Part shown: piece by piece, positions 1 to 64,000 of the stretch | How the letters are laid out: each line of letters starts with the position of its first letter | Numbering within the stretch: position 1 is the first letter of the stretch | Virus record (IMG/VR): IMGVR_UViG_3300042484_002457 | Coordinates: 1-64,000 of that record | Length of the DNA: 64,000 nt | Direction: 5' to 3' (one strand) | Translations under genes and position numbers: made by a program | The notes under the pieces: generated by a model | Seen by the model: only the letters and a program-made list of their open reading frames with translations | Database searches by the model: none | What the model was told of the DNA's origin: nothing

Positions 1-2
1 TC

Positions 3-971
3 ACAAGTACCCCTAACTCAGACGAAGACCAGTTTGCTTATATCTGGAAGGGTGCCAACAAGATTGAAGACGAATTTGGCAATCTGCGACCCAATGGCCT
101 TGGCATCAACGGTTTCAAAGCGTTTCGCGCTTTCTGGCGCGAGCATCCAGATCGTGATGATAAGTGGGCCGAAGAACAGCGTAGCCAACTGGGAGATGAA
201 CGTTTCCGTCGTGAAATGGACTGTGATTTTGTTATCAATGATGAAACATTGATTGCTCCTATCAAGCTGCTGGAAATAGAAGGGGTAGAACCCATACGTA
301 AAACAGGGCAAGTGCGTTGGTATCGCAATATAGAGCCTGACAAAATGTATATTGTTGCCCTTGACCCAAGCCTGGGCACAGGCGGAGATCCTGCAGCCAT
401 ACAGGTGTTTGAAGCAGACACCACACACCAAGTAGCAGAATGGCGCCACAATCGCAGTGATATCCCCACACAGATCAAGACCATGGTTGATATCATCAAA
501 GAGCTTCATTTGGTGACAAAGAACGAAAAACGCATTTACTTTTCAGTAGAGAACAATACCATTGGTGAAGCTGCACTGTTGAGTATTGCAGAATACGGGG
601 AAGAAAACATTCCTGGATACTTTTTGAGTGACAACAGTGTGGTAACTGGAACCAGCAGAAAGTTTCGCAAAGGGTTCAACACCACGCACAAGTCCAAGCT
701 CACAGCTTGCAACAAGTTTAAAATTCTAGTGGAATCTGGACGTATGAAAATATACTCCAAGCCCTTGGTTACTGAACTCAAAACATTTGTGGCTTCAGGC
801 ACTAGTTTTGCAGCAAAACCCGGAGAAACAGACGATCTTGTGATGTCAAGTTTGCTGGCAACTCGCATGCTGTTGCTGCTGCAAAGCTATCATACCGAGC
901 TTGACAGTCACCTCAAAGACCACACAGACAGCATAATTGAGCCTTATCCGTTCATAGCACTGCTTCGATAA
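3..971 (+). CDS. Terminase large subunit (T4 gp17-like), C-terminal part; 5' end lies outside the window
   Basis: Frame is open from nt 3 (TSTPNSDEDQF...WREHPDRDDKW...RFRREMDCDF). RNase H-like nuclease motifs VALDPSLGTGGD, VENNTIG, GFNTT and DDLVMS. Confidence 0.9.
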   Translation, partial: TSTPNSDEDQFAYIWKGANKIEDEFGNLRPNGLGINGFKAFRAFWREHPDRDDKWAEEQRSQLGDERFRREMDCDFVINDETLIAPIKLLEIEGVEPIRKTGQVRWYRNIEPDKMYIVALDPSLGTGGDPAAIQVFEADTTHQVAEWRHNRSDIPTQIKTMVDIIKELHLVTKNEKRIYFSVENNTIGEAALLSIAEYGEENIPGYFLSDNSVVTGTSRKFRKGFNTTHKSKLTACNKFKILVESGRMKIYSKPLVTELKTFVASGTSFAAKPGETDDLVMSSLLATRMLLLLQSYHTELDSHLKDHTDSIIEPYPFIALLR

Positions 972-981
972 ATACACAACC

Positions 982-3471
982 ATGGCTACACAAAACACTA
1001 TTGAACAACAATTACAAGACACTCTTGCCACCCGGAATTTTGAAACAGAAATGCTGGGCGCAGATGGTAAACCTACAAATCAAGTACAAGACGCAAAAAC
1101 TTTTACTTTTGATTATGTGTCAGGATCAGGTAAAAACTACGGAACCATGGTCATTGTGCTTGATACTGACAATGACATGAAAATCATGTACGGTGACAAT
1201 CTGGGACGTACCATGGAGCCACAAGACAAAGATGAATTCTTTGATTTTCTAGAGCACATGGGACTCTTGGCTCGTCGCAATCGTTGGACACGTACCACAC
1301 AAGATATAAACCAACTCAAGTACACCATGCAAGGTCTTGCAGCCATCAAAGAAGGCTTGTTTGAAGGTTACTATGGTAATCGAATTGTGAGCTACAGCGG
1401 CCAGCCCACTGAAGCCAGACTCATGATCCGACACAGTCAACAGCTAGGTGAGGATGATGCTAGATATCGTCACGTGGAAAGTATTTTTATTGAAACCACT
1501 GACGGTGAAAGATTCAAACTAGAGTCTCGTAGTTTGTCAGCAGCCCGTGCCATGCTGGAACATGTGCGTCAGGGTGGCAAGCCCTATGATGTACGTGGCA
1601 GTCATATTACAGAAATGATACGAGAAGTTGCAGTATTGAGCAGATTCAATCGTGCCAGCAGCCGTCGTGTAATGGAAGGTGTCACACAGCAAATTGTAGA
1701 ACAGGCCCAGCATTACTACAAACAACTGCGTGAAAACATCAAACATCTAGCAGCACCACGTGGATACAAATCTTATTTTGAAACATGGCATCCTGCAACA
1801 ATAACTGAGCAGGATGAGTTGGTTGAAGGTATCAAGAATTTATTCATTGAGCAACGTATTGATTCCAGAATTGAAGAAGCTTTACCGTTGCTGGCTAGAT
1901 TACAAAAACAAGGACAAGATATGAAAGAAATTAAAATGTTTGAATCTTGGGTAGAGACCCTGGGCGAAGGCACTTGGGCATTGCCCGACGACCCCGAAAC
2001 TCAGCAAAAGCTCAATGACCTAATGGCCAAAGAACTCATTGTTGGCCCCGACGCTACCAATGCTACTGAACAATTATATGATGTGGTTGGCGACGATGAA
2101 TTGTTTGACATACTACAAGACCTAGCACAGAGATCTGATGGTCGCGCCAACGTCTGGGACGATACTGATGTTCAACGTAGATTGAAAGAACTTGGAGTTC
2201 AATTGCCTACACCCAGTGCAGGTCTTGAGCAACCAGCACCTACTCCCCCAGCAGGCGGCGCACCTGGTGCAGCATCCCCTCCAATGATGGAAGCAATCTT
2301 GGACGAGAGTGGCGAAACACTGGACCATATTTTGAGTAGATTCAAAAATGAAGTCAAGCGATTTGAAACTGGCGACGACTTGGACAATGATTTGTACTAT
2401 GCACTGTTTGACTATTACTCAGACGCTGGCGAAATACCTTATGGTATTGCCAAAGGTCGCGACGGTGACCCGTATGAGTGGATTACTGATCGACTTGATC
2501 AGGAATTGGGCACTGGCAACTATGCACCACGATTGCCTGAAGCTGATAACATGGCCACTTTTGTTGAAGGCAACGGCTGTAACATGACCATGGAAGGCGA
2601 ATATTGTCCAGAACACGGTTTAATGGAATGTGGCATGATGGAAATGGGAACAGTAGCCGGCGGTGTAGCTACTGTAATGGGCGAACAAGACACAGCCGAA
2701 GGCATGTTGGGTAATCCAGGGCAAGAAGACAGCCCAGCTGCACAAGCAATCACACGTAGAATTTTGATGCAACGCACAGACTTGCTGGCCAAGTACGGTC
2801 CAGAAAAAGTTATGAGTGCTATTGACGAAGTTGCTGACTTTGTGGGCGATGTAGACGAGATTGGAAGTAGTGATGTTTCAGGTTGGGTTCGACAGGTAGA
2901 GCAAATGCTGGGCAACATGAAACAAGGCATGGCTGAAGGCTCAGGAACAAACAAAACACATTTAGCAATGGCATATCTAAAAGCAGTAGTCATGGCTCCT
3001 ATGGGAACCCCAGAAAAAAGAAGAATACTAAATTGGCAACAGATACTATCAAATCAATTTGATATCGAAATGGATCCTGCTACCCTTGCTCAAATGCTAC
3101 CACAACTTGACAGTCAGTTACAGTCAGGCAATCTGGATAAACTACAAAACCGAATGGCTAGTCGTGGCGAACTTGAAATAGGCGAGAGCGAGCAAGGTGT
3201 GGCGGAGGTTAGTGATGCTACGCTAACCAGTTATCTAACAAAATTAGATAAAGATAATCTTAAACACAGAATGGATCCCACAAAACGCAGTGACACAAAA
3301 CGCATGAAAAGTGGTCCTAATTTTGTTAAAGCGTTTACCAAATTGGATAATAGAAAGCAAGGTGTGGCGGAGGCTGATGATCCGATCAACTACAATGCAG
3401 CCATAACCGGCAGCTATTATGAATCTCAAGATCCATTGGCAAGAATAAAATCGCTAGCCCTGCGCAAGTGA
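982..3471 (+). CDS. Large acidic modular protein, probable virion head/internal protein
   Basis: 829-aa ORF; TAAATA 7 nt upstream; C-terminal modules delimited by QG[VM]AE motifs. Confidence 0.55.
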   Translation: MATQNTIEQQLQDTLATRNFETEMLGADGKPTNQVQDAKTFTFDYVSGSGKNYGTMVIVLDTDNDMKIMYGDNLGRTMEPQDKDEFFDFLEHMGLLARRNRWTRTTQDINQLKYTMQGLAAIKEGLFEGYYGNRIVSYSGQPTEARLMIRHSQQLGEDDARYRHVESIFIETTDGERFKLESRSLSAARAMLEHVRQGGKPYDVRGSHITEMIREVAVLSRFNRASSRRVMEGVTQQIVEQAQHYYKQLRENIKHLAAPRGYKSYFETWHPATITEQDELVEGIKNLFIEQRIDSRIEEALPLLARLQKQGQDMKEIKMFESWVETLGEGTWALPDDPETQQKLNDLMAKELIVGPDATNATEQLYDVVGDDELFDILQDLAQRSDGRANVWDDTDVQRRLKELGVQLPTPSAGLEQPAPTPPAGGAPGAASPPMMEAILDESGETLDHILSRFKNEVKRFETGDDLDNDLYYALFDYYSDAGEIPYGIAKGRDGDPYEWITDRLDQELGTGNYAPRLPEADNMATFVEGNGCNMTMEGEYCPEHGLMECGMMEMGTVAGGVATVMGEQDTAEGMLGNPGQEDSPAAQAITRRILMQRTDLLAKYGPEKVMSAIDEVADFVGDVDEIGSSDVSGWVRQVEQMLGNMKQGMAEGSGTNKTHLAMAYLKAVVMAPMGTPEKRRILNWQQILSNQFDIEMDPATLAQMLPQLDSQLQSGNLDKLQNRMASRGELEIGESEQGVAEVSDATLTSYLTKLDKDNLKHRMDPTKRSDTKRMKSGPNFVKAFTKLDNRKQGVAEADDPINYNAAITGSYYESQDPLARIKSLALRK
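2923..3373 (+). repeat. In-frame direct repeats encoding QG[VM]AE
   Basis: AGCAAGGTGTGGCGGAGG is identical at 3191-3208 and 3356-3373; degenerate CAAGGCATGGCTGAAGGC at 2923-2940. Confidence 0.85.
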
Positions 3472-3473
3472 CA

Positions 3474-3656
3474 TAAATAAACGCATAAAAGAAGGGCATG
3501 TAGTGGCATGCTCTTCCGTAAACAACTAGATAGGCAAAGTTCATTACCGTAAAGGTAGGAAGCACAGACAAGCTGTGTTAAAATAACTTGTAGGCAACAT
3601 TTAAGCAAGACTTAAATTTTTTAAATCATATTAACGCACATGAAAGGCAACACAAT
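3474..3656 (+). promoter_or_regulatory. TAAATA promoter plus multi-hairpin 5' leader of the ssDNA-binding protein gene
   Basis: TAAATA 3474-3479; hairpins 3491-3516, 3544-3558, 3561-3579 and 3599-3617. Confidence 0.55.
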
Positions 3657-4658
3657 ATGGCATCCTTAGCAGAAATTCGCGCACGTTTACAAGCATCCGA
3701 AAACAAAGGCTCTCAGAGCACAGGCGGTGGCGACAGGTCAATTTACCCGCACTGGAACATGGAAGAAGGACAAAGCGCAACGCTGCGATTCCTTCCCGAT
3801 GGAAACCCCAAAAACACATTCTTCTGGCAAGAGCGAGCCATGATCCGACTGCCCTTCAACGGCATCAAAGGTGAAATGGAAAGCAAGCAGGTCATGGTAC
3901 AAGTACCCTGCGTGGAAATGTGGGGCGATGCTTGCCCAATCTTGGCAGAAGTACGCACCTGGTTCAAGGACAAGAGTCTTGAAGACATGGGTCGCAAATA
4001 TTGGAAGAAGCGCAGCTACATCTTCCAAGGCTTTGTTCGTGAGAACCCCATCTCTGATGACACTACTCCGGACAATCCAATCCGTAAATTTATCATTGGT
4101 CCGCAATTGTTTACCTTGATCAAATCAGCTTTGATGGATCCTGAATTGGAAGAACTACCTACCGACTACATGCGTGGCCTTGACTTCCGTATCACCAAGA
4201 CTGCCAAGGGTGGATATGCTGATTACAACACTTCCAAGTGGGCACGTAAAGAGTCGGCACTAACTGAAGCAGAACAAGCAGCAGTTGACGCTCATGGCTT
4301 GTTTGACTTGAGCACATTCTTACCCAAGCGCCCAGGCGATGTCGAGTTGAAGGTGATTAAAGAGATGTTTGAAGCATCAGTTGACGGTCAACCATACGAT
4401 ACAGAACGTTGGGGTCAGTACTTCCGTCCAGCAGGTGTTAATGCACCAGGCGGCGCAAGTGGTGATGCAGAAACTCCAGCACCTGCCGCAGCACCTGCCC
4501 CGTCAGCTCGCCCAGCAGCACCTGCTCCAGTAGCAGAAACTCCTGCTTGGGAAGATGACGCAGCAGAAGCAGCAGCAGCACCGGTAGTTAAGCCAGCAGC
4601 TACTGGTCAAAATGCGCAAGACATTTTGGCTATGATTCGATCAAGACAAAAACAATAA
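3657..4658 (+). CDS. Single-stranded DNA-binding protein (T4 gp32-like)
   Basis: LRFLPDG, CPIL, YWKKRSY, G.DFRITK..KGGYADYNTSKW; Ala/Pro/acidic tail; next to UvsX and UvsY. Confidence 0.88.
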   Translation: MASLAEIRARLQASENKGSQSTGGGDRSIYPHWNMEEGQSATLRFLPDGNPKNTFFWQERAMIRLPFNGIKGEMESKQVMVQVPCVEMWGDACPILAEVRTWFKDKSLEDMGRKYWKKRSYIFQGFVRENPISDDTTPDNPIRKFIIGPQLFTLIKSALMDPELEELPTDYMRGLDFRITKTAKGGYADYNTSKWARKESALTEAEQAAVDAHGLFDLSTFLPKRPGDVELKVIKEMFEASVDGQPYDTERWGQYFRPAGVNAPGGASGDAETPAPAAAPAPSARPAAPAPVAETPAWEDDAAEAAAAPVVKPAATGQNAQDILAMIRSRQKQ

Positions 4659-4661
4659 TGC

Positions 4662-5573
4662 ATGGCGTACTGTATTGATTACAGAGCAGGAAGCATGGGT
4701 AATACTATATTAACCCATGCTTTGTTTGCTTGCAATCAGATTGATATAGACTTAACTAAATTTTTTAGCAAAAGCGGAAACGCCCATGCTCTAATTAATC
4801 GTACCAATTTAATTGAAGAACACTTGATTTAATACCCACACGACTCTACTCATTGTGTTTTAGAAGTTATGTCGGTTGATTGGTGGGAAGTTTTAAGACT
4901 GAAGATGGTATACCATAAGTTATATGGAACGTGTCCTACTATAGATAACATATCAACGTTCTATAATCATGTTATAAATTTGTCTGACCAAGAACAATCA
5001 CGGTTATGGCGGGAGTTTTATACAGTTTTCAAAGATCCGTCTTGGCCTGATTGTGCATCATACAATGATATTTTAATGTTGCCACAAGAGATACAAGAAG
5101 AAATTAGTAACGCATATATCAAACCGACTGTAACACTGGAATCAGAATTACAGTTTGTAGAATGGTTAACAACTGCATACTACGATGGATTTTGCAAACA
5201 TCCAGTAAAGAACTTTGAATCTGCTAATACAATGTTATTGGGCGACTACGTGCAAGGGAGATTTCAAGAATTAATTGATGTATGTACAAAAACATTACAT
5301 TGGACTTGGGATGTTGAACGCAGCCAGCAATTTTATAATAAAGTAACTGAAGTTAACTATCCATACTTATATTGGCTAGAACAAATAAAACAAGCAACTG
5401 ATGACGTTATGAACAAACGCATAATTACTACTAAATTTGATCTTTGGGAACAAGCGATTATAATTGCAAAAGTATGTGAATTCACACAACAGTCTCCATT
5501 GAATTTAAAATGGAACAATGCTGGTCGTGATACTAACAAAAATAATTTATACTTAGATATACTAAAGGATTAA
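4662..5573 (+). pseudogene. AT-rich hypothetical gene interrupted by one in-frame TAA (4830-4832)
   Basis: ATG 4662 (MAYCIDYRAGSMGNT...EEHLI*YPHDS...) is in frame with the 4869-5573 ORF. Confidence 0.65.
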
Positions 5574-5575
5574 CC

Positions 5576-6631
5576 ATGGCAAAACCATTTGACATTAGCA
5601 AGTTCCGCAAGGACATCACTAAGAGCATCGACGGCCTTAGTATCGGATTTAACGATCCTACTGATTGGATTAGTACTGGCAATTTTGCCTTGAATTATCT
5701 CATCTCAGGCGACTTTAACAAGGGAATTCCTTTAGGTAAAGTCACTGTGTTTGCTGGTGAATCAGGTGCTGGTAAAAGTTACATCTGTTCTGGAAATATT
5801 GTTAAGCATGCACAAGAACAAGGTATTTTTGTTATCTTAGTTGACTCAGAAAACGCACTTGACGAGAAGTGGTTGCATGCACTTGGAGTAGATACTGACG
5901 AAAGTAAGCTACTCAAACTTAATATGGCTATGATAGATGACGTAGCTAAAACAATTTCAACATTTATGATTGATTACAAAGCACTTCCAGATGGCGAACG
6001 CATGAAAGTACTATTTGTGATTGATTCGTTGGGTATGTTGTTGACACCAACTGACGTTAATCAGTTTGAAGCAGGTGATATGAAGGGTGACATGGGTCGT
6101 AAGCCTAAAGCACTAACAGCACTTGTTCGTAATTGTGTAAACATGTTTGGCTCGCATAACGTTGGTTTAGTAGCAACTAACCACACATACGCATCACAAG
6201 ATATGTTTGACCCAGATGATAAAATCTCTGGAGGTCAAGGTTTCATTTACGCATCGTCAATCGTTGTTGCGATGAAGAAAATGAAGTTAAAAGAAGACGA
6301 AGACGGTAACAAAGTTTCTGAAGTGAACGGTATCCGTGCTGGCTGCAAGATTATGAAAACACGTTATGCAAAACCTTTTGAGGGTGTGCAAGTGAAAATT
6401 CCGTATTCAACAGGCATGAGCCCATATAGCGGAATGGTAGACCTGGCCGAGAAAAAAGGTTTGCTCAAGCGTGAAGGCAATAGTTTGGTATTCACTACAA
6501 GTGATGGAGAAATTATTAAGAAGTTTCGTAAAGCATGGGAAAAGAACGATGACGGTTGTTTAGACAAAGTCATTCAAGATTTTGGCAATCAGAAGGAAGA
6601 GGTAAGTACCGTTGAAGGAGATGAAGAATGA
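5576..6631 (+). CDS. uvsX: RecA/UvsX recombinase
   Basis: Walker A GESGAGKS, DSENA, VIDSLGML, ISGGQGFIYASS, KTRYAKPF. Confidence 0.93.
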   Translation: MAKPFDISKFRKDITKSIDGLSIGFNDPTDWISTGNFALNYLISGDFNKGIPLGKVTVFAGESGAGKSYICSGNIVKHAQEQGIFVILVDSENALDEKWLHALGVDTDESKLLKLNMAMIDDVAKTISTFMIDYKALPDGERMKVLFVIDSLGMLLTPTDVNQFEAGDMKGDMGRKPKALTALVRNCVNMFGSHNVGLVATNHTYASQDMFDPDDKISGGQGFIYASSIVVAMKKMKLKEDEDGNKVSEVNGIRAGCKIMKTRYAKPFEGVQVKIPYSTGMSPYSGMVDLAEKKGLLKREGNSLVFTTSDGEIIKKFRKAWEKNDDGCLDKVIQDFGNQKEEVSTVEGDEE

Positions 6632-6873
6632 GCGAATCAATTGCAGCAGAAATTTGGGGTGAACTCAAAAGGTTTGTTAACACCGTAGACCGTGCAGAAG
6701 CAGCCGAGACCTTGGTAGCGGTACTAATTGATCATGACGAAAGTGCAGAAAGCATCCGCAATGCTTTCAAAGGAGACGCAGACGTCAAACGTGCTTTGGC
6801 AGTTTATTTAGATACCGACGCCGAATACGAAGACGAAGAGCCCGAAGACGACGACAACGATTGGGAAAACTAA
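6628..6873 (+). CDS. Hypothetical acidic protein
   Basis: 81-aa ORF coupled to uvsX and uvsY. Confidence 0.65.
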   Translation: MSESIAAEIWGELKRFVNTVDRAEAAETLVAVLIDHDESAESIRNAFKGDADVKRALAVYLDTDAEYEDEEPEDDDNDWEN

Positions 6874-7326
6874 ATGTGGTACAGCCGCGTGGTGGCTAGC
6901 TTGGATGCCTTGCCCGATTTTATTCAGCACTACGAGCGTGAGCTTGATGGTGCTAGGGCAGACTGCAAAGTTGGCGGTTTGATTGAACGCAACATCAAAG
7001 AACTGCCGGGCACCACAGAGTACAGATTCAACCAGCTGCAAGAAATTGAAGCTGTGTTGAACTATCTCAACATTCAGTTGCGCAAAATCCGTCGCAAACA
7101 CTTTCAGAAATATCTAGAAGGATATGCTAGAGCACTTACCAGCCGGGATGCTGAAAAGTATGTGGACGGTGAAGACGAAGTGATTGATTACGAAACCATT
7201 ATCAACGAAGTTGCATATTTGCGAAATCGTTGGTTGGGTATCATGAAAGGTCTTGACAGCAAACAGTGGATGTCGGGGCACATTGTAAAATTGCGGGCAG
7301 CCGGAATGGAAGATATATCTTTGTGA
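6874..7326 (+). CDS. uvsY: UvsY-like recombination mediator
   Basis: Helical 150 aa, KYLEGY..ALTSRDAEKYVDGE; located after uvsX. Confidence 0.75.
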   Translation: MWYSRVVASLDALPDFIQHYERELDGARADCKVGGLIERNIKELPGTTEYRFNQLQEIEAVLNYLNIQLRKIRRKHFQKYLEGYARALTSRDAEKYVDGEDEVIDYETIINEVAYLRNRWLGIMKGLDSKQWMSGHIVKLRAAGMEDISL

Positions 7327-7351
7327 CGGTTGCGTCACTGTAAATAATGCT

Positions 7352-8116
7352 ATGAAAATTGTACTTGTTACCGGCGGATTTGACCCTGTTCATTCCGGAC
7401 ACCTTGCCTACTTCAAAGCTGCCCGCACCCTAGGCGATCAGCTAATTGTGGGTCTTAATTCAGATGCTTGGCTAACCCGTAAAAAAGGTCGGCCATTCAT
7501 GCCCATGAGCGAACGGTTCGCACTCACAAGCAACCTTGTGATGGTAGACGAAGTTGTGACATTTGATGACTCAGATGGTTCTAGCTCAGACGCTATTAGA
7601 ATAGTCCGTGCTAGATATCCTGATGCTGATATTGTGTTTGCCAACGGTGGCGATAGAACCCAAGACAACATTCCTGAAATGAGTGTGCAAGATCCACACC
7701 TGGAATTTGCGTTTGGGGTCGGTGGTGAAGACAAAAAGAACAGTTCAAGTTGGATTCTTGAAGACTGGAAAAAACCCCGAACTGAACGTGCCTGGGGCCA
7801 TTATCGTGTGTTGCACGAAGTGGGCAATCATGTCAAACTCAAAGAACTTACAGTTACACCAAAAACATGCCTGAGCATGCAACGGCATGAAAATCGTGCG
7901 GAGTTTTGGTTTGTGGCCGAAGGTGAAGCCACAGTGTACACCGTGGACCCACACAGTACAGATTACGACTTGTTGGCCAGTCCAGCAAGGCACCAGCATA
8001 CTTGGATTCAACTCAACGAATGGCATCAGCTGTGCAACGAAACAGACCAACCTCTACGACTGATTGAAATCCAATACGGCGAAAACTGTGTGGAAGAAGA
8101 TATTGAACGCCGATGA
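7352..8116 (+). CDS. Cytidylyltransferase-family (RfaE/TagD-like) domain fused to a mannose-6-phosphate-isomerase-type cupin
   Basis: TGGFDPVHSGH (HxGH), GLNSD.WL.RKKG, FANGGDR, SSSWIL; then R.WG.Y.VL and LSMQRH..RAEFW. Confidence 0.85.
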   Translation: MKIVLVTGGFDPVHSGHLAYFKAARTLGDQLIVGLNSDAWLTRKKGRPFMPMSERFALTSNLVMVDEVVTFDDSDGSSSDAIRIVRARYPDADIVFANGGDRTQDNIPEMSVQDPHLEFAFGVGGEDKKNSSSWILEDWKKPRTERAWGHYRVLHEVGNHVKLKELTVTPKTCLSMQRHENRAEFWFVAEGEATVYTVDPHSTDYDLLASPARHQHTWIQLNEWHQLCNETDQPLRLIEIQYGENCVEEDIERR

Positions 8117-8796
8117 AACCAATTCCTGTATTTGTGGGATACGACCCACGTGAAGCTATTGCTTACCATACCTGTGCAAACTCAATCATACGCAACAGTT
8201 CACAGCCTGTGGCCATTGTGCCAGTGGCACTGAATCTGTTTCAAGACTATGCAGAAACCCACACAGACGGATCTAACCACTTTATCTACACACGCTTCCT
8301 GGTACCTTATCTTTGTGATTTTGCTGGTCATGCTATTTTCATTGATGGCGACATGATTGTGCGAGGCGATATTGCGGAACTATGGGCACTGCGTGACGCT
8401 AGCAAAGACGTACAAGTGGTCAAGCATGACTACAAGACTCGTATGCCAGTAAAATATCTAGGAGCAAAAAATGAAGACTATCCTCGAAAAAATTGGAGTA
8501 GTGTTATTCTGTGGAATTGTAATAGCTTTCCTAACAGGAAACTTACTCCCGAGTTCATCCAACAATCCACGGGCAGTGAGCTCCACCGCTTCTCGTGGCT
8601 AGAAGATGAACGTATTGACGAACTTCCGCCCGAATGGAACTGGTTGCCTGATGAATATGGGCCAAATGCCGACGCCAAGTTACTGCATTACACACTTGGC
8701 ACGCCATGCTTTCAGGAGTTTGCTGATACCCCACAAGGCAATGAGTGGCACCGTGAACGTATACTCACTGAATACTGCCAACAAAGAGATATTTAA
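8113..8796 (+). CDS. Glycosyltransferase (GT-A fold, GT8-like)
   Basis: FVGYDPRE, FIYTRFLVP, DxD (IDGDM), YPRKNWSS, WN.L, LHYTLGTP. Confidence 0.8.
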   Translation: MKPIPVFVGYDPREAIAYHTCANSIIRNSSQPVAIVPVALNLFQDYAETHTDGSNHFIYTRFLVPYLCDFAGHAIFIDGDMIVRGDIAELWALRDASKDVQVVKHDYKTRMPVKYLGAKNEDYPRKNWSSVILWNCNSFPNRKLTPEFIQQSTGSELHRFSWLEDERIDELPPEWNWLPDEYGPNADAKLLHYTLGTPCFQEFADTPQGNEWHRERILTEYCQQRDI

Positions 8797-9767
8797 TGGA
8801 ACAAGAACAACTAGCGCCGCCACCTCGACATATGTTTGACATGGTGCCTGATAACATACGTGCTGTTTTTGACGCTGTATTACAGTATCGTGTAGACCCA
8901 GCTGGCGAATATTATGGAGTGACTGCAAACAGTTTGATGCAACAAATCAACCAACTGTCTAGTGCAGGTGTAGTGGCGATTGACGTTGAGCCTGGCGAAA
9001 CAAAATACAAGGAAAAAGGAAAAATGTTTGATCCAGTTTTACAAAGTTTTGTGCAGGGCTGCGGTGGTCAAATCGGCACCTGGAGCAAGCACGAACAAAG
9101 CATGGCGCCAGCGGTGTTTCGTGGCGTAACCAAACGCAAAGAAATGAAAATTTGCAAAGACACCGGTAGAGATTTCTACTACATTGACACTGGCTATTTT
9201 GGTAATGGTAAAAAGAAAATCTATCATCGTATTACCAAAAACGATGTACAAAATTTTGGTCCTATTATTGATCGCCCAAGTGATCGCGTGGACAGATGCA
9301 ATATTCAGTTGGCCAAGTTTCGCAAACAAGGCAGCAAGGTATTGATTGCTCCACCTAGTCAGAAACTGTTAAATCTCTATAACATCAATCTTGAAGATTG
9401 GTTAACTGAAACACAACAAGAAATAAAAAAACACACTGATCGTCCCATAGACATACGATTGAAAAAAGGACGAACTGAACGTGTAAACACTGACACCATG
9501 GAAATGGCTCTAGCTGACGATGTATACTGCTTGGTTACATTTAGCAGCATTGCAGCAGGAGAAGCTCTGTTACTAGGTAAACCGGCTATTACTCTAGGGC
9601 CAAATGCAGCCGCTGCACTGTGCAGTAACAGCATTAGCGAAATTGAAAACATCAAGATACCCACACTAGATGAAGTTGCTGCGTGGTGTAGACATATTTC
9701 CTATTGTCAATTTACCGAAGCAGAAATGCGTGATGGAACAGCCTGGCGGATTCTCAACGGTGGTTGA
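8796..9767 (+). CDS. Capsule-polysaccharide-synthesis-like (GT-B-like) protein, paralog 1
   Basis: YIDTGYFG, VTFSSIAAGEALLLGKP, W..HISYCQFT..EM.DG.AW. Confidence 0.55.
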   Translation: MEQEQLAPPPRHMFDMVPDNIRAVFDAVLQYRVDPAGEYYGVTANSLMQQINQLSSAGVVAIDVEPGETKYKEKGKMFDPVLQSFVQGCGGQIGTWSKHEQSMAPAVFRGVTKRKEMKICKDTGRDFYYIDTGYFGNGKKKIYHRITKNDVQNFGPIIDRPSDRVDRCNIQLAKFRKQGSKVLIAPPSQKLLNLYNINLEDWLTETQQEIKKHTDRPIDIRLKKGRTERVNTDTMEMALADDVYCLVTFSSIAAGEALLLGKPAITLGPNAAAALCSNSISEIENIKIPTLDEVAAWCRHISYCQFTEAEMRDGTAWRILNGG

Positions 9768-10683
9768 TTGTGTTGTTTATGTAAGTTCAGTAGCAAACCC
9801 CAACAAGCACTCACGCAAGATTGCTTGTCTTGAGAACTTTGCTGCTGGTGTTCGCGCCACTGGTCACACAGTTGCAGTAGAGTGGGACTATCGATATCAG
9901 CCTTCAAAACTGGCAGTAATTCTGGGCTGGGCTACCACAAACACTGGTGGCCGAAACATCACACTACGCAAACAAATCATTGCTGAACAAAATAGACATG
10001 GATTTAAAACCATGTGCATTGATGCCAGTTGTTTCAAATACCTGGATGACACTGGAACATACTTGCGCTACAGCCTAGGCGGCCCGTTTTATGATCGCGC
10101 TGAATATGCAAATGCCAATAGTGATAGCACCAAATGGTTAGAAATACAACAACGTCTTGGTATTGTGTTAAAACCTCATCGTACCAATTTGCAAGGTTAT
10201 ATCTTGATTGGCATGCAACGAGATGGCGGCTTTGCAATGAAAACGCTAAGTCCCATGACATGGCTTCAGCAAAAAATTGTTGACATTAGAAAACATACTC
10301 GTCGCCCTATTGTGATTCGACCACATCCGGGACAATACAATATGCAAGACTTTGCTGCTTATTCTGGCAAGGATGCCTCAAGAAACAATGTTAGAGTTAT
10401 TGACCCCAAAGACTCCAAACTGATTGATGATCTACAACAAGCTCACGCTGCGGTATTTTTTAATAGTAGTGCCAGTGTTGCATCAGTACTAGAAGGTATT
10501 CCCACATATGTAGATGATGCATCAGCAGTGACTTGGCAGGTAGCACATCATGATGTTGCTGCGATTGAATCTCCACAACAGTTTGCAAGAGATCAATGGA
10601 TATACAATCTAGCTGCGGCCCACTGGAGCGACAATGATGGACTCGCAGGCCACATATATCAAAAATTTATTCCTTATCTATAA
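9760..10683 (+). CDS. Capsule-polysaccharide-synthesis-like (GT-B-like) protein, paralog 2
   Basis: GTG start coupled to the upstream stop; IRPHP, FFNSSASVASVLEGIP. Confidence 0.55.
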   Translation: MVDCVVYVSSVANPNKHSRKIACLENFAAGVRATGHTVAVEWDYRYQPSKLAVILGWATTNTGGRNITLRKQIIAEQNRHGFKTMCIDASCFKYLDDTGTYLRYSLGGPFYDRAEYANANSDSTKWLEIQQRLGIVLKPHRTNLQGYILIGMQRDGGFAMKTLSPMTWLQQKIVDIRKHTRRPIVIRPHPGQYNMQDFAAYSGKDASRNNVRVIDPKDSKLIDDLQQAHAAVFFNSSASVASVLEGIPTYVDDASAVTWQVAHHDVAAIESPQQFARDQWIYNLAAAHWSDNDGLAGHIYQKFIPYL

Positions 10684-11379
10684 CAGTTCAGGATTACCAG
10701 TAAGAGATAGTTCACCTATTCTTTGAAAATAATCTGGATGTAATCGTACAATGGTGGGTGTGGTAACTTGTATGTCCACGATTGCATCGCCTATTTGTTG
10801 GTCAGCTGGCACAAACCCATTGACAGCAATCCAGTTGATTAGTTTTTTAGCAGCGCCAGGTTTGATGATATATCCGTATGCTCCCCTCATGTAGTTACCA
10901 GTTTGAATCTTTGCATGCCATTTTGATTGTGGATCAAGCGTTTTTGCTTGATTGTTGTGATATTTTTGTACCGTAATATCAAGATTTTGTTGCTGAGTCA
11001 ACAGGGTGTTGTACTGCTTTGAGAACGGATCTAATCCATCCAATTTTAATATATCTGTAAACGTATTCAACACATCAGCTGGTAGTGGCTGAACAAAGTA
11101 ACCGTCGTGTTCTAAAATCAACAGCGGCTGACTAGATTCAACACATTTTTTCCAAAGGTAGTAATGACTCAAGAAACATCCAAACACCCCGGCACGACCT
11201 TTTTTGAATTTGTATCTTGGTTCAATGCCTAATCGTGCCACATGCTGTTGATATTCCAGTCCGTTGATGCCGTCAAAATACTCAACATCTATGCCAAATT
11301 TGCGTGCCTGGGCAACACCAAGGTCTGCGTATTTCTCAGACATGGCGTTGTTTTTCAGTCGAATTATGTATGCTTTCAT
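10678..11379 (-). CDS. Glycosyltransferase family 25-like
   Basis: AYIIRL, FDGING, GCFLSHY.LW, ILEHD, GAYGYIIKP.AAKKLI, PADQ. Confidence 0.85.
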   Translation of the reverse strand: MKAYIIRLKNNAMSEKYADLGVAQARKFGIDVEYFDGINGLEYQQHVARLGIEPRYKFKKGRAGVFGCFLSHYYLWKKCVESSQPLLILEHDGYFVQPLPADVLNTFTDILKLDGLDPFSKQYNTLLTQQQNLDITVQKYHNNQAKTLDPQSKWHAKIQTGNYMRGAYGYIIKPGAAKKLINWIAVNGFVPADQQIGDAIVDIQVTTPTIVRLHPDYFQRIGELSLTGNPELL

Positions 11380-11906
11380 AGCTCTAATAGATATACTCCG
11401 ATGATGTTACCAGTCCATGATCGTTTAATTTGAGGGAAAGTTTCTAACATTTCTGTGTGTGACCAATCGTCCTTTACATGTGCTTCGTAAGGATTTCCTT
11501 CCTCCTCGCCTTGTGGAAAATGCACAATAGGAATACTAACGATAATTCTTTTAGCAACCTTTAATAGATCGTCAACTACTTTAATTGCTTCTTCTTTGGT
11601 TATATGTTCCAATACATCACCGGCAAACACTAGATCTATTGGACTCAAGGTGTTGAAATCTACTGTTCTAATATCTGCGTTGATAATCTTATTATATCTT
11701 GTTAACAAATCAAATTCACGAATATAGGGCTCCCATGCTTCGACACCAATCCAGTATGCTTCTTTAAGAGCTGGCGACTTCCTGGTATACAGCCTATGAT
11801 AAGTTCCGTTCCCGACTCCAAGATCTAGTACAGTTTTTACGTCAGGACCAAATTCTGTAACCCATTCTCTTATTACTGACTTACCTTCTTTATTACTTGA
11901 TGGCAT
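11376..11906 (-). CDS. Class I SAM-dependent methyltransferase
   Basis: VLDLGVGNG motif I, GDVLEH; AT-rich relative to neighbours. Confidence 0.8.
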   Translation of the reverse strand: MPSSNKEGKSVIREWVTEFGPDVKTVLDLGVGNGTYHRLYTRKSPALKEAYWIGVEAWEPYIREFDLLTRYNKIINADIRTVDFNTLSPIDLVFAGDVLEHITKEEAIKVVDDLLKVAKRIIVSIPIVHFPQGEEEGNPYEAHVKDDWSHTEMLETFPQIKRSWTGNIIGVYLLEL

Positions 11907-11933
11907 GCTATTTCCTATTTTATAATCTTATTA

Positions 11934-12584
11934 TCAGTTCCAACCCATGATCCAGTCATCCTTGACTTGGTCTAGCCGGGTCATGCCCCAGGACTGTAGC
12001 AGTGCAATAGCAGCATGTTGACTGTATTCTTTGGAATACATGTCATGTGGTTTTTGTTCTAGCACAATTAGAGGCCTGCAACGCCGTATGGTTTGTTCAG
12101 CGCCACGAATTACTTTGTATTCATAACCTTCACAATCAATCTTGATGTAATCAACGTTTTCCATATTCAAGTTGTCCAGGCGCACAACCTGCACATTGCC
12201 TTGGTTCACCTTGTTGGGATCAATATGACTGTGCCCAGTGTTGCCCTCTGTAATCACCATAGTGGCTTGCATGTCTGTGTCGCCCAGGGCCATGGGGCTG
12301 GCCCATAATCGATCGCTAGTAACGTTCTTGGCCAAACACTCGCGAAACATGTCCACGGGCTCAAACGCAATGACTTTTTCAAAGTGTTGACAAAGATCCC
12401 GACTCCACAGCCCCACATTAGCTCCAACGTCTAGAGCTACTCGCTTGTTCTTTACATAGCTCAGGCTACGCAATCTAACTGGCTGCTGATATTCAGCGGG
12501 CCCGCCCTTGTCCACGCTTTTCTTCAGCATCTTTGGAAAGTGGCTTTCAATGTCAGGAAAGTGCCATCCCATGAATTCACGCAT
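11934..12584 (-). CDS. FkbM-family methyltransferase
   Basis: LDVGANVGLWS, AFEP, IKIDCEGYE..VI.GA. Confidence 0.9.
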   Translation of the reverse strand: MREFMGWHFPDIESHFPKMLKKSVDKGGPAEYQQPVRLRSLSYVKNKRVALDVGANVGLWSRDLCQHFEKVIAFEPVDMFRECLAKNVTSDRLWASPMALGDTDMQATMVITEGNTGHSHIDPNKVNQGNVQVVRLDNLNMENVDYIKIDCEGYEYKVIRGAEQTIRRCRPLIVLEQKPHDMYSKEYSQHAAIALLQSWGMTRLDQVKDDWIMGWN

Positions 12585-13389
12585 TTGATATCTCCTTGGT
12601 CTCGTTTAGTATACGAGCTGCTGTTCCATCAGCTAGCTCAGTGGTATGAAATTGTCCGTATGCAAGATGGCAAGCCCAGGCATGCACTTGATCTGATTCA
12701 GGAAACCAAGGATCTTCAATGCGACTTAAATCTATATTGGCCATGGGTCGTGCAGCATTGCAAGGTGCAGTTACAAACACTGGTACACCGGCCAACACAC
12801 TTTCAGTTGCAGCAACTGAATTGAATGTTACTAGAGCATGCACATCTGTGAGCCATTCTTCAGCAGATTGTGTTTTTCTTGCAGTACGGGCCACTGGTCG
12901 TTGTCTTATTTGTATAGGCCGGTCAGTGTGCTGTTTTATTGTAGCAATGGTTTGCTCTAGCCAGTCATGCAAAGTAATGCCATAGAATGCACAAGGCTTT
13001 TCGTCAGGGGCAGCAATCAGTATGGTCTTACTGTGTTGTTGATGCGGTCTCATTTGCAGTCCCAATCGTTCCCAACGATCAGCAGGCCTGGCAATAACTT
13101 GATCGTGTTGTAGGTTGTTGGGCACAATGCGATGATAAAATTTCCAACCATTGGGATTGCGTGGACCAGGTCTGTTGCCAAAATAACCAGTGTCCATGTA
13201 TCTAAATTGACGACCGTCCTGCCAGCAGCGTTTGATAATCTTGTGTTTCATGATGCCGCGTAGTACCAAGGGATCAGTGTTGCTGTCGTAGTCAAAAGAC
13301 TCCAGCGCAGTTATACCACTGCCTGAACCAGCAGCAAACATCTGCATGTATTCGTCAATGCCGTTTTTGCTGAGATAAGTCCAGTTCAT
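12577..13389 (-). CDS. Capsule-polysaccharide-synthesis-like (GT-B-like) protein, paralog 3
   Basis: YMDTGYFG, VTFNSVAATESVLAGVP, W..HLAYGQF...EL.DG.A. Confidence 0.55.
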   Translation of the reverse strand: MNWTYLSKNGIDEYMQMFAAGSGSGITALESFDYDSNTDPLVLRGIMKHKIIKRCWQDGRQFRYMDTGYFGNRPGPRNPNGWKFYHRIVPNNLQHDQVIARPADRWERLGLQMRPHQQHSKTILIAAPDEKPCAFYGITLHDWLEQTIATIKQHTDRPIQIRQRPVARTARKTQSAEEWLTDVHALVTFNSVAATESVLAGVPVFVTAPCNAARPMANIDLSRIEDPWFPESDQVHAWACHLAYGQFHTTELADGTAARILNETKEISNA

Positions 13390-14168
13390 TGCCAGTATTT
13401 CTCTTTGCGTTTGACCAGCAAATCGTCTTGTCCACTACGACCTTTTGTTTTGCGATTGCCTTTGAGATGGTCAATATACGCACCCCAGGCACAGTTGATT
13501 AGCGGGTGTCCCTCACCAGTGATGAGTCCTGCGCTCCAATTCAATTCTGCAACTGATACACGTGATCTAACAGCATCAAACACAAAGCTATCGTGCCACT
13601 CTTTCAGCGTAAAGATACCATTGTCAGCATCATCATACATGCGCTGAAATTCTGTTAGCCACTCACGTATCCTAGGCGATGTCAAGTTCATGCCGTATAA
13701 ACCACATTCGCTAAATTTGTTGGTACGCCCTGCAAAACACAAGTCGACTAAATCTGGGAAAAACTTACCAAGCTGTTGGTGATCAATAGTACTGTGGCAC
13801 ACCATGTCTCCATCCATCCAAATCAACCACTTGCTGTTGGCCGTTGCTGCTGCATGAAATATAGCGTACACTTTGTGGCTAAAACGCACCGCTTGCCATT
13901 TGAATGCTTTTTTCTCTGCTCCGGGGAATGGATGACCATTGGCCTTGGGCACATTGCGCCACTGGTTTTTGAATGCCACAAGTTCAGGACTGCTCACAGC
14001 TAGGTCTAGTACACGAACGTTTGGGGCTGGGGATTTGATAGCAAAGCCTTCTGTGTACACCAATAGTTCTACATCCTGGGGCCATGTTTTTACAAAAGTT
14101 TCAATCATGCGTTGACCATAAACATTGTAACCTTCTTGATTAAATGTGGTAACTACTGTATATTTCAT
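13386..14168 (-). CDS. Glycosyltransferase (GT-A, nucleotide-diphospho-sugar transferase-like)
   Basis: Start taken at MKYTVVTTF, 5 nt after a minus-strand TAAATA; AVRFSHKVYA, WMDGD, EWHDSFVFD, DHLKG.RK. Confidence 0.7.
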   Translation of the reverse strand: MKYTVVTTFNQEGYNVYGQRMIETFVKTWPQDVELLVYTEGFAIKSPAPNVRVLDLAVSSPELVAFKNQWRNVPKANGHPFPGAEKKAFKWQAVRFSHKVYAIFHAAATANSKWLIWMDGDMVCHSTIDHQQLGKFFPDLVDLCFAGRTNKFSECGLYGMNLTSPRIREWLTEFQRMYDDADNGIFTLKEWHDSFVFDAVRSRVSVAELNWSAGLITGEGHPLINCAWGAYIDHLKGNRKTKGRSGQDDLLVKRKEKYWQ

Positions 14169-14179
14169 AGGGATATTTA

Positions 14180-15034
14180 GTGATACGTTCAGCGGCGTAT
14201 TTTCCTTTGCAGTCAGCATTGAACTCAGCACCAATAATGGCTGCTGTGCTCGATAGCTTGAGCAGCTCAGGAATTGCAACTCAAGAAAACAGCATGGACT
14301 CAGATTGCGCAGTGATCTGGAGTGTGCTTTGGTCTGGCCGTATGGCACCAAATCGCACAGTGTACGAGCACTATCGTGCCCTAAACCGTCCAGTAATTGT
14401 AATTGAAGTAGGTGCACTGAAACGAGGTATTACCTGGAAAGTTGCTGTAAACAATGTTACAGCTCAGGGCTACTATGGACATCGTGACAATCTGGATTGG
14501 GACCGTCCAAAACATTTGGGTATCAACCCAACAACACCATCAAACACCAAGTCTGGAATTGTTATAGCACTGCAACATCAGCACAGCCTGCAAGTGGCCA
14601 ACATTGCCAACATGTCGCAGTGGGTTTACCACACTGTGCAACAGGTGCGTGAGCACACTGATCGTCCAGTTGTTGTTAGACCACACCCAAGATCCAGAAT
14701 TGCGTTGCCCCAATTGCCGCCTGATGTAAAATTTGAGCAGCCGCGTCGTCTGCACAACACCTATGATTCGTTTGACTTTGATCTTGGGTATCACGCAGTG
14801 ATAAATTATAACTCAGGACCAGGAATACAGGCAGCTATTGCAGGCACAAGGCCCTTGGTGGATCACACCAGCTTGGCTGCACCTGTGGGAATTGACTTGG
14901 CCAGTATTGAACGCCCGTACTTGATAGATCGAGCACAATGGCTGGTAGAAATATGTCACACTGAATACACACTAGAAGAATTGCAAAAAGGAACATGGCT
15001 AAAAAGAATCGCCCCAGCATTACAGGCACAATAG
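14180..15034 (+). CDS. Capsule-polysaccharide-synthesis-like (GT-B-like) protein, paralog 4
   Basis: VRPHP, INYNSGPGIQAAIAG, W...ICHTEYT.EEL..G. Confidence 0.55.
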   Translation: MIRSAAYFPLQSALNSAPIMAAVLDSLSSSGIATQENSMDSDCAVIWSVLWSGRMAPNRTVYEHYRALNRPVIVIEVGALKRGITWKVAVNNVTAQGYYGHRDNLDWDRPKHLGINPTTPSNTKSGIVIALQHQHSLQVANIANMSQWVYHTVQQVREHTDRPVVVRPHPRSRIALPQLPPDVKFEQPRRLHNTYDSFDFDLGYHAVINYNSGPGIQAAIAGTRPLVDHTSLAAPVGIDLASIERPYLIDRAQWLVEICHTEYTLEELQKGTWLKRIAPALQAQ

Positions 15035-15732
15035 ACTGTGCTTGTGTAATCCACGGCTCGGGCTATTCCTGGGAGTATGTGGAAAAGCTCTACAACATGT
15101 TGATGCGTGTGTTTGAAAACAACATACGATTTCATGTGTATACTGAACATGATCGTTCAGTGCCTCCTCACATGATCAAGCATATACTAGACGACTGGGG
15201 TATTTCGGGACCCAAAAAGTCCTGGTGGTACAAGCTACAGTTGTTTAATCCTCAGCACTATGATGGTAACATGTTGTATTTTGATCTTGACATGGTAGTA
15301 GTGCGTGAATTGGATTTTGTACGTGATCTTGATCCTGCTTATTTTTGGAGCATACGAGATTTTAAGTATCTGCAACGTCCAGTATTGCAAACAATAAACT
15401 CCAGTGTGATGTGGTTCAATGTGCCACAGTTTGCAGATGTTTGGCAGAAGTTCACAGCTCGCCCCTTGGATGTGACCACACAAGGGTATCCTGGAGATCA
15501 AGACTACATTGCTGCTGTGATAGATCACAATCGCAGGCGCTTTTTTCAAGATCAATATTTTGAAAGCTATCGTTGGCAATGCCTGGATGGCGGATATGAT
15601 TTTGCACGCCGACGATATCGACAACCCAGCAGTGGGGTAAACATAGCGCCCAACACCGCAGCAGTGGTATTTCACGGAATACCCAAACCACATCAAGTCA
15701 CTGCACCTGTGATTCAAGAATTATGGCGATAA
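14995..15732 (+). CDS. Glycosyltransferase (GT-A, GT8-like)
   Basis: Y..EYV.KL..M, WWYKLQLF, YFDLD, NSSVM, GDQDYI, VFHG.PKP. Confidence 0.78.
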   Translation: MAKKNRPSITGTIDCACVIHGSGYSWEYVEKLYNMLMRVFENNIRFHVYTEHDRSVPPHMIKHILDDWGISGPKKSWWYKLQLFNPQHYDGNMLYFDLDMVVVRELDFVRDLDPAYFWSIRDFKYLQRPVLQTINSSVMWFNVPQFADVWQKFTARPLDVTTQGYPGDQDYIAAVIDHNRRRFFQDQYFESYRWQCLDGGYDFARRRYRQPSSGVNIAPNTAAVVFHGIPKPHQVTAPVIQELWR

Positions 15733-15829
15733 AAACAACCTAGGACCATCTTTGCACGCCGGGGTCAGGCAAGAATTCTAGACTAGACCTACTACAATAT
15801 TCATGCAAATATGTATACTTTTGTAGTAC

Positions 15830-15858
15830 TTGACCAAAAATTCCCATTTTGCTATAAT
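15830..15858 (+). promoter_or_regulatory. sigma70-like early promoter
   Basis: TTGACC-N17-TATAAT with extended TG. Confidence 0.85.
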
Positions 15859-15886
15859 ACAAGAACAGTAGCAAAAAGGAGTCGCA

Positions 15887-16090
15887 ATGTCGTATGTTGT
15901 TTTTAAACACGCCAAAGAGTACGGTGCCCGCAAAGGCCTCGAAGGCCCGTTCCACTATCCCAACGGGCAGGTCTTGTACTACGATGTGAAAGAAGGAATG
16001 TACTACGATCCTACTACTGATTTTTACGTGGAACTGGACCAAGTCAACGAACTGCAAAATCAGATTTTTGACCTGTTGAAAAAGCAATAA
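15887..16090 (+). CDS. Small early hypothetical protein
   Basis: AAGGAG SD; GLEGPF.Y.NG.VLYYD.KEG.YYDP.TDFY. Confidence 0.75.
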   Translation: MSYVVFKHAKEYGARKGLEGPFHYPNGQVLYYDVKEGMYYDPTTDFYVELDQVNELQNQIFDLLKKQ

Positions 16091-16091
16091 A

Positions 16092-16292
16092 ATGTATACT
16101 TTGTTGTACATCACTACAATGGCGTTCATGGGCACTTATGCTGACCTGCCCAGTTGCGAAAACGCTGTTCGCGAAATTGTAACTGTGCAAATGAACCCGC
16201 CAGGGCAGCGTTTGCCTGCTGTAAACGAAAGCATTAATTTACGGATTGCCATGCAAAAATCGTTTGTATGTGTTCCGGTGAAAAAAGGTTGA
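16092..16292 (+). CDS. Small hypothetical protein
   Basis: 66-aa ORF directly downstream of the previous gene. Confidence 0.6.
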   Translation: MYTLLYITTMAFMGTYADLPSCENAVREIVTVQMNPPGQRLPAVNESINLRIAMQKSFVCVPVKKG

Positions 16293-16317
16293 CCAGAATT
16301 TCCCAATTTGCTATAAT
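16289..16317 (+). promoter_or_regulatory. sigma70-like early promoter
   Basis: TTGACC-N17-TATAAT with extended TG. Confidence 0.85.
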
Positions 16318-16349
16318 ATACACATAGCAAAGCAAAACAGGAGCCAGAA

Positions 16350-16526
16350 ATGAACTTTACCCAAGCACTTGAAGTGGTCCAGGATTATCAGCAAAATTGG
16401 GCCTTGCCCGGGCTGTTGGAAACTCTGGAACAGATGCAAGATTCCCTGGACCAGCTCACTGATCAGGAATGCCGTGCATTCCGTGTGGTGTTTCGCGAAA
16501 TGGGTAAACTGTTTGCCCCAGCCTAA
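16350..16526 (+). CDS. Small early hypothetical protein (58 aa, not in ORF track)
   Basis: AGGAG SD, then MNFTQALEVVQDYQQNWALPGLLETL...FAPA*. Confidence 0.7.
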   Translation: MNFTQALEVVQDYQQNWALPGLLETLEQMQDSLDQLTDQECRAFRVVFREMGKLFAPA

Positions 16527-16530
16527 GCGA

Positions 16531-16559
16531 TTGACCAATAAATCGCAATCTGCTATAAT
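16531..16559 (+). promoter_or_regulatory. sigma70-like early promoter
   Basis: TTGACC-N17-TATAAT with extended TG. Confidence 0.85.
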
Positions 16560-16589
16560 ATATTTTTAACGCACAAAAAGGAGCCAACT

Positions 16590-17612
16590 ATGAGTGCAAT
16601 TCGAGTCTTAAATGGTGTTTATCGTAACAAGCCTGTGAAAGATGTCACGTTCCAACTGGTCAAGGGTTTCCAGACTGGTGCCCGCGGCGGCTTTGTAACT
16701 GTGCAAAGCGATGGTTACTTTGGAGCAGAATTTGATGTGGTAAGAATCAAGGTTGACAACATCGCAGACATTGCATACACTAACGACATGACGCAAGATA
16801 ACCCCGTACACTTTGAGAAGTCTGTAGCTCCAGTCGAAACTGACGAGCAGGCCATGGATCGTATCCGTGAGCGTTTTGACATCCTGCACGAAATGACCAA
16901 GGCCACTGTGAGTGGTGACATCCGTGCCATGATTGTGAGCGGTCCCCCCGGCGTTGGCAAGAGCTTTGGTGTCGAGCAAGAAATTGACAAAGCCACTATG
17001 TTTGACAAACTGGCAGGCAAGCGCCTCCGTGCCGAAGTTGTCAAAGGCTCGGCTACTCCAATTGGCCTGTACCAAACCCTGTACAAATATTCAGATGAGA
17101 ACTGCGTGGTTGTGTTTGACGACTGTGACAGTATCTTGCTGGATGACGTTGCCTTGAACTTGCTCAAGGGCGCATTAGACTCTGGCAAAAAGCGCAAGAT
17201 CTCCTGGTTGAGTGAATCCAGCAGCCTGCGCCGTGAAGGTATTCCGGACAGTTTTGAGTTCAAAGGCAGTGCTATCTTTATCACTAACTTGAAATTTGAC
17301 AAGATGAAGTCGCAGAAGCTGCGGGACCACTTGGATGCACTGCAAAGCCGATGCCACTACTTGGACTTGACCTTGGACACCATGCGTGACAAGATCCTGC
17401 GTATCAAGCAGATTGCCAAAGACGGTGTGTTGTTTGCGGACTATGACTTTGAACCCTGTGTGCAAGATGAGATCATTGACTTCATGAATGATAATCAGAA
17501 TCGGTTGCGTGAAATGAGCCTGCGTATGGCAATCAAGATTGCAGACTTGCGCAAGAGCTTTCCTGGTAACTGGAAGCGCATGGCCGAAACAACTTGTATG
17601 AAAGCATCTTAA
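16590..17612 (+). CDS. AAA-family ATPase
   Basis: Walker A GPPGVGKS, Walker B VVVFDDCD, IFITN sensor, ALQSRC Arg finger. Confidence 0.85.
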   Translation: MSAIRVLNGVYRNKPVKDVTFQLVKGFQTGARGGFVTVQSDGYFGAEFDVVRIKVDNIADIAYTNDMTQDNPVHFEKSVAPVETDEQAMDRIRERFDILHEMTKATVSGDIRAMIVSGPPGVGKSFGVEQEIDKATMFDKLAGKRLRAEVVKGSATPIGLYQTLYKYSDENCVVVFDDCDSILLDDVALNLLKGALDSGKKRKISWLSESSSLRREGIPDSFEFKGSAIFITNLKFDKMKSQKLRDHLDALQSRCHYLDLTLDTMRDKILRIKQIAKDGVLFADYDFEPCVQDEIIDFMNDNQNRLREMSLRMAIKIADLRKSFPGNWKRMAETTCMKAS

Positions 17613-17622
17613 GGAGTAACTG

Positions 17623-17841
17623 ATGATCAAAAATGCTGTTGAAATGTTTGGTACTGTAGTTGGTGCTGTGGCAGTGATGGTGGGCATAAGCTTCCTACTG
17701 AGCTGGCCAGTTTACATGCTGTGGAACGGATGCTTGGTTGATGCGATCACCGGAGTTCGAGAAGTCACCTGGCTGCAGGCCTGGGGCTTGAATATTCTAG
17801 CTGGCTTCCTGTTCAAGACCACAGTCAGTACCAAGGCGTAA
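17623..17841 (+). CDS. Small membrane protein
   Basis: TAAGGAG SD; hydrophobic, LWN...TWLQAWGL. Confidence 0.7.
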   Translation: MIKNAVEMFGTVVGAVAVMVGISFLLSWPVYMLWNGCLVDAITGVREVTWLQAWGLNILAGFLFKTTVSTKA

Positions 17842-17844
17842 CAA

Positions 17845-17961
17845 ATGATAATGGGATGGCTCGCAGTATTGGTGCTGGTACTCACTGGCAATCTTGTGTG
17901 GAGTTTGGTACTGACTGCGGTGCAGTTGCTGTGTGAGAGATACGGTTTCCCTGGACAATAA
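17845..17961 (+). CDS. Putative 38-aa hydrophobic peptide
   Basis: MIMGWLAVLVLVLTGNLVWSLVLTAVQLLCERYGFPGQ* fills the gap before the terminator. Confidence 0.4.
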   Translation: MIMGWLAVLVLVLTGNLVWSLVLTAVQLLCERYGFPGQ

Positions 17962-17986
17962 ACGGTTGGCTCCGGTCCAGGTTTTG

Positions 17987-18018
17987 ACAGGTACCCCTAA
18001 AAAGGTACCTGTTTTTTT
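17987..18018 (+). terminator. Rho-independent terminator
   Basis: ACAGGTACC-loop-GGTACCTGT followed by a T run. Confidence 0.85.
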
Positions 18019-18045
18019 GACTTGTTGTTGCAGTAAGTATATAAT
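18017..18045 (+). promoter_or_regulatory. sigma70-like promoter, 5 nt upstream of ATG 18051
   Basis: TTGACT-N17-TATAAT. Confidence 0.7.
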
Positions 18046-18050
18046 GTTAT

Positions 18051-18914
18051 ATGTTTAAATTTTTGCGCATCAGTCTAGGGCATAACAAAGATCTTGATCT
18101 GCGATTTCGAATCATTCCTTCGCCGCTGGCTGAACGCTGGGTTGAGCGTATGCTACAACGCACAGCCTGGCCCATGGACAACCCTGACAGATTCTACGGA
18201 TTTGGCACTCCAGCACAAGAGCATGATCGCGCTGTGGCCATGATTCAGGATTGTGTGCATACCATCAACAGCCACCAACACATCATACATGGCAAGTTTG
18301 AATTATCGCAAGACTATCTCAATTATCTGCACCACATATTTGAAGTGCATCACGGCTTGCTAGATCAGCAAACATCAGACTTTTGGAAATCAGCACCCGA
18401 GTCTGTGCGCCAAGCTCTGGCCAATTTGAACTTGGCAGTGCATCGTTGTGAAAGTGTGGCGGCAGGAACTCACCCAAGATTTGTGTGCACTTGGTTTGGT
18501 ATGCCCAAGGCTCACAAACTAGATCCAGATCTGCAAGGTATGTACGGCACTTGGGACATACAATTTGGCACAGTTTATCTAAACTATTGCGAAATTGGCA
18601 AAACTGTAGAAGATCTTGCCAACGACAACGATAAGTACATAGGCCAAGATGCGTTCCGGCCATTCAGTCACTACAGTGCAGACTTCAATGTTGCATTTTA
18701 CGATCGTAACCTAAGTGACATTTATGGCCGTGTTCAAAACTACATTGATCAACATCAAGACTTTTTTGTTGCACACAACATCAAGAGTGTGTATAATATA
18801 AAAGCACAACCACTGCGCTTTCCTGTTGCCAAACTAGAGTTTGACGGCAATCGAGAAAAGTTGTTGTTTGAAATAGCCCAGCGCCAATGGGTGCAACAAG
18901 TAATACTAGAATGA
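18051..18914 (+). CDS. Hypothetical protein
   Basis: 287-aa ORF; LNYLHHIFE, LNLAVHRCE, VYLNYCEIGK. Confidence 0.7.
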   Translation: MFKFLRISLGHNKDLDLRFRIIPSPLAERWVERMLQRTAWPMDNPDRFYGFGTPAQEHDRAVAMIQDCVHTINSHQHIIHGKFELSQDYLNYLHHIFEVHHGLLDQQTSDFWKSAPESVRQALANLNLAVHRCESVAAGTHPRFVCTWFGMPKAHKLDPDLQGMYGTWDIQFGTVYLNYCEIGKTVEDLANDNDKYIGQDAFRPFSHYSADFNVAFYDRNLSDIYGRVQNYIDQHQDFFVAHNIKSVYNIKAQPLRFPVAKLEFDGNREKLLFEIAQRQWVQQVILE

Positions 18915-20380
18915 AACAAGCAACCATTGTTATCCGCGACGAAGTAAACATCAAAATTGAGGGCTTGGATCTTGACATGCGCAAGCGCCTGGTCACAGCA
19001 TTCAAATACGAAAACCCTGCCGCACGTTACATGCCAGCGGTGCGTCTAGGAAGATGGGACGGCAAGATAGCATACTTCCAGTTAGGAGGCAGTACCTACA
19101 CAAACTTGCTACCTGAAATCATTCCCATCCTTGAGAAGTTTGATTATGATATTGAACTGGATGACCAACGCGACTATTCAAACACTTTTAACTTTGAACA
19201 GGTACGTGAGGATTCATTTGCACATGTGAAGTGGCCCAAAGGACACCCTGCCACAGGTGAACCCATAATGATGCGGGACTACCAGGTTGAAATCGTAAAC
19301 AACTTTTTAGCCAATCCGCAATGCCTGCAAGAAGTAGCAACAGGTGCAGGTAAAACAATCATGACAGCGGCCCTGAGCAATGCAGTTGCACCTTATGGGC
19401 GAAGCATTGTGATTGTGCCCAACAAGAGTCTAGTAACACAAACAGAAAAAGATTACATCAACATGCAACAAGATGTTGGTGTTTATTTTGGCGATAGAAA
19501 AGAGTACGGCCGCACTCACACTATTTGCACCTGGCAGAGTTTGAATATCTTGTTAAAGAATACCAAGGCAGGGGTAGGCGACTGTACCATTGGTGAGTTC
19601 CTTGAAGGCGTTGTATGTGTTATTGTAGACGAAGTACACATGGCCAAGGCAGATGCACTGAAAACTCTGCTGACAGGTGTAATGGCTAGAGTGCCAATTC
19701 GCTGGGGTTTGACCGGAACTATTCCCAAAGAGAAGTTTGAGAGTCAAGCATTGTTAGTAGGACTTGGTCCTGTAGTTGGTCGCTTGAGTGCCAACGAACT
19801 GCAACAGCAAGGTGTTTTGGCCAACTGTCACGTGAATATTGTGCAACTGGTAGATCATGTGGAGTACAAAGAATATCAAAGCGAGCTTAAATACTTGCTG
19901 GAAGAGTCGGGTCGTTTAGACACCATGGCTGAACTTATACGCAAGGTAAACGAAACTGGAAATACGTTGGTGTTGGTTGACAGAGTTGCGGCGGGCCACG
20001 CATTATTAGAACGCCTAGGCGATTGTGCTGTGTTTGTATCGGGCGCAACAAAAGGAACAAAAAGACAAGAAGAATATGACAAAGTTGCGGACAGCGTTGA
20101 TAAGATTATTGTGGCTACCTATGGTGTTGCCGCTGTGGGCATTAACATCCCTAGGATTTTTAATCTGGTTCTTATTGAACCTGGAAAAAGTTTTGTCCGT
20201 GTTATCCAAAGCATTGGCCGCGGCATAAGAAAAGCAGAGGACAAGGATCATGTTCAAATTTGGGACATTACCAGTACCTGCAAGTTTGCCAAACGTCATT
20301 TGACCAAACGCAAGGCCTTCTATAAAGAAGCTAACTATCCTTTCTCTGTAGAAAAGCTGGAGTGGATGAAAATAGCATAA
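18911..20380 (+). CDS. uvsW: UvsW-like SF2 DNA helicase
   Basis: RDYQ, ATGAGKT, DEVH, GLTGT, VGINIP, QSIGRGIR. Confidence 0.92.
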   Translation: MKQATIVIRDEVNIKIEGLDLDMRKRLVTAFKYENPAARYMPAVRLGRWDGKIAYFQLGGSTYTNLLPEIIPILEKFDYDIELDDQRDYSNTFNFEQVREDSFAHVKWPKGHPATGEPIMMRDYQVEIVNNFLANPQCLQEVATGAGKTIMTAALSNAVAPYGRSIVIVPNKSLVTQTEKDYINMQQDVGVYFGDRKEYGRTHTICTWQSLNILLKNTKAGVGDCTIGEFLEGVVCVIVDEVHMAKADALKTLLTGVMARVPIRWGLTGTIPKEKFESQALLVGLGPVVGRLSANELQQQGVLANCHVNIVQLVDHVEYKEYQSELKYLLEESGRLDTMAELIRKVNETGNTLVLVDRVAAGHALLERLGDCAVFVSGATKGTKRQEEYDKVADSVDKIIVATYGVAAVGINIPRIFNLVLIEPGKSFVRVIQSIGRGIRKAEDKDHVQIWDITSTCKFAKRHLTKRKAFYKEANYPFSVEKLEWMKIA

Positions 20381-21191
20381 GTTTTTTGCAGTTATCACCA
20401 TGCCAGCGATTGTAATTTGACTGTCCCCCAACTATACTAACGCAATGCGGGCACTTAAATTTAGGCTTTGGTCCTTGTAGTTTAGCAACTGTTTCTGCGG
20501 AATGTGCAACTCCTCGGTTGTGCGCAGGCTTACCTACTAACCAAGTTGGCGTCTTCCCTTTTTTAGCGTCAGACATTTTTTGTCTCGATTCAACAGTGTG
20601 CGTGGTTGTTTTTCCTTTGTTACCAGCAGATATCTTTTGTTTTGTTTCTTCTGAATGTCGATAGTGCTTGCGTGATTCTAAAATTTTAGCAACTGTTTCG
20701 GGAGAAGTAATTTTACCTTTATGTGCTGCTGACAATTTTTGTTTTGCTTCGGCAGAATGTGTTTTTCCTTTAAAAGCTGACAGCCTGCCTGCGCAAGATT
20801 TAGACAGTTTTTCTCTTGTCTCTTTGGATACAGTTTTACCTTTGTGCAATTGTGATGAGTTTTTTGCCACTTCTATCTTGGCAAGATTGAAAGCACTTCC
20901 TTTGGATATTTTTCTTTGTTGGGCAACATTTTTTGTTCTTAACATCATCCACAGTGCATACCACATACTTTTTGTATGAGCAGGATCAATGGTCATCCGA
21001 GGTAATAAAATATGAACAAGGCGATGTTCTTTTGCAGTAAGTCTTATTAGATTATTTTGATCATTTGCCCCACCTAGACTTTTTGGGATAATGTGATGTT
21101 TTTCTGTATAAGTTTCTTTTGGCAAATCTCTTGACTTTGCACGATTAATGATGCTATAATAACATTTAGTATATTTGTTTTGTAAATACAT
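20331..21191 (-). mobile_element. Free-standing HNH homing endonuclease with NUMOD3 repeats and C-terminal Zn ribbon
   Basis: EKHHIIPKSLGG.N...NL..LT.KEH...H; repeated H(S/T)xE(T/A)+xK+S; CPHC...RWHGDNC; antisense to the operon. Confidence 0.85.
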
Positions 21192-21260
21192 GGCTGATAG
21201 TTCCTTGTAAACTGTTAGAGTCAATGGATCCTGCAAGATCGCGATTGACATTTTTATTTA
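21192..21260 (-). promoter_or_regulatory. Conserved two-hairpin endonuclease leader, copy A, with TAAATA promoter
   Basis: TAAATA-AAAAT-GTCAAT-CGC-GATC-ttgcag-GATC-C-ATTGAC-TCTAAC-AGTT-tacaagg-AACT-ATCAGC-C-ATG. Confidence 0.8.
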
Positions 21261-21775
21261 TGACGGAGAAAAAAATTCGGATCCTCACACTAGACAACAG
21301 TCACTACGACCTAGATCATCTGCCTGAAGAAATTGATGACATGCGTTTTGCTATCTTGGACAACAGCAATCCTGCAGATCCTGATTATCTTTTTATCCCG
21401 CTAATTTTTCTAGAGAGTTTTAACAGCCCTGCTTTGGTACTGCGCATTGGTACACAAACAATCAAGATGCCCATGGATTGGCAGGTACTAATTGGTGAAC
21501 CTGATGTAGGCGATCTAGAAGTGTTACCACTGACATCAATCAACGATCGCGGCTTTAAAGTATTTCAATTCAATCCCCTTACCAGCTATCGCCCCAGCTT
21601 TCCTGACATTGAAATTTTAGATGTGTATCATGATGTTTCATGGTACGCACCCAAACTCAAGAACGGACAAATGCTAGCAGTACCCATTAACGATGAACCT
21701 GAACCTGACTGTATCTATTTTGTAAAAGACGTCAGCCGCAACTGCGAAATTGTCAACTACAACAAGGCTTGGTGA
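21260..21775 (+). CDS. Conserved-looking phage hypothetical protein
   Basis: RILTLDN...MRFAILDNS...FIPLIFLESF; start taken at ATG 21260. Confidence 0.7.
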   Translation: MTEKKIRILTLDNSHYDLDHLPEEIDDMRFAILDNSNPADPDYLFIPLIFLESFNSPALVLRIGTQTIKMPMDWQVLIGEPDVGDLEVLPLTSINDRGFKVFQFNPLTSYRPSFPDIEILDVYHDVSWYAPKLKNGQMLAVPINDEPEPDCIYFVKDVSRNCEIVNYNKAW

Positions 21776-21779
21776 TAAC

Positions 21780-22037
21780 ATGGGCACACTGACACCTGGC
21801 GCAACTTACATTTACGAACGTGTTGGTGACGAAGTGTATGCTCGAGAAGCTGGCAGTCTTGAACGTAAATTGATAGGATACGACTCTCGCACCTCCGATG
21901 GCAGACCACTAAATGAACACATAAAAGAAGATCAGCTGTGGGGCAACATTAGACGAACAGCAAAGAAGAATCCTGCTTTACAAGAATGCCTGGACCGTGC
22001 TATAATGATCTATCAATTGAGTAAACCCAATGAGTGA
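21780..22037 (+). CDS. Hypothetical protein
   Basis: MGTLTPGATYIYER...; in operon. Confidence 0.65.
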   Translation: MGTLTPGATYIYERVGDEVYAREAGSLERKLIGYDSRTSDGRPLNEHIKEDQLWGNIRRTAKKNPALQECLDRAIMIYQLSKPNE

Positions 22038-22473
22038 TAAACTAAACATTGCCAATGAAATGCGGATGTTTGACCGCAAGGAGAGATCATTCTATGATGA
22101 TCTTACCCCAGAAGAACGCAAAAAATTCAGCAACTTCTTGATGATACGCTGGGGCAGTTGTGTAGAAGGCTCAAGAGAGCTACAGGAGTTTTATGTGATC
22201 AGCTGCAACGAGCGATTCAACAAACACTTTTACAGCATGAGTCGGCACCCCAAACTACAATGGCTCATGGCTACTACTGTGAGTCCAGATCTGGGGGCAC
22301 AACGACACAATTGGATTTCGCCCAAGAAGAAAGAAGCTGGTGCCAGTGCCAAACGCAAGGCCCTGCAGGAAATATTCCCGCACTACAAAAACGACGAGAT
22401 TGATGTCATGATGGCAATTACCACACAAAAAGAGATTGATCAGTATCGCAAACAGGCCGGGCAAGACAAGTGA
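22030..22473 (+). CDS. Possible clamp-loader small subunit (T4 gp62-like)
   Basis: Size and pattern KKFSNFLMIRWGS...N..FN...HP.LQW...H.WI, in a replication context. Confidence 0.45.
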   Translation: MSDKLNIANEMRMFDRKERSFYDDLTPEERKKFSNFLMIRWGSCVEGSRELQEFYVISCNERFNKHFYSMSRHPKLQWLMATTVSPDLGAQRHNWISPKKKEAGASAKRKALQEIFPHYKNDEIDVMMAITTQKEIDQYRKQAGQDK

Positions 22474-23180
22474 TTGAACAACTAGTAGTCAACGGATGCA
22501 GCTATAGCGAAAGCTATGCCATGGGCGGCGGGCATGAGTATCTTGCTGGTCAATTAGGAATTCCCCAAGCTCGCACCCTGGCTATAGGTGGTAGTGCCAA
22601 CACTCGCATACTGAGGACCACACTCAAGCACAGTTATAGTACCACGGTGCCCACGTTGTATGTGCTGGGCATGACTTTTGTGTCTAGGCTTGAGCTGCCT
22701 ATTTGTAACCCTGACAATGACTTTGAAGGACGTTGGTGCAATCCGCAAAATCAAGAGTTTTCACCGCGTTGGCAACATGAATGGACTCGCAAACAAACTG
22801 ATGAATTTGTTGCACTAAAACTTCGCAGCGAAGTTTACTCAATCTTGGACCGCACAGAAGATCTCATGTATCGCATGCTGGGCACCATTGCTGACTTACA
22901 GAGTCGCGGACATCGTGTTTTGATGTATCAACAAGCTGATAACTTGTACCAAGGTTACTTGACTGACGCCAGACTCCAGCAGTTTCGACGCCCAGAAATT
23001 ATAGGCGGATTTGAGTGGCGTGCTATTACCTGGCAACATGAGCAAGGTGTGCAACCAACAACATATACGGTTGGCTCGCCTAGTGTACCCCCAGACATGA
23101 CACACCCCAAACCAGGCCATCACAACTTGATCAACAACTATTTGACAAACTACATTCAAGAGCATAAACTGTTGACATGA
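22470..23180 (+). CDS. SGNH-hydrolase-like protein
   Basis: VVNGCSYS, LAIGGSAN.RI.R, C-terminal HP...HH. Confidence 0.55.
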   Translation: MIEQLVVNGCSYSESYAMGGGHEYLAGQLGIPQARTLAIGGSANTRILRTTLKHSYSTTVPTLYVLGMTFVSRLELPICNPDNDFEGRWCNPQNQEFSPRWQHEWTRKQTDEFVALKLRSEVYSILDRTEDLMYRMLGTIADLQSRGHRVLMYQQADNLYQGYLTDARLQQFRRPEIIGGFEWRAITWQHEQGVQPTTYTVGSPSVPPDMTHPKPGHHNLINNYLTNYIQEHKLLT

Positions 23181-23848
23181 GTTTTGTTTGTGAATACTGC
23201 CAAAAACATTTTGTTCGAGAAAACAGTATTTCCGTTCATGTGTGCGAATCCAAACGCAGGAGACTCATGCGTGATGAACCAGGTACTAGACTGGGCTTTC
23301 AAGCATTTGTACGCTTTTATGAGCTGCATCAAAAAGGTCGAGTCAAAACATATGATGACTTTTGTGACAGCAGCTACTTCAAGGCATTTGTGAAGTTTGG
23401 CAACTACTGTGTAAGCACTCGCGTGATCAATACTGCGCGATTCATGGAGTGGTTGTTGAAGCAACAAAAAAAGATTGATCAGTGGTGCAGTGACCGAGTA
23501 TACACAGAGTATTTGGTTTGGTACTTGCCCAATGAGAACGTGAGCGATGCGCTGAGTCGTGCAGTAGAACAAAGCATACAGTGGCAGGAACGCACTGGGC
23601 ATCCTGCACATGACATGTTGCGTTACGGCAATGCAAATGCATTGTGCTACGACATCACAAGCGGACGCTTGAGTCCCTGGGCGATTTACAATTCTGATTC
23701 AGGTATGAATTTTTTGAATCAGCTGAGTACAGAACAAATTGGCATGACATGGAGTTATATCAACAGCGATGTGTGGCAACGCAAGTTTCAAGACTATCCT
23801 GATGATCAGACCTATGCTCAAGACATACTAAAAAAGGCAGGTTGGTAA
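23177..23848 (+). CDS. Protein with N-terminal zinc finger
   Basis: FVCEYCQKHF.RE.S...H.C. Confidence 0.7.
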   Translation: MSFVCEYCQKHFVRENSISVHVCESKRRRLMRDEPGTRLGFQAFVRFYELHQKGRVKTYDDFCDSSYFKAFVKFGNYCVSTRVINTARFMEWLLKQQKKIDQWCSDRVYTEYLVWYLPNENVSDALSRAVEQSIQWQERTGHPAHDMLRYGNANALCYDITSGRLSPWAIYNSDSGMNFLNQLSTEQIGMTWSYINSDVWQRKFQDYPDDQTYAQDILKKAGW

Positions 23849-24201
23849 TGGAAACTGTGTTGATAATTCTTGTGCTGCTACAAATCAAACACTGGTGCAT
23901 GGACTTTGTGTATCAAACCAATGACGAGATTGCGCACAAAGGCACCTACTGGGACTGGCGCGGGATCACACACAGTCTCAAACACGGTGCAGCAACTGGC
24001 TTGATACTGATGTTCTTTGTGCCTTTTGAGTGGGCATACTTTTTGGCAGCAGTAGATTTTATGTTGCACTATCACATTGACTGGGCAAAATCAAACTATG
24101 GCAATCGTGATATTGGTACCAAGGCATTTTGGAATCACTTGGGCCTGGACCAGTTAGCACATCAACTAGTTTATATTTTTATTGTTTGGACACTATTATG
24201 A
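23848..24201 (+). CDS. DUF3307-like membrane protein
   Basis: KH...DF..Q, HS..HG, HYHIDWAK, FW..LGLDQLAH. Confidence 0.8.
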   Translation: METVLIILVLLQIKHWCMDFVYQTNDEIAHKGTYWDWRGITHSLKHGAATGLILMFFVPFEWAYFLAAVDFMLHYHIDWAKSNYGNRDIGTKAFWNHLGLDQLAHQLVYIFIVWTLL

Positions 24202-24545
24202 TTAGGAATATCACAGGCGGCCAGGGTATACACGTTTCGGGCAGTGTGTACAACGTTCCTTATATCGACACCACTAGAGCCAGTGCTGGCATAGTGCGAT
24301 ACGTCGGTGGCAACGTTGAAGTGTATGATGGCAGCTCATGGTTACCTTTACAATCCAGCTATCCGCAGATTGAACTTGACCACGAAACAATGGAAATTAT
24401 AAAGTGGGCGCAGAACCGAATGATTGAGGAAGAACGCATGACAGCACTGGCGGCCCAACATCCCACTGTGGCAGATGCACTGCTAGCCAGAGATCGTGCC
24501 CAAGATGCTTTGCGTATTGCAGTGGTCTTGTGTGATATAAAATGA
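24198..24545 (+). CDS. Hypothetical protein
   Basis: ORF coupled to both neighbours (ATGA overlaps). Confidence 0.65.
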   Translation: MIRNITGGQGIHVSGSVYNVPYIDTTRASAGIVRYVGGNVEVYDGSSWLPLQSSYPQIELDHETMEIIKWAQNRMIEEERMTALAAQHPTVADALLARDRAQDALRIAVVLCDIK

Positions 24546-25111
24546 GCGCAGATATTGACATTGACATGCCCGACAGGGACGCATTGCTGAAGCTGATTCA
24601 GCATGTTCCAGCACGTCAGAGCAATGGGCGCCGTCACAACTCTGGCGTTTATGTCACAGACATACCAGTTGATGCCGTGAACCGCTGTGCTGCCCTGGAT
24701 TATGAAACAGCAGAACAGCGAGGTTATTTCAAAATTGACTTGTTGAACATGAGTGTGTACAGCTTGGTAAAAAGTCCTGAGCACTACAAAGCCATGTTGA
24801 GCCAACAACCTCCATGGAGTCGACTGTGGACCGATGGAGCCTGGGCTTCTCAGCTGGTGCATGTGGGCAATTACACAGACTTACTGAAAATCATGCGGCC
24901 AGATTCAATACCCAGGATGGCTGCTTTTATTAGTATTATTCGTCCTGGTAAGGCGCACTTGCAGCGGAGACCTTGGGACGAAGTGTTTGCGTCAGTGTGG
25001 GATGGAGACGAAAGTCAGGGCTACACGTTCAAGCGTAGCCACTCAATTTCTTATGCCGCATTAGTTACACTGCACATGAATCTGATCAGTCAAGCCGTCG
25101 AACCAGTGTAA
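24542..25111 (+). CDS. Miniature DNA polymerase III alpha (DnaE)-like catalytic core
   Basis: DIDID, HNSGVY, FKIDLLN, IIRPG and YTFKRSHSISYA in DnaE order within 189 aa. Confidence 0.75.
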   Translation: MSADIDIDMPDRDALLKLIQHVPARQSNGRRHNSGVYVTDIPVDAVNRCAALDYETAEQRGYFKIDLLNMSVYSLVKSPEHYKAMLSQQPPWSRLWTDGAWASQLVHVGNYTDLLKIMRPDSIPRMAAFISIIRPGKAHLQRRPWDEVFASVWDGDESQGYTFKRSHSISYAALVTLHMNLISQAVEPV

Positions 25112-25463
25112 TACTCTTGCGTTTTGACTTTTTGCGAGCTATATCTAATAGGCTACAAGTTGGACCGTGTAGGATTTCCAAGTCCTTGTTGCTAAAAGTG
25201 CGCAGTGTGCCACGAAAAGGATCCCAGTCTCTGCGCAAGAATATGTTGATGGGAATACTGCGATTGCTTTCCCACCACCAAGTTGATGCTAGTTCTAGGA
25301 ATAGAATCTTATCTTCTTGATGTTTCACTGCTCCAAAGTCGTAGATGGTTGTGACAATGTCGTCTCTGTTCTGTACTACGCCTATATACTCTGCATTGGC
25401 ATACATGCACAATGTTATGAAAGGATATTTTTCTGTCAATTTATCAAAGATGTTGTTTCCCAT
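25086..25463 (-). CDS. Hypothetical protein
   Basis: 125 aa; TAAATA 6 nt upstream; WWWESNRSIPINIFL. Confidence 0.7.
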   Translation of the reverse strand: MGNNIFDKLTEKYPFITLCMYANAEYIGVVQNRDDIVTTIYDFGAVKHQEDKILFLELASTWWWESNRSIPINIFLRRDWDPFRGTLRTFSNKDLEILHGPTCSLLDIARKKSKRKSITLVRRLD

Positions 25464-25508
25464 TGCGGTTATTTATGGACGGCAAATTTTGGATAAACTA
25501 AATATAAC

Positions 25509-26579
25509 ATGTATTCCACTACCGCATATCTATACCAACAAATTACCAAAGTATTGTTAGTTGACACCAGCGGCGGCTATTTCACAATGAGGTATGACCC
25601 TGTGTACGCAAAAACTTTAACCATTAACAAAGGGGTCGACAACGTACTCCTATTTGAATTTATCAATCAAGATCAGAAGCCTGTAAACATTGCAGGCTCT
25701 ACCTTCTTGTTTCGTTTACTTAATCAAACTGGCGATGAGCTGTTTGTTCAGAAACAGTGCGAAGTCCTTAGTTCTGCACTGGGTCGCGTAAAGGTAGTTC
25801 TATCACCTGAAGATACCAATGATATTGTGGCCCAACCTGGCAGCTACAGTATTGAACGTGTGTCGGGCAATTACCACCAAGCAGTGTATGTAAACGCCAA
25901 CAGTCAGGCCCGAGCCAACTGTGACATTGTAAATAGTGTGTTCCCAGAATTTTTGCCTAGCCCGGTGCTCACAGTTCCCGACATGTACGGCAAGAATCAA
26001 TTGGTCAGTGCTGCACCTACCAACTGGCCAGACTGGGCACTTACTCCACAACCTCTTAACGGTATTCAATCAACTGAATTCTATTCAAGCTACATTCCCA
26101 CAAACGGGCAGAGCTTGACTACCATCAAGATGGACTTGGTGCATTACACTGGCACAGTCAAAATTCAAGGCGCTGAAAACTACGAATCTGTTTGGTACAA
26201 TGTAACTGAAAGTCGTAGCTATTATGACGCCACAGAAACTGTGTATTTCAATGCAGTGGGATTCCATCCCTTGTTGAGGGTGGCACTGAACAACTCAATT
26301 GGTTATGGCGCCACTGCCAATGCAACAGTCAGCAATGGAGTAGTCACTGGAATCAGCATTACCAATTCAGGAATTGGATACGTAGCCCCTCCTTATGTGC
26401 AAATACTAGGCAACGGTGCAGGCGCCGAAGCCTATTGTACCATTGGTGACAACAACCAAGTTGCTGCAATTGTGGTCACAAATGGTGGATCAGGTTATCT
26501 GCCGTTGCAATTCAACAACACTGTTTTTGCCACAGTGCTGCTCACTAACGGCAAAGTTGAAAATCTACAGTACCGATAA
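25509..26579 (+). CDS. Probable virion structural protein
   Basis: TAAATA upstream; beta-rich; C-terminal ITN.G.GY..PP.V.I.G.G.GA.A repeats typical of phage structural proteins. Confidence 0.6.
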   Translation: MYSTTAYLYQQITKVLLVDTSGGYFTMRYDPVYAKTLTINKGVDNVLLFEFINQDQKPVNIAGSTFLFRLLNQTGDELFVQKQCEVLSSALGRVKVVLSPEDTNDIVAQPGSYSIERVSGNYHQAVYVNANSQARANCDIVNSVFPEFLPSPVLTVPDMYGKNQLVSAAPTNWPDWALTPQPLNGIQSTEFYSSYIPTNGQSLTTIKMDLVHYTGTVKIQGAENYESVWYNVTESRSYYDATETVYFNAVGFHPLLRVALNNSIGYGATANATVSNGVVTGISITNSGIGYVAPPYVQILGNGAGAEAYCTIGDNNQVAAIVVTNGGSGYLPLQFNNTVFATVLLTNGKVENLQYR

Positions 26580-26617
26580 GCATTGCTTGATACCAAAAAA
26601 TCTGTTAAACTAAACAG

Positions 26618-27604
26618 ATGATTGATATTACGATTTACTTGCCCGCAAAACGCAAGCAAAGTCCCAGTGGTTGGGTCAGCTTCAATGCGGTATGCTGTAC
26701 TCATAATGGCAACAGTGCAGACAAGCGCCAGCGTGGCGGAATCAAAATAACTGAACAAGGCTGGAGCTATCACTGTTTCAATTGTTCATACACTGCTAGT
26801 TTTGTACTGGGACGCACTGTAAGTTTCAAAGCACGTAGATTACTGACTTGGTTGGGTGTTTCTGAAAATGAAATTGAACACTTGAATCTTGAAAGCCTGC
26901 GTCATCGCAGCATACACGGAATTATTCAAGATCGTCAGCGTGTGGCCAACATACTACAAGGCATTGACTTTGAAGAACGCGACGATTTCCCACCGTTCTC
27001 AGAAGTGATTACTCCTGAGTTTCCGTTGTATTGGGATTACATTCAAAGTCGATGCGTACCAAAAGATTACCCACTGATGACAGCCATCAAGACTGATGGC
27101 ATACATTGGGTAAGACCATTTGTGCTGGTACCGTTCACATACGAAAACAAAGTAGTAGGTTGGAGTGCTAGGTTTTTAGACAACAAACTCCCCAAGTACA
27201 TCAATCACTCACAGCCCGGTTATGTGTTTGGAACAGATCTACAGCAACCTGGTTGGCAGCATGTGTTGGTAATGGAAGGTTTGTTTGATGCACTGAGTAT
27301 TGGTGGCCTGGCGGTGATGCACAATACCATAAGTGATAGTCAAGCAAGATTGATTCGCAATCTTGGTCGAGAGATCACTGTGGTACCAGATCAAGATCAA
27401 GCTGGACTAGAACTTGTTGATCGTGCTGTTGAACTAGGATGGGCAGTAAGCATACCCAACTGGGAAGGCTGCAAAGATGTCAACGACGCTGTAAAGAAAT
27501 ATGGTAAATTGGGCGCACTGCTAACTATTATGCAGGCTCGAGAAACCAGCCGTATCAAAATAGAATTAAGAAAGAGACAACTTGTTAAAAGATTACTCAG
27601 TTGA
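26618..27604 (+). CDS. DNA primase (Zn finger plus TOPRIM)
   Basis: YHCFNC, KYIN, VMEGLFDA, PDQDQAG, KDVND. Confidence 0.88.
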   Translation: MIDITIYLPAKRKQSPSGWVSFNAVCCTHNGNSADKRQRGGIKITEQGWSYHCFNCSYTASFVLGRTVSFKARRLLTWLGVSENEIEHLNLESLRHRSIHGIIQDRQRVANILQGIDFEERDDFPPFSEVITPEFPLYWDYIQSRCVPKDYPLMTAIKTDGIHWVRPFVLVPFTYENKVVGWSARFLDNKLPKYINHSQPGYVFGTDLQQPGWQHVLVMEGLFDALSIGGLAVMHNTISDSQARLIRNLGREITVVPDQDQAGLELVDRAVELGWAVSIPNWEGCKDVNDAVKKYGKLGALLTIMQARETSRIKIELRKRQLVKRLLS

Positions 27605-29030
27605 TGTACAACGACTGTTTTTGGAAATGATGCTGGAGGATGCAAGTTCTTATGTACGAGTCCAAAACATCTACAACCCACAGAACTTTGACCGAAGTCT
27701 AAGAGCCGCGGCTGAATTCGTCAAGGAACATTCAGACAAGTACAAGACACTGCCAGATCGTACACAGATTTCTGCGGCTACTGGAGTTAAACTTAGTCCT
27801 GTGCCTGAACTAAACGAAGGACACTTTGATTGGTTCATGGCCGAGTTTGAAAGCTTTACCAAGCGCCAAGAACTTGAACGTGCAATTTTAAAAGCAGCAG
27901 ACTTGTTGGAAAAGGGCGAATACGATCCTGTTGAAAAATTAATCAAAGACGCTGTGCAAATTTCGTTAACCAAAGATCTAGGCATGGATTTTTGGCAGGA
28001 CCCTGAAGGCATGTTCACAAGATATTTTGATTCTGGTGGACAAGTTAGCACAGGTTGGCCACAACTGGATAGACTGTTGTATGGCGGATTCAGTCGTGGT
28101 GAATTAAACATCTTTGCAGGTGGATCAGGATCAGGTAAAAGCTTGGTCATGATGAACATTGCCTTGAACTGGGTACAACTGGGTCTGCATGGTGTTTATA
28201 TAACACTGGAACTCTCAGAAGAACTTACAGGTTTGAGAACAGCAGCCATGCTTACAGACATGAGCACCAAGGACATTCGCAAAGACAAAGGTACAGCAGC
28301 ACTAAAAATCAAGATGGTGGGCAAAAAGGCCGGTAGCTATCAGGTCAAGGCACTGCCAGCACAAAGCAACATCAATGACATTCGTGCATTCTTGAAAGAA
28401 TATCAGATCAAGACAGGACACCGTGTGGACTTTATCATGATTGACTACTTGGATTTGTTGATGCCCGTGAGTGCAAAAGTCAGCCCCAATGACTTGTTTG
28501 TGAAAGACAAATATGTGAGTGAGGAACTGCGCAACTTGGCCAAGGAGCTGGGTATACTAATGGTAACAGCTAGTCAGTTGAACCGATCAGCTGTGGAAGA
28601 AATTGAATTTGATCACTCGCACATTTCGGGTGGTATCAGCAAGATCAACACAGCAGACAACGTGTTTGGTATTTTTACAAGTCGGGCTATGAAAGAGCGT
28701 GGCAAGTATCAAATTCAGTGTATGAAGTCGCGTAGTAGTACAGGCGTGGGGCAAAAGATTGATCTAGAATACAACATCGAAACCATGCGTATCACTGATG
28801 AAGGCGGCGATAATCCTGACTCGTATCGTGGCGGCCCGTCGGCTAGTGTCATGGATTCAATCAAGGCCAAGAGCCAAGTCAAGGCAGCAGAAGCTGATGG
28901 CAATGCCACTGCACCTTGGGAACCGGCAGCTAGTACCAAAGGGCGTTACTCAGATGATACTGGCAAAGTCACAGCAGATGTTCAAAGTACCAAACTCAAA
29001 CAGCTACTGGGCAAAATCAAGTCATCATGA
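27582..29030 (+). CDS. Replicative DnaB/gp41-like helicase
   Basis: GGSGSGKS, TLELSE, IDYLDL, TASQLNR, KSR. Confidence 0.92.
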   Translation: MLKDYSVDVQRLFLEMMLEDASSYVRVQNIYNPQNFDRSLRAAAEFVKEHSDKYKTLPDRTQISAATGVKLSPVPELNEGHFDWFMAEFESFTKRQELERAILKAADLLEKGEYDPVEKLIKDAVQISLTKDLGMDFWQDPEGMFTRYFDSGGQVSTGWPQLDRLLYGGFSRGELNIFAGGSGSGKSLVMMNIALNWVQLGLHGVYITLELSEELTGLRTAAMLTDMSTKDIRKDKGTAALKIKMVGKKAGSYQVKALPAQSNINDIRAFLKEYQIKTGHRVDFIMIDYLDLLMPVSAKVSPNDLFVKDKYVSEELRNLAKELGILMVTASQLNRSAVEEIEFDHSHISGGISKINTADNVFGIFTSRAMKERGKYQIQCMKSRSSTGVGQKIDLEYNIETMRITDEGGDNPDSYRGGPSASVMDSIKAKSQVKAAEADGNATAPWEPAASTKGRYSDDTGKVTADVQSTKLKQLLGKIKSS

Positions 29031-30142
29031 ACAGCGACCTGTATTGCTCTCTAATACACGGCGGACTTGAACTAAACTTCAAAGGCGGTGAAGCCACTGC
29101 CCAACATTGTTGTTTGCGCCCAGGTAGATTTGACATAGATCCCAATACTGATTTTTGGAAGGATCCCAGGTTCATTCCTTTGAGAAAACTAAACGATCAA
29201 AATCGTTGGGCACCCGGCTGCGAAAACTGCCAATCAGTAGAGTCAATTGGGTTGCCAAGCTTTCGCACAGGTATGAACGCAGGACTCAGTGGCAGCAACA
29301 ACAATCTTTCAGGACCCACACGCATTGATCTCATGTTTGATATCAGTTGCAATATTGCATGCAGAACCTGTGGAACACATTCTAGTACCTTTTGGCAAAA
29401 GCATCTCAAACAGCACAACGAGTGGACAGCGCCAATCTCTGTTGGCCAAAATCACAGCACTGTGATTGCTGCACTAGAACAGCTTGACCTGAGTAATTTA
29501 CAAATGCTAGTGTTCAGCGGCGGAGAGACTTTGCTGGGCAACTCACACTGGGAAGTGGCCAAGTGGTTGGCTGATCATGTGCCCAACGCTCAACAACAAC
29601 TGACCGTGTGTTTTCAAACCAATGGAACTCAGTCAATCAATTCACGAAATTACGAACTAATACATAAGTTTCGATTGGTCAAACTGCATCTAAGTCTTGA
29701 TGGAGTTGGCGAACAATTTGAGTATTTGCGTTGGCCTGCTAGTTGGAATCAAGTGGTTGACAACATGCTGGAAATTCGTGATAGTGCACCCAGCAACATG
29801 ATGTTTCACATTGAAGAGACGGTGAGCATCTTTAATCTGTATTACACACAGCGACTGGAATCTTGGGCCCGGGAAAATTTTGCTGCCAATCGTGAAGGTG
29901 ATGTTGTCAATCACAACAAACATGTGGCACGTGGAACGTTTGCCCTGGCAAATTGCACTCAAGAATATGTAGATGCAATGCAACAAAGTGAATACAAAAA
30001 TCTAATTCCAAAAAACTGGAAAGAAAATCCATCACGCATTTCTGCAATGATGGATTCCATACGCAAGTTTGATACTTTCAGGTCTGAATCGTTTGAGCAC
30101 ACGTTCCCTGAAGTGGCAAAGTTGTATACAAGATATCTTTAA
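29027..30142 (+). CDS. Radical SAM protein
   Basis: CNIACRTC, SGGE, TNGT, SLDG...FEYLRWP. Confidence 0.85.
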   Translation: MNSDLYCSLIHGGLELNFKGGEATAQHCCLRPGRFDIDPNTDFWKDPRFIPLRKLNDQNRWAPGCENCQSVESIGLPSFRTGMNAGLSGSNNNLSGPTRIDLMFDISCNIACRTCGTHSSTFWQKHLKQHNEWTAPISVGQNHSTVIAALEQLDLSNLQMLVFSGGETLLGNSHWEVAKWLADHVPNAQQQLTVCFQTNGTQSINSRNYELIHKFRLVKLHLSLDGVGEQFEYLRWPASWNQVVDNMLEIRDSAPSNMMFHIEETVSIFNLYYTQRLESWARENFAANREGDVVNHNKHVARGTFALANCTQEYVDAMQQSEYKNLIPKNWKENPSRISAMMDSIRKFDTFRSESFEHTFPEVAKLYTRYL

Positions 30143-30144
30143 GG

Positions 30145-31071
30145 TTAGGTAATTGATCCCTTGATCACTGCATATCGCAGTACCAAGGCTTCACTTAACG
30201 GACCAGCAGTAACGTTGCGCACAGTGATCACAGCAGATCCTGTGGTACAGTTAGCGCCAAATGTGTAAGCTCCAGCGGTGCCGCCGCCAACTAAGTTGAT
30301 CGTTAATAGATCTCTAGGGCCAATGACACTATTGGTCAATGTAAAACTCACTGATGTAGCAGCACTTAATGCAGCGGCCTGCATGGTAATCTCACCTGAA
30401 GGTTTGTTTAGCACAACTGCTGTGGATTTGTCAGTGGCCTGTGTGACTGTGCCTCCGGCACCAGTGGTGTAGCCAAATGCATTGGTATACGCTGCAAGTG
30501 GGCGATTTAAATCATATACGGTTACAGCAATGCCACCATTGCTGGTACTAAATGCAAACTGGTATGTACCTGTTGCAGCAAAAGTAATTACTCCACCTGA
30601 GTAACCCTGGATTCCTGTAGTACCAAGTGTTACCTCTGCAGGCAAGGTCAATGTATGAGAAGTATTAGTTACATTAATTGCAATTTGCACTATGCCAGCA
30701 CCCAAGGTGCTTTCTGGCCAGTTTGTAAAGCTCAAACTAATTGGGCCTGTAGTAGAAATAAACTGATACTGGGCAGCACTATAATCAATAGGTATTGATC
30801 CAGCGGTGGCAGTTTGTTGCAAATAGGTATAACTAACGTCTTGCAGTTTCACAGCGTACAACAGATTGTTATTCATGTTGTTGTCCAGTGTGGTGCCAGT
30901 CAAGGCCTGTTTCAAAATTACCTTGCTTTGTAAGTCATTGATTTCAGTTTGAGCATACTCAAAGTTGGTTTTGGTATTGGTAAAGTTATCCCTGAAACCT
31001 TGAGTGTTGTTGGGCTGTCCAGCAACTGGATAGTTGCCGTCGATGTTGTTTGGATTGATAGAGCTTGTCAT
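30145..31071 (-). CDS. Probable virion structural (tail/fibre-associated) protein
   Basis: YPVAGQ.N.TQGFRDNF N-terminus; Thr/Gly/Ala-rich; minus-strand TAAATA at 31091-31096. Confidence 0.6.
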   Translation of the reverse strand: MTSSINPNNIDGNYPVAGQPNNTQGFRDNFTNTKTNFEYAQTEINDLQSKVILKQALTGTTLDNNMNNNLLYAVKLQDVSYTYLQQTATAGSIPIDYSAAQYQFISTTGPISLSFTNWPESTLGAGIVQIAINVTNTSHTLTLPAEVTLGTTGIQGYSGGVITFAATGTYQFAFSTSNGGIAVTVYDLNRPLAAYTNAFGYTTGAGGTVTQATDKSTAVVLNKPSGEITMQAAALSAATSVSFTLTNSVIGPRDLLTINLVGGGTAGAYTFGANCTTGSAVITVRNVTAGPLSEALVLRYAVIKGSIT

Positions 31072-31142
31072 GAGGTGTTCCTTGCTTCAATATTTATTTG
31101 ATGCTATAATACACTAAATAATACAAAGGTTTATGACCCCAA

Positions 31143-31391
31143 ATGCAAAAAAAGACCCGCAGTTTATTAGAAGAATTAGAGTCGCTGTACATTGAAAGAG
31201 ACCGCCGCCATCTAATAGAAAGCCGCGCCAGCAACATTATCACCAGTGCAATCAGACTGGTTGAACAGATTGAAGCAGAATTTCCCGCTGATCAAGCAGA
31301 AAATCTCACAAGAAAATTACTCAATGCCATACGTACCAAGGACGCTGGAAAATTCTCCAGGTCAGTAAGGAGAACCAATGCAGATTCATGA
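31143..31391 (+). CDS. Hypothetical protein
   Basis: 82 aa, after a TTGCTT-N17-TATAAT and a TAAATA. Confidence 0.7.
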   Translation: MQKKTRSLLEELESLYIERDRRHLIESRASNIITSAIRLVEQIEAEFPADQAENLTRKLLNAIRTKDAGKFSRSVRRTNADS

Positions 31392-32100
31392 AATTACAGC
31401 TCGTAAACTAAATGAAATATCCTTGGCCGGAGGATTTGCCGGTGCTCTTGCAAACAAGTTTGTTTCGTCAACTCTGGGTATTGATGCCAGAGATACTCCG
31501 TCTGACGATCCCTTGGCAAGATCCAAAGGTGCCATGGAGATCAATAAACAGCTCGCTGGAAAAATGGGGCAAGAGCTGAACAAGATGTGGGGTCAGGTGG
31601 TTCAAAATTTCATGGCCACCCATAAGGACACCAGCGGCTATCCATTGAACAATATAAAAAGTGCGGCGCCAGCAGATGCTGCCAAGTTGAGTCAGGAATT
31701 AGATAAAATCGTTGTAGATATGTCTCGCGTCGGCAAAGCCCTGGACCAATGGGCAGCAGGAATCAACACTGGTGATCCCAAGGATGCTGCTGAAGCCAGA
31801 GTAATGGTAGGACAACTCAAAGACATCAAAGATGCTATCTGGAAAGAAACACTAGATCCATCAGATACTAGTGGCCAGGCCCGAGCTCAAGCGTTTGCCA
31901 AGCTTGGTACAGCCATTGCACAAATACAAAACATCAATAGCTTTGTTGAACAATCTAAAAAATCAGGTGCTGCACCCGGAACACCAAGAGTAACAACAGA
32001 TCCAAGAACAAACGCTTTCATGGTTGATCGTCAACCATATGATCCAAAGAACCCCGTTCACGTAACAGCCGTGAAAGACTTTATAAACTCAAAAAAATGA
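31378..32100 (+). CDS. Hypothetical protein, probable head-internal protein
   Basis: AAGGAG SD; N-terminal MQIHEI...LNE. Confidence 0.55.
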   Translation: MQIHEITARKLNEISLAGGFAGALANKFVSSTLGIDARDTPSDDPLARSKGAMEINKQLAGKMGQELNKMWGQVVQNFMATHKDTSGYPLNNIKSAAPADAAKLSQELDKIVVDMSRVGKALDQWAAGINTGDPKDAAEARVMVGQLKDIKDAIWKETLDPSDTSGQARAQAFAKLGTAIAQIQNINSFVEQSKKSGAAPGTPRVTTDPRTNAFMVDRQPYDPKNPVHVTAVKDFINSKK

Positions 32101-34001
32101 ATCTTTTAAAAGAAGGCGGCAATGTTTTCAAAGACAAACAAGGCCAACCACTAACACAACGAATCAACCAAGCTGATGTGCCAGGCACTGTACAATGGCT
32201 GGAATCTGTGCTGGGCATGGATCTCAGCGGAGAAAAAGACCCTGCTACTGGATACCCCAGTCGTTGGCTGGGCAGCACAGGAAAAAAAGCCACGTCAGGT
32301 GACCTTGACATTGCCATAGACACAAACGAAATCAGCAAAGGTGAACTGGCCAACAAGCTCACAAATTTTATCGTCAAGCAGCAGTTAGATCCAAAAGAAT
32401 GGGTCAGGCAAGGCGGGGAAGTACACTTCCGCACTCCCATCAATGGTGACCCTGATCGGGGCTATGTGCAGACTGATTTTATGTTTTTCCCTAATCTTGA
32501 CTGGGGCCAATTCTTTTATGGCGGCGCAATAGACTCTGCTTACAAAGGCATGAACCGTAATGTGCTCATGAGCAGCATTGCCAAGAGCCTGGGACTCAAA
32601 GTGGGTGCCAACGGTGTATTCAGCAGAGCTAGCGAAAAGCTGGTAAGTCAAGATCCTGATCAATTAGCACAGTGGCTACTGGGATCCAACTTTGATCGTG
32701 GGCACTTAAAAAATGTTGAAAGCATTTATGCAGCACTCAGTAATGATCCTGCCATGGATGCCAAGCTTAAAGATTTTCGTGATTATCTAGCTCGAGAAGG
32801 TTTACAAGAACCACAGCAGGGCGTGGCCGAAAGTGAAGCAGGCTTTTTGGGACGACTGCGTGATCGTATTGTGAATCGTGGATATGTTGCTCTTGTAGAA
32901 GCAGAAGCAGCCGGAGTAGGCGGTAGAGCCAAGGGCATCGAACACCTGGAAGACTATGTGTTTCGCAAAGGCACAGCTGGCATACAACAGGCCTTGGAAA
33001 TTGTGCAGCAGGCCACAGCGGCTCCCAAGACTACCACAGCCAAATGGGATGGTAAGCCTGCTGTGATATTTGGACGCAAACCTGACACAGGCGAGTTTGT
33101 GCTCACAGACGGGTCAGGATTTGAAGCCAAGGGCTACGATGGCCTGGCCACAAGTCCCCAAATGATGGCTGACATTCAGAACCGTCGATCTGGTGATAGA
33201 ACTGAGTTGATTCAGATCTATGCCACATTGTTTCCTTTGCTAGAAGCATCACTGCCGCAAAACTTTCGAGGATATGTCAAGGGTGATTTGTTGTACATGA
33301 GCACCCCGCCCCTGCAAGCCGGCAATTATGTGTTCAAGCCCAACACTATTGAATACCGTATTCCAGCAAAGAGTGCCCTGGGCCAGCGCATCAGCAACAG
33401 TACCATTGGCATTGCTATTCACTCAATGTATGCTGATGTGGGCGAGCCACGTCAGCCACTGAGTGGAGTAGCATTTAATCCAGTACCTGGACTGATGCTG
33501 GAAAAACCAGCTACTCCCAAGGCTTTGCAGACTGAGACCAATGCTGAAAAACAACTCAGAGAGATAGTTCGCACACACGGCAAAGACATTGATACCTTGT
33601 TTAATCCAGTTGAACTGCGAGCACACAAGATTACTGACCTAGCCAAACTAGCAGTAGACTACATCAACTCCAAGGTTGGTGCACCGCTAAACAAGCAAAC
33701 CCTGTTGCCAGAATTTGGTGACTGGCTACAACAAAAAGTTACCCCACAAAAGTTCAACAACATCGTGGAATATCTACGTAGTCCAACATCCAACACCACT
33801 GCATTGGCCGCTGCATTCACAGCATTTGTTCTGTTACATGATCTAAAAATGTACCTTAAACAGCAGGCCGATACTGAGTACCCAGGGCAAGAAGGCTGGG
33901 TTATGGCTACCCCTGCTGGCTACGCCAAATTGGTCGGCAGATTTGATCCCAAAGCTTTTGCTGCTCAAAATCGCGCCCAAAACAACCCTCAACAGGCATA
34001 A
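32097..34001 (+). CDS. Pol-beta-type nucleotidyltransferase fused to an RNA-ligase-like (DUF6267-like) domain
   Basis: LGSTGKKATSGDLDI and VQTDFM; QQGVAE linker; then KWDG, KGDLLY, EGWV and AKLV. Confidence 0.6.
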   Translation: MNLLKEGGNVFKDKQGQPLTQRINQADVPGTVQWLESVLGMDLSGEKDPATGYPSRWLGSTGKKATSGDLDIAIDTNEISKGELANKLTNFIVKQQLDPKEWVRQGGEVHFRTPINGDPDRGYVQTDFMFFPNLDWGQFFYGGAIDSAYKGMNRNVLMSSIAKSLGLKVGANGVFSRASEKLVSQDPDQLAQWLLGSNFDRGHLKNVESIYAALSNDPAMDAKLKDFRDYLAREGLQEPQQGVAESEAGFLGRLRDRIVNRGYVALVEAEAAGVGGRAKGIEHLEDYVFRKGTAGIQQALEIVQQATAAPKTTTAKWDGKPAVIFGRKPDTGEFVLTDGSGFEAKGYDGLATSPQMMADIQNRRSGDRTELIQIYATLFPLLEASLPQNFRGYVKGDLLYMSTPPLQAGNYVFKPNTIEYRIPAKSALGQRISNSTIGIAIHSMYADVGEPRQPLSGVAFNPVPGLMLEKPATPKALQTETNAEKQLREIVRTHGKDIDTLFNPVELRAHKITDLAKLAVDYINSKVGAPLNKQTLLPEFGDWLQQKVTPQKFNNIVEYLRSPTSNTTALAAAFTAFVLLHDLKMYLKQQADTEYPGQEGWVMATPAGYAKLVGRFDPKAFAAQNRAQNNPQQA

Positions 34002-34064
34002 TTTTTACCAAAAGACTAAATAAGAGTAGGAACAACATGTTCCACTAACTTAAAGGAAATTATC

Positions 34065-34481
34065 ATGGCAGTATTAACAAAAGTAAACGGCACAACACAA
34101 CCAGTGTTTGCCATCGACGTACAAAACGGTACCATCGCTAACACAGCTAACATCGCGGCTGGCGGCCCAGTGCAAATGGCTGGTCCCAAGCTGGACTTCT
34201 TCAGCTTGACAGCCAACAGCGCTCTTAGTGCTAGTGGTGCTGCTAATGCTACTGGTTATATCAACAACGTGTTGCAAGCCGTTCAGCAAACAGCTACCAT
34301 TGCTATGTATCAAGTTACACCAACTGCACCAACTGTGTTGAACATTGCGTTGTACCCAACAGGTGCATACACAACAGCTACCCTGGTTACTGCTGCTCAA
34401 ACAGCCAACGCCACAGGTGGCTTGAACATTGGTATCCCAACTGCCAACGTTGCAGCGAGTGCTACTTTCACAAACGTCTAA
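34065..34481 (+). CDS. Probable abundant virion protein (decoration-like)
   Basis: TAAATA, AAGGA SD, Ala/Thr-rich, strong terminator downstream. Confidence 0.55.
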   Translation: MAVLTKVNGTTQPVFAIDVQNGTIANTANIAAGGPVQMAGPKLDFFSLTANSALSASGAANATGYINNVLQAVQQTATIAMYQVTPTAPTVLNIALYPTGAYTTATLVTAAQTANATGGLNIGIPTANVAASATFTNV

Positions 34482-34501
34482 TTCTAGACTCACCGTGAGA
34501 C

Positions 34502-34531
34502 AACCCCGGATTAATTCCGGGGTTTTCTTTT
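34502..34531 (+). terminator. Rho-independent terminator
   Basis: AACCCCGGA-ttaat-TCCGGGGTT followed by TTCTTTT. Confidence 0.88.
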
Positions 34532-34549
34532 GTCGTTAAATACTTCGAA

Positions 34550-34972
34550 ATGAAAGTATTGTGTCGCACACTGTTTGATTGTACTCGCACCGGGGTAACT
34601 GGTCGCTTCCGCGGCCCTGAATTGCCGTTTGTTGATGCTGCTGGACAATCAGTTGTGACACTTCAAGACTGGACCAGAAGTCGTAACCAACAGCGCAACT
34701 ATGAAACATTGTTGCAGATATTTGGATTGAGAACACAGCCACAAGAAATAAGTGAACCACAGTGCAATAACACACGGTGGTCATTTACATTTGAGAGTGA
34801 AAACGAAAAAGTGTTTTCCGTTGATGGCAACACTGATGAACTTGCTGCTCTAAAACAAGACTGTAATGGCATACCCATGATGTTGGCTCTAACAGAAGCT
34901 GCTGGCGTTGAGCCAGTGTTGGTGTGTCAAGATAGCAAACAGAACATTTGGTTTGAACTGGTAAATAACTAA
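34550..34972 (+). CDS. Hypothetical late protein
   Basis: TAAATA 7 nt upstream; TLFDCT.TGV, RNQQRNYETL.Q. Confidence 0.7.
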   Translation: MKVLCRTLFDCTRTGVTGRFRGPELPFVDAAGQSVVTLQDWTRSRNQQRNYETLLQIFGLRTQPQEISEPQCNNTRWSFTFESENEKVFSVDGNTDELAALKQDCNGIPMMLALTEAAGVEPVLVCQDSKQNIWFELVNN

Positions 34973-34974
34973 CT

Positions 34975-35238
34975 ATGGTTGACACTACCGATATTGAAAA
35001 AAAGAGCCTTGAAGCTCACGTGGAGCTCTGCGCTGAGAGATATCGCATGCTTGAACTCAAACTGGAAACAGTAGAGTCGACCGTGAGCGAAGTAAAAGAT
35101 ATCATGCACGAAACACACGATTTAGTGCATGCGCTGGCTGAAAAACGCAATAGTCAATTAATTGGCTGGAGCATAGGTATTATAGGATTTTTGATTGCAG
35201 CCCTGGGTTATGTGATCAAAGAATACATATTAAAATGA
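34975..35238 (+). CDS. Coiled-coil protein with a C-terminal TM helix (holin-like candidate)
   Basis: LEAHVELCAERY coiled coil; IGWSIGIIGFLIAALGYVI. Confidence 0.55.
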   Translation: MVDTTDIEKKSLEAHVELCAERYRMLELKLETVESTVSEVKDIMHETHDLVHALAEKRNSQLIGWSIGIIGFLIAALGYVIKEYILK

Positions 35239-35693
35239 ACCATCAACAAAAAGTAGAGCGTTGGGCTGAAAAAGAGATTCGCCGCAATTTTGATCACTTG
35301 ATAATTGACGATGGTAATCAGCTGATTGCTTTTGGGTTCTATTACCTAGAACAACGTGATCAGGGCTGGGTAGTAAGTGATCAAGATCGCGTTATCCATC
35401 AATTTCAAAACAAAAAAACAGCCATAAGTTGGTGTGTGGCTGACAAATACAAACGATACCAATTGGCCAATAACATAATAAATCTTGATCGCAAGAAACA
35501 AACAATTGCAGCAGACATATACTGTCGCAGAACACTGGGTGAGCGCAGTCGATCTGAATCTTTTTATGAAACTGTGACAGCAAAAATACAGCCCAAAATT
35601 ATGCAGTACAACGGGATAACATCCGAACTTGAAAAATGCATAAATCAGACTAAATATCTACAAATTAGAGGATTCTCAAATGAAACTAAATGA
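35235..35693 (+). CDS. Hypothetical protein
   Basis: 152 aa, coupled to neighbours. Confidence 0.65.
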   Translation: MNHQQKVERWAEKEIRRNFDHLIIDDGNQLIAFGFYYLEQRDQGWVVSDQDRVIHQFQNKKTAISWCVADKYKRYQLANNIINLDRKKQTIAADIYCRRTLGERSRSESFYETVTAKIQPKIMQYNGITSELEKCINQTKYLQIRGFSNETK

Positions 35694-36582
35694 ACTTGCG
35701 GCACCCAAGCCCAGTAAACAAATTGGCAAAGTATTCGAAAGTTACTTTGGTCGCACTATCAAATTTGATCAACTTGATCGTGGTCAAGCTCGACTCATGT
35801 TGAGAAAAGTGCAAGGGCTATTGAGCGAACAGCGTAACTCTGTAACTCGTCATCAAAGCGAGCGCAACCCTGCGTACTTGAAGCTGGTTATGATGGAGTC
35901 TGCCTTGGTAGCTCGTATCAAAGAAGAACAAATACCGGTGCCCCCAACAACCACTACACCCGCGCCAGGTGCAAAAATTGAAGTCAAGGACCCCAAGTTG
36001 GCCGCTGCACTGAAAAAGAGCACAGCTGGTCAGCAGTTGAATCCTGAAGAACAAAAGCTTGTGGCCGGAGCTGCCATGATGAAGGCCGAAAGTCGCCTAC
36101 GTCGAGCAATGACACGCCTGAACGAAAGCGAAGTTCAACAAGCACAAGTGGTTCTTGCTGCCCAAGACATGGTGGACCGCATGCAAGGCATGTTGGAAGA
36201 TGTTAGCGAACTACAATTCAAAGAACTACCTGCTCTAATAGACTCTATCAAGAATCAAGTCGGTATTGATCAAGCAACACAGTTCAACGCTGATGCTACC
36301 GCAGCCCTGGCAGGACTATTACAGAACATCCAAGGCGCCAAACAACAGCTTGACTCTGCATTGAATGTGGTAACTGGTGCAGCGCCTGCTGGTGGAGTTG
36401 ATGCTGCTGCCGATGCTGCTATGGCTGGTGCCGACATGGGAGCTGCTGCTGGTGCCGACATGGGCGCTGCTGGTGCCGAAATGGATGCTGCTGACATGGG
36501 CGCTGCTGATGATTTAGCTGCTGAGTTACCTGAACCTGGTGCAGAACCAACTGGTGCTGTACTTGGACGTGGCAAGAGATAA
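35680..36582 (+). CDS. Probable prohead core/scaffold-like protein
   Basis: MKLNEL; LNESEVQQAQVVLAAQDMVD; AGADMG repeats at about 36405-36510. Confidence 0.5.
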   Translation: MKLNELAAPKPSKQIGKVFESYFGRTIKFDQLDRGQARLMLRKVQGLLSEQRNSVTRHQSERNPAYLKLVMMESALVARIKEEQIPVPPTTTTPAPGAKIEVKDPKLAAALKKSTAGQQLNPEEQKLVAGAAMMKAESRLRRAMTRLNESEVQQAQVVLAAQDMVDRMQGMLEDVSELQFKELPALIDSIKNQVGIDQATQFNADATAALAGLLQNIQGAKQQLDSALNVVTGAAPAGGVDAAADAAMAGADMGAAAGADMGAAGAEMDAADMGAADDLAAELPEPGAEPTGAVLGRGKR

Positions 36583-36584
36583 AA

Positions 36585-36935
36585 ATGCGAATCAACGAAG
36601 TTGAATCTTCGCCAACGCCGGCCCCAAATCAACTAATGGGGTTGGCGGATTTTCTTGCGGGCCGGGCCAAAGACACAAATGGCCCTAAACAAATAGACAA
36701 GGCCACATTCACCGAATTGGCCAGCAGTATGGGAATCATACTAACAAACAATCAATTAGTAGATATTGTTTCTAAACCACCATTAAGCAACATGTTTGAA
36801 CCGGTGGATCCCAATTCTGACAAACTCATGTTCAAAGGTGCTGAACAGCTTGACGTAGGCATGCCAGTTAACAAAGCACAGGACGTTGTGGCTCAATCAG
36901 CCAAAAAGGCCATGAATCGAGACCGCGGCGTCTAA
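36585..36935 (+). CDS. Hypothetical protein, probable head protein
   Basis: MRINEV N-terminus. Confidence 0.55.
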   Translation: MRINEVESSPTPAPNQLMGLADFLAGRAKDTNGPKQIDKATFTELASSMGIILTNNQLVDIVSKPPLSNMFEPVDPNSDKLMFKGAEQLDVGMPVNKAQDVVAQSAKKAMNRDRGV

Positions 36936-36955
36936 CCAAATTGGATCAACAAAGG

Positions 36956-36984
36956 TTGACCTAAAACGTTAAATATAGTATAGT
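36956..36984 (+). promoter_or_regulatory. Hybrid promoter: sigma70-like with TAAATA in the spacer
   Basis: TTGACC-N17-TATAGT; TAAATA 36970-36975. Confidence 0.6.
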
Positions 36985-37014
36985 GTTGTTACTGTGTTTA
37001 TTTAGGAGTCTAAA

Positions 37015-37299
37015 ATGAAAAAAGCTGCAATTGTTGTTTTAATGAGTGCATTGGTTAGTACTAACGCCCTGGCCTGGGGCGATCGTGAACAAGGCATCCT
37101 AGCTGGCATGGCAGCATTGTGGGCCTTCCAGAAACTTAACCAAGCCGATGCTGCCCCACCGCAGCCTGTTTATGTTAGACCTCAACCAGTGTACGTCGAT
37201 CGCCCTGTGGTTGAATATCAGCGGCAACAGTGTAGTCCCTGGATCGAAACTCGTAACTGGGACGGTACTGTGACTAGATCTAGAACCTGTAACTACTAA
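37015..37299 (+). CDS. Exported hypothetical protein
   Basis: Signal peptide MKKAAIVVLMSALVSTNALA; Pro/Val/Tyr-rich. Confidence 0.7.
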   Translation: MKKAAIVVLMSALVSTNALAWGDREQGILAGMAALWAFQKLNQADAAPPQPVYVRPQPVYVDRPVVEYQRQQCSPWIETRNWDGTVTRSRTCNY

Positions 37300-37682
37300 T
37301 GGCATATTCAGAAAAAGTAATTGAGCATTACGAAAACCCACGCAACGTGGGTAGCTTTGCCAAGGATGACCCCGAAGTGGGTACTGGCATGGTTGGTGCA
37401 CCGGCCTGCGGTGATGTAATGAAACTACAAATCAAAGTGCAAGATGGCATCATCACAGACGCAAGATTCAAAACCTACGGTTGCGGTAGTGCGATCGCAA
37501 GTTCCTCTCTTGTTACCGAGTGGGTTAAAGGCAAGACGCTGGACCAAGCCGCAGCTCTTAAAAATTCAGAGATTGCTGAAGAACTTGCCCTGCCCCCAGT
37601 CAAAATCCATTGCAGCATCCTTGCTTCTGATGCCATCGCTGCTGCAATCAAAGACTATAAGGAAAAACACGATCAAACATAG
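37299..37682 (+). CDS. iscU: Fe-S cluster scaffold IscU
   Basis: MAYSEKVIEHYENPRNVG, APACGDVM, GCGSAIAS, LPPVKIHCS. Confidence 0.97.
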   Translation: MAYSEKVIEHYENPRNVGSFAKDDPEVGTGMVGAPACGDVMKLQIKVQDGIITDARFKTYGCGSAIASSSLVTEWVKGKTLDQAAALKNSEIAEELALPPVKIHCSILASDAIAAAIKDYKEKHDQT

Positions 37683-37708
37683 AGCAAATAACTTTGATAA
37701 ATAAAGTT

Positions 37709-38473
37709 ATGAAAAATCTATGTAACTGTGGTTGTGGTATTCCTCTAAGAAAAGATAACAAAACTGGATATCAAAAAGGTCACAAGCCTTGCCCTGTATG
37801 CGGAACTCTTGTTAAAGGGTCAGGAATAGAATGCTGTTCAAAATCTTGTGCAGCAAAGTTGCATTGGCAGCGAAATCCAGATATGAAAGAGTCACGAATA
37901 TGGAATGCTGATCGGTATGCGACTCGAGAAAAAAATAGAGACACCTGGACTAAAAAGTTGTCTGACTCTTGCAAAGGCAGAATACCTTGGAATAAAAATA
38001 CACAAGGATTACAAACAGCCTGGAACAAAAACTTACCAGCCAATCAGCAACCGTTTTACGGCAAAACTCATAGTGCAGAATATTATCAAAAACGGGACAA
38101 AACTGTTTTTGAAAAATACGGCGTTGCCTGTGCCCTTGAATTAGCAAAAACATCTCCGAGAAGCAAAAAAGAAAAACTCTTAGAAAATGTGTTAGTTGGA
38201 TATCAATCAAATAAGCGAGTGGGTAGATACAAACCTGATTACGTAAATGAAACCACAAAACACATAGTTGAAGTTTATGGTGATTATTGGCATTGTAATC
38301 CAACTGTATTCAAAGAAGATTTTTATCATCCTCAGTTAAAGAAAACTGCCAAAGAAAAATGGCAATTGGATTTTGAAAGACAGACCAGCCTGGAATCAAT
38401 GGGATATAATGTTACTATTGTTTGGGAGAGTAAGTTGGAAGAATTTATAAAACAATATGATAACGTTCACTGA
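37709..38473 (+). mobile_element. Inserted Vsr/DUF559-like PD-(D/E)XK endonuclease with N-terminal Zn fingers (putative homing endonuclease)
   Basis: AT-rich; CNCGCG, CPVC, CCSKSC; PDY...IVEVYGDYWH...D..R...L...GYNV.IVWE; separates iscU from iscA. Confidence 0.75.
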
Positions 38474-38780
38474 CACAGCCCGAAAAAAAATCGCCAAACT
38501 AGTTGCAGTCAAGGGCTATGCAGGAATTCGGCTGGGCGTTAAAACTACAGGTTGCTCAGGACTTGCTTATGTGTTAGAATACGTAAACACCTACCAACCC
38601 CAATCGGGCTGTATCAACTATGCTCAACCTGAGTTTATTGTGTTGGTAGATCAAAAACACGATGTGTACTTGCAAAACACCGAAGTTGATTATGTTCGAC
38701 AAGGCCTTAACGAAGGCTTTGAATTTGTCAACCCCAACGAACGCGATCGCTGCGGATGTGGCGAAAGTTTTAGAGTTTGA
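38457..38780 (+). CDS. iscA: Fe-S cluster A-type carrier IscA/HesB
   Basis: GVKTTGCSGLAY, NPN...RCGCGESF. Confidence 0.93.
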   Translation: MITFTDTARKKIAKLVAVKGYAGIRLGVKTTGCSGLAYVLEYVNTYQPQSGCINYAQPEFIVLVDQKHDVYLQNTEVDYVRQGLNEGFEFVNPNERDRCGCGESFRV

Positions 38781-39205
38781 AACAAAAATACATTGATTTA
38801 TACATGGACTGGGCTCGCCGTGCTGCTGAACTCAGTCATGCTCGTCGCCTGCACGTGGGTGCTGTGATAGTCAAGGACGACACAGTGATCAGTTACGGCT
38901 ACAACGGCATGCCAGCTGATTGGGACAACAACTGTGAAGATGAAGTATATCAGCAAGATGGTACAATAGGGCTAAAAACCAAACCTGAGGTGTTGCATGC
39001 AGAAAGCAATGCTATTTCTAAATTGGCAAAGGGCCATAATAGTGGTGCTGGCGCTGACATCTTTATTACTCATGCGCCCTGCATTGAATGTGCAAAATTA
39101 ATCTATCAATCAGGAATTCGTCAAGTGTATTATAGTCAAGCATACCGAGATAACTCTGGCATTGAATTCTTAGAAAAATCCAACATTGAAGTAAACAAAA
39201 TATGA
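38777..39205 (+). CDS. dCMP deaminase
   Basis: VGAVIV, GYNG, HAESNAI, PCIECAK. Confidence 0.92.
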   Translation: MKQKYIDLYMDWARRAAELSHARRLHVGAVIVKDDTVISYGYNGMPADWDNNCEDEVYQQDGTIGLKTKPEVLHAESNAISKLAKGHNSGAGADIFITHAPCIECAKLIYQSGIRQVYYSQAYRDNSGIEFLEKSNIEVNKI

Positions 39206-39912
39206 TCGCTCAACGTTACAATTACACACCCTTGGATCGTACCACCATTGACGGCAAACGCCATTACTGTTTGCCTGATGGCAGCAAGGTTCCCAGCGTT
39301 ACAACTATCTTGGACAAAACCAAATCCCAAGAGTCACGGGAAGCTCTGGCCAATTGGAAAAAGCGTGTGGGCGAAGCCAAGGCACAAGAAATTACAACAG
39401 AAGCTGCTAATCGTGGCACACGTATGCATGCCTATTTAGAGCACTATGTTTTAAGTGAGGACATGAAACCCTTGCCAGGTAATCCTTATGCACACCCTTC
39501 GTGGTTTATGGCAGCAGAAGTCATACTCAAGGGTCTGAGCAATGTTGACGAATTTTGGGGTGTAGAAGTTCCATTGTATTATTCAGGCCTGTATGCAGGT
39601 ACCACAGACTGTGTGGGTGTATGGAAGGGCCGGCCTGCAATCCTAGACTTTAAACAGTCAAATCGTCCCAAAAAGCGTGAGTGGATTGAAGACTACTTTT
39701 TGCAGTTGGCAGCATATGCAGCAGCACACAACGAAATGCATGGTACAGAGATTGATACTGGTGTTATTTTAATGGCTGTGCAGCCCAAGTTACAAGCAGA
39801 CGACACATATTCTACCCCAGAATATCTAGAATTTGTTGTGGAAAAACAGGAGTTTGCACACTGGTCCAACGAGTGGATGAAACGAGTGGAGCTATACTAT
39901 TTGACACGCTAA
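39202..39912 (+). CDS. PD-(D/E)XK exonuclease
   Basis: PSVTTIL, RGT.MH, YAGTTD, ILDFK, QLAAY. Confidence 0.85.
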   Translation: MIAQRYNYTPLDRTTIDGKRHYCLPDGSKVPSVTTILDKTKSQESREALANWKKRVGEAKAQEITTEAANRGTRMHAYLEHYVLSEDMKPLPGNPYAHPSWFMAAEVILKGLSNVDEFWGVEVPLYYSGLYAGTTDCVGVWKGRPAILDFKQSNRPKKREWIEDYFLQLAAYAAAHNEMHGTEIDTGVILMAVQPKLQADDTYSTPEYLEFVVEKQEFAHWSNEWMKRVELYYLTR

Positions 39913-39939
39913 ATATGTGATATCGCAAGGACTATCACT

Positions 39940-41718
39940 GTGGCAATAGTACAAATTTCAAGAGTCACCCAACGCAAGGGTTTAGCATCAGATTTACCTC
40001 AACCCTTGGCCAGCGCCGAACTTGGCTGGGCCACTGACGAACGTAGACTGTTTATTGGTAACGGTACGCTGGAGGACGGCGCCCCAGTTATTGGTAACAC
40101 CGAAGTCCTTACTGAATTTTCAGACATTCTGGGCTTTGCTACATCCTACATTTATCGAGGCGAAGCAGCAGGATACACTGTACAAACTGGCCCCACACTG
40201 GGCAGTCCTGCGACGCAGAGTATTCAAACTAGACTTGACAGCTATGCAGTAATCACAGATTTTGGTCCCACAGGTGATGGCATTACTGATGTCACAGCAG
40301 ATATCAATCGTGCACTGTATCAAATTTATTGCAGAGAAGTAAACCCTGCTATTCGACGCAGTTTGTTTTTCCCCGCAGGTGTGTATGTGATCACAGACAC
40401 CTTGGACATTCCTCCCTATGCCAAGTTGTATGGCGAAGGCGCTGAAAGCACCATAATTTATTTCAACGTGCAAAACTGGACCAGTGCAATTTCCTATGCA
40501 TCGGGCGTGTTGGTTTACAACGTATCAACTGGTTTTTATTATCGTTCCAACTATGTTGTGCCAGTTGGCAAAAACATAGGCGACAACAATCCTGACGGCG
40601 ATCCTTACTGGACACAGGAAACACTGCCTGGTTATATTTTTAGAACAGCTGACAGTCTGCAACAGATTGATGCCAACATTGAAACCAACGGTGCTTTGCC
40701 ACCGGGCAATGTTGAAGTATCTGGCATGAAGTTTGTAACCAATCGCACAAACAGTGCAGCACTGATTCAAAACGCTTCTTCGTGCTTGTTTGATGCTGTG
40801 AATTTTGAAGGATCATTGAGCTCTGCAGAGCTAGTATCGTCTGCAGCAGGCAGCATGGCTGTTGATTGGGCCAGTACCAGTAGCTCGGTGTCCAGCAATG
40901 CCACATTCAACAACTGCAAATTCTCCAAGTTCACATATGCCACAAACACTGACCAACAGATCAAGGGTGTTACATTCAGCAACTCTGAATTCACAACCCT
41001 GTATCAAGGTGTGGTACTGGGTGGATCAACACCGGTCAACGGTGGTGCCACTGGTGTTAGAATTACACAAAACACATTTGATGATGTGTACAAAGAAGGT
41101 ATTGTGATTGAGAATGTTGGGTTGAATTGCTCGGCCTACAACACCTTTTATGATGTGGGCAATCACTTCCAAGGAGTCGGTACTCCTGAAACTGCTATTA
41201 TCAACATAGATGGCGACAACAACGTGTCTGTTGGAGACATGTTTGAGCGTACCACAGCAAACTCTGGCGACCTGCATCCAAGAATTGCACTAAACAATCG
41301 CAACAACATGGCCATGAGCATGAATGCTCGCAGCCTAACGTTCTATCAAGCTGGCTCGGCAGTTGACACATTCAGCAACACACTAGACCTTGGCACTTAT
41401 CAACGCACAGCCGGTATTGAAGATACCTTGGTCAACAACAGCACAAACGATCTTGTGGTGATATCACAAACTGGCTTGGCCCCAATTTACGCATTTAAAA
41501 TTGACTATACCATTATCCGCGGAACCGCATACCGTACTGGAACTATCAGTGCCAGCAGCGGCACTGGCTTTTCCTATACAGATGATTTTACTGAAAACTC
41601 TACCACTGGCGTAACACTGTCACTAGTGGATAATTCAGGTGATGTCACGGTGTCATACACAACAACTTCAACCGGTACCAACGGCAGCATTAAATACAGC
41701 ATTACAAATCTCAGTTAA
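39940..41718 (+). CDS. Tail/baseplate-associated protein with a pectate-lyase-like beta-helix
   Basis: MAIVQISR...R.G; DFG..GDG.TD.TA.INRA, LFFPAG.Y, LYGEG; TAAATA upstream. Confidence 0.65.
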   Translation: MAIVQISRVTQRKGLASDLPQPLASAELGWATDERRLFIGNGTLEDGAPVIGNTEVLTEFSDILGFATSYIYRGEAAGYTVQTGPTLGSPATQSIQTRLDSYAVITDFGPTGDGITDVTADINRALYQIYCREVNPAIRRSLFFPAGVYVITDTLDIPPYAKLYGEGAESTIIYFNVQNWTSAISYASGVLVYNVSTGFYYRSNYVVPVGKNIGDNNPDGDPYWTQETLPGYIFRTADSLQQIDANIETNGALPPGNVEVSGMKFVTNRTNSAALIQNASSCLFDAVNFEGSLSSAELVSSAAGSMAVDWASTSSSVSSNATFNNCKFSKFTYATNTDQQIKGVTFSNSEFTTLYQGVVLGGSTPVNGGATGVRITQNTFDDVYKEGIVIENVGLNCSAYNTFYDVGNHFQGVGTPETAIINIDGDNNVSVGDMFERTTANSGDLHPRIALNNRNNMAMSMNARSLTFYQAGSAVDTFSNTLDLGTYQRTAGIEDTLVNNSTNDLVVISQTGLAPIYAFKIDYTIIRGTAYRTGTISASSGTGFSYTDDFTENSTTGVTLSLVDNSGDVTVSYTTTSTGTNGSIKYSITNLS

Positions 41719-42143
41719 TGCTGCCCCGAACTTTTGCTGAAAGACTTGAGTCTTGGAAAGACCTAAGACTCAATGCTCAAAATCTTCCCTTACAACAATC
41801 GTTGGAATTGATTAACTCTTGGTGGTTTCAAACCCCATGGAGAGTTTACCATTTGCACTGGGATGATCGGCCCACATGGCCTGATCCTTGGCAACTCTTG
41901 GATGACAACATGTATTGTTCTCTTGCTCGAGGACTGGGAATAATGTATACTCTAGCTATTATAGAGCGTGATGATACGCAGGATGCCGCGTTGGTCGAAG
42001 TTGGCGGCGACAATTTAGTCCAGGTCTCAGGAAAGAAATATATACTGAATTGGGAAGCCAATGAGATTGTAAATATCAACCTAGAAGCAACAAAAATGTC
42101 ACGTTGTGTGACACTGGATCAGATACAACAAAAATTAAGGTAA
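41718..42143 (+). CDS. Hypothetical protein
   Basis: WPDPWQLL.DN.YC..ARGLG..YTL. Confidence 0.65.
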   Translation: MLPRTFAERLESWKDLRLNAQNLPLQQSLELINSWWFQTPWRVYHLHWDDRPTWPDPWQLLDDNMYCSLARGLGIMYTLAIIERDDTQDAALVEVGGDNLVQVSGKKYILNWEANEIVNINLEATKMSRCVTLDQIQQKLR

Positions 42144-42145
42144 CG

Positions 42146-44467
42146 ATGAAGCAAATTACTGTTTTAAAGCGGGATGGAACTCGCGAGCCCCTTGCCCTTG
42201 AAAAATGGCAGACACAAATTGCAAAAGTTTGTTCAGGAATAGCTGACGTGAGTCAGAGCATGGTAGAAATCAAAGCCCAATTACACTTTTACGATGGCAT
42301 CACTACCAAAGAAATTGATGGGATTACGCTGAGGGCCATAGTTGATCTAATTGATGTAGAATCAAACCCAGACGTGGGCCACACCAACTATCAATATGTA
42401 GCAGGTAAACAACGACTCAGCATGCTGCGCAAAGATGTGTATGGCAGTTATCAGCCACCTCGCTTGTATGATATTGTTAAAAAGAATGTGGCCACTGGCC
42501 TGTACACACCTGAGCTACTAGAGTGGTACACTCAAGAAGAGTGGGACAAGATGGAAGACATCATTGACCACGCCAAGGACGAACAATACGGCTATGCTGC
42601 TATTGAACAACTGATTGAAAAGTACCTGGTGCGCAATCGCAGCACAAAAGAAATTTACGAAACACCGCAGGTGCGTTACATGATTGCTGCTGCCACAGTG
42701 TTTCACAAAGAAGAGCCCAACAGTGCTCGGATGAAATACATCAAGGAATATTACAATGCTGCTAGTGATGGCCTATTCACTCTTGCTACTCCTGTGCTTG
42801 CTGGTCTTGGAACTCCTACTAAGCAATTCTCTAGCTGCGTTCTTATTCGCAGTGATGATGACCTGGACAGTATTTTTGCTAGTGGAGAAATGATGGCCAA
42901 GTATGCCAGCAAGCGAGCTGGCATTGGATTAGAAATTGGACGCTTACGTCCACTAGGCTCGCCCATTCGCGGCGGTGAAATCATGCACACTGGCATGATC
43001 CCGTTCTTGAAGAAATGGTTTGGTGATTTACGATCATGTTCACAAGGAGGTATTCGTAATGCAAGTGCTACTGTTTTTTATCCTATTTGGCATCATCAGT
43101 TTGATGATCTTATTGTGCTCAAGAACAACCAAGGAACAGAAGAAACCCGAGTCCGTCATATGGATTATGGGGTTGTGCTTAGTGCTTTCTTCTGGAGACG
43201 ATTCAAACACAAACAAGACATAACCTTCTTTGACCCCAACGAAGTACCTGATTTATACCAAGCCTTCTACTCTAATACAGAGTTGTTTGAAGAACTCTAC
43301 GTCAAGTATGAAAAGCGCAAAGACCTTCGTAAAAAGACCATGAGTGCTGAAGAAGTATTCAAGAGTGGTATCTTAAAGGAACGAACAGACACTGGTCGTA
43401 TCTATCTAGTGTTCATTGACAACGTGATGAAACAAGGACCATTTGATCCTGAATACCATACCATTTACCAGAGTAACCTTTGCTGTGAAATCCTATTACC
43501 TACTCGGTCTTTTAAACGTCTTGATGATGCTGATGGTCGCATTGCTTTATGCACACTGGGCAGTATCAACTGGGGAGCTTTCCGGAACCCAGAAGATATG
43601 CGTAGGGCTTGCCGTATACTTCACCGCAGTCTTAACAATATCCTTGATTACCAAGACTTCTTGAGCATCCAATCCAAGTTAAGCAATGACGAGATTCGTC
43701 CATTAGGCATAGGTATCACTAACCTTGCATACTGGCATGCCAAGCGTGGTCTTGAATACGGTGACAAAGATGCCTTGCACGAAGTCAAAACTTGGATGGA
43801 GCATCAGGCATTTTATCTCACTGAAATGAGTGTTGAACTGGCCAAAGAACGTGGAGCCTGTTTGGGCAGTGATCAAACACGTTACGGCAAAGGTGTGTTC
43901 CCGTGGGAACTGCGAGCCAAGGGTGTAAATGAACTTACTGACTTCAAACCAGAATTGAACTGGGATGGACTTCGTGCACAGATGCGAGCTTATGGTGTTC
44001 GTAATGCCACTAGCATGGCCATTGCTCCAGTTGAGTCTAGTAGTGTTGTAATCAACTCAACCAATGGTATTGAAATGCCCATGAGCCTGATCTCAGTAAA
44101 AGAATCCAAGGCCGGCAGTTTGACACAAGTGGTTCCTGAATATCACAAGTTGAAAAACAAGTACCAACTGATGTGGGCACAAAAAGACTGTGACGGTTAC
44201 CTAAAGACTGCGGCTGTGTTGGCAGCCTATGTTGATCAGTCAATCAGCACCAACACATTTTACAATCCAGCACACTTTCCAGATCGCAAAGTTCCTACAA
44301 CATTGATTGCCAAGAACTTGATGCAGGCGCATTACTGGGGACTCAAGACGTTCTACTACAGCTTGATCAACAAAGCAGGCAGCAAAATGGTCAAAGAAGA
44401 CGCATCTGTGCCCTTGCTTGAGATTGATTTTGATCTTGAAGAAGATTGCGAAGCTTGTAAGCTATGA
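42146..44467 (+). CDS. nrdA: Ribonucleotide reductase class Ia alpha subunit
   Basis: ATP cone, QFSSCVL, SNLCCEI, LCTL, TFYY, C-terminal CEACKL; uninterrupted. Confidence 0.97.
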   Translation: MKQITVLKRDGTREPLALEKWQTQIAKVCSGIADVSQSMVEIKAQLHFYDGITTKEIDGITLRAIVDLIDVESNPDVGHTNYQYVAGKQRLSMLRKDVYGSYQPPRLYDIVKKNVATGLYTPELLEWYTQEEWDKMEDIIDHAKDEQYGYAAIEQLIEKYLVRNRSTKEIYETPQVRYMIAAATVFHKEEPNSARMKYIKEYYNAASDGLFTLATPVLAGLGTPTKQFSSCVLIRSDDDLDSIFASGEMMAKYASKRAGIGLEIGRLRPLGSPIRGGEIMHTGMIPFLKKWFGDLRSCSQGGIRNASATVFYPIWHHQFDDLIVLKNNQGTEETRVRHMDYGVVLSAFFWRRFKHKQDITFFDPNEVPDLYQAFYSNTELFEELYVKYEKRKDLRKKTMSAEEVFKSGILKERTDTGRIYLVFIDNVMKQGPFDPEYHTIYQSNLCCEILLPTRSFKRLDDADGRIALCTLGSINWGAFRNPEDMRRACRILHRSLNNILDYQDFLSIQSKLSNDEIRPLGIGITNLAYWHAKRGLEYGDKDALHEVKTWMEHQAFYLTEMSVELAKERGACLGSDQTRYGKGVFPWELRAKGVNELTDFKPELNWDGLRAQMRAYGVRNATSMAIAPVESSSVVINSTNGIEMPMSLISVKESKAGSLTQVVPEYHKLKNKYQLMWAQKDCDGYLKTAAVLAAYVDQSISTNTFYNPAHFPDRKVPTTLIAKNLMQAHYWGLKTFYYSLINKAGSKMVKEDASVPLLEIDFDLEEDCEACKL

Positions 44468-44655
44468 ACAGCATTGAAAAAGTCTGGGCCCGGGCCACCG
44501 GGCACTTGATGGGCGAGAGTGATCATGACCGCCCAGATGTGCCAATCCTCACTTTGCGAGAAGCCCAAATAGCCTTGTTCTTTAAAACATTTTGGGTTAT
44601 AATACATGTTGTGACCTGTGGGTTCATCATAGCAAACACAATAAGACACTGGTAA
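44464..44655 (+). CDS. Small membrane protein
   Basis: 63 aa between nrdA and nrdB; C-terminal hydrophobic helix ending IANTIRHW. Confidence 0.6.
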   Translation: MNSIEKVWARATGHLMGESDHDRPDVPILTLREAQIALFFKTFWVIIHVVTCGFIIANTIRHW

Positions 44656-44659
44656 AATT

Positions 44660-45760
44660 ATGTCAAAACAACAATATGATTTAAAAACAAAAACAGACTA
44701 TCTCAATAGAAAGATGTTTCTAGACCCAGCAGGGCCAGTTACCATTCAACGATTTGAGGAGGTTAAATATCAGAAACTAGTCAAGTACGAACAAGAAGCA
44801 CGTGGCTTCTTCTGGGTACCAGAAGAGATCTCATTAACCAAAGACTCACAAGATTTCAAAGACGCTAGTGATACTGTCAAGCACATCTTTACATCAAACT
44901 TGTTACGCCAAACTGCCTTGGACAGTTTGCAAGGACGTGGTCCCAGCCAAATCTTTACACCTGTTGTTTCAATTCCTGAACTGGAAGCCTTGGTCTACAA
45001 CTGGACATTCTTTGAAACAAACATTCACTCACGCAGTTACAGTCACATTATACGTAACATCTACAACGTGCCCAAGGATGTGTTTAACACCATCCATGAC
45101 ACACAAGAAATTGTGGACATGGCCAGTTCAGTTGGCAACTACTACGAAGCATTGCACATGGTCAACTGTCGTAAGCAACTAGGCGAGTCTGTTACAGAGC
45201 ACGAACATATTCGAGCAATCTATATGGCTCTACATGCTAGCTATGCGCTAGAAGCATTCCGCTTCATGGTTAGCTTTGCCACAAGTCTTGCCATGGTAGA
45301 GAATCGCATCTTTATGGGCAATGGTAATATTATTGGGCTAATCTTACAAGACGAGATTCTGCACAAAGAATGGACAGCTTGGTTGATCAATCAAGTGGTC
45401 AAAGAAGATCCGCGCTTTGCCAAGGCCAAAGTAGAATGTGAAGCTGAAGTGTACCAGATGTACTTGGATGTGATCCGTGAAGAAAAAGCCTGGGCTGAAT
45501 ACTTGTTCAAGAAGGGTCCAGTTATTGGTCTTAATGCAAATATTCTTAAAGACTTTGTGGACTACACAGCAGTAGGTGCACTGAAAGAAATTGGCATCAA
45601 GTATCTTGAGCCTGCTCCGCGTAACACACCAATCCCGTGGTTTAACAAGCATGTGGACACAAGCAAGAAACAATCGGCCTTACAGGAAAACGAATCAACC
45701 AATTATGTAATTGGAGCGATGAGCGAGAATATTGATTACGACGAGTTACCAAATCTATGA
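44660..45760 (+). CDS. nrdB: Ribonucleotide reductase class Ia beta subunit
   Basis: FFWVPEE, LDSLQGR, ETNIHSRSY, LEAFRF..SF, DEILH, QE.E...Y. Confidence 0.96.
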   Translation: MSKQQYDLKTKTDYLNRKMFLDPAGPVTIQRFEEVKYQKLVKYEQEARGFFWVPEEISLTKDSQDFKDASDTVKHIFTSNLLRQTALDSLQGRGPSQIFTPVVSIPELEALVYNWTFFETNIHSRSYSHIIRNIYNVPKDVFNTIHDTQEIVDMASSVGNYYEALHMVNCRKQLGESVTEHEHIRAIYMALHASYALEAFRFMVSFATSLAMVENRIFMGNGNIIGLILQDEILHKEWTAWLINQVVKEDPRFAKAKVECEAEVYQMYLDVIREEKAWAEYLFKKGPVIGLNANILKDFVDYTAVGALKEIGIKYLEPAPRNTPIPWFNKHVDTSKKQSALQENESTNYVIGAMSENIDYDELPNL

Positions 45761-46053
45761 TATTGTCAAGACTGGAGTTTATAGATTACTTCAAAACTTT
45801 AGACTCCAGGATTGACGGCAACGATCCTGATTGTCCGCTGTGGATACCCGAGCATGATAGCAAACCATCTAGTTGGTTTGTGCGAGTAGTACCCATTAAG
45901 GCACATAGATTCAAGCGGAAATATTACGATTGGTGCAACAACACACTAGCAGATGTTGTTCGCTGTTATAGCAGTGATCCAGACCACCAACAAGAGTGGT
46001 GGGGATTTACCAATCAAAAGGATATTGTACCATGGTTGTTAAAGTGGTCTTAA
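45757..46053 (+). CDS. Hypothetical protein
   Basis: 98 aa, ATGA overlap with nrdB. Confidence 0.6.
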
Positions 46054-46689
46054 AATCCATCCTTTAACAACTTTGCGTTTTGCCTTAACTAAGTTGTTCA
46101 CGCCGCCACTGTCGAGCTTATATGTAGTTCGAAAGTCATACTGAGTCATACTAACTTCCTCGTTGGTGATGGTATTAAAGAAACAATATATAGTATGATC
46201 ATACCGTACACTGCCTGAACCAGTATATAATTTGCGATATAGATCTTTGTTTTTCTGACTGTGCCCCGGATTAGCAGGCCCGGACATACGTAAGCTAGCA
46301 GACAGATTAGTACGACCAAGCAAAGATGTGCTAGTATTTGGGCGTTTTTGTCCTGTTTGTTTTTTTATGTTTATAGCAACACGATGGGCGATTTGTTCTT
46401 TAGTTTGTTTCATCCCGCAAGATCCGTCGCCGCCGTTTGTTTTATTTCGAAGAATACCTGTGCCAATATCTTTGCGACCATACCAGCGTATCATCCTGCG
46501 TTCAATAGCTAACGCACCAACATCGGTTAGATTACTTTCAAGTATTATAATTCTTGAACGATCAACTGGAGGATGAACTTCGCCTTTTCCTTTGATCCAG
46601 GCTCGACGATCTTTGCCTTTTCCTATATAATAAGGAGTTCCGTCTTCTCGCAAATATGCATAGACGTAAAAATTGTTAGTTAAATACAT
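46039..46689 (-). mobile_element. Free-standing GIY-YIG homing endonuclease
   Basis: [34 protein letters not shown](D/E)G; antisense to the operon. Confidence 0.85.
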
Positions 46690-46756
46690 TGCTGATGTTC
46701 CTCCAGAACGTTAGAGTAGTTGGGAACGCCAATTCCGCGAACTACACCTATATTTA
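46690..46756 (-). promoter_or_regulatory. Conserved two-hairpin endonuclease leader, copy B, with TAAATA promoter
   Basis: TAAATA-TAGGT-GTAGTT-CGC-GGAA-ttggcg-TTCC-C-AACTAC-TCTAAC-GTTC-tggag-GAAC-ATCAGC-A-ATG. Confidence 0.8.
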
Positions 46757-46773
46757 TGAAAGAAAATAAAAAT

Positions 46774-46998
46774 ATGACAAAAGCTATAGTCTGGAGCAAG
46801 GACGGTTGTAGCCACTGCGTTCAAGCCAAGAGTCTATTAGAGAGCCGCGGTATTGAATATGAAGAACGCAATGTAAGCCAGGACTGGACCCGAGAACAAC
46901 TATTAGAAGCTGTACCAACAGCCCGAACACTTCCGCAAATCTTCTTGAATGAAGAACATGTGGGCGGATTTACAGAACTCAGAAAGAAACTAGCATAA
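46774..46998 (+). CDS. Glutaredoxin
   Basis: CSHC, TLPQIF, VGGF.EL. Confidence 0.92.
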   Translation: MTKAIVWSKDGCSHCVQAKSLLESRGIEYEERNVSQDWTREQLLEAVPTARTLPQIFLNEEHVGGFTELRKKLA

Positions 46999-47303
46999 TG
47001 CAAATAGCACTCGAACTAAATCAAGTATACACATTCAAAATGAACTCAGGCGAAGAAATGGTAGCCAAAGTCAAACAATCTGGCGGTGATTGGATCACTC
47101 TAGAAGAACCGGTAAGTATTGCTCCGGGTCCTCAAGGCATGGGTCTTGTGCCCAGTTTGTTTACTGCAGATCCCAAAGAAGAAATCAGGTTAAATACTAA
47201 CAGCGTTGCTTTGGTATCCAAAACTGATGACTCAGTCAAAATGAAATATCTAGAAGCAACAACTGGTATCAAGGTACCAGAAAAGAAACTTATACTAGGA
47301 TAA
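46998..47303 (+). CDS. T4-like conserved hypothetical protein (possibly Sm-like fold)
   Basis: FKMNSGEEMVAK...Y...TTGI.VP. Confidence 0.6.
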   Translation: MQIALELNQVYTFKMNSGEEMVAKVKQSGGDWITLEEPVSIAPGPQGMGLVPSLFTADPKEEIRLNTNSVALVSKTDDSVKMKYLEATTGIKVPEKKLILG

Positions 47304-47304
47304 T

Positions 47305-47595
47305 ATGCCAGCAGTGCAGCGAAATGGTGATTCAAACGCAGGGGGTGGCGTGGCCCAAGGAGGCGTGACGTCAGTGCGAATCAACGGACTTCCGGTAATG
47401 ATACCTGGCCAGAGTGTAACACCGCATCCTCCTTACCCAAAAGATGGCCGCAATGAACACAACAATGGTAGCCAGGCCACCGCTGGTGGGAACGGTTCAG
47501 TTCGTGCTGGCGGCCAACCAATTGTTGTAACTGGCAATACAGACACTTGCGGCCATCCTCGAGCCGGTGGTAGTCCGGATGTAAGGATTGGCTAA
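47305..47595 (+). CDS. PAAR spike-tip protein
   Basis: MPAVQR.GD, V.ING.P, H...H, TCGH...GS.DV.IG. Confidence 0.88.
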   Translation: MPAVQRNGDSNAGGGVAQGGVTSVRINGLPVMIPGQSVTPHPPYPKDGRNEHNNGSQATAGGNGSVRAGGQPIVVTGNTDTCGHPRAGGSPDVRIG

Positions 47596-49706
47596 TGGTA
47601 CAAAGTATTGTATCGCCTTTACAGCTTACCGCTGCTGCTAGCCTGTTGCAAAATCAAGGTCTGCGGTCCCTGCCCACAAGTTTGACCGCAGCAATCCATG
47701 CATACAATGCAACCACGCTGGCCATCAATATAAAGTCTGCACTGGATTGGTACAAAGCACAAGCATTTTACACTGAGTCTACTTTTGATGCTTTGCTAAG
47801 TTTGGGCAGCACAACATGCCCTGCACTGGGAAACTCTATTCCTGCTGGTGCCCTAGGCACTTTTGCGTACCTTGATCAAGAATATCTTACCAACAACCCT
47901 CCCGACGATGGCAGTACCTTTCAACCATCAGGATTTACAAATCTAATAGAACAAGTGGCCAGCGCATACCTGGGCAATGGCAGTGCAGCAAAGTTTGCTC
48001 AAGGATTCATGGGCGTAGTAGGATATACCAACACAGTAAATCAATTTATTACCAGCAGTGTCAATGCCAACGAATATCTTGGCCCAACATTTGCTGGCAT
48101 GGACGCACTGACCACTGCCAGCATCAGCGCAATTAATCCTGTGTTTGATCGTTTTGGCACTGACATTGCTCGCCAAGGCAACCTTGTAAATTTGGCCAAC
48201 CTTGACAATTACGGAACGCCCAGCGCATTGATACAGCAAATAAGCAAGCTGGCAAAACTGCAGGGAAGAACTTTGCCTGCAATTCAAAGTGCGCTGATTC
48301 GCGTGGGTGTTACCACAGACGAAATCAAAGACATTGTTGACAACAATCGAGCCAGTTTGCTCAACCCCAATGGCCTAACACAAAATCAGTGGGACCGACT
48401 ACAAAAGCGAGCATATCAAGGTTTCAGTCAACTCAAGGGCGCTGAACTACAGCAAGTGTTAGACATATTAGATGTTACCACCCCCAACATCACCAGCTTG
48501 GATCAGTTACTGGATCCAACAAAAACGTTTCCCTTGAGCTATCCCACCATGCAGACATTGTCTCCAGAAGGCTCAATTTTTATTTTTTCGCCTGACGGCA
48601 GTGTTAATTCCAGCATTACACCTGTTGTAGATTTGTATCTGCCCACAGCAACTGGTTGCGATGAACTGGGAAAAATTATTCCACAGGCCGACGCCACAGC
48701 AAACAAGGCCATACAAGTGGCTTTACAAAACGTTCCCAACATAACAGCCACAACTTGGCCTGATTTTGGCAATAGCATATCTGGCAACAACAATATTGTA
48801 ACTGGGTTTACAAATACAGAATGGACTCCAGACCAAGAGTATTTGCCAAATCAAATTGTGGCGGTAGCGTCTGGCGAACTCAATTTGTATTATCAAAGTC
48901 AACAAGATGTACCTGTGGGTGTTAACATAACCAACACCAGTTACTGGGAACCTATCAGCCTGGGTGGTCTTGTGACCATGGAAGGATTAGATCTAATTCA
49001 AGCACAGACCACAGCAGTGTATCCCAGTGTTACTGATTATTTTTCCACTGAAGTTGCAAACGGTTCAGGCGCCTACGGTACAATTACTATTCTTGATGTT
49101 CTTGGAGTGACCTTGGATAGTGGTGACTTTGCAACCAAGCTCAATTCAGTAACTGCCAAGATTGACGCATTACAAACTGCTGGCACATTAAACACACTAA
49201 ACACCATATTATCAACAACATTACAGGCACAAATCAATGATGCCGGAGTATTAACTCAAATCGCCGCAGCAAACGCAGCCATTAATGGTATTTCATCCAC
49301 TGACAAAGATTTATTAAACAGTTATTGGATACCAATGGCCACAGCATTGAATTTCTCAGCAAAGATTGTACAAGAAGCTGGTATAGATTACTTTGTGTTG
49401 ACTGGGGCAGAAAATGTTTCAGTATATTCATTTGTTCAGTCATTGTCAACCTATGCTGCTAATGATACTCCTGGTGGCACCTGGGATTATCTAAGTCAAA
49501 TAGCTGATACTGATACTCTTGGCGGACAAGCAATAGTGGGTTGTTTACGCGAAGCCAATAATAGAAATAGATTAGATCAAACTCAAATCAGGAGTCGACC
49601 ACCAACAGAAATACCAGTTGGTGCAGTACCTGGGGGTAATTTTGTTACTCCTGCCCCTGACAGCGAATTATACAGTACATACCCACAAAATATTAGTCAA
49701 ATCTAA
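47595..49706 (+). CDS. Large probable baseplate/tail protein
   Basis: 703 aa, coupled to PAAR, followed by a terminator. Confidence 0.55.
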   Translation: MVQSIVSPLQLTAAASLLQNQGLRSLPTSLTAAIHAYNATTLAINIKSALDWYKAQAFYTESTFDALLSLGSTTCPALGNSIPAGALGTFAYLDQEYLTNNPPDDGSTFQPSGFTNLIEQVASAYLGNGSAAKFAQGFMGVVGYTNTVNQFITSSVNANEYLGPTFAGMDALTTASISAINPVFDRFGTDIARQGNLVNLANLDNYGTPSALIQQISKLAKLQGRTLPAIQSALIRVGVTTDEIKDIVDNNRASLLNPNGLTQNQWDRLQKRAYQGFSQLKGAELQQVLDILDVTTPNITSLDQLLDPTKTFPLSYPTMQTLSPEGSIFIFSPDGSVNSSITPVVDLYLPTATGCDELGKIIPQADATANKAIQVALQNVPNITATTWPDFGNSISGNNNIVTGFTNTEWTPDQEYLPNQIVAVASGELNLYYQSQQDVPVGVNITNTSYWEPISLGGLVTMEGLDLIQAQTTAVYPSVTDYFSTEVANGSGAYGTITILDVLGVTLDSGDFATKLNSVTAKIDALQTAGTLNTLNTILSTTLQAQINDAGVLTQIAAANAAINGISSTDKDLLNSYWIPMATALNFSAKIVQEAGIDYFVLTGAENVSVYSFVQSLSTYAANDTPGGTWDYLSQIADTDTLGGQAIVGCLREANNRNRLDQTQIRSRPPTEIPVGAVPGGNFVTPAPDSELYSTYPQNISQI

Positions 49707-49726
49707 AAATAATACTCTAGTACTAC

Positions 49727-49758
49727 AAAGACCCTGCAAGCAGCAGGGTCTTTCTTTT
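49727..49758 (+). terminator. Rho-independent terminator
   Basis: AAAGACCCTGC-aagca-GCAGGGTCTTT-CTTTT. Confidence 0.88.
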
Positions 49759-49760
49759 GG

Positions 49761-49789
49761 TTGACCCAAATTTTCCAATTTGCTATAAT
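49761..49789 (+). promoter_or_regulatory. sigma70-like early promoter
   Basis: TTGACC-N17-TATAAT; spacer nearly identical to the one at 16289. Confidence 0.85.
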
Positions 49790-49819
49790 AGTGGCATACA
49801 AAGCAAAAAGGAGACCAAA

Positions 49820-49963
49820 ATGACCATAGCAGATTTGATAGCACTATTGCAACAATTGCCACAAGATGCAGACGTTTGGGTTTCGCAGAACGGTGGCGAG
49901 TATTTGGGAGACATGAGCGGTGACGTTGATGTCCAAGACGGTCGCGTGATATTTTTGGATTAA
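49820..49963 (+). CDS. Small early hypothetical protein
   Basis: AAGGAG SD; MTIADLIALLQQLPQDA. Confidence 0.7.
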   Translation: MTIADLIALLQQLPQDADVWVSQNGGEYLGDMSGDVDVQDGRVIFLD

Positions 49964-49973
49964 GGAGACTGAT

Positions 49974-50108
49974 ATGAGTTTACTCAGAGGCGGAAAGACA
50001 GGTGCTGATCCCGGACTTTTGCAGGACGATTCTAGGGCCCTGTTCCGCTGGTTTGCTTCGCGGTTGGACTCTCGCTGGACACTCCGCAGAGTCTTGACAG
50101 AATATTGA
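49974..50108 (+). CDS. Small hypothetical protein (44 aa, not in ORF track)
   Basis: TAAGGAG SD; MSLLRGGKTGADPGLLQDDSRALFRWFASR... Confidence 0.6.
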   Translation: MSLLRGGKTGADPGLLQDDSRALFRWFASRLDSRWTLRRVLTEY

Positions 50109-50122
50109 TTTGGTGTTATAAT
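50094..50122 (+). promoter_or_regulatory. sigma70-like early promoter
   Basis: TTGACA-N17-TATAAT with extended TG. Confidence 0.85.
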
Positions 50123-50151
50123 ACAAACTGTTCACTAACTAGGAGCTCTCA

Positions 50152-50433
50152 ATGTCCGATCTCACTATTCAACAAGTTAACTCTGCAATCATGTTTGGTA
50201 AATTTACCAACACTGAACTCACCAGCATCATCGACGCTGTGAAATATGCCCGGGCTCAACTCACACAGAAAACCAAACGTAGCCTGTTCCTGGGAGACAC
50301 TGTGAAATTTACCAGCACCAAGAACGGCTTGACATTTGTTGGCACAGTGAGCAAGATTGCTATCAAGTATGTAACAGTTCATACCCAGCAAGGCTTGTGG
50401 AAAGTGCCAGCCAACATGTTGGAGGCAGTATAA
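50152..50433 (+). CDS. Hypothetical protein (SH3-like C-terminus)
   Basis: AGGAG SD; GD.VKF...G.V.KI..K...V....W.V.A.ML. Confidence 0.7.
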   Translation: MSDLTIQQVNSAIMFGKFTNTELTSIIDAVKYARAQLTQKTKRSLFLGDTVKFTSTKNGLTFVGTVSKIAIKYVTVHTQQGLWKVPANMLEAV

Positions 50434-50786
50434 TGGGCCTGGATATGTATGCATATGTTGGCACCAAAGGCCAGCGCGATGATTACTATGACAACCGAGA
50501 AATTGCTTACTGGCGCAAGCACCCTAACCTGCATGGTTGGATGCAACGTCTTTGGGAAAGCCAAGGCAACTCGGGTGACTTCAATGGCGACGAACTTGAA
50601 CTGACTTGGGCAGATCTTGATGCGCTGGAACAGGCAGTAACACACGGGCAGTTGCCTGCCACAGGTGGATTCTTTTTTGGCAACAATGCTGACGAGCACT
50701 ATCGCAAAAGTGACTTGGAGTTCATCAAGCATGCTCGTGCTGAGTTGTTCTTGGGACTCCGAGTGTTCTACAATAGTTCGTGGTGA
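50433..50786 (+). CDS. Phage hypothetical protein
   Basis: MGLDMY...YWRKH..LH.WM...GFFFG...FY.SSW. Confidence 0.75.
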   Translation: MGLDMYAYVGTKGQRDDYYDNREIAYWRKHPNLHGWMQRLWESQGNSGDFNGDELELTWADLDALEQAVTHGQLPATGGFFFGNNADEHYRKSDLEFIKHARAELFLGLRVFYNSSW

Positions 50787-50796
50787 AAGCGTAAAT

Positions 50797-52173
50797 ATGA
50801 TTAATGAAATTGACTTTAGCAACAATCGGTTTGAGGGTGTAATGGCCGCAGGATGGATCCGCGATCTTGAATCCAGCGACAGTAGAATTCACAAAGAAAA
50901 AACAATTGAAAAAGCCTTGATGGCTGCAAAACTGGGCAGTACAGACGCACAGATTTTCTTGTTCAACTGCTATCAGGCCTACAATCCTTTCTACACATTC
51001 AATGTGCGGCAAGTGCCAGAAACGTCGGATCTAACTGGCCGCGACAATCCTTGGCCAGTGTTCTGGGCCTTGTTGGAAAATCTACGCACCCGTGGTATCA
51101 CAGGACACCGTGCTCGTGATCGTATTCAAGAAGTAGCTGAACAGTTTGACTCAGACGAGTGGAATAACTTGGCCCGCAGAGTGATCATCAAAGATCTGCG
51201 TTGCGGCATCAGTGAAAAAACCATCAACAAAGTTGTAGGCAACACAGAGTGGCGGATCCCGGTGTTTAGTGTGCAGTTGGCTCAGGACAGTGCTGGACAG
51301 CCCAAAAAGATGAAGGGTATCAAGCGCCTGGAGGTCAAACTAGACGGCGTTCGTGTGGTGGCTGTGGTACAGGGCGATGTTTGCACACTGTACAGCCGCA
51401 ATGGCAAGGTGTTTGAAAACTTCCCGCAGATTGCTGAAGCCATTGAAGCCAACCGCAAGGCGTTTCAATACGGTCGCGGCACCGGTGGCCAATTTGTACT
51501 GGACGGTGAAATTGTGGGCGAGAGCTTTCAAAAGCTCATGAAACAGGCACATCGCAAGAGTGATGCCGAAACTTCGGGTATGGTGTATCATATTTTTGAT
51601 GTGTTGCCCCTGGATGCACTCAAAGAAGGTCATTGGAATGTGAAACAACAAGCTCGCCTGGAATGGTTGGACAGTGCCAAATTGGCCTTAGAAGAGACTG
51701 ACAACCTGCGAATTATGCCGGGCATGGATGTAGACTTGGACACAGCAGAAGGACATGACATCATGCGCCGATTTGCTGAAGCATCAGTGAAACAGGGCTA
51801 CGAAGGCATCATGATCAAGAATCTGGATGCACCTTATCTCTGCAAGCGTAGCGATTCATGGATGAAATGGAAACCCACCATCACTGTGGACTTGACCATT
51901 GTGGGGTTTGAAGAAGGCACTGGTCGCAATGAGGGTCGGTTGGGTGCTATAATTTACGAAGGAGTTGACAATGAACGAAATATTCGGGTTAATGTTGGTA
52001 CTGGTTATAGTGATAGCGATCGTGATGAGTTTTGGGCTGCACGGCATCGGCTACTTGGTGTCATCGGTGAAGTTGAAGCTGATGCAGTTACGCAAAACCA
52101 AGACGGAACATACTCACTAAGATTCCCCCGTCACAAACGATTCCGTGGATTTGAACCTGGAGAAAAATTATGA
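50797..52173 (+). CDS. ATP-dependent DNA ligase
   Basis: KLDG, SRNG, LDGEI, IFD, EGIMIK, W.KWK, SLRFP. Confidence 0.93.
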   Translation: MINEIDFSNNRFEGVMAAGWIRDLESSDSRIHKEKTIEKALMAAKLGSTDAQIFLFNCYQAYNPFYTFNVRQVPETSDLTGRDNPWPVFWALLENLRTRGITGHRARDRIQEVAEQFDSDEWNNLARRVIIKDLRCGISEKTINKVVGNTEWRIPVFSVQLAQDSAGQPKKMKGIKRLEVKLDGVRVVAVVQGDVCTLYSRNGKVFENFPQIAEAIEANRKAFQYGRGTGGQFVLDGEIVGESFQKLMKQAHRKSDAETSGMVYHIFDVLPLDALKEGHWNVKQQARLEWLDSAKLALEETDNLRIMPGMDVDLDTAEGHDIMRRFAEASVKQGYEGIMIKNLDAPYLCKRSDSWMKWKPTITVDLTIVGFEEGTGRNEGRLGAIIYEGVDNERNIRVNVGTGYSDSDRDEFWAARHRLLGVIGEVEADAVTQNQDGTYSLRFPRHKRFRGFEPGEKL

Positions 52174-52400
52174 GCAAACGCATTGGACCTATTACATTGG
52201 ACGGCGACGCAGCTGATCGCATCACTGTGCTCACGCTGAAAGAACAACGATCCTACCTCAAGAAAGAACTTGCAGAGTGGAAGAAAAATCCACGTACAGA
52301 TACCAATCCTGAGGGTGTTTGGATGCACCCTGAAGACGTGGAACTCAACACTCGCATGATTGAATCGTTGAACACTGTGATCAAATACTTTGGCGGATAA
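52170..52400 (+). CDS. Hypothetical protein
   Basis: 76 aa, coupled to the ligase. Confidence 0.65.
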   Translation: MSKRIGPITLDGDAADRITVLTLKEQRSYLKKELAEWKKNPRTDTNPEGVWMHPEDVELNTRMIESLNTVIKYFGG

Positions 52401-53034
52401 ATGAACAACGATCAAAGTGCCAACGAGTCATAGCAGATATTCCTCCAGTTTTGCTGCAATGCGGGCAAGTGGCTAATGGTTTAGATTTTCCTCTATTGCT
52501 ATTACCAATTTTTTCTTTTGTTTCTTCAGAAATAACTTGCAACGATCTTGCCGCCTTAATTTTTTGTTTAGTTTCATTGGTATGAGCTCGGTGGTGTCCG
52601 GTCCCTTTTCCAGTTCTTCCTTTGCTAATTTTTATCCTATCACCAACTGATCGAGTCTTGCCTTTCCAGAAACCAACTGCACCCTTGTGTCCTTTGTTCG
52701 GAGGGGGTCGTCCAAGCCCTGCAATAGAAATCTTATTTCTTGATTCGGCGCTTAATTTTCCTCGGGCATCACCAGTTTCTTCTTTAAGATTAGCCCATTC
52801 ATTGCTTTCGACTATATTCCAAAGATTACTATAAAACAATCCCCAGTATGAAAATTCATCTTTAGTATGACACTCTTTTATAATTTCTGTGCGATAATCT
52901 TTTCCGTGTTTTTTTAAATGTGATTTCCAATAAGTGCCTGATCCAGGATACTTGTGAGGATCTTTTGACTCGGTCTTGCCAAGATATTTGAGACCAGTAA
53001 CATTGTGGGTTTTGACGTACAGGTAAATAGTCAT
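52381..53034 (-). mobile_element. Free-standing GIY-YIG (Seg-like) homing endonuclease with NUMOD3 and C-terminal Zn ribbon
   Basis: IYLYVKTH..TGLKYLGKT, Y.GSG.YW..HL.KHG, WANL.EE.G; CPHC...RWHFDRC; antisense to the operon. Confidence 0.85.
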
Positions 53035-53103
53035 GCTGATTGCTCCTTGTTAGCGTTAGAGTAGTTGGGGAGGTGAGATACCCGCGAACTACACTTCTAT
53101 TTA
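53035..53103 (-). promoter_or_regulatory. Conserved two-hairpin endonuclease leader, copy C, with TAAATA promoter
   Basis: TAAATA-GAAGT-GTAGTT-CGC-GGG-tatctcacct-CCC-C-AACTAC-TCTAAC-GCT-aacaagg-AGC-A-ATCAGC-ATG. Confidence 0.8.
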
Positions 53104-53107
53104 TCTC

Positions 53108-53136
53108 TTGACTTTAATCTACGTGTTGTGTATAAT
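53108..53136 (+). promoter_or_regulatory. sigma70-like early promoter
   Basis: TTGACT-N17-TATAAT. Confidence 0.8.
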
Positions 53137-53163
53137 GTAAGTTCAAACATTGAAAGGCATGTT

Positions 53164-53562
53164 ATGCGTATAGGATTGAGTCTTAGTCGTTGCGTTCGCG
53201 ATATTGTTGAGGGTCAAGTCAACATTGATGATGTGTTGATACTGATCACTCGCACTGACTTTGACCCTACAGTTCCGGAACAATGGGACAGCATTTGGGA
53301 TGGGTACACCTCAATGAATCCTGAGTGGTACGGCCTGGAGCATGACGCTGTGTACGCAGTTGTTATGAAGTTGTGGTCCACTGGTCGCATTCATCAACCC
53401 CGCAAGTTTGGATATAATCCACCTCGCCGGCGAGAGTTTTGGCTGGAAACTGTGTTGCCTGATTCAGAACTGGCGTCGCGTCCTGCTGTGAAAGAAGCTT
53501 GGGATCAGTTTCAAATGCTAGCCGGTCTTACCAACACCAAACTGGACAAGAACTATCAATGA
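53164..53562 (+). CDS. Hypothetical protein
   Basis: MRIGLSLSRCVRDIV...GRIHQPR.FG. Confidence 0.7.
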   Translation: MRIGLSLSRCVRDIVEGQVNIDDVLILITRTDFDPTVPEQWDSIWDGYTSMNPEWYGLEHDAVYAVVMKLWSTGRIHQPRKFGYNPPRRREFWLETVLPDSELASRPAVKEAWDQFQMLAGLTNTKLDKNYQ

Positions 53563-53861
53563 ACTACGAACATATCGGTTGGTGTCGTGAAGGTACCTCT
53601 GACAAAGTATGGGGAGCTATCTGTTTGAGTCACTCAGGGACATCCTATGGTGACAACAAGTATGTTACCTTTTGGGGTCGCCGTGGTAAAAAACTTCAAA
53701 CTAAAATTGTTGAAGGTAATAACTGGACAATCAATTTGATGTTTATTAAGAAACAAGACAAGGGATACGTTTCAGTTGATATCAAAAGACTCAACGAAGT
53801 GTATCCAGAGTTCCAACAAGATTTAGAAAAGACTGCCTTCTGGGCAACATTACGAGCATGA
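53559..53861 (+). CDS. WGR-domain-like protein
   Basis: SDKVW...FWGRRG...K..KGY. Confidence 0.65.
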   Translation: MNYEHIGWCREGTSDKVWGAICLSHSGTSYGDNKYVTFWGRRGKKLQTKIVEGNNWTINLMFIKKQDKGYVSVDIKRLNEVYPEFQQDLEKTAFWATLRA

Positions 53862-54325
53862 AAAAAGTCTACTATGTCAAAGAGGGTCGCAGGTACAAAC
53901 CAGTGGCCGAGTACGACAATGATCTTATGGATAGTTTTCACAAAGGTGCTCATCTTGTGATGGTATATCCAGGCGGCCAGTCTCGCCGTTTTAACATTGA
54001 CCCAAATTATGCTGCTATGATTGCAGCTGGCCGAGTGGCCGAGGATGCTATGTGCAAGGCCATGATGGAGTCTAGCGAATTAAGACCACAGCGAACTCCA
54101 TTGACCCCTGGTCAACTAAGGGCATGGAAAAAATTAGCCAAAGAGTTCGGGGAAGAACTCTGCACTCTACAAGGTTCAAGCACACGTGACATTGTAGAAG
54201 CCGGAGTGCAGGCCATGCAGGCCGAAGCTGATCTTCTGATGCAACACCCAGCGGTTCAAGATGCATATCAGCAGTTTCAACTGGTGTGTGAATTAGTAAA
54301 GCACAAAGATTGCCATACCGATTGA
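53858..54325 (+). CDS. Hypothetical protein
   Basis: 155 aa, ATGA overlap. Confidence 0.7.
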   Translation: MKKVYYVKEGRRYKPVAEYDNDLMDSFHKGAHLVMVYPGGQSRRFNIDPNYAAMIAAGRVAEDAMCKAMMESSELRPQRTPLTPGQLRAWKKLAKEFGEELCTLQGSSTRDIVEAGVQAMQAEADLLMQHPAVQDAYQQFQLVCELVKHKDCHTD

Positions 54326-54351
54326 CCTCAGTACCAATGCTGTTGTATAAT
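54322..54351 (+). promoter_or_regulatory. sigma70-like promoter
   Basis: TTGACC-N18-TATAAT. Confidence 0.7.
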
Positions 54352-54357
54352 TACTGT

Positions 54358-54540
54358 GCATAGCGTTGGACCTGGCCAGGATATTATGGTTGCCAAACGG
54401 AAGCAAGGATAGCTTTAAGTCGACCCTTGCTATTATCTGTGGCTCTTTGGTGTAAATCCATGAGGTGTGGCACTGTCCTAGACGCAAGTCAAAACCTGGC
54501 TGATACCCGGGAGTAAGCCCATTAGGATAAAACAGTGAAA
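54358..54540 (+). ncRNA. Candidate structured ncRNA or cis-regulatory leader (~180 nt)
   Basis: Six predicted helices, a T-loop-like TGGTGTAAATCCA, a GNRA loop (GAC-GCAA-GTC) and a 7-bp long-range pseudoknot, in an ORF-free gap after a promoter. Confidence 0.55.
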
Positions 54541-54547
54541 GGACTTT

Positions 54548-54871
54548 ATGTCTGTTAATATTGAAACCGCTGCCGGTAACGGTACGTTGCAGTCTCTTGA
54601 CCCGCTTAAAACAACGACCGATGCTATGCACCTATATCGCGTCGTGGTTGAATTGGAAAATACTGATGAATGGTATGCCATCATCCGCGAAGCACAACGA
54701 CTGTTTGGCCCTGGAAACTGGGACAGTCAACCCAGAGTAAAACGCAAGCTAGAACGCAATCGCTGGACCCAAGCCAAGGTTCGAGTTTGGTTTGATGTTC
54801 CTGAGGTCAGTTTTGGTACCTGGGTTGGTGTTAAACTAGCAGTTAGGGTGCTGAGTGTGGCCAATAAATAA
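54548..54871 (+). CDS. Hypothetical protein
   Basis: AAGGA SD; 107 aa. Confidence 0.65.
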   Translation: MSVNIETAAGNGTLQSLDPLKTTTDAMHLYRVVVELENTDEWYAIIREAQRLFGPGNWDSQPRVKRKLERNRWTQAKVRVWFDVPEVSFGTWVGVKLAVRVLSVANK

Positions 54872-54875
54872 TCTT

Positions 54876-56261
54876 ATGTTCCTCAGTTATATTACTTTGG
54901 CAGTTGCACTAAGCCTGTCAGTTATTGCCGCCTACTACTCCATTGCTGGCCTCACCGCAATCTTTGCCGCTGCTGTGATCCCTATTGTGATCATGGGTGG
55001 CATATTGGAAGTGGGCAAAGTTGTAGTTACCCTGTGGCTGCACGAGTACTGGCAACAGTGTCGTTTGCTGATGAAAATGTACCTGGTTCCAGCTGTGGCT
55101 GTGCTGATGCTGATCACCAGCATGGGCATTTTTGGTTTCTTGAGCAAGGCACACAGTGATCAAAGCATGGTATCAGGAGACGTGCAGGCCAAGATTGCAG
55201 TCTACGACGAAAAAATAAAAGTATCACAGGACAACATTGATGTTAATCGCAAAGCACTTAAACAGCTCGATGAGGCGGTGGATCAAAGCATGGCACGCTC
55301 GACAACAGAAACGGGTGCTGACAAAGCAGTGGCCATCCGTAAGTCGCAAGCAAAAGAAAGATCTAGACTACTGGCTGAAATTGCAGCCGAACAGAAAACA
55401 ATTAGTGCTCTTAGACAAGAACGAGCACCCATATCGGCCGAAGTACGAAAGGTTGAAGCCGAAGTTGGACCTATAAAATACATAGCCAAGTTGATCTACG
55501 GGGACAACCCCGATGCCAACCTGCTGGAAAAAGCAGTGACCTGGGTTATCATTGTGATTGTTGCGGTGTTTGATCCATTGGCTATCATGATGTTGTTGGC
55601 TGCAACAGAAAGTTTGAAGTGGGGGCGAGAAAAGCGATTGGCGCCGCAACCAACAGAATCCAACAGTGAACCAGAAGTAGAGGAACAGCCACCTGCAGAA
55701 CCAGAACCTGAAAAATCTATACTGGAACAACATCCGTACCTTACCCAAGGATTTGCGCACTTTACAGACTTGCAGCCCATAGTACACAAACCTGAGCCAA
55801 AAATTGATCCAGTGCCGGTTGAAGTTGCTCAGTCAGTAGAAGATGAAGAAGAGCGACCTGAGGTACAAGATGCAATTCGTCGATGGAAAGCAGAGAATCC
55901 CAACGACACATTGAAAAATCAGCGAGCACGCCTGGCACGTGGGGAAATTGACGAGCTGCCTTGGATGCAGTTGATCCAAGTATTGCCAGCTGCCACTAAC
56001 TCAGGGTATGGGAATCAGTTCCCGGGTAATGCCAACAAAGGCGACATATTTGTAAGAATTGACAAACTGCCCAATTTGGTCTATAAGTACAATGGTAATA
56101 ACTGGATTAAAATTGACAAAAATCTAACAGACAGTTACACTTATGATGTTGCCTACATTGATCACCTAATTGACAGAATCAGTTGTGGTGAGTACGACAC
56201 CGAGCTTTTGAGCGAAAGCGAAAAAGAACAAGTTAAACAACGTTTAGAAAATCGAGCATGA
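54876..56261 (+). CDS. Membrane-anchored coiled-coil protein
   Basis: N-terminal TM helices (AAYYSIAGL, TSMGIFGFLSKAH), coiled coil, EAEVGPIKYIA, TM VFDPLA; TAAATA 5 nt upstream. Confidence 0.75.
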   Translation: MFLSYITLAVALSLSVIAAYYSIAGLTAIFAAAVIPIVIMGGILEVGKVVVTLWLHEYWQQCRLLMKMYLVPAVAVLMLITSMGIFGFLSKAHSDQSMVSGDVQAKIAVYDEKIKVSQDNIDVNRKALKQLDEAVDQSMARSTTETGADKAVAIRKSQAKERSRLLAEIAAEQKTISALRQERAPISAEVRKVEAEVGPIKYIAKLIYGDNPDANLLEKAVTWVIIVIVAVFDPLAIMMLLAATESLKWGREKRLAPQPTESNSEPEVEEQPPAEPEPEKSILEQHPYLTQGFAHFTDLQPIVHKPEPKIDPVPVEVAQSVEDEEERPEVQDAIRRWKAENPNDTLKNQRARLARGEIDELPWMQLIQVLPAATNSGYGNQFPGNANKGDIFVRIDKLPNLVYKYNGNNWIKIDKNLTDSYTYDVAYIDHLIDRISCGEYDTELLSESEKEQVKQRLENRA

Positions 56262-57460
56262 AACAAACTGAAACCCAAGATACTTGCAACTTTTGCGGTA
56301 AACACAAAGATGCAGTGGCCAAGCTCATAGTAGGTGAAGATGTGGCCATCTGCAATGAGTGTGTGGAGTTGTGCCAAACGTTGTTGAAAGACGACACACC
56401 AGTCAAAGCTGCTGTTAATGCAATCCTAGATCCACTAAAAGTCAAACAACATCTAGACCAATACGTGATTGGACAAACACGAGCCAAGCAGTTGTTGAGC
56501 GTGGCTATTGTAAACCACTACAAGCGCATCAATAACCCCAATCCTGAAACTGAAATTGAAAAGACCAACATCCTCATGCTTGGCCCCACAGGCTCAGGAA
56601 AAACTTTGTTGGCTCGCAGTGTAGCACGTTATCTTGACGTGCCCTTTGTTATTGCTGATGCCACCAGTTTGACCGAAGCTGGTTATGTAGGCGATGATGT
56701 AGAAAGCTTGATCTCAAGACTTTTTGCTGCCGCTGAATACAGTGTTGAACGTTGCCAGCGTGGCATTGTGTTCATTGACGAAATTGACAAAATTAGTCGT
56801 CGCAGCGAAAGTGCCAGTATCACACGAGATGTCAGCGGCGAGGGTGTTCAGCAGGCCCTGCTCAAGCTGGTAGAAGGCACCAAGTGCCGCATCACTCCAC
56901 AGGGCGGGCGCAAGCACCCATCAGGTGAGACCGTGGAAATTGACACCACAAACATTTTGTTCATTGCTGGCGGAGCATTTGTGGGACTGGACAATCTTGT
57001 CAAGAGTCGTATCAAGGGCACCAGCATTGGGTTTAATGCACAGGTGGTCAAGGACTCCAAGCCCAGCTTGGATCATACCACACCTGAAGACCTTATCAAG
57101 TTTGGCATGATTCCTGAGTTTGTGGGGCGTTTCCCCAGTTGGGTGGCACTCAGTGAGCTTTCCAAGCAGGATCTTGTGCACATTCTGCAAGACGTCAAGC
57201 ACAGCTATGTGTCGCAGTATTCATGGTTGTTTGGTGTTGACGAAATTGAACTGGACTTTACACCTGAAAGCCTGGATCTCATTGCTGAACGCACTCTTGC
57301 TAACAAAACTGGAGCTCGTGGGCTGCACAGTGAACTAGAACGTGTGTTGCTGCCACACATGTTTTACCTTGCAGAGTATCGCAGACAAGGCATCAAGACC
57401 GTGACAATTGACGTTGAGCAAGTAAATACTCCAAAGGAGCTTCGAGTTGTAAATGGGTAA
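56258..57460 (+). CDS. clpX: ClpX ATPase
   Basis: C4 Zn-binding domain, [12 protein letters not shown] pore loop, [23 protein letters not shown] loop, GARGL. Confidence 0.96.
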
Positions 57461-57677
57461 ACTTTATGGTAGATCAGTGTTGGTACAAGACGGCCAAGTT
57501 GATCGAGCACTGCGTAAATTAAAAAAGAAGGTACAGGCATCAGGTTTGATGGAAGAGCTGCAACAACGAGCACACTACATCAAACCCACAACGGCCCGCA
57601 AAATCCAGGCAGGCGCTGCAAGATCGCGCTGGCGCAAAAAGCTTCGTGAGCAAGAACTGCCTAAAAAACTGTACTAA
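57453..57677 (+). CDS. rpsU: Ribosomal protein bS21
   Basis: V.V....VDRALRKLKKKV...G...EL..R.HY.KPT..R. Confidence 0.88.
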   Translation: MGKLYGRSVLVQDGQVDRALRKLKKKVQASGLMEELQQRAHYIKPTTARKIQAGAARSRWRKKLREQELPKKLY

Positions 57678-57940
57678 TGTACATTGAGTTCAGTCTGGTT
57701 GGGTGGTCAATTCGAGCAAGCTACGAGATTGACCACGCTCTACAGGAGTGGAGCAACAAATACAATATCCCTTATAACGTAAAAAACGTCAAGGAGTTCA
57801 AACGCACAACGTTTGATCAGGACGAGTATTATTCATTGTTTGCTATGACATGGAATCCTGATCAAAAACATCCTGCTTTGGGCAGGTGGCGCATTGTGTC
57901 TGACCTAAATAACAAAATAGAATTCAGTTCTAGTGTATAA
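57677..57940 (+). CDS. Hypothetical protein
   Basis: 87 aa, coupled to rpsU. Confidence 0.6.
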   Translation: MYIEFSLVGWSIRASYEIDHALQEWSNKYNIPYNVKNVKEFKRTTFDQDEYYSLFAMTWNPDQKHPALGRWRIVSDLNNKIEFSSSV

Positions 57941-58010
57941 TAAATACTCTTGTAAAGTGCTGATAAGCAGGCTTTACAAAGTCATAAATCGCTTAATAAA
58001 GGAGAATAAC

Positions 58011-58463
58011 ATGACAAAAACTTTAACTCTTCGTTCTTTCGACATTCCCGCAATCACCAAATTTGGTATCGGCTTTGATAACATGTTTGATGAACTCATG
58101 CGGGTAAGCGCCCAACAAGGCTCAACAAATTATCCACCCTACAACATTGTACAAATCAACGAAGATGAGTACATGATTAGTCTTGCTGTGGCTGGTTTTG
58201 GGCTTGATAATCTCTCAGTTACCAAGGACAAAAATTTCTTGATCATTGAAGGCAAAGAATATCAGTCTGACAGCGAAAAGATTGTGCCAAACTACCTGCA
58301 CAAAGGTATTAGCAATAGAGATTTCCGTCGTGAATTCCAACTTGCAGATCATGTGGAAATCAACAATGCGCACCTTGAACTTGGTATCTTGAATGTGCGT
58401 TTAAAGCGCGAAGTTCCTGAGGAAGCCAGGCCTAAAACTATTGCTATCACTTACAAAACTTGA
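58011..58463 (+). CDS. Small heat-shock protein (Hsp20/IbpA-like)
   Basis: IGFD, NYPPYNI, LAVAGF, YLHKGIS.R.F.R.F.LA, GIL. Confidence 0.93.
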   Translation: MTKTLTLRSFDIPAITKFGIGFDNMFDELMRVSAQQGSTNYPPYNIVQINEDEYMISLAVAGFGLDNLSVTKDKNFLIIEGKEYQSDSEKIVPNYLHKGISNRDFRREFQLADHVEINNAHLELGILNVRLKREVPEEARPKTIAITYKT

Positions 58464-58519
58464 TATAATAGTGTAAATACAGTGGCGGCGCAGTGCTGCC
58501 ACTGGCAACAAGGAACAAA

Positions 58520-58834
58520 ATGTCACAATCAGAAACACGTACAAAAATCAAACCCTTGGAATCTATCATTGAGCCTCCAATGTTTCGAGTAATTTATCTT
58601 AACGATAATACCACTACCTATGACTTTGTTGTTGAAACCTTGGTTGACTATTTTAACTACACTGAAGAAACTGCTGATCAGATCACTGTGGATATTCATG
58701 AATCAGGATCGGCTATTGTGGCTGTGCTGCCCTATGAAATTGCCGAACAAAAAGGCGTTGAAGTCACAATGTTGGCTCGTGCACAAAGCTATCCTTTGCA
58801 GATCAAGCTTGAGCCTGAATCAGTAACTCAGTAA
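58520..58834 (+). CDS. clpS: ClpS adaptor protein
   Basis: PPMFRVIYLNDNTT..DFVV, IH..G.A.V, EIAEQK, YPL. Confidence 0.9.
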   Translation: MSQSETRTKIKPLESIIEPPMFRVIYLNDNTTTYDFVVETLVDYFNYTEETADQITVDIHESGSAIVAVLPYEIAEQKGVEVTMLARAQSYPLQIKLEPESVTQ

Positions 58835-59616
58835 TCAATTACAATTCTTTGCGGGTAATACACATATTTTGAATACTGTGTATTGGCCCTGCCCCGACAG
58901 TTGTTGACAAATCGTATACCCGAGCGCACCTGATCTACACTGCCGTGATAGTGTCCAAAGCACCAGGTATGGATTTTGTTTTCAGTGTCAGCAGCGGCAG
59001 CCTGCATCATGTAACGATTGCCCATGACATTGAATCTCATGCTACCTTCAAGGTCAATATCATGCATGATCAAGGCAGGATCTGGCACAGTGTGAGTTAC
59101 CATCACAATCTTTTTGACATCTTGATGTGTTTGTAAACGTTTCACACTGTTGATCATGTACTGTGCGTCAGTAACTGCCATTTTACTAATGCTTTTTGCA
59201 GCCTGCGGGGAAATCATGTATTTTTCTTGTGCCCACATGCTGACTTGGTCCGGACTGATTGAAAAATCAAAATCGTATCCCCACCAGCCGTTGGTGCCAA
59301 GTATGGCAACACCATCTACTACAACCACGTTGTCTTGTAGATACACAACATTGGGGATTTTTTCAATTTGTTTGGCCAAAGGCACATAACTGGCGCTTAG
59401 GTTTTCAATGTAGTCAATATGCTCGTCATTGCCGTCAACATAGAACACTGCCTGATACACATTGCCCAGGTGTCGTAGTGTTTTTAGCAACAACTGACGA
59501 TCACGGGCAACATCACCAGCCACAACACAAATAGTGCTGGTGGGTTGGTGGTCCCAATTAAAATTGCCCCAGGTATCAACGTGCAAATCAGAAATTAAAT
59601 CAAATGCGAATCTCAT
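58828..59616 (-). CDS. Calcineurin-like metallophosphoesterase
   Basis: SDLH, AGD, GNDE, VTHTVP, FGHYH. Confidence 0.88.
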   Translation of the reverse strand: MRFAFDLISDLHVDTWGNFNWDHQPTSTICVVAGDVARDRQLLLKTLRHLGNVYQAVFYVDGNDEHIDYIENLSASYVPLAKQIEKIPNVVYLQDNVVVVDGVAILGTNGWWGYDFDFSISPDQVSMWAQEKYMISPQAAKSISKMAVTDAQYMINSVKRLQTHQDVKKIVMVTHTVPDPALIMHDIDLEGSMRFNVMGNRYMMQAAAADTENKIHTWCFGHYHGSVDQVRSGIRFVNNCRGRANTQYSKYVYYPQRIVIDY

Positions 59617-59642
59617 GATACATATTTAAAAGGAAATACACT

Positions 59643-59996
59643 ATGAACATTATATTTGGCGATGCAGTAAAAGAGATACCCGATAGCTACACAATTCTAG
59701 AACTTGACACATTTCGACTACCAAATGCTCCGGATCCTGTGCCGTTTTATTGCTTGATTGAAAAGATTCCCATGGGAGACTTTGCAACCCTGGAGCACTG
59801 GAAAAAGATACATGCTGATTTGATCACACTGTATCGACAACAGCAGTGGAACTATTGCGAAAAAGCCCTGGAAAGCTTGTTGGGCAAATGGAACGGAGAA
59901 GTTGACACATTCTATCAAAGCTTGCTAGAGCGCATCAAAGACCACAAAGAAAACCCACCGCCCAAGGGCTGGGACGGCATACTAGACAAAAAATAA
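59643..59996 (+). CDS. Stand-alone domain resembling the C-terminal tail of CHASE2 class III adenylate cyclases
   Basis: LELD..., Y..QQW..C...L...W.G....FY....ER......PP..WDG; no cyclase catalytic core. Confidence 0.5.
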   Translation: MNIIFGDAVKEIPDSYTILELDTFRLPNAPDPVPFYCLIEKIPMGDFATLEHWKKIHADLITLYRQQQWNYCEKALESLLGKWNGEVDTFYQSLLERIKDHKENPPPKGWDGILDKK

Positions 59997-60017
59997 AGCA
60001 CTGTTTTATAAAATTAC

Positions 60018-60047
60018 AAACCCCGCGTAAATACTATGCGGGGTTTT
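60018..60047 (+). terminator. Terminator-like hairpin with an embedded TAAATA late promoter
   Basis: AAACCCCGCGTA-aatac-TATGCGGGGTTTT; TAAATA 60028-60033. Confidence 0.75.
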
Positions 60048-60049
60048 CC

Positions 60050-60487
60050 ATGAAAAACATAATAATAATAGCCTTGCTTGCTGTTTCAACACGGGCCGGA
60101 GCCACGGAGCTAGTACATCAATTCAATTCGCCTGCCTTTTCAGGAATGGGCTACAGTAGTCACGTGCTTACAATTGAGCAACTGGAAGCTACCCGTCGTC
60201 AAAAACTACGAGAAGAAGAAGCCAGCAGGCTGGCCCGGGCCGAGCTTGCGGCCAAACAAACCAACATAGCTAAATTCCTAGTCAACGTAGAAAGTCGCAT
60301 CTATGCTCAGTTGAGCAAGCAGTTGGCAGACTCGTTATTCAGCGGTGGCGGCACCACTGGCAGTTTGGATTTTCAAGGCACCAACATCAGCTGGGTCAAG
60401 ACTTCTACTGATGTCACCATGACCATTCTAGAAAGCAATGGTAATCGCACAGAGATCACTGTGCCACTAGCGAGTTTTGCATTTTGA
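60050..60487 (+). CDS. csgF: Curli assembly protein CsgF-like
   Basis: Signal peptide, then ELVHQFNSPAFSG (compare CsgF FQFRNPNFGG); adjacent to csgG. Confidence 0.75.
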   Translation: MKNIIIIALLAVSTRAGATELVHQFNSPAFSGMGYSSHVLTIEQLEATRRQKLREEEASRLARAELAAKQTNIAKFLVNVESRIYAQLSKQLADSLFSGGGTTGSLDFQGTNISWVKTSTDVTMTILESNGNRTEITVPLASFAF

Positions 60488-61311
60488 TGAAAGCACTATT
60501 TTTATCATTGTTGTTGGCCTTGACTGGGTGTGCCAGTCTGGACCAAACTCAGTTTGATTCGCAGCCACCTCAGTTGGTGCCGCGACAAAACTTGTTGGCC
60601 ATGTTACCCGAACTGGATGGTCCACGAATACCTATTGCTGTATATGGTTTCACAGACAAGACTGGTCAGAAAAAAAGCAGTGAGAAGTTGGCGCTGTTTT
60701 CTACAGCAGTAACACAAGGTGCCGAAGTGTTCTTGATCAAGGCCTTACAAGATACTCCCAACTGGTTCACAGTGGTAGAACGTGTGAGTCTAGACAATCT
60801 GATCAAAGAGCGCCAGCTGATTAGAAATCAGCGCGAAGTATACGAAGGCAAAGAAGCCAAGCCGCTCAAGCCATTGCTGGTAGCCGGCCTTATGATTGAA
60901 GGTGGCATCATAGGTTATGACACCAACATCACGTCAGGCGGCAGTGGTGCTAGAATACTAGGCATTGGGGCCAGTACACAATATCGTGTGGATGAAATTG
61001 TTATTTCCATGCGAGTAGTTTCAGTTAACACTGGGGAAGTGTTGCTGAATACGGCTGTGAGTAAAACTGTTTTTAGCACAGCTCACAACCAAGGAGTTCT
61101 CAAATTTGTCGATGTTGGCACAATCAGCATTGAACTTGAGAATGGGGCTGCTATCAACGAGCCTACAACATACGCAGTTCGAATAGCCATTGAACAAGCG
61201 GTGTATGAAATGATCCAAGAAGGGGCAAAACGAAAACTTTGGTCATACAAAAAGGGTACACCCCCAAGGAGTGGCGTAGAGGATAGTAACTCACCCACAA
61301 AACAAAAATGA
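60487..61311 (+). CDS. csgG: Curli secretion channel CsgG lipoprotein
   Basis: Lipobox LTGC; AVYGF.DKTGQ.K, FSTAVTQGA, WF.VVER..LDNL.KERQLIR, EGGIIGYD.N..SGG.GAR.LGIG, NEP. Confidence 0.92.
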   Translation: MKALFLSLLLALTGCASLDQTQFDSQPPQLVPRQNLLAMLPELDGPRIPIAVYGFTDKTGQKKSSEKLALFSTAVTQGAEVFLIKALQDTPNWFTVVERVSLDNLIKERQLIRNQREVYEGKEAKPLKPLLVAGLMIEGGIIGYDTNITSGGSGARILGIGASTQYRVDEIVISMRVVSVNTGEVLLNTAVSKTVFSTAHNQGVLKFVDVGTISIELENGAAINEPTTYAVRIAIEQAVYEMIQEGAKRKLWSYKKGTPPRSGVEDSNSPTKQK

Positions 61312-61934
61312 AAATAACAAGATCTCTCAAAGGGACAATATTTGCATTGGGCATGATGGCGTTATCGCATGCACAGGCTGCAAATGAAATTTATATAGAG
61401 CAAGTTGGCGATAATGCCACTGTTACGTTGAAACAAGCTGGCAACAACAACACTATTGGTGATGCCCTGGCGCCAGCCTTTATTGGCGGTGGACAGAACA
61501 CAGTATACATTGAACAATCAGGCAGTGGCAATCAGCTGGCTATGTTGGTCAACGGTGCTGGCACCAATGTCACTTCCATAGTCACAGGCGACAGCAACCA
61601 ACAGACCATCACATGCGGAACCAGCATCAGCGCCAGCTGTAGCGGATCTGCAATCACGCATACCATAACAGGTGACAACAACGATGTGCAAAGTTTGCTG
61701 GGCACCACCGGAGGAGCACACACCAGCAATATCACAGTGCTAGGGGATTACAACCATGTCACACACAACAGTTCAGGATCAGGCGCCAACTCCGCCACAA
61801 TCAATGTTAGTGGGTCAGGTTCTGGTGCAACTCCCAACGCAATTACTGTGTCTCAAAGCGGTATGAATACTCAGAGTGCCACTGTCAATGCTTCAGGCAA
61901 TAACCTTAACATTAGCATTATTCAGTCTGACTAA
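61308..61934 (+). CDS. Curlin-repeat (CsgA/CsgB-like) secreted protein
   Basis: Signal peptide; repeats IEQVGDN, LKQAGNNN, IEQSGSGN, TGDSN, TGDNN, LGDYN. Confidence 0.72.
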   Translation: MKITRSLKGTIFALGMMALSHAQAANEIYIEQVGDNATVTLKQAGNNNTIGDALAPAFIGGGQNTVYIEQSGSGNQLAMLVNGAGTNVTSIVTGDSNQQTITCGTSISASCSGSAITHTITGDNNDVQSLLGTTGGAHTSNITVLGDYNHVTHNSSGSGANSATINVSGSGSGATPNAITVSQSGMNTQSATVNASGNNLNISIIQSD

Positions 61935-62964
61935 TGCCTGGGCCGGCGTAGGCAAGGTCACAGAAATGTCGGGGCCGACAGAAATAATACGGGCTCAAAA
62001 AAGCATATCCAGTGCTGTGAATACTGCGGTGGAAATGAATGACACCATTGTCACGGCTCGATCCCGAGCTGAACTGACTTTTGAAGATGCCACCAAAGTA
62101 AAAATTACCGAGCAGTCAAAGCTGATAATTGATGACTTCGTATACGACCCCAAGCAAGGAACAGGCAAGTTGGCCATGAAAGTGGCCTTGGGCACAGCTA
62201 GATATGCATCGGGCCAAATAGCCAAAAATAATCCTCAACAGGTATCAGTCAAAACCCCTACAGCGTCAATTACTGTCAGGGGCACAGACTTTTCAATGAC
62301 AGTGGACGAGTTAGGTCGTAGCCTTGTTATGCTACTGCCCAGCTGCGATGACAAAACGTGTGTGACTGGGGCTATTGAAGTCAGTAACGAGGCTGGCAGC
62401 ATTTTGATGACCCAGGCCTATCAAGCCACCTTGGTTTCATCAGCAGACACTCTGCCTACAAGACCAGTTGTGTTAACCATTGATCAAGCCAACATCAACA
62501 ACATGTTGATCATTAGCCGACCTCGGGAAATCAGCGAAGACAACCGAGACAACAAACGCGATGTTCGAACAGCCTTGGACGTGAATTTTCTTGATCAAGA
62601 CTTTTTAAAACCTGCAGACTTGGACAATCAGCTGGATGCGTTTAATCAACTGGATCGCAATGAACTAGAAGATGACCTGTTGCCCAACGCATTGGATGCT
62701 GTAAATGCTGCTTTGTCAGCCACGCAAGAAGCCATGTCAACTACACTCAGCATGCTACCGGGCTATGACGCAGGCTCAGGGTTGAAATGGCGCACAACCG
62801 ATTCAGAACAGCTGGTTTTGACTAGATACAGCACTCATATTTTTGAACTAACTGTGCCCCGAGAACAAGGGGCAATCTTGGATCTACAACAGGACGGTAT
62901 TCCTGTGTATCAAAAAATCAACACAGGTGGAACCACCACCATCACAGTTATCCAGAGTCAATAA
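61888..62964 (+). CDS. Secreted FecR-domain protein
   Basis: Signal peptide MLQAITLTLALFSLTNAWA; D.I.T...AELTFED.T.V.ITE.S.L.ID.FVYD, TPTASI.VRGTDF. Confidence 0.82.
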   Translation: MLQAITLTLALFSLTNAWAGVGKVTEMSGPTEIIRAQKSISSAVNTAVEMNDTIVTARSRAELTFEDATKVKITEQSKLIIDDFVYDPKQGTGKLAMKVALGTARYASGQIAKNNPQQVSVKTPTASITVRGTDFSMTVDELGRSLVMLLPSCDDKTCVTGAIEVSNEAGSILMTQAYQATLVSSADTLPTRPVVLTIDQANINNMLIISRPREISEDNRDNKRDVRTALDVNFLDQDFLKPADLDNQLDAFNQLDRNELEDDLLPNALDAVNAALSATQEAMSTTLSMLPGYDAGSGLKWRTTDSEQLVLTRYSTHIFELTVPREQGAILDLQQDGIPVYQKINTGGTTTITVIQSQ

Positions 62965-62991
62965 ATACTATTATAAAAACAAGGAGCCATT

Positions 62992-63273
62992 GTGGGTGAA
63001 TTTTTTAAATTGGTAGCCGAAGTAGGCTTCCCGATAGCAGCAGCTATAGGTGCAGGATATTTTGTATTCTTGACATTGAAATTTATTTTGGCTGGCGTAA
63101 CCAGCAGCGTAAATGGTATCAAAGGCATCATTGGAGCACTGGACAATCGAGTCAAAACCATGAATCACGACGTGATACGCATTGACACTATTGTGAGCAA
63201 TGCTCTTGGACTTAGGCCTGATGTGGACCGTATTGCACGAGCAGATGGCAAGAACGATGCTCGGAGAGACTGA
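62992..63273 (+). CDS. Single-TM coiled-coil protein (holin-like), paralog 1
   Basis: AAGGAG SD; GFPIAAA.G.GYFVF; LDNRVKTMNHDVIRID. Confidence 0.65.
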   Translation: MGEFFKLVAEVGFPIAAAIGAGYFVFLTLKFILAGVTSSVNGIKGIIGALDNRVKTMNHDVIRIDTIVSNALGLRPDVDRIARADGKNDARRD

Positions 63274-63455
63274 TGTTGTACTTTGATTATCATTGGGACC
63301 TAGACAAAGATGTTATGATTCCGGATCCTGAGTTGAATACTGACCAATTAGATTGGAAACCCGGGGACTTGTTTCAGGTTCAAGAATTCAATGGGAAGAA
63401 ATTTCTTTGCAGAGTTGACCCTTTGGTTAAATTTATACGAGATGGGGTAAAATAA
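63273..63455 (+). CDS. Small hypothetical protein
   Basis: 60 aa; L.WKPGDLF.V. Confidence 0.55.
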   Translation: MLYFDYHWDLDKDVMIPDPELNTDQLDWKPGDLFQVQEFNGKKFLCRVDPLVKFIRDGVK

Positions 63456-63778
63456 TGGACATAGCTGAACTCATAAACAAATATGGTTTCCCAATCGTGG
63501 CAGCTGGTGGCACCGGGTATATGATATACTATGTGTGGGAGTGGGCCACAAAAGAAATCAAGCCTGTGCTGAGCGAAGCCAACACTACTCTGATTGCCTT
63601 GATTGATCGCATTCGTATGCTGGACAATGACTTGATACGTTTGAATCAAAAAGTCAACACTGTGCTTCATTTGCGTGGCAAAATCATTGAAAGCGAACGT
63701 GTACTAGAAGCTCAAAAAGTAGACAATGAAGCTGAAAAGAAGTTTGAAGCTGCGGTCAAGACTGACACACAGAAATAA
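63455..63778 (+). CDS. Single-TM coiled-coil protein (holin-like), paralog 2
   Basis: GFPIVAAGG.GY.IYYVW; LIDRIRMLDNDLIRL. Confidence 0.65.
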   Translation: MDIAELINKYGFPIVAAGGTGYMIYYVWEWATKEIKPVLSEANTTLIALIDRIRMLDNDLIRLNQKVNTVLHLRGKIIESERVLEAQKVDNEAEKKFEAAVKTDTQK

Positions 63779-63781
63779 TCA

Positions 63782-64000
63782 ATGCTAGAAATCATCCTAA
63801 CTTTGGTAATGACCCACATTACCATTATATGTGTTACTCTGTATCTACATCGCGGACAAGCACATCGTGGCATTGAATTTGATCCTGTACTAGAGCATTT
63901 TATGCGTGCTTGGCTGTGGCTCACAACAGGCATGGTAACCAAACAGTGGGTGGCCATACATCGCAAACATCATAGATACTGTGAGCAATCCAACGATCCG
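63782..64000 (+). CDS. Fatty-acid (delta-9, DesA-like) desaturase, 3' end outside the window
   Basis: MLEIILTLVMTHITIICVTLYLHRGQAH...WLWLTTGMVTKQWVAIHRKHH...DP; His boxes HxxxxH and HxxHH. Confidence 0.88.
   Translation, partial: MLEIILTLVMTHITIICVTLYLHRGQAHRGIEFDPVLEHFMRAWLWLTTGMVTKQWVAIHRKHHRYCEQSNDP

What the first reader, a model, noticed from the sequence alone, without database searches (positions are those of the whole stretch)
2683..3380. In-frame peptide cassettes delimited by an 18-nt repeat encoding QGVAE: possible shufflable virion polyprotein
Seen: the 829-aa ORF has QDTAEG (2686), QGMAEG (2923), QGVAEV (3193) and QGVAEA (3358), separating mutually unrelated modules of 79, 90 and 55 codons. 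The last two boundaries are an identical AGCAAGGTGTGGCGGAGG, including wobble positions (GTG GCG GAG), while the enclosed DNA looks more AT-rich than the gene body. QQGVAE also occurs at 32814-32831, between two enzyme domains of another protein. Established: T4 prohead protease gp21 cleaves after Glu in short hydrophobic-x-E motifs. Inference: the motif is both a maturation cleavage site and a DNA recombination site, so small cargo proteins are gained or lost in frame, packaged, and released as separate peptides.
Basis: partly seen in the sequence, partly recalled or inferred. Interest (0 to 1): 0.75.

Follow-up and report, generated by a model that had tools for sequence, protein, structure and literature searches.

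The report
In-frame mobile cassettes in phage polyproteins
In an uncultured giant phage from lake water, small unrelated protein modules are strung together in long genes and separated by one short, letter-for-letter conserved DNA motif, and comparison with hundreds of related sequences shows that modules are swapped in frame exactly at this motif, which also looks like a cutting site for the phage's head protease.

Summary
The 829-aa ORF (982..3471) carries QDTAEG, QGMAEG, QGVAEV and QGVAEA at the stated places. The last two sit in an exact 18-nt direct repeat (3191, 3356) that brackets a 55-codon, AT-richer module.

- The core GGTGTGGCGGA occurs 11 times in the 209.5-kb record, all in frame on the coding strand. 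Eight copies lie in a second, nine-module polyprotein outside the window. The motif uses a 7% Ala codon.
- Related lake-phage contigs keep the same codons while the flanks are unrelated.
- Module 3 recurs at 96% nt identity in a different carrier gene. Identity starts and stops exactly at the motif.
- 31 of 45 internal ends of nucleotide homology blocks fall on a motif, against 1.5 expected.
- Module 3 is in at least 30 carrier clusters and module 1 in at least 778.
- An ortholog has an "empty site" with a single, slightly diverged motif.
- Lake metagenome contigs break at 3191 and 3371 into other contexts.

The protein half (cleavage after E, packaging, release) is only inferred. Support comes from gp21-like proteases in relatives, an MS-proven virion homolog of the N-domain, scaffold-like tails, and Tat signals directly after the motif. 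The 32817 site is not part of the system.

The parts
982..3471 (+). Carrier gene: 829-aa multi-module ORF between the terminase large subunit (216..971) and the SSB gene (3657..4658)
   Evidence: The same TerL - X - SSB - UvsX gene order is found in PA5oct and Vibrio phage 2.275.O.
982..2241 (+). Conserved N-terminal domain (aa 1-420). It is homologous to PA5oct gp278, a virion structural protein detected by ESI-MS/MS. Its fold is unknown.
   Evidence: phrog_13484 at 7.8e-13; tblastn; annotation. 2765 homologs whose N-terminal 50-70% is conserved and whose lengths range from 590 to 970 aa. The AF2 model has pLDDT 68 and no PDB match.
2242..2295 (+). Pro-rich linker ending in ...PMMEA. This is the first hot spot, where P0007 carries four extra GVAE-bounded modules and where the mosaic with L025 begins.
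   Evidence: Alignment. Nucleotide identity to L025 jumps from about 62% to 82-100% near 2284-2341.
2296..2562 (+). Conserved middle domain (ILDESGE...ADNMATF)
2563..2700 (+). Cys-rich block of 46 codons, running from ...FVE|G to ...QDTAE|G. It is present or absent as a unit.
   Evidence: Absent in L025 and P0005. A lake metagenome contig joins 2565 to 2698 (skips 132 nt), with 7 letters fitting either side of the joint.
2701..2937 (+). Module 1 (79 codons), ending in QGMAE (2923-2937). It is the most widespread cassette.
   Evidence: 778 protein clusters at E<=1e-10, at positions 1-900 of proteins of 116-1506 aa. Also present in OWN_B-like carriers L044 and L049 and in L083.
2938..3207 (+). 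Module 2 (90 codons), ending in QGVAE (3193-3207)
   Evidence: It is found in the order mod2-mod3-mod1 in P0146-P0150.
3191..3208 (+). Left copy of the exact 18-nt repeat AGCAAGGTGTGGCGGAGG. This is the left crossover point of cassette 3.
   Evidence: Contigs in runs X1, X16 and X22 diverge into other upstream contexts at 3190-3191.
3208..3372 (+). Module 3 (55 codons, 37% GC), a mobile in-frame cassette
   Evidence: 96% nt identical to a cassette in a different carrier (L049), with identity limited to the span from motif to motif. Present in at least 30 carrier clusters at 87-100% aa identity. Absent from P0001. Depth is about 1.5-4 times that of the flanks in four lake metagenomes.
3356..3373 (+). 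Right copy of the 18-nt repeat. This is the right crossover point.
   Evidence: A contig in run X16 leaves into another downstream context at 3371.
3373..3471 (+). Conserved 32-aa tail (...DPLARIKSLALRK) plus stop codon. All orthologs keep it whatever modules they carry. It resembles the C-terminus of the gp22-like scaffold of relatives (...DLKRLAGL). A capsid-targeting role is inferred.
32814..32831 (+). QQGVAE in a 634-aa enzyme-like protein (N-domain plus DUF6267 with a KxDG motif).
   Evidence: Non-canonical codons. The site reads EPEV-VKEN in the G004 ortholog.

Best explanation
The 829-aa ORF is one of at least two "beads-on-a-string" polyprotein genes of an uncultured freshwater jumbo phage. 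The phage is a distant relative of PA5oct and Rak2-like phages and has T4-type head genes in its relatives.

**Layout.** Short, mutually unrelated modules are joined by a linker with consensus (K/E)-Q-G-V-A-E|G. The linker is almost always written with the same letters, AA GGT GTG GCG GAA G.

**Shown.**
- This 15-18-nt coding motif is the junction at which modules are inserted, deleted, duplicated and exchanged in frame.
- Exchange happens between the polyprotein genes of one genome and between co-occurring phages whose backbone genes are saturated at synonymous sites.
- Modules therefore behave as mobile in-frame cassettes.

**Inferred, DNA level.**
- The exchange is short-homology recombination by the phage's own UvsX-type machinery, or copy-choice, within the motif.
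- The letter-level conservation is both its cause and its consequence. Cassettes flanked by the canonical letters spread, and old junctions decay (QDTAE, QGMAE, QGMEE).

**Inferred, protein level.**
- The motif is a hydrophobic-x-Glu site cut after Glu by a T4 gp21-type prohead protease.
- The carrier enters the prohead through its virion N-domain and/or its scaffold-like C-terminal tail.
- The modules are then released as separate small proteins that travel with the DNA into the next host.
- Some then go further. One module of the second polyprotein exposes a Tat signal on a TonB-C-like domain only after such a cut.
For: **Motif statistics**
- 11 in-frame copies in the record, none on the reverse strand.
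- It uses the rare GCG codon.
- In 80 IMG/VR loci, 102 of 103 exact 17-mers read QGVAEG in a long ORF, and the flanks carry no information.
- Most non-ascertained GxAE sites in the same genes use GGT GTG GCG GA, against about 0.5% expected.
- In G004 and G005, canonical (Q/E/K)GVAE(G/A/D) sites use these letters (one GCA exception in G005), while chance-looking GxAE sites do not.

**Cassette behaviour**
- Module 3 matches L049 with identity running from motif to motif only.
- 31 of 45 homology-block ends lie at a motif, against 1.5 expected and a maximum of 6 in 2000 randomisations.
- A cassette copy between two adjacent carriers of one contig is 99.4% identical (L101).
- The order of modules 1, 2 and 3 varies between carriers.
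- Module 1 is present in 778 clusters.
- The empty site has a single diverged motif.
- The mosaic breakpoint with L025 lies at the first x-x-E site.
- Population data show junction breaks at 3191 and 3371, excess depth over the cassette, and a joint (2565 to 2698) that skips the Cys block, with 7 letters fitting either side.

**Cleavage and packaging (indirect)**
- Peptidase_S77 proteases and gp23-like capsid proteins are present in G001, G003, G005, PA5oct and the Vibrio phage.
- T4 gp21 cuts after L/I-X-E (PMC9026906).
- PA5oct gp278 is MS-proven in virions.
- The genes just upstream of the second polyprotein match virion structural protein families.
- The carriers have scaffold-like tails.
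- Tat leaders sit directly after the motif in two carriers with different mature domains.
- Boundaries of module 1 in diverged carriers relax to G-[VM]-x-E. The peptide therefore needs less than the DNA conserves.
Against: - No cleavage has been observed.
- The window's own record and the related 343-kb contig G004 have no detectable gp21-like protease, scaffold or gp23-like capsid protein. The protease is therefore borrowed from relatives.
- P3 is Val, not the Leu/Ile of T4.
- Head proteins of relatives (MCP, scaffold) do not carry the canonical motif.
- 14-18 nt is short for RecA/UvsX-type recombination, so the enzymology is a guess.
- Selection against out-of-frame or mid-module junctions would by itself concentrate surviving junctions at linkers.
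- Most comparison sequences are short-read metagenome assemblies. A cassette of about 190 nt shared by several genes can produce chimeric left/right combinations. Each single junction is still supported by contiguous sequence.
- A Tat-signal cargo fits at least as well with cytoplasmic processing as with capsid delivery.
Confidence: 0.62

Rival explanations
1. The modules are released, but not in the capsid. The polyproteins are ordinary expressed genes. They are cut in the cytoplasm by a host protease, a carrier-encoded protease or a free phage protease, as in an RNA-virus polyprotein strategy. The products act in the producing cell, for example after Tat export to the periplasm. The DNA-level cassette exchange is as described in the best explanation.
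For: - Tat signal plus TonB_C module.
- Carriers are very heterogeneous and most lack the scaffold-like tail; only 4 of 69 complete carriers match a strict tail pattern.
- DUF6321 and DUF6267 partners look enzymatic or soluble.
- No protease or capsid gene is present in the own record.
Against: - The N-domain homolog is a virion protein.
- The second polyprotein sits next to virion structural genes.
- Glu at P1 with a hydrophobic P3 is the signature of gp21-family prohead proteases, which relatives encode.
- No protease domain was found in any carrier.
Confidence: 0.2
2. The letters are conserved for a nucleic-acid or translational function of their own. Candidates are a ribosome pause at domain borders (rare GCG, Shine-Dalgarno-like AAGGUG/GGAGG) or a protein-binding site. 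Recombination at the motif is then only a by-product of that conservation.
For: - Conservation of synonymous positions across very diverged phages.
- GCG is a rare codon.
- GGAGG is present in the two window copies.
Against: - Only one of the five codons is rare.
- There is no shared RNA structure and no Rfam match.
- The motif never occurs out of frame, on the other strand or between genes.
- Junctions that have stopped exchanging drift freely (QDTAE, QGMAE, QGMEE).
- A pause signal does not explain why homology blocks end at the motif.
Confidence: 0.1
3. The motif is just a conserved uncleaved interdomain linker of multidomain "polyvalent" proteins. Identical letters reflect recent common descent of duplicated linkers.
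For: - Multi-domain phage proteins delivered uncut are known, for example N4 vRNAP (PMC5512222).
- There is a weak Atlas lead to LPD domains of polyvalent proteins, score 0.58.
Against: - Linkers normally vary. Here six residues are near-invariant over 204 distinct sites.
- An internal Tat signal would be useless without a cut.
- Common descent cannot explain identical letters between unrelated flanks in genomes whose third codon positions are saturated.
Confidence: 0.05
4. Site-specific recombination: a dedicated recombinase or nuclease recognises the motif, as in a shufflon, an integron or homing.
For: The junctions are sharply defined and the core is invariant over 11-17 nt.
Against: - All copies are direct, never inverted.
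- There is no attC-like structure.
- No recombinase is consistently next to the carriers in the loci inspected. This was not examined exhaustively.
- The one polymorphic deletion that was resolved has 7 letters fitting either side of the joint (GAAGGCA by inspection), which is typical of homology-driven or slippage events.
Confidence: 0.03

Closest known systems
T4 internal proteins (IPI-III, Alt) with the capsid targeting sequence, processed by gp21 (PMC9026906, PMC3012670)
   Same: - Diverse, fast-evolving small cargo proteins are loaded into the prohead through a short conserved peptide.
- They are freed by a cut after Glu in a hydrophobic-x-Glu motif, and are then injected with the DNA.
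- The conserved peptide is thought to let T4-like phages recruit varied cargo.
   Different: - In T4 each cargo is its own gene, with an N-terminal 10-residue leader.
- Here many cargos are in one ORF, separated by internal sites, and anchored by a large virion N-domain and/or a C-terminal tail.
- The conservation is at the DNA-letter level.
- Cleavage here is not demonstrated.
PeSL-mediated modular shuffling in T4-type phages (Arbiol et al. 2010, PMC2839356)
   Same: Short conserved sequences that flank non-essential cassettes act as recombination points. They cause insertion, deletion and replacement between related phages.
   Different: - PeSLs are intergenic promoter plus stem-loop units that move whole genes.
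- Here the repeat is coding, unstructured and 15-18 nt long. It keeps the reading frame and moves parts of a protein.
Polyvalent proteins of phages and conjugative elements (Iyer et al. 2017, PMC5512222)
   Same: They are large proteins of 2-15 disparate domains with extensive mosaicism. They are often encoded among late or virion genes, are thought to be delivered with the DNA, and are sometimes processed.
   Different: - None of the hallmark domains (MPTase, ArdC-N, LPDs) was detected here.
- Processing there is ascribed to embedded peptidases, not to a repeated uniform linker.
- No conserved nucleotide junction has been described for them.
Multi-site processing of head and ejection proteins in giant phages (phiKZ gp175 at S/A-X-E; SPN3US gp245 at A-X-E; PMC10052503, PMC9026906)
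   Same: A gp21-related protease cuts many internal head proteins after Glu. Some are cut at several sites.
   Different: - Those cuts mostly remove propeptides from dedicated proteins.
- The sites are degenerate and are not conserved as DNA.
- No cassette mobility is reported.
Polyproteins of RNA viruses; exon shuffling; integron cassette arrays (from general knowledge)
   Same: - One ORF yields many mature proteins at uniform protease sites.
- Phase-compatible modules are exchanged at defined junctions.
- Cassettes are arrayed between repeated sites.
   Different: This is a dsDNA phage with no introns, no integrase or attC, and junctions inside the coding sequence.

Membership tests
Substrates of T4 gp21-type (Peptidase_S77) prohead proteases | A gp21-type protease is encoded by the same phage | tested here: inconclusive
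   There is no PF03420 hit in the own 209.5-kb record, which is 58% complete. The family is present in relatives G001, G003, G005, PA5oct and the Vibrio phage. G003 and G005 also carry the motif. It is absent from the 343-kb relative G004.
Substrates of T4 gp21-type (Peptidase_S77) prohead proteases | The site fits hydrophobic(L/I)-X-Glu, with the cut after Glu | tested here: inconclusive
   P3 is V in 91% of sites, with M, L or I in the rest. P1 is E in 100% and P1' is G in 73%, over 204 distinct sites. Val is a conservative departure from the T4 L/I rule (PMC9026906). The specificity of this clade's protease is unknown.
Substrates of T4 gp21-type (Peptidase_S77) prohead proteases | The protein is a head or virion component | tested here: met
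   Met by homology only. The N-domain matches PA5oct gp278, which is annotated as a virion structural protein found by ESI-MS/MS, and phrog_13484.
Substrates of T4 gp21-type (Peptidase_S77) prohead proteases | Cleavage products are observed | not testable with these tools
   There is no cultured phage with these modules and no proteome data.
Polyvalent proteins (Iyer et al. 2017) | Several unrelated domains in one polypeptide, with mosaic architectures, in a phage | tested here: met
Polyvalent proteins (Iyer et al. 2017) | Presence of the characteristic domains (MPTase, ArdC-N, LPD, DarB-like and others) | tested here: not met
   Pfam finds none in the window ORF. Other carriers contain only TonB_C, TAT signal, GNAT, DUF6321, DUF5872 and GP88. 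The only link is a weak Atlas lead to LPD15/34/11, score 0.58.
PeSL-type recombination cassettes of T4-type phages | Repeats flank the cassettes and coincide with the recombination junctions | tested here: met
PeSL-type recombination cassettes of T4-type phages | The repeat is an intergenic early promoter plus a terminator stem-loop | tested here: not met
   The motif is always in frame inside ORFs. There is no consistent fold.
T4 internal proteins with an N-terminal CTS | Separate genes, each starting with a conserved leader of about 10 residues that ends in x-x-E | tested here: not met
   The modules are internal to ORFs of 829 and 1055 aa and have no start codons of their own.
Shufflons and site-specific inversion systems | Inverted repeats inside the coding region plus a dedicated recombinase | tested here: not met
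   All copies are in direct orientation: 11 forward and 0 reverse in G000, and single-strand in G003-G007.
Integron gene cassettes | attC hairpin sites and an integron integrase | tested here: not met
   There is no hairpin at the motif. The integrase was not searched for exhaustively.

The most novel reading that the evidence does not exclude
A previously undescribed genetic system in freshwater jumbo phages: arrays of selfish, in-frame mobile protein cassettes inside polyprotein genes.
- One ~17-nt coding sequence serves as the crossover point for cassette exchange within and between phage genomes.
- The same sequence serves as the protease site that later separates the cargo.
- This gives the phage population a combinatorial, rapidly reshuffled library of virion-delivered small effectors, effectively exon shuffling without introns.
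Probability: 0.5. Interest if true: 0.9.

Novelty: new variant of a known kind. Interest (0 to 1): 0.82.

Why it matters
**Mechanism.** It would show that a phage can make part of its proteome modular at sub-gene resolution. A single short sequence, read both as DNA (recombination junction) and as protein (cleavage linker), lets unrelated small proteins be added, removed and traded in frame without ever breaking the carrier gene.

**Wider questions it touches.**
- It offers a concrete, testable route by which jumbo phages diversify the proteins they inject with their DNA. These are likely counter-defence or host-takeover factors, and they include periplasm-targeted ones.
- It explains the length variation of a virion protein family with more than 2700 members.
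- It provides a natural design for packaging arbitrary cargo.

**Annotation.** These ORFs should be read as strings of separate products. Assemblies around shared cassettes need long reads.

Tried and rejected
- **RNA element:** no Rfam match at E<=1 in 900-3700. Five motif contexts share no fold, with z-scores from -1.6 to +0.6.
- **Portal or other known fold for the N-domain:** the profile search against PDB sequences found nothing. The AF2 model has pLDDT 68 and pTM 0.37, and the best Foldseek E-value was 0.025 with TM about 0.1. The Atlas gave only weak leads.
- **AF2 of the cargo region, single sequence:** pLDDT 39, uninformative.
- **Protease and capsid genes in the own record:** none by Pfam-based search, tblastn or custom HMMs.
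- **Nucleotide similarity to cultured phages:** none. Module 1 is absent from 50,697 phage records. The DUF6321 partner domain is common in cyanophages and pelagiphages, but that says nothing about cleavage.
- **Tandem-repeat or paralogy explanation:** rejected, because the modules are unrelated.
- **Inversion system:** rejected, because there are no inverted copies.
- **17-mer in bacterial genomes:** at least 120 single hits, mostly in 60-70% GC genomes such as Nonomuraea. I take these as chance or unrelated, so raw hit counts in large collections are not evidence by themselves.
- **The 32817 site as a member of the system:** rejected.
- **Literature:** no phage paper contains the motif, and none describes in-frame cassette exchange at protease sites.
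Full report
**What the window is**

The window is the first 64 kb of a 209,543-bp IMG/VR virus record that CheckV rates as 58% complete. Sequences nearly identical to the region occur in many lake-water metagenomes.

The gene order is TerL (C-terminal part at 216..971), the 829-aa ORF (982..3471), a gp32-like SSB (3657..4658) and UvsX (5576..6631). The same order is found in Pseudomonas jumbo phage PA5oct and Vibrio phage 2.275.O. In PA5oct the homolog of the ORF's N-terminal domain (gp278, 496 aa) is annotated as a virion structural protein found by ESI-MS/MS.

No cultured phage resembles the gene at the DNA level.

**Checking the observation**

- The 18-nt repeat occurs exactly twice in the window, with none expected.
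- The three modules of 79, 90 and 55 codons are unrelated to each other.
- The enclosed module 3 is 37% GC against 44.7% for the gene. Modules 1 and 2 are not AT-rich.
- QQGVAE at 32814 is real but is written with other codons.

**The motif across the genome**

The 11-nt core GGTGTGGCGGA occurs 11 times in the record. All copies are on the + strand and all are in frame as GVAE.

- One lies in a 392-aa DUF6321 protein at G000:141940..143118.
- Eight lie in a 1055-aa ORF at G000:130847..134014.

The 1055-aa ORF is cut by the motif into nine mutually unrelated modules of 63-230 aa. Among them:

- a TonB_C domain (PF13103, 2e-17) preceded by a twin-arginine signal that begins right after the motif;
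- a module with two CxxCxGxG zinc-finger motifs;
- a module whose relatives in other carriers match GNAT acetyltransferases.

The two genes upstream of this ORF match PHROG families of virion structural proteins.

From the genome's own codon usage the codon string is expected in about 0.1-0.5% of QGVAE peptides, because GCG is 7% of Ala codons. It is used in 11 of the 12 GVAE sites.

**The motif across related phages**

In orthologs of the 829-aa ORF that are only 59-68% identical in the N-domain, QGVAE is again CAA GGT GTG GCG GA(A/G).

In the 80 loci fetched:

- 102 of 103 sites read QGVAEG in the longest open frame.
- Sequence information drops to background within three bases on either side.
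- Most further, non-ascertained G[VMIL]AE sites in the same genes use GGT GTG GCG GA, although GTG is 17% of Val codons and GCG is 7% of Ala codons in those genes.

In the near-complete relatives G004 and G005, sites of the form (Q/E/K)GVAE(G/A/D) use these letters, with one GCA exception in G005. Chance-looking GxAE tetrapeptides do not.

The more distant relatives do not have the motif as a repeated element. PA5oct and the Vibrio phage show only 2-mismatch, chance-like hits. G001 and G002 each have a single one-letter variant, inside the ortholog of the 829-aa ORF.

The same 17-mer also hits at least 120 bacterial contigs. These are single copies, mostly in 60-70% GC genomes, and serve as a reminder that the hit count alone proves nothing.

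The peptide logo over 204 distinct sites is K/E - Q(74%) - G - V(91%) - A - E | G(73%) - S.

**Are modules gained and lost at the motif? Yes.**

*(a) Orthologs*

- P0001 (776 aa) lacks exactly module 3.
- P0003 and P0004 lack modules 1-3.
- P0005 and L025 lack the 46-codon Cys-rich block.
- P0007 has four other GVAE-bounded modules inserted in the Pro-rich linker.
- At the DNA level the empty site of P0001 holds one motif copy, CAAGGTATGGAGGAGGC. It is 15/17 identical to the canonical letters and is followed by one extra codon.

*(b) The same cassette in a different gene*

Module 3 is 96% nt identical to a cassette in L049. L049 is an 844-aa polyprotein with a different N-terminus and C-terminus. 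The identity starts at the first base of the left repeat and ends at ...GTGGCGGA of the right repeat, and both flanks are unrelated.

*(c) A general rule*

Among 96 non-redundant carriers, 31 of 45 internal ends of nucleotide blocks with at least 85% identity lie at a motif. Random placement gives 1.5 on average and at most 6 in 2000 trials. One contig, L101, has the same 50-codon cassette at 99.4% identity in two neighbouring carrier genes.

*(d) Breadth*

- Module 3 is found at 87-100% aa identity in about 30 protein clusters of 470-1372 aa. It is almost always bounded on both sides by cut sites, and its order relative to modules 1 and 2 varies.
- Module 1 is found in 778 clusters at E<=1e-10, anywhere from residue 1 to about 900 of proteins of 116-1506 aa.

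*(e) Mosaic backbone*

L025 is about 62% nt identical to the window gene through the N-domain, and third-position identity there is about 45%. From the ...MMEA / ...TVAEG site at about 2295 onward it is 82-100% identical.

*(f) Populations*

In four lake metagenomes:

- Depth over 3188-3395 is about 1.5-4 times that of the flanks.
- Contigs leave the window sequence at 3191 into the L049-type context (X1, X16) and at 3190 into a third context (X22).
- One contig leaves at 3371 into another downstream context (X16).
- One contig joins 2565 to 2698, skipping 132 nt of the Cys-rich block; 7 letters fit on either side of the joint (GAAGGCA by inspection).
- Other contigs in these runs bridge the window's own junctions, and L011 from another sample is identical. 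The window's arrangement is therefore real.

*Caveat.* Short-read assemblers can join the wrong left and right contexts across a shared cassette of about 190 nt. Particular module orders need long-read confirmation. The multiplicity of contexts at each single junction does not.

**Why are the letters conserved?**

No RNA family or common fold explains it. The motif never appears out of frame, between genes or inverted.

Junctions that are shared by descent rather than recently exchanged have drifted: QDTAE, QGMAE and QGMEE. Boundaries of module 1 in diverged carriers relax to G-[VM]-x-E. The peptide function therefore tolerates more change than the DNA shows.

The most economical reading is that short-homology recombination within the motif moves the cassettes, and that cassettes flanked by canonical letters are the ones that spread. 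This is inference. Three things were not separated here:

- the enzyme responsible;
- the contribution of simple selection against junctions inside modules;
- a possible translational role for the rare GCG codon or the SD-like run.

**Is it a cleavage site?**

This is not shown.

In favour:

- Relatives encode Peptidase_S77 (T4 gp21-like) proteases next to a gp22-like scaffold and a gp23-like capsid protein.
- Two of these relatives, G003 and G005, also carry the motif.
- T4 gp21 cuts after L/I-X-E, and phiKZ and SPN3US proteases cut after S/A-X-E and A-X-E (PMC9026906, PMC10052503). V-A-E|G is of that type.
- The N-domain is a virion protein by homology.
- The invariant 32-aa tail of the ORF (...LARIKSLALRK), the tail of the G005 ortholog (...LESIKMLSGVK) and a segment near the end of the second polyprotein (...MARLKKLAGAG) resemble the scaffold's C-terminus (...DLKRLAGL).
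- Two carriers place the same Tat leader immediately after the motif, in front of different mature domains. That only makes sense if a new N-terminus is created there.

Against:

- The own record and the related 343-kb G004 contig lack detectable head genes.
- Most carriers lack the scaffold-like tail.
- Tat cargo would also suit cytoplasmic processing.

**The 32817 site**

It uses non-canonical codons and reads EPEV-VKEN in the 66%-identical G004 ortholog. I treat it as outside the system.

**Comparison with known systems**

The protein logic resembles T4 internal proteins with their capsid targeting sequence, and the multi-site processing seen in giant phages. The architecture resembles polyvalent proteins. 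The DNA logic resembles PeSL-mediated modular shuffling (PMC2839356).

It is not a member of any of these by their defining features; the membership table gives the details. I found no paper that describes a coding, in-frame recombination junction coinciding with a protease linker.

**Verdict**

- The cleavage and packaging half is plausible, at about 0.6-0.7.
- I class it as a new variant of known kinds, of high interest.

Noticed in passing
outside the window: G000:130847..134014 (= L009:4847-8014): This is a second polyprotein of nine unrelated modules separated by eight (Q/E)GVAE|G sites. One module begins, right after the motif, with a twin-arginine signal (…DRRGFLKG…AKA|W) followed by a TonB_C domain. 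Contig L093 reuses the same Tat leader (90% nt) on a different mature domain.
   Followed up: partly
L162:226-1320, L040:232-1320 (scaffold genes of relatives); window 3373-3468: The gp22-like scaffold proteins end in …DLKRLAGL, or …RRLAGIK in PA5oct. The same kind of tail closes the 829-aa ORF and its orthologs. This may be a shared capsid-interior docking peptide.
   Followed up: partly
G004 (L165-L182), and G000 as a whole: G004 is a 343-kb contig rated 99% complete and closely related to the window (TerL 80%, UvsX 87%). It has no detectable gp23-like capsid protein, gp21-like protease or scaffold, and neither does the window's record. Either the head module lies on an unassembled part of still larger genomes, or it is too diverged to detect.
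   Followed up: partly
window 2563-2700: The Cys-rich block (C-x9-C-x7-C, …CPEHGLxEC…) is conserved in many orthologs. It is present or absent as a unit and is polymorphic in lake populations.
   Followed up: partly
window 32097-34001: A 634-aa protein has an unknown N-domain fused to DUF6267, which carries a KxDG motif like nucleotidyl-transferases and ligases. In G005 the DUF6267 part stands alone.
   Followed up: partly
outside the window: G000:141940..143118 and many loci (e.g. L074, L093): DUF6321, a 72-aa C-terminal domain common in T4-like cyanophages and pelagiphages, is a frequent partner module in these carriers. So are DUF5872-like …WPSAYASGALVQCRKKG… tails and GP88 (PF17338).
   Followed up: partly
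outside the window: G000:135693..136661: The phage encodes a TctC-family (tripartite tricarboxylate transporter) periplasmic binding protein. Together with the Tat and TonB modules it points to a Gram-negative host, possibly a betaproteobacterium.
   Followed up: no
L162:2609-3379, L040:2618-3421: An HNH homing-endonuclease-like gene lies directly downstream of the major capsid gene in relatives G003 and G001.
   Followed up: no
window 2520-2993 (- strand): A 157-aa antisense ORF overlaps modules 1-2. It has no support and is probably spurious.
   Followed up: no

Follow-up and report, generated by a model that had tools for sequence, protein, structure and literature searches.

What is encoded by the block of about 70 bases that precedes three selfish nuclease genes in a large T4-like phage, and on which strand does it act? 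The window examined here is a stretch of 64,000 nucleotides (positions 1 to 64,000 of IMG/VR record IMGVR_UViG_3300042484_002457). The original prediction described a covarying two-hairpin RNA leader on the nuclease strand, carrying invariant linkers, a predicted late start site at about the first base of stem P1 and a Shine-Dalgarno (SD) sequence caged in stem P3, and proposed that it was a portable regulatory RNA (protein-binding operator, riboswitch-like element or mobility signal) of selfish elements with interchangeable nuclease domains. The block is real and was found as described, apart from some details. The interpretation is only partly supported: the element is portable, structured and covarying, but the strand is probably wrong, and the structured molecule is most likely an antisense transcript, inferred at present from sequence alone, which would represent an undescribed RNA family.

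Three copies of the block

The three nuclease genes and the boxes on their own strand are as follows.
20331 to 21191, minus strand: copy A cargo, a free-standing HNH + NUMOD3 homing endonuclease gene (Pfam HNH and NUMOD3, phrog_655; ATG at 21191), the last 50 nt of which overlap the 3′ end of the convergent uvsW-like gene.
21255 to 21261, minus strand: copy A sense promoter box ATAAATA (predicted), followed by N5 and the G at 21249, the predicted +1 of the nuclease mRNA; on the plus strand the same bases are the U-rich tail.
46039 to 46689, minus strand: copy B cargo, a GIY-YIG-like (Seg-like) endonuclease gene (phrog_15526; ATG at 46689), in the same cluster and alignment as the copy C gene; its predicted sense promoter box is the complement of 46751 to 46757.
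52381 to 53034, minus strand: copy C cargo, a predicted GIY-YIG + NUMOD3 endonuclease gene (NUMOD3, phrog_314; ATG at 53034), the last 20 nt of which overlap the 3′ end of the upstream flank gene; its predicted sense promoter box is the complement of 53098 to 53104.

On the nuclease strand all three copies read TAAATA-N5-P1(6 bp)-CGC-P2(3-4 bp)-loop-P2′-C-P1′-TCTAAC-P3-ATCAGC-N0-1-ATG. The pattern TCTAAC-N8-20-ATCAGC occurs three times in the window, where 0.04 occurrences are expected, and a covariance model run with filters off recovers only these three copies, at 66-84 bits, the next hit scoring 15 bits. Covariation in a larger alignment and the absence of an Rfam family had been named beforehand as tests of the motif, and both came out in its favor. 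Across 111 distinct copies from elsewhere, all 14 pairs change on both sides, with a covariation score of 0.617 compared with 0.220 for shuffles and at most 0.10 for slid partners. No Rfam 15 family matched at its gathering score on either strand of the whole window, and a search of copy B in E-value mode returned only chance hits (E ≥ 0.97), far below gathering scores.

Certain details require correction. The linkers are nearly invariant rather than invariant, the variants including CAC, TCTAAT, TTTAAT, TCTATG, ACCAGC, CACAGC, and ATCAAC; the SD is only half inside a weak P3 helix of 3-4 bp; and a fourth helix (linker with linker) and a second promoter box had been missed.

Distribution and mobility

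The block occurs in more than 250 places in IMG/VR phage contigs. Among bacterial genomes 24 pattern matches were found, of which only five are real by covariance model, all on MAG contigs that are probably phage. In INPHARED, megablast of the region and blastn of two leaders revealed no near relative, the only real hit being a diverged copy in cultured Rhizobium phage RHph_I1_18 (around MN988519 80283-80370), which makes the idea testable at the bench. In the loci every copy is followed within 0-2 nt by an ORF, nearly always a free-standing nuclease (GIY-YIG, HNH, TnsA-like PD-(D/E)xK or NUMOD3-only), or else a 40-aa ORF; the block marks a family of nuclease cassettes with interchangeable catalytic domains.

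The block is part of the inserted cassette, as shown by empty-site alleles at all three sites. The copy A cargo is absent from 75 of 80 related loci at its site and the copy B cargo from about 77 of 80, while at site C the empty-site alleles (L229, L230, and L231) have the two flank genes 2 nt apart. A general intergenic repeat beside which nucleases merely insert is rejected, since there are no orphan copies in the window and the empty-site alleles lack the block.

Strand of the helices

On the nuclease strand P1 shows 630 Watson-Crick cells, 30 A.C and no G.U; of 39 distinct P1 haplotypes, 19 carry A.C and none carries G.T. On the complementary strand the A.C mismatches are G.U pairs, and the helix is 99.7-100% paired there. 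Many copies share ancestry, and cell counts therefore overstate the number of independent events; mutation bias was judged insufficient to account for 19:0 haplotypes. The variant of CGC to CAC provides a further G.U, again on the complementary strand only.

The linkers TCTAAC and ATCAGC pair with each other only on the complementary strand, as GCUGAU/GUUAGA with two G.U. In 93 copies ascertained on P1 and P2 alone, without fixing the linkers, this helix (P4) covaries and is 100% paired, the pair types being CG81/UA12; UA93; GU93; AU63/UA14/GU10/CG3/GC3; and UA52/UG14/CG11/AU9/GC6. The near-invariance of the linker bases, including a G.U which never changes in 153 copies, is more than pairing needs, and hints at an unknown partner or at a sense-strand constraint. 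The whole antisense structure comprises 19 covarying pairs, with 98.6% standard pairs and a score of 0.571, compared with 0.187 for shuffles and at most 0.10 for slid partners, on a MAFFT alignment which was not fitted to the structure; across both alignments standard pairs amount to 98.6-99.0%. The complementary RNAs fold better than shuffles (z −2.0 to −3.2), whereas the sense leaders do not (z −0.45 to −1.4).
21193 to 21260, plus strand: copy A predicted antisense RNA, consisting of G; stem-loop 1, CUGAU+AGUU/AACU+GUUAG with the anti-SD loop CCUUGUA; A; stem-loop 2, GUCAAU-G-GAUC-loop-GAUC-GCG-AUUGAC; and the tail AUUUUUAUUUA (MFE −17.0 kcal/mol, z −2.57).
46691 to 46756, plus strand: copy B predicted antisense RNA, with stem-loop 1 (loop CUCCA), stem-loop 2 and the tail ACCUAUAUUUA (MFE −18.6 kcal/mol, z −3.21).
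53035 to 53103, plus strand: copy C predicted antisense RNA, with stem-loops 1 and 2 and the tail ACUUCUAUUUA (MFE −21.1 kcal/mol, z −2.01).

These data bear upon the sense-strand model, in which a 5′-terminal P1/P2 hairpin stabilizes the late mRNA or binds a protein and P3 cages the SD, the whole working as a translational operator or riboswitch-like element. In its favor, the promoter box places +1 at the first base of P1, 72% of P1 helices are fully Watson-Crick and would also form in the mRNA, P3 covaries and holds half of the SD, and T4-family homing endonucleases (I-TevI, Aeh1 mobE) use late promoters and RBS hairpins. However, A.C but never G.U is tolerated in P1, only P3 forms around the SD on the sense strand, P4 has one or two A.C mismatches there in nearly all copies, and the model gives no reason for the second promoter box described below. 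An mRNA helix which occludes the SD, as in T4 homing endonucleases, is not supported, and we consider this explanation unlikely.

A DNA-level element, in which the hairpins form in single-stranded DNA of the plus strand (where G.T is tolerated) and serve recombination, homing, replication priming or cassette exchange, or in which the repeated block acts as a recombination site that shuffles nuclease cargos, appears very unlikely. The strand asymmetry would hold for single-stranded DNA as well, identical blocks precede unrelated cargos, P2 hairpins occur as exact reverse complements of one another, as in replication-slippage loop inversions, and PeSLs have been proposed as recombination points (PMC4122927). 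By contrast, the element coincides exactly with two promoter boxes, an SD, and a U-tail after a hairpin, all transcript-level features; homing by double-strand-break repair needs no specific end sequences; and nothing here indicates a nicking or binding site. A hammerhead-like core (CUGAUGA) in the antisense RNA was also rejected, since the bases after CUGAU vary with P3, there is no GAAA element, and there is no Rfam hit.

Two inverted putative promoter boxes

A second (A)TAAATA-N5-G box lies inverted inside the first codons of the nuclease gene.
21183 to 21188, plus strand: copy A predicted antisense promoter box TAAATA, inside codons 2-3 of the HNH gene (TATTTA on the gene strand), 4 nt before GCUGAU.
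46681 to 46686, plus strand: copy B predicted antisense promoter box TAAATA, in codons 2-3 of the nuclease gene.
53024 to 53029, plus strand: copy C predicted antisense promoter box TAAATA, inside codons 2-4 of the nuclease gene, 5 nt before GCUGAU.

TATTTA is found 4-7 nt after ATCAGC in 90 of 108 leaders, against a background of 2.5e-4 per nt; 14 of the 108 have TACTTA instead. It occupies all three reading frames (51/20/18), and stays at offset 5 while the ATG offset varies between 0, 1, and 2. It is therefore not a by-product of the GIY "IY" codons, being present in HNH genes too and anchored to ATCAGC rather than to the ATG. In the 93 copies ascertained on P1 and P2 the antisense box is present in 91, with 5 nt to the G in 76 and A at −1 in 72, mirroring the sense box; the two inverted boxes, 64-70 bp apart, occur together in 90-91 of the 93. 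The box is also kept in 15 of 17 copies where the nuclease gene runs the same way as both neighbors and no flank transcript could use it.

The assignment of both boxes as promoters rests on analogy with T4 gp55 promoters and on positions in this window. The T4-type late promoter is a TATAAATA-like box about 6 nt before +1 with no −35 element; here the box is (A)TAAATA, and the T at −8 of T4 is not kept. ATAAATA-N5-7-ATG precedes virion-protein genes in the window, which supports the promoter and +1 assignment, and a late-type start at the first base of P1 is plausible. At site B the cassette ends right at the box, so no upstream element is needed. No gp55 homologue lies in the window, although the related RHph_I1_18 encodes one.

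Possible termination and sigma-70-like outward promoters

Stem-loop 2 (6+1+4 bp, mean −9.3 kcal/mol) is followed by an imperfect U-tail with the consensus ACUUUUAUUUA (ACCUAUAUUUA in copy B); a simple terminator scan does not flag the hairpin because the stem is bulged. A sigma-70-like promoter starts 10-19 nt after the tail in 38 of 177 copies (21%) compared with 4 of 177 controls; the same order of hairpin, U-tail and promoter is seen at site C but not at sites A and B.
21131 to 21160, plus strand: sigma-70-like promoter TTGACT-18-TATAAT (TG-extended) inside the 5′ coding region of the HNH gene, pointing across the block toward the flank gene that starts at 21260, the native promoter of which was lost on insertion.
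53108 to 53166, plus strand: outward sigma-70-like promoter TTGACT-17-TATAAT (53108-53136), SD AAAGG (53153-53157) and ATG (53164) of the flank gene, all inside the inserted segment and directly after the hairpin and U-tail.
A promoter such as that inside the HNH gene is present in only 20 of 102 copies, mostly of the HNH subfamily, and is thus not the general antisense promoter.

These observations raise the possibility, which we regard as doubtful, that the block is solely an opposite-strand terminator or insulator, a PeSL-like composite cassette. In this view the hairpins would end or stabilize read-through transcripts of the flanking early or middle genes after these have crossed the nuclease gene in antisense, an outward promoter would restart the flank gene, no discrete regulatory small RNA would be made, and the TATTTA box would serve something else. 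The nuclease gene is antisense to both neighbors in 52 of about 116 contexts, against 20 where it runs the same way as both; P1 types with A.C are commoner in the former arrangement (19 of 43 against 3 of 17); and the order of hairpin, U-tail and sigma-70-like promoter matches the terminator-promoter order of PeSLs (PMC4122927). This view does not explain stem-loop 1 with its anti-SD loop, why the conserved structure begins one base after a TAAATA-N5 box, or why that box is retained in all reading frames and in same-orientation contexts. Furthermore, at sites A and B the flank gene has no promoter after the hairpin, and an efficient terminator would silence it; the geometry there argues for leaky termination at most.

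Proposed mode of action

The explanation which we favor, with moderate confidence, is that the block is a compact regulatory module working on both strands, which travels with free-standing homing-endonuclease genes of T4-like and jumbo phages and represents the overlap of two convergent late-type promoters. On the nuclease strand it would supply a T4-type late promoter and a short leader with the SD. On the opposite strand the inverted box would start an RNA of roughly 65 nt with a 5′ G, stem-loop 1 (P4 plus P3, presenting an anti-SD loop), stem-loop 2 (P1 and P2), and a U-rich tail that is the complement of the sense promoter. The predicted RNA is fully complementary to the mRNA from its +1 to just before the AUG, and would start pairing loop to loop at the SD, then block ribosome binding or expose the duplex to RNase III, keeping nuclease synthesis low and dependent on copy number. 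Its hairpin and U-tail would also stop transcription coming through the gene in antisense from the flanking operon, and in about a fifth of copies an outward sigma-70-like promoter follows and would restart the flank gene. The helices, their strand asymmetry, the two boxes with their spacing, and the inclusion of the block in the inserted cassette are established by the analysis, whereas the firing of both boxes, the existence of the small RNA as a discrete species, and its repression of the nuclease are inferences.

A more far-reaching possibility, which is speculative and on balance unlikely, is that the block is a self-contained small-RNA gene captured as a shared governor by homing endonucleases of at least three unrelated folds. 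Since all cassettes in a genome keep the same single-stranded and wobble positions (an invariant G.U and near-invariant GCUGAU/GUUAGA), each small RNA could act in trans on every other cassette, or be read by one phage or host protein. This would give genome-wide, copy-number-sensing control of all selfish nucleases in a phage, a regulatory commons for mobile elements with helices built from G.U pairs so that they exist on one strand only.

How phages tolerate many homing endonucleases has been explained case by case, through late promoters, RBS hairpins, and autorepression. Here one conserved 70-bp module accompanies hundreds of nuclease genes of different folds in abundant uncultured T4-like and jumbo phages, and its evolutionary signature points to an antisense RNA. 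If confirmed, this would be a new phage RNA family for Rfam, the first general antisense control system for homing endonucleases, and a clean natural example of G.U/A.C asymmetry used to place a helix on one strand of a bidirectionally transcribed segment. The block also marks free-standing nuclease cassettes and late promoters in metagenomic phage contigs.

Comparison with known systems

The literature searches that were run found no description of this motif. The proposed arrangement resembles RNA-IN/RNA-OUT control of the IS10/Tn10 transposase, in which two face-to-face promoters give transcripts overlapping at their 5′ ends, the antisense partner is a short, highly structured RNA, the overlap covers the RBS or start of a gene for a DNA-cutting enzyme of a selfish element, and the expected outcome is low expression limited by copy number. 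There is no sequence or structural homology; here the putative promoters are phage late-type boxes, the predicted overlap is about 60 nt rather than 35, the predicted antisense RNA has two hairpins and a U-tail, and the cargo is a homing endonuclease. The CfrI antisense RNA of cyanophage S-PM2 (Millard et al. 2010, as summarized in PMC2984593) likewise overlaps a homing-endonuclease gene of a T4-like phage and is thought to regulate it, but it is about 225 nt, runs antisense to the endonuclease gene and psbA, linking the two, is not a conserved 65-nt module at the 5′ UTR, and is not reported with several nuclease families.

The PeSL composite promoter-terminator cassettes (Arbiol 2010; Comeau 2014, PMC4122927) are also small, repeated, mobile regulatory cassettes of T4-like genomes; they combine a stem-loop terminator with a promoter, as the block may do in the 21% of copies where a sigma-70-like promoter follows the hairpin, and both may serve as exchange points for cargo. 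PeSLs, however, use early sigma-70 promoters, run the same way as the genes they flank, and are scattered through hyperplastic regions without being tied to nucleases, whereas this block has two convergent late-type boxes and a second hairpin with an anti-SD loop, and its only three copies in the 64-kb window all stand before nuclease genes. Control of I-TevI and Aeh1 mobE shares with the proposed model a late promoter directly upstream, a small hairpin involving the SD, and the aim of delaying or limiting nuclease synthesis, but those hairpins act in the sense transcript, whereas here the helices are perfect only on the complementary strand and one conserved family is shared by unrelated nucleases. 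Type I toxin-antitoxin and plasmid antisense systems (hok/sok, CopA/CopT) are comparable with the proposed model in that a cis-encoded structured antisense RNA targets the translation initiation region of a potentially harmful gene, and loop-loop recognition is plausible; in the present case there is no addiction logic and no evidence that RNA stabilities differ, and the context is a lytic phage.

Predicted fold of the copy B and C nucleases

The GIY-YIG label which the original prediction gave to the copy B and C genes is not provided by Pfam or NCBIfam, and sequence searches of the PDB with both gave no hit. It is supported by structural modeling: an AlphaFold model of the copy C protein, built from a 49-sequence alignment that includes the copy B protein, has a pLDDT of 83.5, and its top PDB fold match is the I-TevI catalytic domain (1mk0; probability 1.00, TM 0.67 on the target).

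The Three Window Copies

Reading the minus strand upstream of the three nuclease genes, and re-reading the plus strand, showed the architecture described in the original prediction. In copy A the predicted promoter box (cATAAATA) and a spacer (aaaat) are followed by helix P1 (GTCAAT/ATTGAC), which encloses cgc, helix P2 (GATC/GATC, with the loop ttgcag) and a single c, and then by the linker TCTAAC, helix P3 (AGTT/AACT, with the loop tacaagg), the linker ATCAGC, a further c, and the ATG. Copies B and C possess P1 GTAGTT/AACTAC, P2 GGAA/TTCC or GGG/CCC, and P3 GTTC/GAAC or GCT/AGC. The pattern TCTAAC-N8-20-ATCAGC occurs three times, where statistically 0.04 are expected, and a covariance model (R1) run without filters recovered these three copies at 66–84 bits and nothing else above 15 bits, so that there are no orphan copies in 64 kb.

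Gene A is an HNH + NUMOD3 homing endonuclease. Gene C carries NUMOD3 and matches phrog_314, whereas gene B matches only unnamed PHROGs; genes B and C fall in one cluster, and a structural model of gene C (pLDDT 83.5) best matches the GIY-YIG catalytic domain of I-TevI. All three genes lie antisense between plus-strand replication genes, namely a uvsW-like helicase, nrdB and a glutaredoxin-like gene, and DNA ligase. On the basis of UvsW (about 50% identity) the nearest cultured relatives are jumbo T4-like phages such as Sinorhizobium phage Phosso, Pseudomonas phage PA5oct, and Agrobacterium phage Atu_ph07; no near DNA relative was found in INPHARED.

Distribution and Covariation

An exact pattern fixing the promoter box, CGC, and both linkers hit at least 120 IMG/VR contigs, giving 107 distinct leaders when the window is included. 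R1 subsequently revealed 23 more copies in the same loci that do not fit the pattern, five true copies on MAG contigs, and a diverged copy in the cultured Rhizobium phage RHph_I1_18, a T4-like phage with an annotated late sigma factor. The latter copy (locus L121, 2494–2590, equivalent to MN988519.1 about 80283–80379; 47 bits with covariance model R2) precedes EVB91_137, which is annotated as hypothetical but looks GIY-YIG-like (MTIYQPYTYLIGW). Its linker helix is of the CUAGA/UCCAG type, and a TATTTA box lies 12 nt from CCAGC.

Every copy is followed within 0–2 nt by a start codon. The cargos include about 64 GIY-YIG-like genes and 30 HNH genes, further GIY-YIG families that Pfam recognizes, two TnsA-like PD-(D/E)xK nucleases with a zinc finger, a NUMOD3-only protein, and a conserved ORF of about 40 amino acid residues. 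The TnsA-like endonucleases (L032, 4037–4597, minus strand; L039, 1725–2660, minus strand), one of which has an N-terminal C2H2-like zinc finger, represent a third nuclease fold used as a free-standing phage cassette. The short ORF (…WQ.KN…F.TP.) takes the place of a nuclease after four copies of the block (L003, 1177–1299; L055; L067; and L093), and is either a decayed gene or a different small cargo.

Among 111 distinct copies, all 14 pairs of the proposed P1, P2, and P3 change on both sides, with a covariation score of 0.617 against 0.220 for shuffles and at most 0.10 for slid partners. No match was found in Rfam. P2 hairpins also occur as exact reverse complements of one another in many copies, for example window 46723–46736 versus L001 (GGAA-TTGGCG-TTCC against GGAA-CGCCAA-TTCC), as do the loops TTGACG and CGTCAA; this indicates loop inversions. 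Most loops carry a YUNR-like UUGG or CUGG on one strand or the other. The observation behind the original prediction therefore holds. Its interpretation is supported in part: the idea of a portable element shared by unrelated nucleases stands, but its placing of the structure in the nuclease mRNA leader is not supported.

Which Strand Is Structured

Three independent findings point away from the nuclease mRNA. Firstly, every non-Watson–Crick cell in P1 is A.C or C.A (30 cells, in 19 of 39 distinct haplotypes), with not one G.T. In RNA of the nuclease strand A.C does not pair and G.U does, so that the observed bias is the reverse of what a sense helix would tolerate; on the complementary strand the same positions are G.U.

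Secondly, folding of the plus strand of the three window copies reveals that the two linkers, which had been described as invariant, pair with each other there. GCUGAU pairs with GUUAGA (C-G, U-A, G.U, A-U, U.G), stacking on P3 to give an 8–9 bp stem-loop whose loop is the anti-SD, whereas on the sense strand the same bases give two A.C mismatches. A second IMG/VR scan, in which only the commonest P1 and the base of P2 were fixed and the linkers were left free, returned 93 distinct copies in which this helix (P4) is 100% paired on the plus strand and covaries, the pair types being CG81/UA12, UA93, GU93, AU63/UA14/GU10/CG3/GC3, and UA52/UG14/CG11/AU9/GC6. In a MAFFT alignment of 60 diverse copies in antisense orientation the full 19-pair structure shows 98.6% standard pairs and a score of 0.571, against 0.187 for shuffles and at most 0.10 for slid partners. 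The common CGC to CAC variant adds yet another G.U on that strand only.

Thirdly, the plus-strand RNAs of the three copies fold better than shuffles (z −2.57, −3.21, and −2.01), whereas the sense leaders do not (z −1.43, −1.17, and −0.45). The sense-leader model of the original prediction is consequently considered unlikely.

A Second Predicted Promoter Box

In 90 of 108 leaders the hexamer TATTTA, the reverse complement of the promoter box TAAATA, lies 4–7 nt after ATCAGC, inside the first codons of the nuclease gene; in 14 of the 108 the sequence is TACTTA instead. The hexamer occupies all three reading frames (51/20/18), is found in HNH as well as GIY-YIG genes (MYLQ, MIFI, MxIY), and stays at offset 5 from ATCAGC while the offset of the ATG varies between 0, 1, and 2. 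Its background frequency in the gene bodies is 2.5e-4 per nt. In the set ascertained on P1 and P2, the antisense box is present in 91 of 93 copies, with exactly 5 nt to the G of GCUGAU in 76 and an A at −1 in 72, and the sense box is present in 90 of 93 with the same −1 preference.

In the window, ATAAATA stands 5–7 nt before the ATG of several genes, including two virion-structural-protein genes:
968–984, plus strand, ATAAATA and the ATG that follows
37697–37711, plus strand, ATAAATA and the ATG that follows
54864–54878, plus strand, ATAAATA and the ATG that follows
25476–25461, minus strand, ATAAATA and the ATG that follows

This supports both the promoter role of the box and a +1 about 6 nt downstream, and implies leaderless or nearly leaderless late mRNAs in this phage. 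The conserved block is thus exactly the interval between the predicted +1 of the sense transcript (the first base of P1) and the predicted +1 of an antisense transcript (the G of GCUGAU). The A-rich N5 and the sense box, read on the other strand, form the tail ACUUUUAUUUA directly after stem-loop 2. In many loci where the nuclease gene runs in the same direction as its upstream neighbor (for example, at upstream distances of −7 to +7), the stop codon of that neighbor often lies within or at the TAAATA box.

A further promoter-like sequence, sigma-70-like and TG-extended (window 21131–21160, plus strand), is encoded on the antisense strand of the conserved HNH motif K-Y-T-x-x-Y-Y-S-I-I. It recurs at the same place in related HNH genes (seven cases), and may represent dual coding.

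The Block Belongs to the Mobile Cassette

Relatives of the flank genes mostly lack the block, this being true for 75 of 80 at site A, about 77 of 80 at site B, and 3 of 6 close relatives at site C. The relevant window features are:
About 20381–21277, the insertion at site A
21260–21280, plus strand, the start of the site A flank gene after the insertion
About 45756–46046, plus strand, an ORF of about 96 residues at site B
52401–53163, the insertion at site C

At site A the empty alleles (loci L207, 3464–3502; L211; L210; and L216) have the uvsW stop followed by TTGACT-17-TAATAT-6-ATG, which implies a leaderless flank gene and looks like a leaderless early mRNA. The insertion in the window removed that promoter and changed the first codons of the flank gene, which now reads ATG ACG GAG AAA AAA ATT CGG. 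The ancestral ATG position is now ATT, preceded by GGAG at a good SD distance, and hence the real start may be either ATT or the new SD-less ATG at 21260. In L154, L159, L165, and L180 the same site between uvsW and the flank gene holds other insertions of 0.6–2.2 kb that lack the block, so that this is an insertion hot spot with several cargo types.

At site B, nrdB and the glutaredoxin-like gene are 17 nt apart in empty alleles, and the insertion ends right at the (A)TAAATA box. The ORF of about 96 residues overlaps the nrdB stop (ATGA) and fills the space between nrdB and the 3′-end of nuclease gene B; it is absent from the empty-site alleles L263 and L320, and is therefore part of an insertion. 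At site C the two flank genes are 2 nt apart in empty alleles, and the insertion brings the nuclease gene, the block and, directly after the tail on the plus strand, TTGACT-17-TATAAT plus an SD for the flank gene.

This order of hairpin, tail, and outward sigma-70-like promoter recurs in 38 of 177 copies against 4 of 177 control regions, with the −35 element starting 10–19 nt after the tail begins. In the loci the nuclease gene is usually antisense to both neighbors (52 cases, against 20 where it runs the same way as both), although this rests on crude ORF calling. The TATTTA box is kept in 15 of 17 same-orientation contexts.

Interpretation and Comparison with Known Systems

The best-supported reading is that of a bidirectional module, with a late promoter and short leader for the nuclease on one strand and, on the other, a predicted two-hairpin RNA of roughly 65 nt with its own late-type promoter and a terminator-like end. 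That RNA is fully complementary to the SD region and presents the anti-SD in a loop. By analogy with IS10 RNA-OUT, CopA, and Sok, it would repress translation or trigger cleavage of the nuclease mRNA, while its hairpin and tail would also end or attenuate antisense read-through from the flanking operon. G.U pairs are the only way to have a helix on one strand and not on its complement, and the invariant central G.U of P4 may serve to keep the SD-occluding helix from forming in the mRNA while it forms in the antisense RNA. The helices, their strand asymmetry, the boxes, the spacing, and membership of the cassette are established by the sequence comparisons, whereas the firing of the promoters, the existence of a discrete small RNA, and repression are surmised in the absence of transcript data. 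Against this reading, the tail is imperfect, the hairpin must be leaky at sites A and B, where the flank genes depend on transcripts crossing it, TACTTA replaces TATTTA in the minority of leaders mentioned, and the linkers are conserved more strongly than pairing requires. A pure terminator or insulator of the PeSL kind (PMC4122927) remains possible though less likely, while a DNA-level hairpin or recombination site appears very improbable.

The functional analogue is IS10 RNA-IN/RNA-OUT. Within T4-like phages the only reported antisense RNA linked to a homing endonuclease is CfrI of S-PM2, which is about 225 nt in length, has a different geometry, and is of unknown function (PMC2984593). The literature searches that were run found no description of the present motif, and there is no Rfam family. 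Cis-antisense logic is already known; what is new, pending transcript evidence, is an abundant RNA family that applies it to homing endonucleases. PeSL cassettes share the composite promoter-terminator idea, but they use early promoters and are not tied to nucleases. What the phage's own terminator-promoter junctions look like is shown at window 49727–49763 (plus strand), where a canonical strong intrinsic terminator (an 11-bp stem, then CTTTTGG) is followed by two near-consensus sigma-70-like promoters at 49761–49789 and 50094–50122.

What the first reader, a model, noticed from the sequence alone, without database searches (positions are those of the whole stretch)
24542..25111. 189-aa miniature C-family DNA polymerase retaining all three catalytic aspartates
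Seen: DIDID, HNSGVY, FKIDLLN, IRPG and YTFKRSHSISYA in DnaE order, with no PHP, thumb, HhH or OB regions. The ORF is intact and coupled to its upstream neighbour. Established: DnaE is over 1000 aa, and its catalytic Asp residues lie in the PDxDxD and KxDxL motifs. Inference: a minimal nucleotidyltransferase or one subunit of a split polymerase, rather than a decaying fragment.
Basis: partly seen in the sequence, partly recalled or inferred. Interest (0 to 1): 0.6.

Follow-up and report, generated by a model that had tools for sequence, protein, structure and literature searches.

The report
Half of a split mini-DnaE polymerase
This 189-residue gene is real and conserved, but it is the metal-binding half of a two-gene, stripped-down relative of the bacterial replicative polymerase; this split enzyme was already described by computation in 2021 for one group of jumbo phages and has not been tested in the laboratory.

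Summary
The ORF (24542-25111, +, 189 aa) and its motifs are as described. The window is part of a 209.5-kb uncultured jumbo-phage contig. The protein matches phrog_11778 end to end (E 1e-49). It has single-copy orthologs of about 190 aa in 96 cultured jumbo-phage records and thousands in metagenomes, with dN/dS about 0.10. D4, D6, D8, K64 and D66 are invariant.

It is not a stand-alone polymerase. The triphosphate-binding half of the palm (GxGRGS motif, Pfam PF07733) is a separate 172-aa gene 98.6 kb away in the same genome, outside the window. All 11 genomes checked have exactly one of each half, 30-224 kb apart, with the break at the same loop just before the first catalytic strand.

A natural 375-aa fused form aligns across the junction to E. 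coli Pol III alpha 319-417 (E 3.5e-6). This places D4/D6/D8 on D401/D403/D405.

A complex prediction supports binding: score 0.90, best of 3 controls 0.00.

Iyer et al. 2021 (PMC7824862) already described this split minimal Pol III alpha in group 2.2 jumbo phages, alongside a family B polymerase, which is also present here. I found no biochemical study of it.

Verdict: a new member of a known kind.

The parts
24542..25111 (+). C-terminal unit of the split minimal Pol III alpha (189 aa, P0001). It holds the second part of the palm (metal-binding strands) and a reduced fingers subdomain.
24551..24565 (+). D4-I-D6-I-D8, equivalent to E. coli alpha D401-F-D403-V-D405. The first two are catalytic carboxylates.
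   Evidence: Invariant in 9 diverse orthologs and in 77 unique orthologs. The mapping goes through the fused homolog P0290: ADFDID pairs with ADIDID and with PDFDVD of 2hnh. The M. tuberculosis DnaE1 alignment agrees.
24731..24745 (+). K64-I-D66-L-L68, equivalent to the K-x-D-x-L motif that carries the third catalytic Asp (E. coli K553/D555).
   Evidence: K64, D66 and L68 are invariant. The motif aligns to LKMDFL of M. tuberculosis DnaE1. That is a motif-level alignment with a weak score.
24941..24952 (+). R134-P135-G-K137, equivalent to the RPGP fingers motif of DnaE (E. coli 637-642 region).
   Evidence: R134, P135 and K137 are invariant. Aligned to LVALFRPGP of 2hnh.
25028..25054 (+). F163-K164-R-S-H167-S-I-S-Y171, equivalent to the FNKSHSAAY fingers motif of DnaE (E. 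coli about 750-762).
   Evidence: F163, K164, H167 and Y171 are invariant. Aligned to YGFNKSHSAAYAL of 2hnh. Local hit to phrog_405 positions 774-809.
25086..25463 (-). Small convergent gene (125 aa, phrog_11637, function unknown). Its 3' end overlaps the C-unit's 3' end by 26 nt. It sits next to the C-unit in every relative examined, including the fused form.
   Evidence: phrog_11637 matched at E 3e-29. The same arrangement is seen. It may be a functional partner, but this was not tested.
24129..24545 (+). Upstream ORF whose stop overlaps the C-unit start (ATGA). It has no family match.
18887..20380 (+). Superfamily-2 DNA helicase, marking the start of the replication module around the C-unit.
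   Evidence: phrog_16 matched at E 4e-73. Syntenic in Phosso and Paride.
26618..27604 (+). DNA primase.
   Evidence: phrog_47 matched at E 2e-29. Syntenic in Phosso and Paride.
27582..29030 (+). DnaB-like replicative helicase.
   Evidence: phrog_19 matched at E 9e-68. Syntenic in Phosso and Paride.

Best explanation
The ORF encodes the C-terminal subunit of a two-gene, minimal C-family (DnaE-type) nucleotidyltransferase found in one group of jumbo phages. This subunit supplies the beta-strands that carry the metal-binding carboxylates (D4, D6 and D66, with K64). It also supplies a cut-down fingers subdomain with the RPGK and FKRSH motifs. The other subunit is a separate 172-aa protein, P0002, at G000:C1:123097-123615, 98.6 kb downstream and outside the window. 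It supplies the first part of the palm, including the invariant GxGRGSxxxS loop that binds the triphosphate of the incoming nucleotide in DnaE. The two chains are predicted to dock non-covalently and rebuild one Pol-beta-like active site. No intein or intron is present. By inference, the heterodimer is an auxiliary DNA polymerase working beside the phage's family B replicase. Because this gene always sits in the helicase-primase-DnaB module, primer extension or gap filling at the fork is the most likely role. What is shown: homology, the conserved split point, strict co-occurrence, purifying selection and a predicted interface. What is inferred: catalysis, the substrate and the role in the cell.
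Confidence: 0.78

Rival explanations
1. The N+C heterodimer is a real Pol-beta-fold nucleotidyltransferase but not a templated DNA polymerase. It could instead be a template-independent terminal transferase, an enzyme specialised for modified nucleotides, or one acting on RNA or small-molecule substrates.
For: It lacks a thumb, a clamp-binding region and HhH/OB DNA-binding modules. Pol-beta-fold enzymes have many different activities (established knowledge). At least one relative, PA5oct, appears to carry modified guanine (PMC12191111).
Against: The retained fingers motifs (RPGK, FKxxHxxxY) are the ones DnaE uses around the incoming nucleotide and template, and they are invariant. The gene sits inside the helicase-primase-DnaB module in all relatives. 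Iyer et al. read the C-unit as template-binding.
Confidence: 0.14
2. The 189-aa protein is a self-sufficient miniature polymerase.
For: It holds all three carboxylates and two fingers motifs in a single intact, conserved ORF.
Against: It lacks the GS-loop half of the palm, which is always supplied by a co-occurring second gene. Its Asp-bearing segment is poorly ordered when modelled alone. A natural fusion shows the two halves belong to one domain.
Confidence: 0.04
3. The protein is a catalytically dead remnant kept as a structural or regulatory factor, for example one that binds or hijacks host replisome parts.
For: It is heavily reduced, and no activity has been shown.
Against: The metal ligands, the GRGS loop and the fingers motifs are all invariant across lineages that share only 33-41% identity. 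This pattern is typical of active enzymes.
Confidence: 0.03
4. The ORF is a decaying fragment or an assembly artefact that truncates a full-length dnaE.
For: None beyond its small size.
Against: Orthologs have the same length in 96 independently sequenced phage records, and 5,673 metagenomic proteins match, all 120 listed being about 189-192 aa. Of the best 150 of 447 representative clusters, all are 233 aa or shorter except one 375-aa N+C fusion. dN/dS is about 0.10. No other DnaE pieces are found in the genome.
Confidence: 0.01

Closest known systems
Split minimal DNA polymerase III alpha of group 2.2 jumbo phages (Iyer, Anantharaman, Krishnan, Burroughs, Aravind 2021, Viruses 13:63, PMC7824862); PHROGs phrog_11778 (C-unit) and phrog_11127 (N-unit)
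   Same: Same two-gene architecture: an N-terminal NTP-binding unit and a C-terminal Mg- and template-binding unit encoded far apart. Same phage group (relatives of PA5oct, Rak2, GAP32, PBECO4/121Q, Atu_ph07). Same co-occurrence with a family B polymerase and same size.
   Different: Nothing essential. This copy comes from an uncultured phage and is only 33-41% identical to cultured examples.
Bacterial DnaE / PolC (C-family replicative polymerase, Pol III alpha; e.g. PDB 2hnh, 2hpi, 3e0d, 5lew)
   Same: Pol-beta-like palm with the GRGS loop, PDxDxD and KxDxL motifs. Fingers motifs RPGx and F-x-K-S-H. Same order of elements.
   Different: About 361 residues in two chains, against 1,100-1,450 in one chain. 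It has no PHP domain, thumb, distal fingers, beta-binding/HhH region or OB/tau-binding domain. The N-unit has an extra N-terminal region of about 70 residues that did not align to DnaE.
Cyanobacterial split dnaE joined by a natural split intein (Wu, Hu and Liu 1998; from my own knowledge, not checked here)
   Same: A C-family polymerase encoded by two distant genes.
   Different: The cyanobacterial halves are spliced into one full-length chain by intein halves, and the break lies elsewhere in the protein. Here the N-unit ends 1-3 residues after EF[LF] and the C-unit starts 3 residues before DIDID, which leaves no room for intein halves. No structured RNA family was found at either locus. Assembly must therefore be non-covalent.
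Bacillus subtilis DnaE as primer-extension polymerase handing over to PolC (from my own knowledge)
   Same: A possible functional analogy: a second C-family enzyme that extends primers beside the main replicase. The genomic link to primase and DnaB here fits that idea.
   Different: The analogy is inferred from gene neighbourhood only. The main replicase here is family B, not PolC, and no activity data exist.

Membership tests
C-family DNA polymerase catalytic core (DnaE/PolC) | PDxDxD strand carrying two catalytic Asp residues | tested here: met
   D4, D6 and D8 are invariant. They map to E. coli D401/D403/D405 through the fused homolog and through M. tuberculosis DnaE1.
C-family DNA polymerase catalytic core (DnaE/PolC) | Third catalytic Asp in the K-x-D-x-L strand | tested here: met
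   K64, D66 and L68 are invariant. The motif aligns to LKMDFL of 5lew. This is a motif-level alignment with a weak score.
C-family DNA polymerase catalytic core (DnaE/PolC) | G-[GS] triphosphate-binding loop of the Pol-beta-like fold in the same polypeptide | tested here: not met
   The loop is absent from this ORF. It lies in the separate N-unit P0002 (G138-x-G140-R-G-S143, invariant), which aligns to GPGRGSG of E. coli alpha through the fused form.
C-family DNA polymerase catalytic core (DnaE/PolC) | Curated Pfam DNA_pol3_alpha (PF07733) threshold passed | tested here: not met
   The C-unit has no Pfam hit at E up to 1. The N-unit passes at 26.0 bits against the 23.9 cut-off. The fused form passes at 59.6 bits.
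C-family DNA polymerase catalytic core (DnaE/PolC) | PHP domain, thumb, beta-binding/HhH and OB domains | tested here: not met
   No PHP or other DnaE pieces were found in the 209.5-kb genome. The D8-K64 spacing of 55 residues leaves no room for a thumb. The protein ends 18 residues after the FKRSHxxSYA motif. The structural alignment stops at E. coli residue 780.
C-family DNA polymerase catalytic core (DnaE/PolC) | Template-directed DNA synthesis | not testable with these tools
   No biochemical report was found.
Split minimal Pol III alpha of group 2.2 jumbo phages (Iyer et al. 2021) | C-terminal unit of about 190 aa carrying the Mg-binding and template-binding parts | tested here: met
   phrog_11778 matched at residues 3-184 of 189. 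Orthologs are 183-214 aa.
Split minimal Pol III alpha of group 2.2 jumbo phages (Iyer et al. 2021) | Separate, distantly encoded N-terminal NTP-binding unit in the same genome | tested here: met
   P0002 lies at C1:123097-123615, 98.6 kb away.
Split minimal Pol III alpha of group 2.2 jumbo phages (Iyer et al. 2021) | Accompanied by a family B DNA polymerase | tested here: met
   An 818-aa PolB with exonuclease and polymerase domains lies at about C1:169-171.4 kb.
Split minimal Pol III alpha of group 2.2 jumbo phages (Iyer et al. 2021) | Jumbo myophage genome of the PA5oct/Rak2/GAP32/Atu_ph07 group | tested here: met
   All 96 cultured hits are such phages. The nearest complete metagenomic relatives are 345 and 364 kb. 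This contig is 209.5 kb and estimated about 58% complete.
Split minimal Pol III alpha of group 2.2 jumbo phages (Iyer et al. 2021) | The two units associate to form one active site | tested here: inconclusive
   Prediction only: score 0.90, best of 3 controls 0.00. The mark was reached by 58 of 80 solved complexes and 2 of 110 mismatched pairs (roughly, because my own alignments were used). Contact agreement is at least 96% and the partner's pLDDT is at least 89. This supports binding but does not show it.

The most novel reading that the evidence does not exclude
The two chains (361 residues together) would form a self-sufficient, thumb-less C-family polymerase, the smallest known of its class. 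It would work with the adjacent phage primase and DnaB as a dedicated primer-extension enzyme that hands over to the family B replicase. The always-adjacent small protein (phrog_11637) might serve as a third, DNA-holding subunit. The existence of a natural single-chain 375-aa form makes this directly testable with one construct.
Probability: 0.3. Interest if true: 0.65.

Novelty: new member of a known kind. Interest (0 to 1): 0.4.

Why it matters
If the pair is active, it would define the minimal catalytic core of the C-family polymerases at about 360 residues instead of more than 1,100. It would show that the Pol-beta-like palm can be assembled from two polypeptides broken right next to the catalytic strand. 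It would also explain why a large, widespread group of jumbo phages carries a second polymerase beside a T4-like family B replicase. The family is abundant: 5,673 C-unit proteins and at least 7,990 N-unit proteins in metagenomes. It is conserved across phages of many hosts, including clinically relevant Pseudomonas, Klebsiella and E. coli, yet it remains biochemically untouched. The idea itself is not new, having been published in 2021, so the value here is confirmation, a precise anatomy and a testable fused form, not a discovery.

Tried and rejected
- Pfam on the C-unit found nothing at E up to 1.
- phmmer of the C-unit against solved structures found nothing at E up to 10.
- A profile of permitted N-unit sequences (A5) against solved structures found nothing at E up to 1.
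- Foldseek with the C-unit model found nothing significant (best E 0.76), although Pol III alpha took ranks 1, 2, 3 and 5.
- Megablast of the window against cultured phages found no match.
- The supplements of Iyer et al. are not held, so I could not compare accessions.
I left those sequences out and used only window, IMG/VR, G-handle and protein-search sequences. The fold alignments were therefore shallow in diversity: 69-85% identity to the query for the C-unit and 58-94% for the N-unit.
- An Atlas look-up of the conserved small neighbour gave no usable hit.
- An Rfam scan of both loci found nothing, which argues against RNA-level joining.
- Protein trans-splicing was rejected because the chain ends leave no room for intein halves.
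- The 167-aa ORF on the opposite strand (24359-24862) was considered and set aside. It lies antisense within the upstream ORF and the C-unit gene, the C-unit reading frame is under strong purifying selection, and the antisense ORF was not itself scanned.
- I did not use read laying or the look-up of sequencing runs. The assembly-error idea was already excluded by conservation.

Full report
**1. What is there**

The ORF at 24542-25111 (+) is intact, 189 aa, and starts with ATG. Its start overlaps the stop of the upstream ORF as ATGA.

The window is the first 64 kb of a single 209,543-bp IMG/VR viral contig, estimated about 58% complete. The gene lies in a replication module:
- an SF2 helicase at 18887-20380;
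- a homing endonuclease at 20331-21251 (-);
- several conserved unknown genes and a DUF3307 membrane protein;
- this ORF, followed by a small convergent gene at 25086-25463 (phrog_11637);
- a structural-like protein;
- a primase at 26618-27604;
- a DnaB-like helicase at 27582-29030.

**2. Family and distribution**

Pfam finds nothing in this ORF. PHROGs matches phrog_11778, 'DNA polymerase', a family of about 197 aa, end to end at E 1.1e-49. There is also a weak local hit to the 1,190-position DnaE-type profile phrog_405.

tblastn finds single-copy orthologs of the same length in 96 cultured phage records. All are jumbo phages: PA5oct-like, Phosso, Atu_ph07, GAP32, CBB, PBECO4/121Q, RaK2/K64-1, XaC1, SCTP-2 and a Vibrio phage. 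Identity is 33-41%. Gene order around the ORF is conserved in these phages.

The metagenomic protein search gives 5,673 hits, and all 120 listed are about 189-192 aa. An exhaustive profile search gives 447 clusters at the 50% identity level. Among the best 150, every one is 233 aa or shorter except one.

Across 9 diverse orthologs the following residues are invariant: D4, D6, D8, H32, G35, K64, D66, L68, R134, P135, K137, F163, K164, H167 and Y171. The same residues are 100% conserved in 77 unique IMG/VR orthologs. Median pairwise dN/dS is about 0.10, although dS is about 1.8 and so near saturation. This excludes a decaying fragment and an assembly truncation.

**3. It is half of an enzyme**

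I searched the whole contig with Pfam DNA_pol3_alpha. This found a second gene at C1:123397-123609 scoring 25.3 bits, above the 23.9 cut-off. The DnaE-type profile phrog_405 is matched at positions 389-429 by that gene, and at 577-608, 652-680 and 774-809 by the window ORF. The two genes are therefore colinear with one DnaE.

The partner, P0002, is 172 aa and lies at C1:123097-123615, on the same strand, 98.6 kb downstream and outside the window. It matches phrog_11127 over its full length (E 2.7e-40) and PF07733 at 26.0 bits. Its invariant core is G138-x-G140-R-G-S143-x-x-x-S147. This is the triphosphate-binding loop of the Pol-beta-like fold.

The partner occurs in 95 cultured phage records, with essentially the same host tallies as the C-unit's 96. 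At least 7,990 metagenomic proteins match it, and JGI labels many of them 'DNA polymerase III alpha subunit'.

In ten further genomes each half is present exactly once. These are eight cultured phages and two 99-100% complete IMG/VR relatives of 345 and 364 kb. Including this genome, the two genes lie 30-224 kb apart.

The break is at the same place everywhere. N-units end 1-3 residues after EF[LF], and C-units start 3-16 residues (mostly 3) before DxDxD.

**4. Residue-level mapping to DnaE**

The exception in the exhaustive search, P0290, is 375 aa and comes from a 2.4-kb ENA metagenome contig (L115). It is a natural fusion of the two halves:
- Residues 82-180 match the N-unit (35% identity, E 4e-19).
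- Residues 190-372 match the C-unit (39% identity, E 2e-36).
- A clean open junction joins them...KEFIK-DNKEGIYNI-ADFDID....

The same convergent phrog_11637 gene follows it.

One continuous stretch across the junction matches three DnaE references:
- phrog_405 at positions 357-462 (E 6e-15);
- PF07733 at 59.6 bits;
- E. coli Pol III alpha residues 319-417 (E 3.5e-6).

In the E. coli alignment GVGRGSS pairs with GPGRGSG, KEFIK pairs with ERFLN (389-393), and ADFDID pairs with PDFDVD (400-405). Carried over through, the window's D4, D6 and D8 correspond to D401, D403 and D405. The first two are the known catalytic residues (established knowledge of E. coli alpha). The break lies in the loop equivalent to E. 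coli residues 394-397.

K64-x-D66 aligns to LKMDFL of M. tuberculosis DnaE1, which is the K553/D555 equivalent. RPGK and FKRSHSISYA align to E. coli 634-642 and 750-762. These are motif-level alignments with weak scores.

**5. Structure predictions**

The C-unit alone (AlphaFold2, 32-row alignment) has mean pLDDT 70. Residues 70-189 are mostly confident: the 10-residue block means are largely 81-95, with dips at 151-170 and at the C-terminal end. Residues 1-68, which carry the Asp strands, are mostly low.

Foldseek finds nothing significant, with Pol III alpha on top at a best E of 0.76. VIA-align places nine Pol III alpha entries on top:
- model residues 69-184 on E. coli 561-777;

**6. Do the halves bind?**

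The complex prediction gave a score of 0.90, with the best of 3 controls at 0.00. That mark was reached by 58 of 80 solved complexes and 2 of 110 mismatched pairs. These counts hold only roughly because I used my own alignments. The runs agree in at least 96% of contacts, and the partner's pLDDT is at least 89.

The C-unit's residues 3-10 (the DIDID strand), 38-46 and 60-63 touch the N-unit's residues 133-146 (the GRGS loop), 71-78 and 122-131. The model supports binding but does not show it. Because single-chain DnaE structures are solved, the pass may partly reflect memory of that fold. That is itself the likeness being claimed.

**7. How it most likely works**

The two chains dock non-covalently to rebuild one Pol-beta-like active site. 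The N-unit positions the triphosphate. The C-unit supplies the metal ligands and a reduced fingers subdomain.

Neither RNA-level nor protein-level joining is likely:
- There is no room for intein halves at the chain ends.
- No structured RNA family was found at either locus.
- Both genes have their own start and stop codons in thousands of orthologs.

The genome also has a complete family B polymerase with an exonuclease domain, so this enzyme is auxiliary. Because the gene always lies beside the primase and the DnaB-like helicase, I favour primer extension or gap filling at the fork. This is an inference.

The main rival is a nucleotidyltransferase with a different substrate. The lack of a thumb and of clamp- and DNA-binding modules keeps this open. 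So does the report of modified guanine in PA5oct (PMC12191111).

**8. Comparison with what is known**

Iyer et al. 2021 (PMC7824862) describe, for 'group 2.2' jumbo phages, a phage-specific minimal Pol III alpha. It is split into an N-terminal NTP-binding protein and a C-terminal Mg- and template-binding protein, encoded by distant genes and accompanying a family B polymerase. They suggest cooperation in strand synthesis or repair.

The window's gene meets every feature of that description. GenBank and PHROGs annotations already call many orthologs 'DNA polymerase (III alpha)'. I found no experimental study, and the 2026 review of jumbo phages does not mention the enzyme.

It is not a full member of DnaE/PolC as Pfam defines it, since the C-unit alone fails the threshold. 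It also lacks the PHP, thumb, HhH and OB modules.

**9. Verdict**

The feature is a new member of a known, computationally described kind.
- the exact split point in E. coli numbering;
- a natural single-chain form;
- selection and co-occurrence statistics;
- a complex prediction that passed its controls.

Noticed in passing
L115:1066-2193 (protein P0290; ENA ERZ28653423 scaffold_211374): A natural single-chain 375-aa fusion of the N- and C-units in DnaE order, from an AT-rich metagenomic contig, followed by the same convergent phrog_11637 gene. It is known from only one 2.4-kb contig. It may be the best construct for biochemistry.
   Followed up: partly
window 25086-25463 (-): A small 125-aa gene (phrog_11637, unknown function) is convergent with the C-unit and overlaps its 3' end in every relative examined, including the fused form. 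It may be a third component. Pfam and the Atlas give no lead.
   Followed up: partly
L008:386-958 (Agrobacterium phage Atu_ph07, NC_042013.1): The RefSeq CDS for the C-unit ortholog (YP_009611739.1) starts at L008:467. This is 27 codons downstream of the conserved ATG at L008:386, so the annotated protein lacks the catalytic DIDID strand. It is probably a start-codon mis-call.
   Followed up: partly
window 20331-21251 (-): A homing endonuclease gene (phrog_655, E 2.5e-50) lies on the opposite strand between the helicase and the next conserved gene. It overlaps the helicase's 3' end by 50 nt. Paride also has a homing endonuclease in this module.
   Followed up: no
window 29027-30142 (+): A gene for a radical SAM domain protein (phrog_14086, E 7e-8) lies directly downstream of the DnaB-like helicase and overlaps its stop. 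It may relate to nucleotide or DNA modification in this phage group.
   Followed up: no
L003:1959-2360 (G000:C1:123855-124256): A GroES/Cpn10-like gene (PF00166 at 22.0 bits, above the 21.1 cut-off; phrog_931 'head morphogenesis') lies just downstream of the N-unit gene. It resembles a T4 gp31-type co-chaperonin.
   Followed up: no
P0002 residues 1-70 (G000:C1:123097-123306): The first 70 or so residues of the N-unit did not align to DnaE in the structure comparison, yet several of them (3, 6-9, 19, 24, 28-32, 65, 69) touch the C-unit in the predicted complex. The origin of this extra domain is unknown.
   Followed up: no
window 25509-26579 (+): A 356-aa protein with structural-protein repeats (baseplate or virion-like PHROG hits at residues about 260-340) sits between the polymerase subunit and the primase. 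Phosso has a 'virion structural protein' at the same position. This is an odd insertion in a replication module.
   Followed up: no
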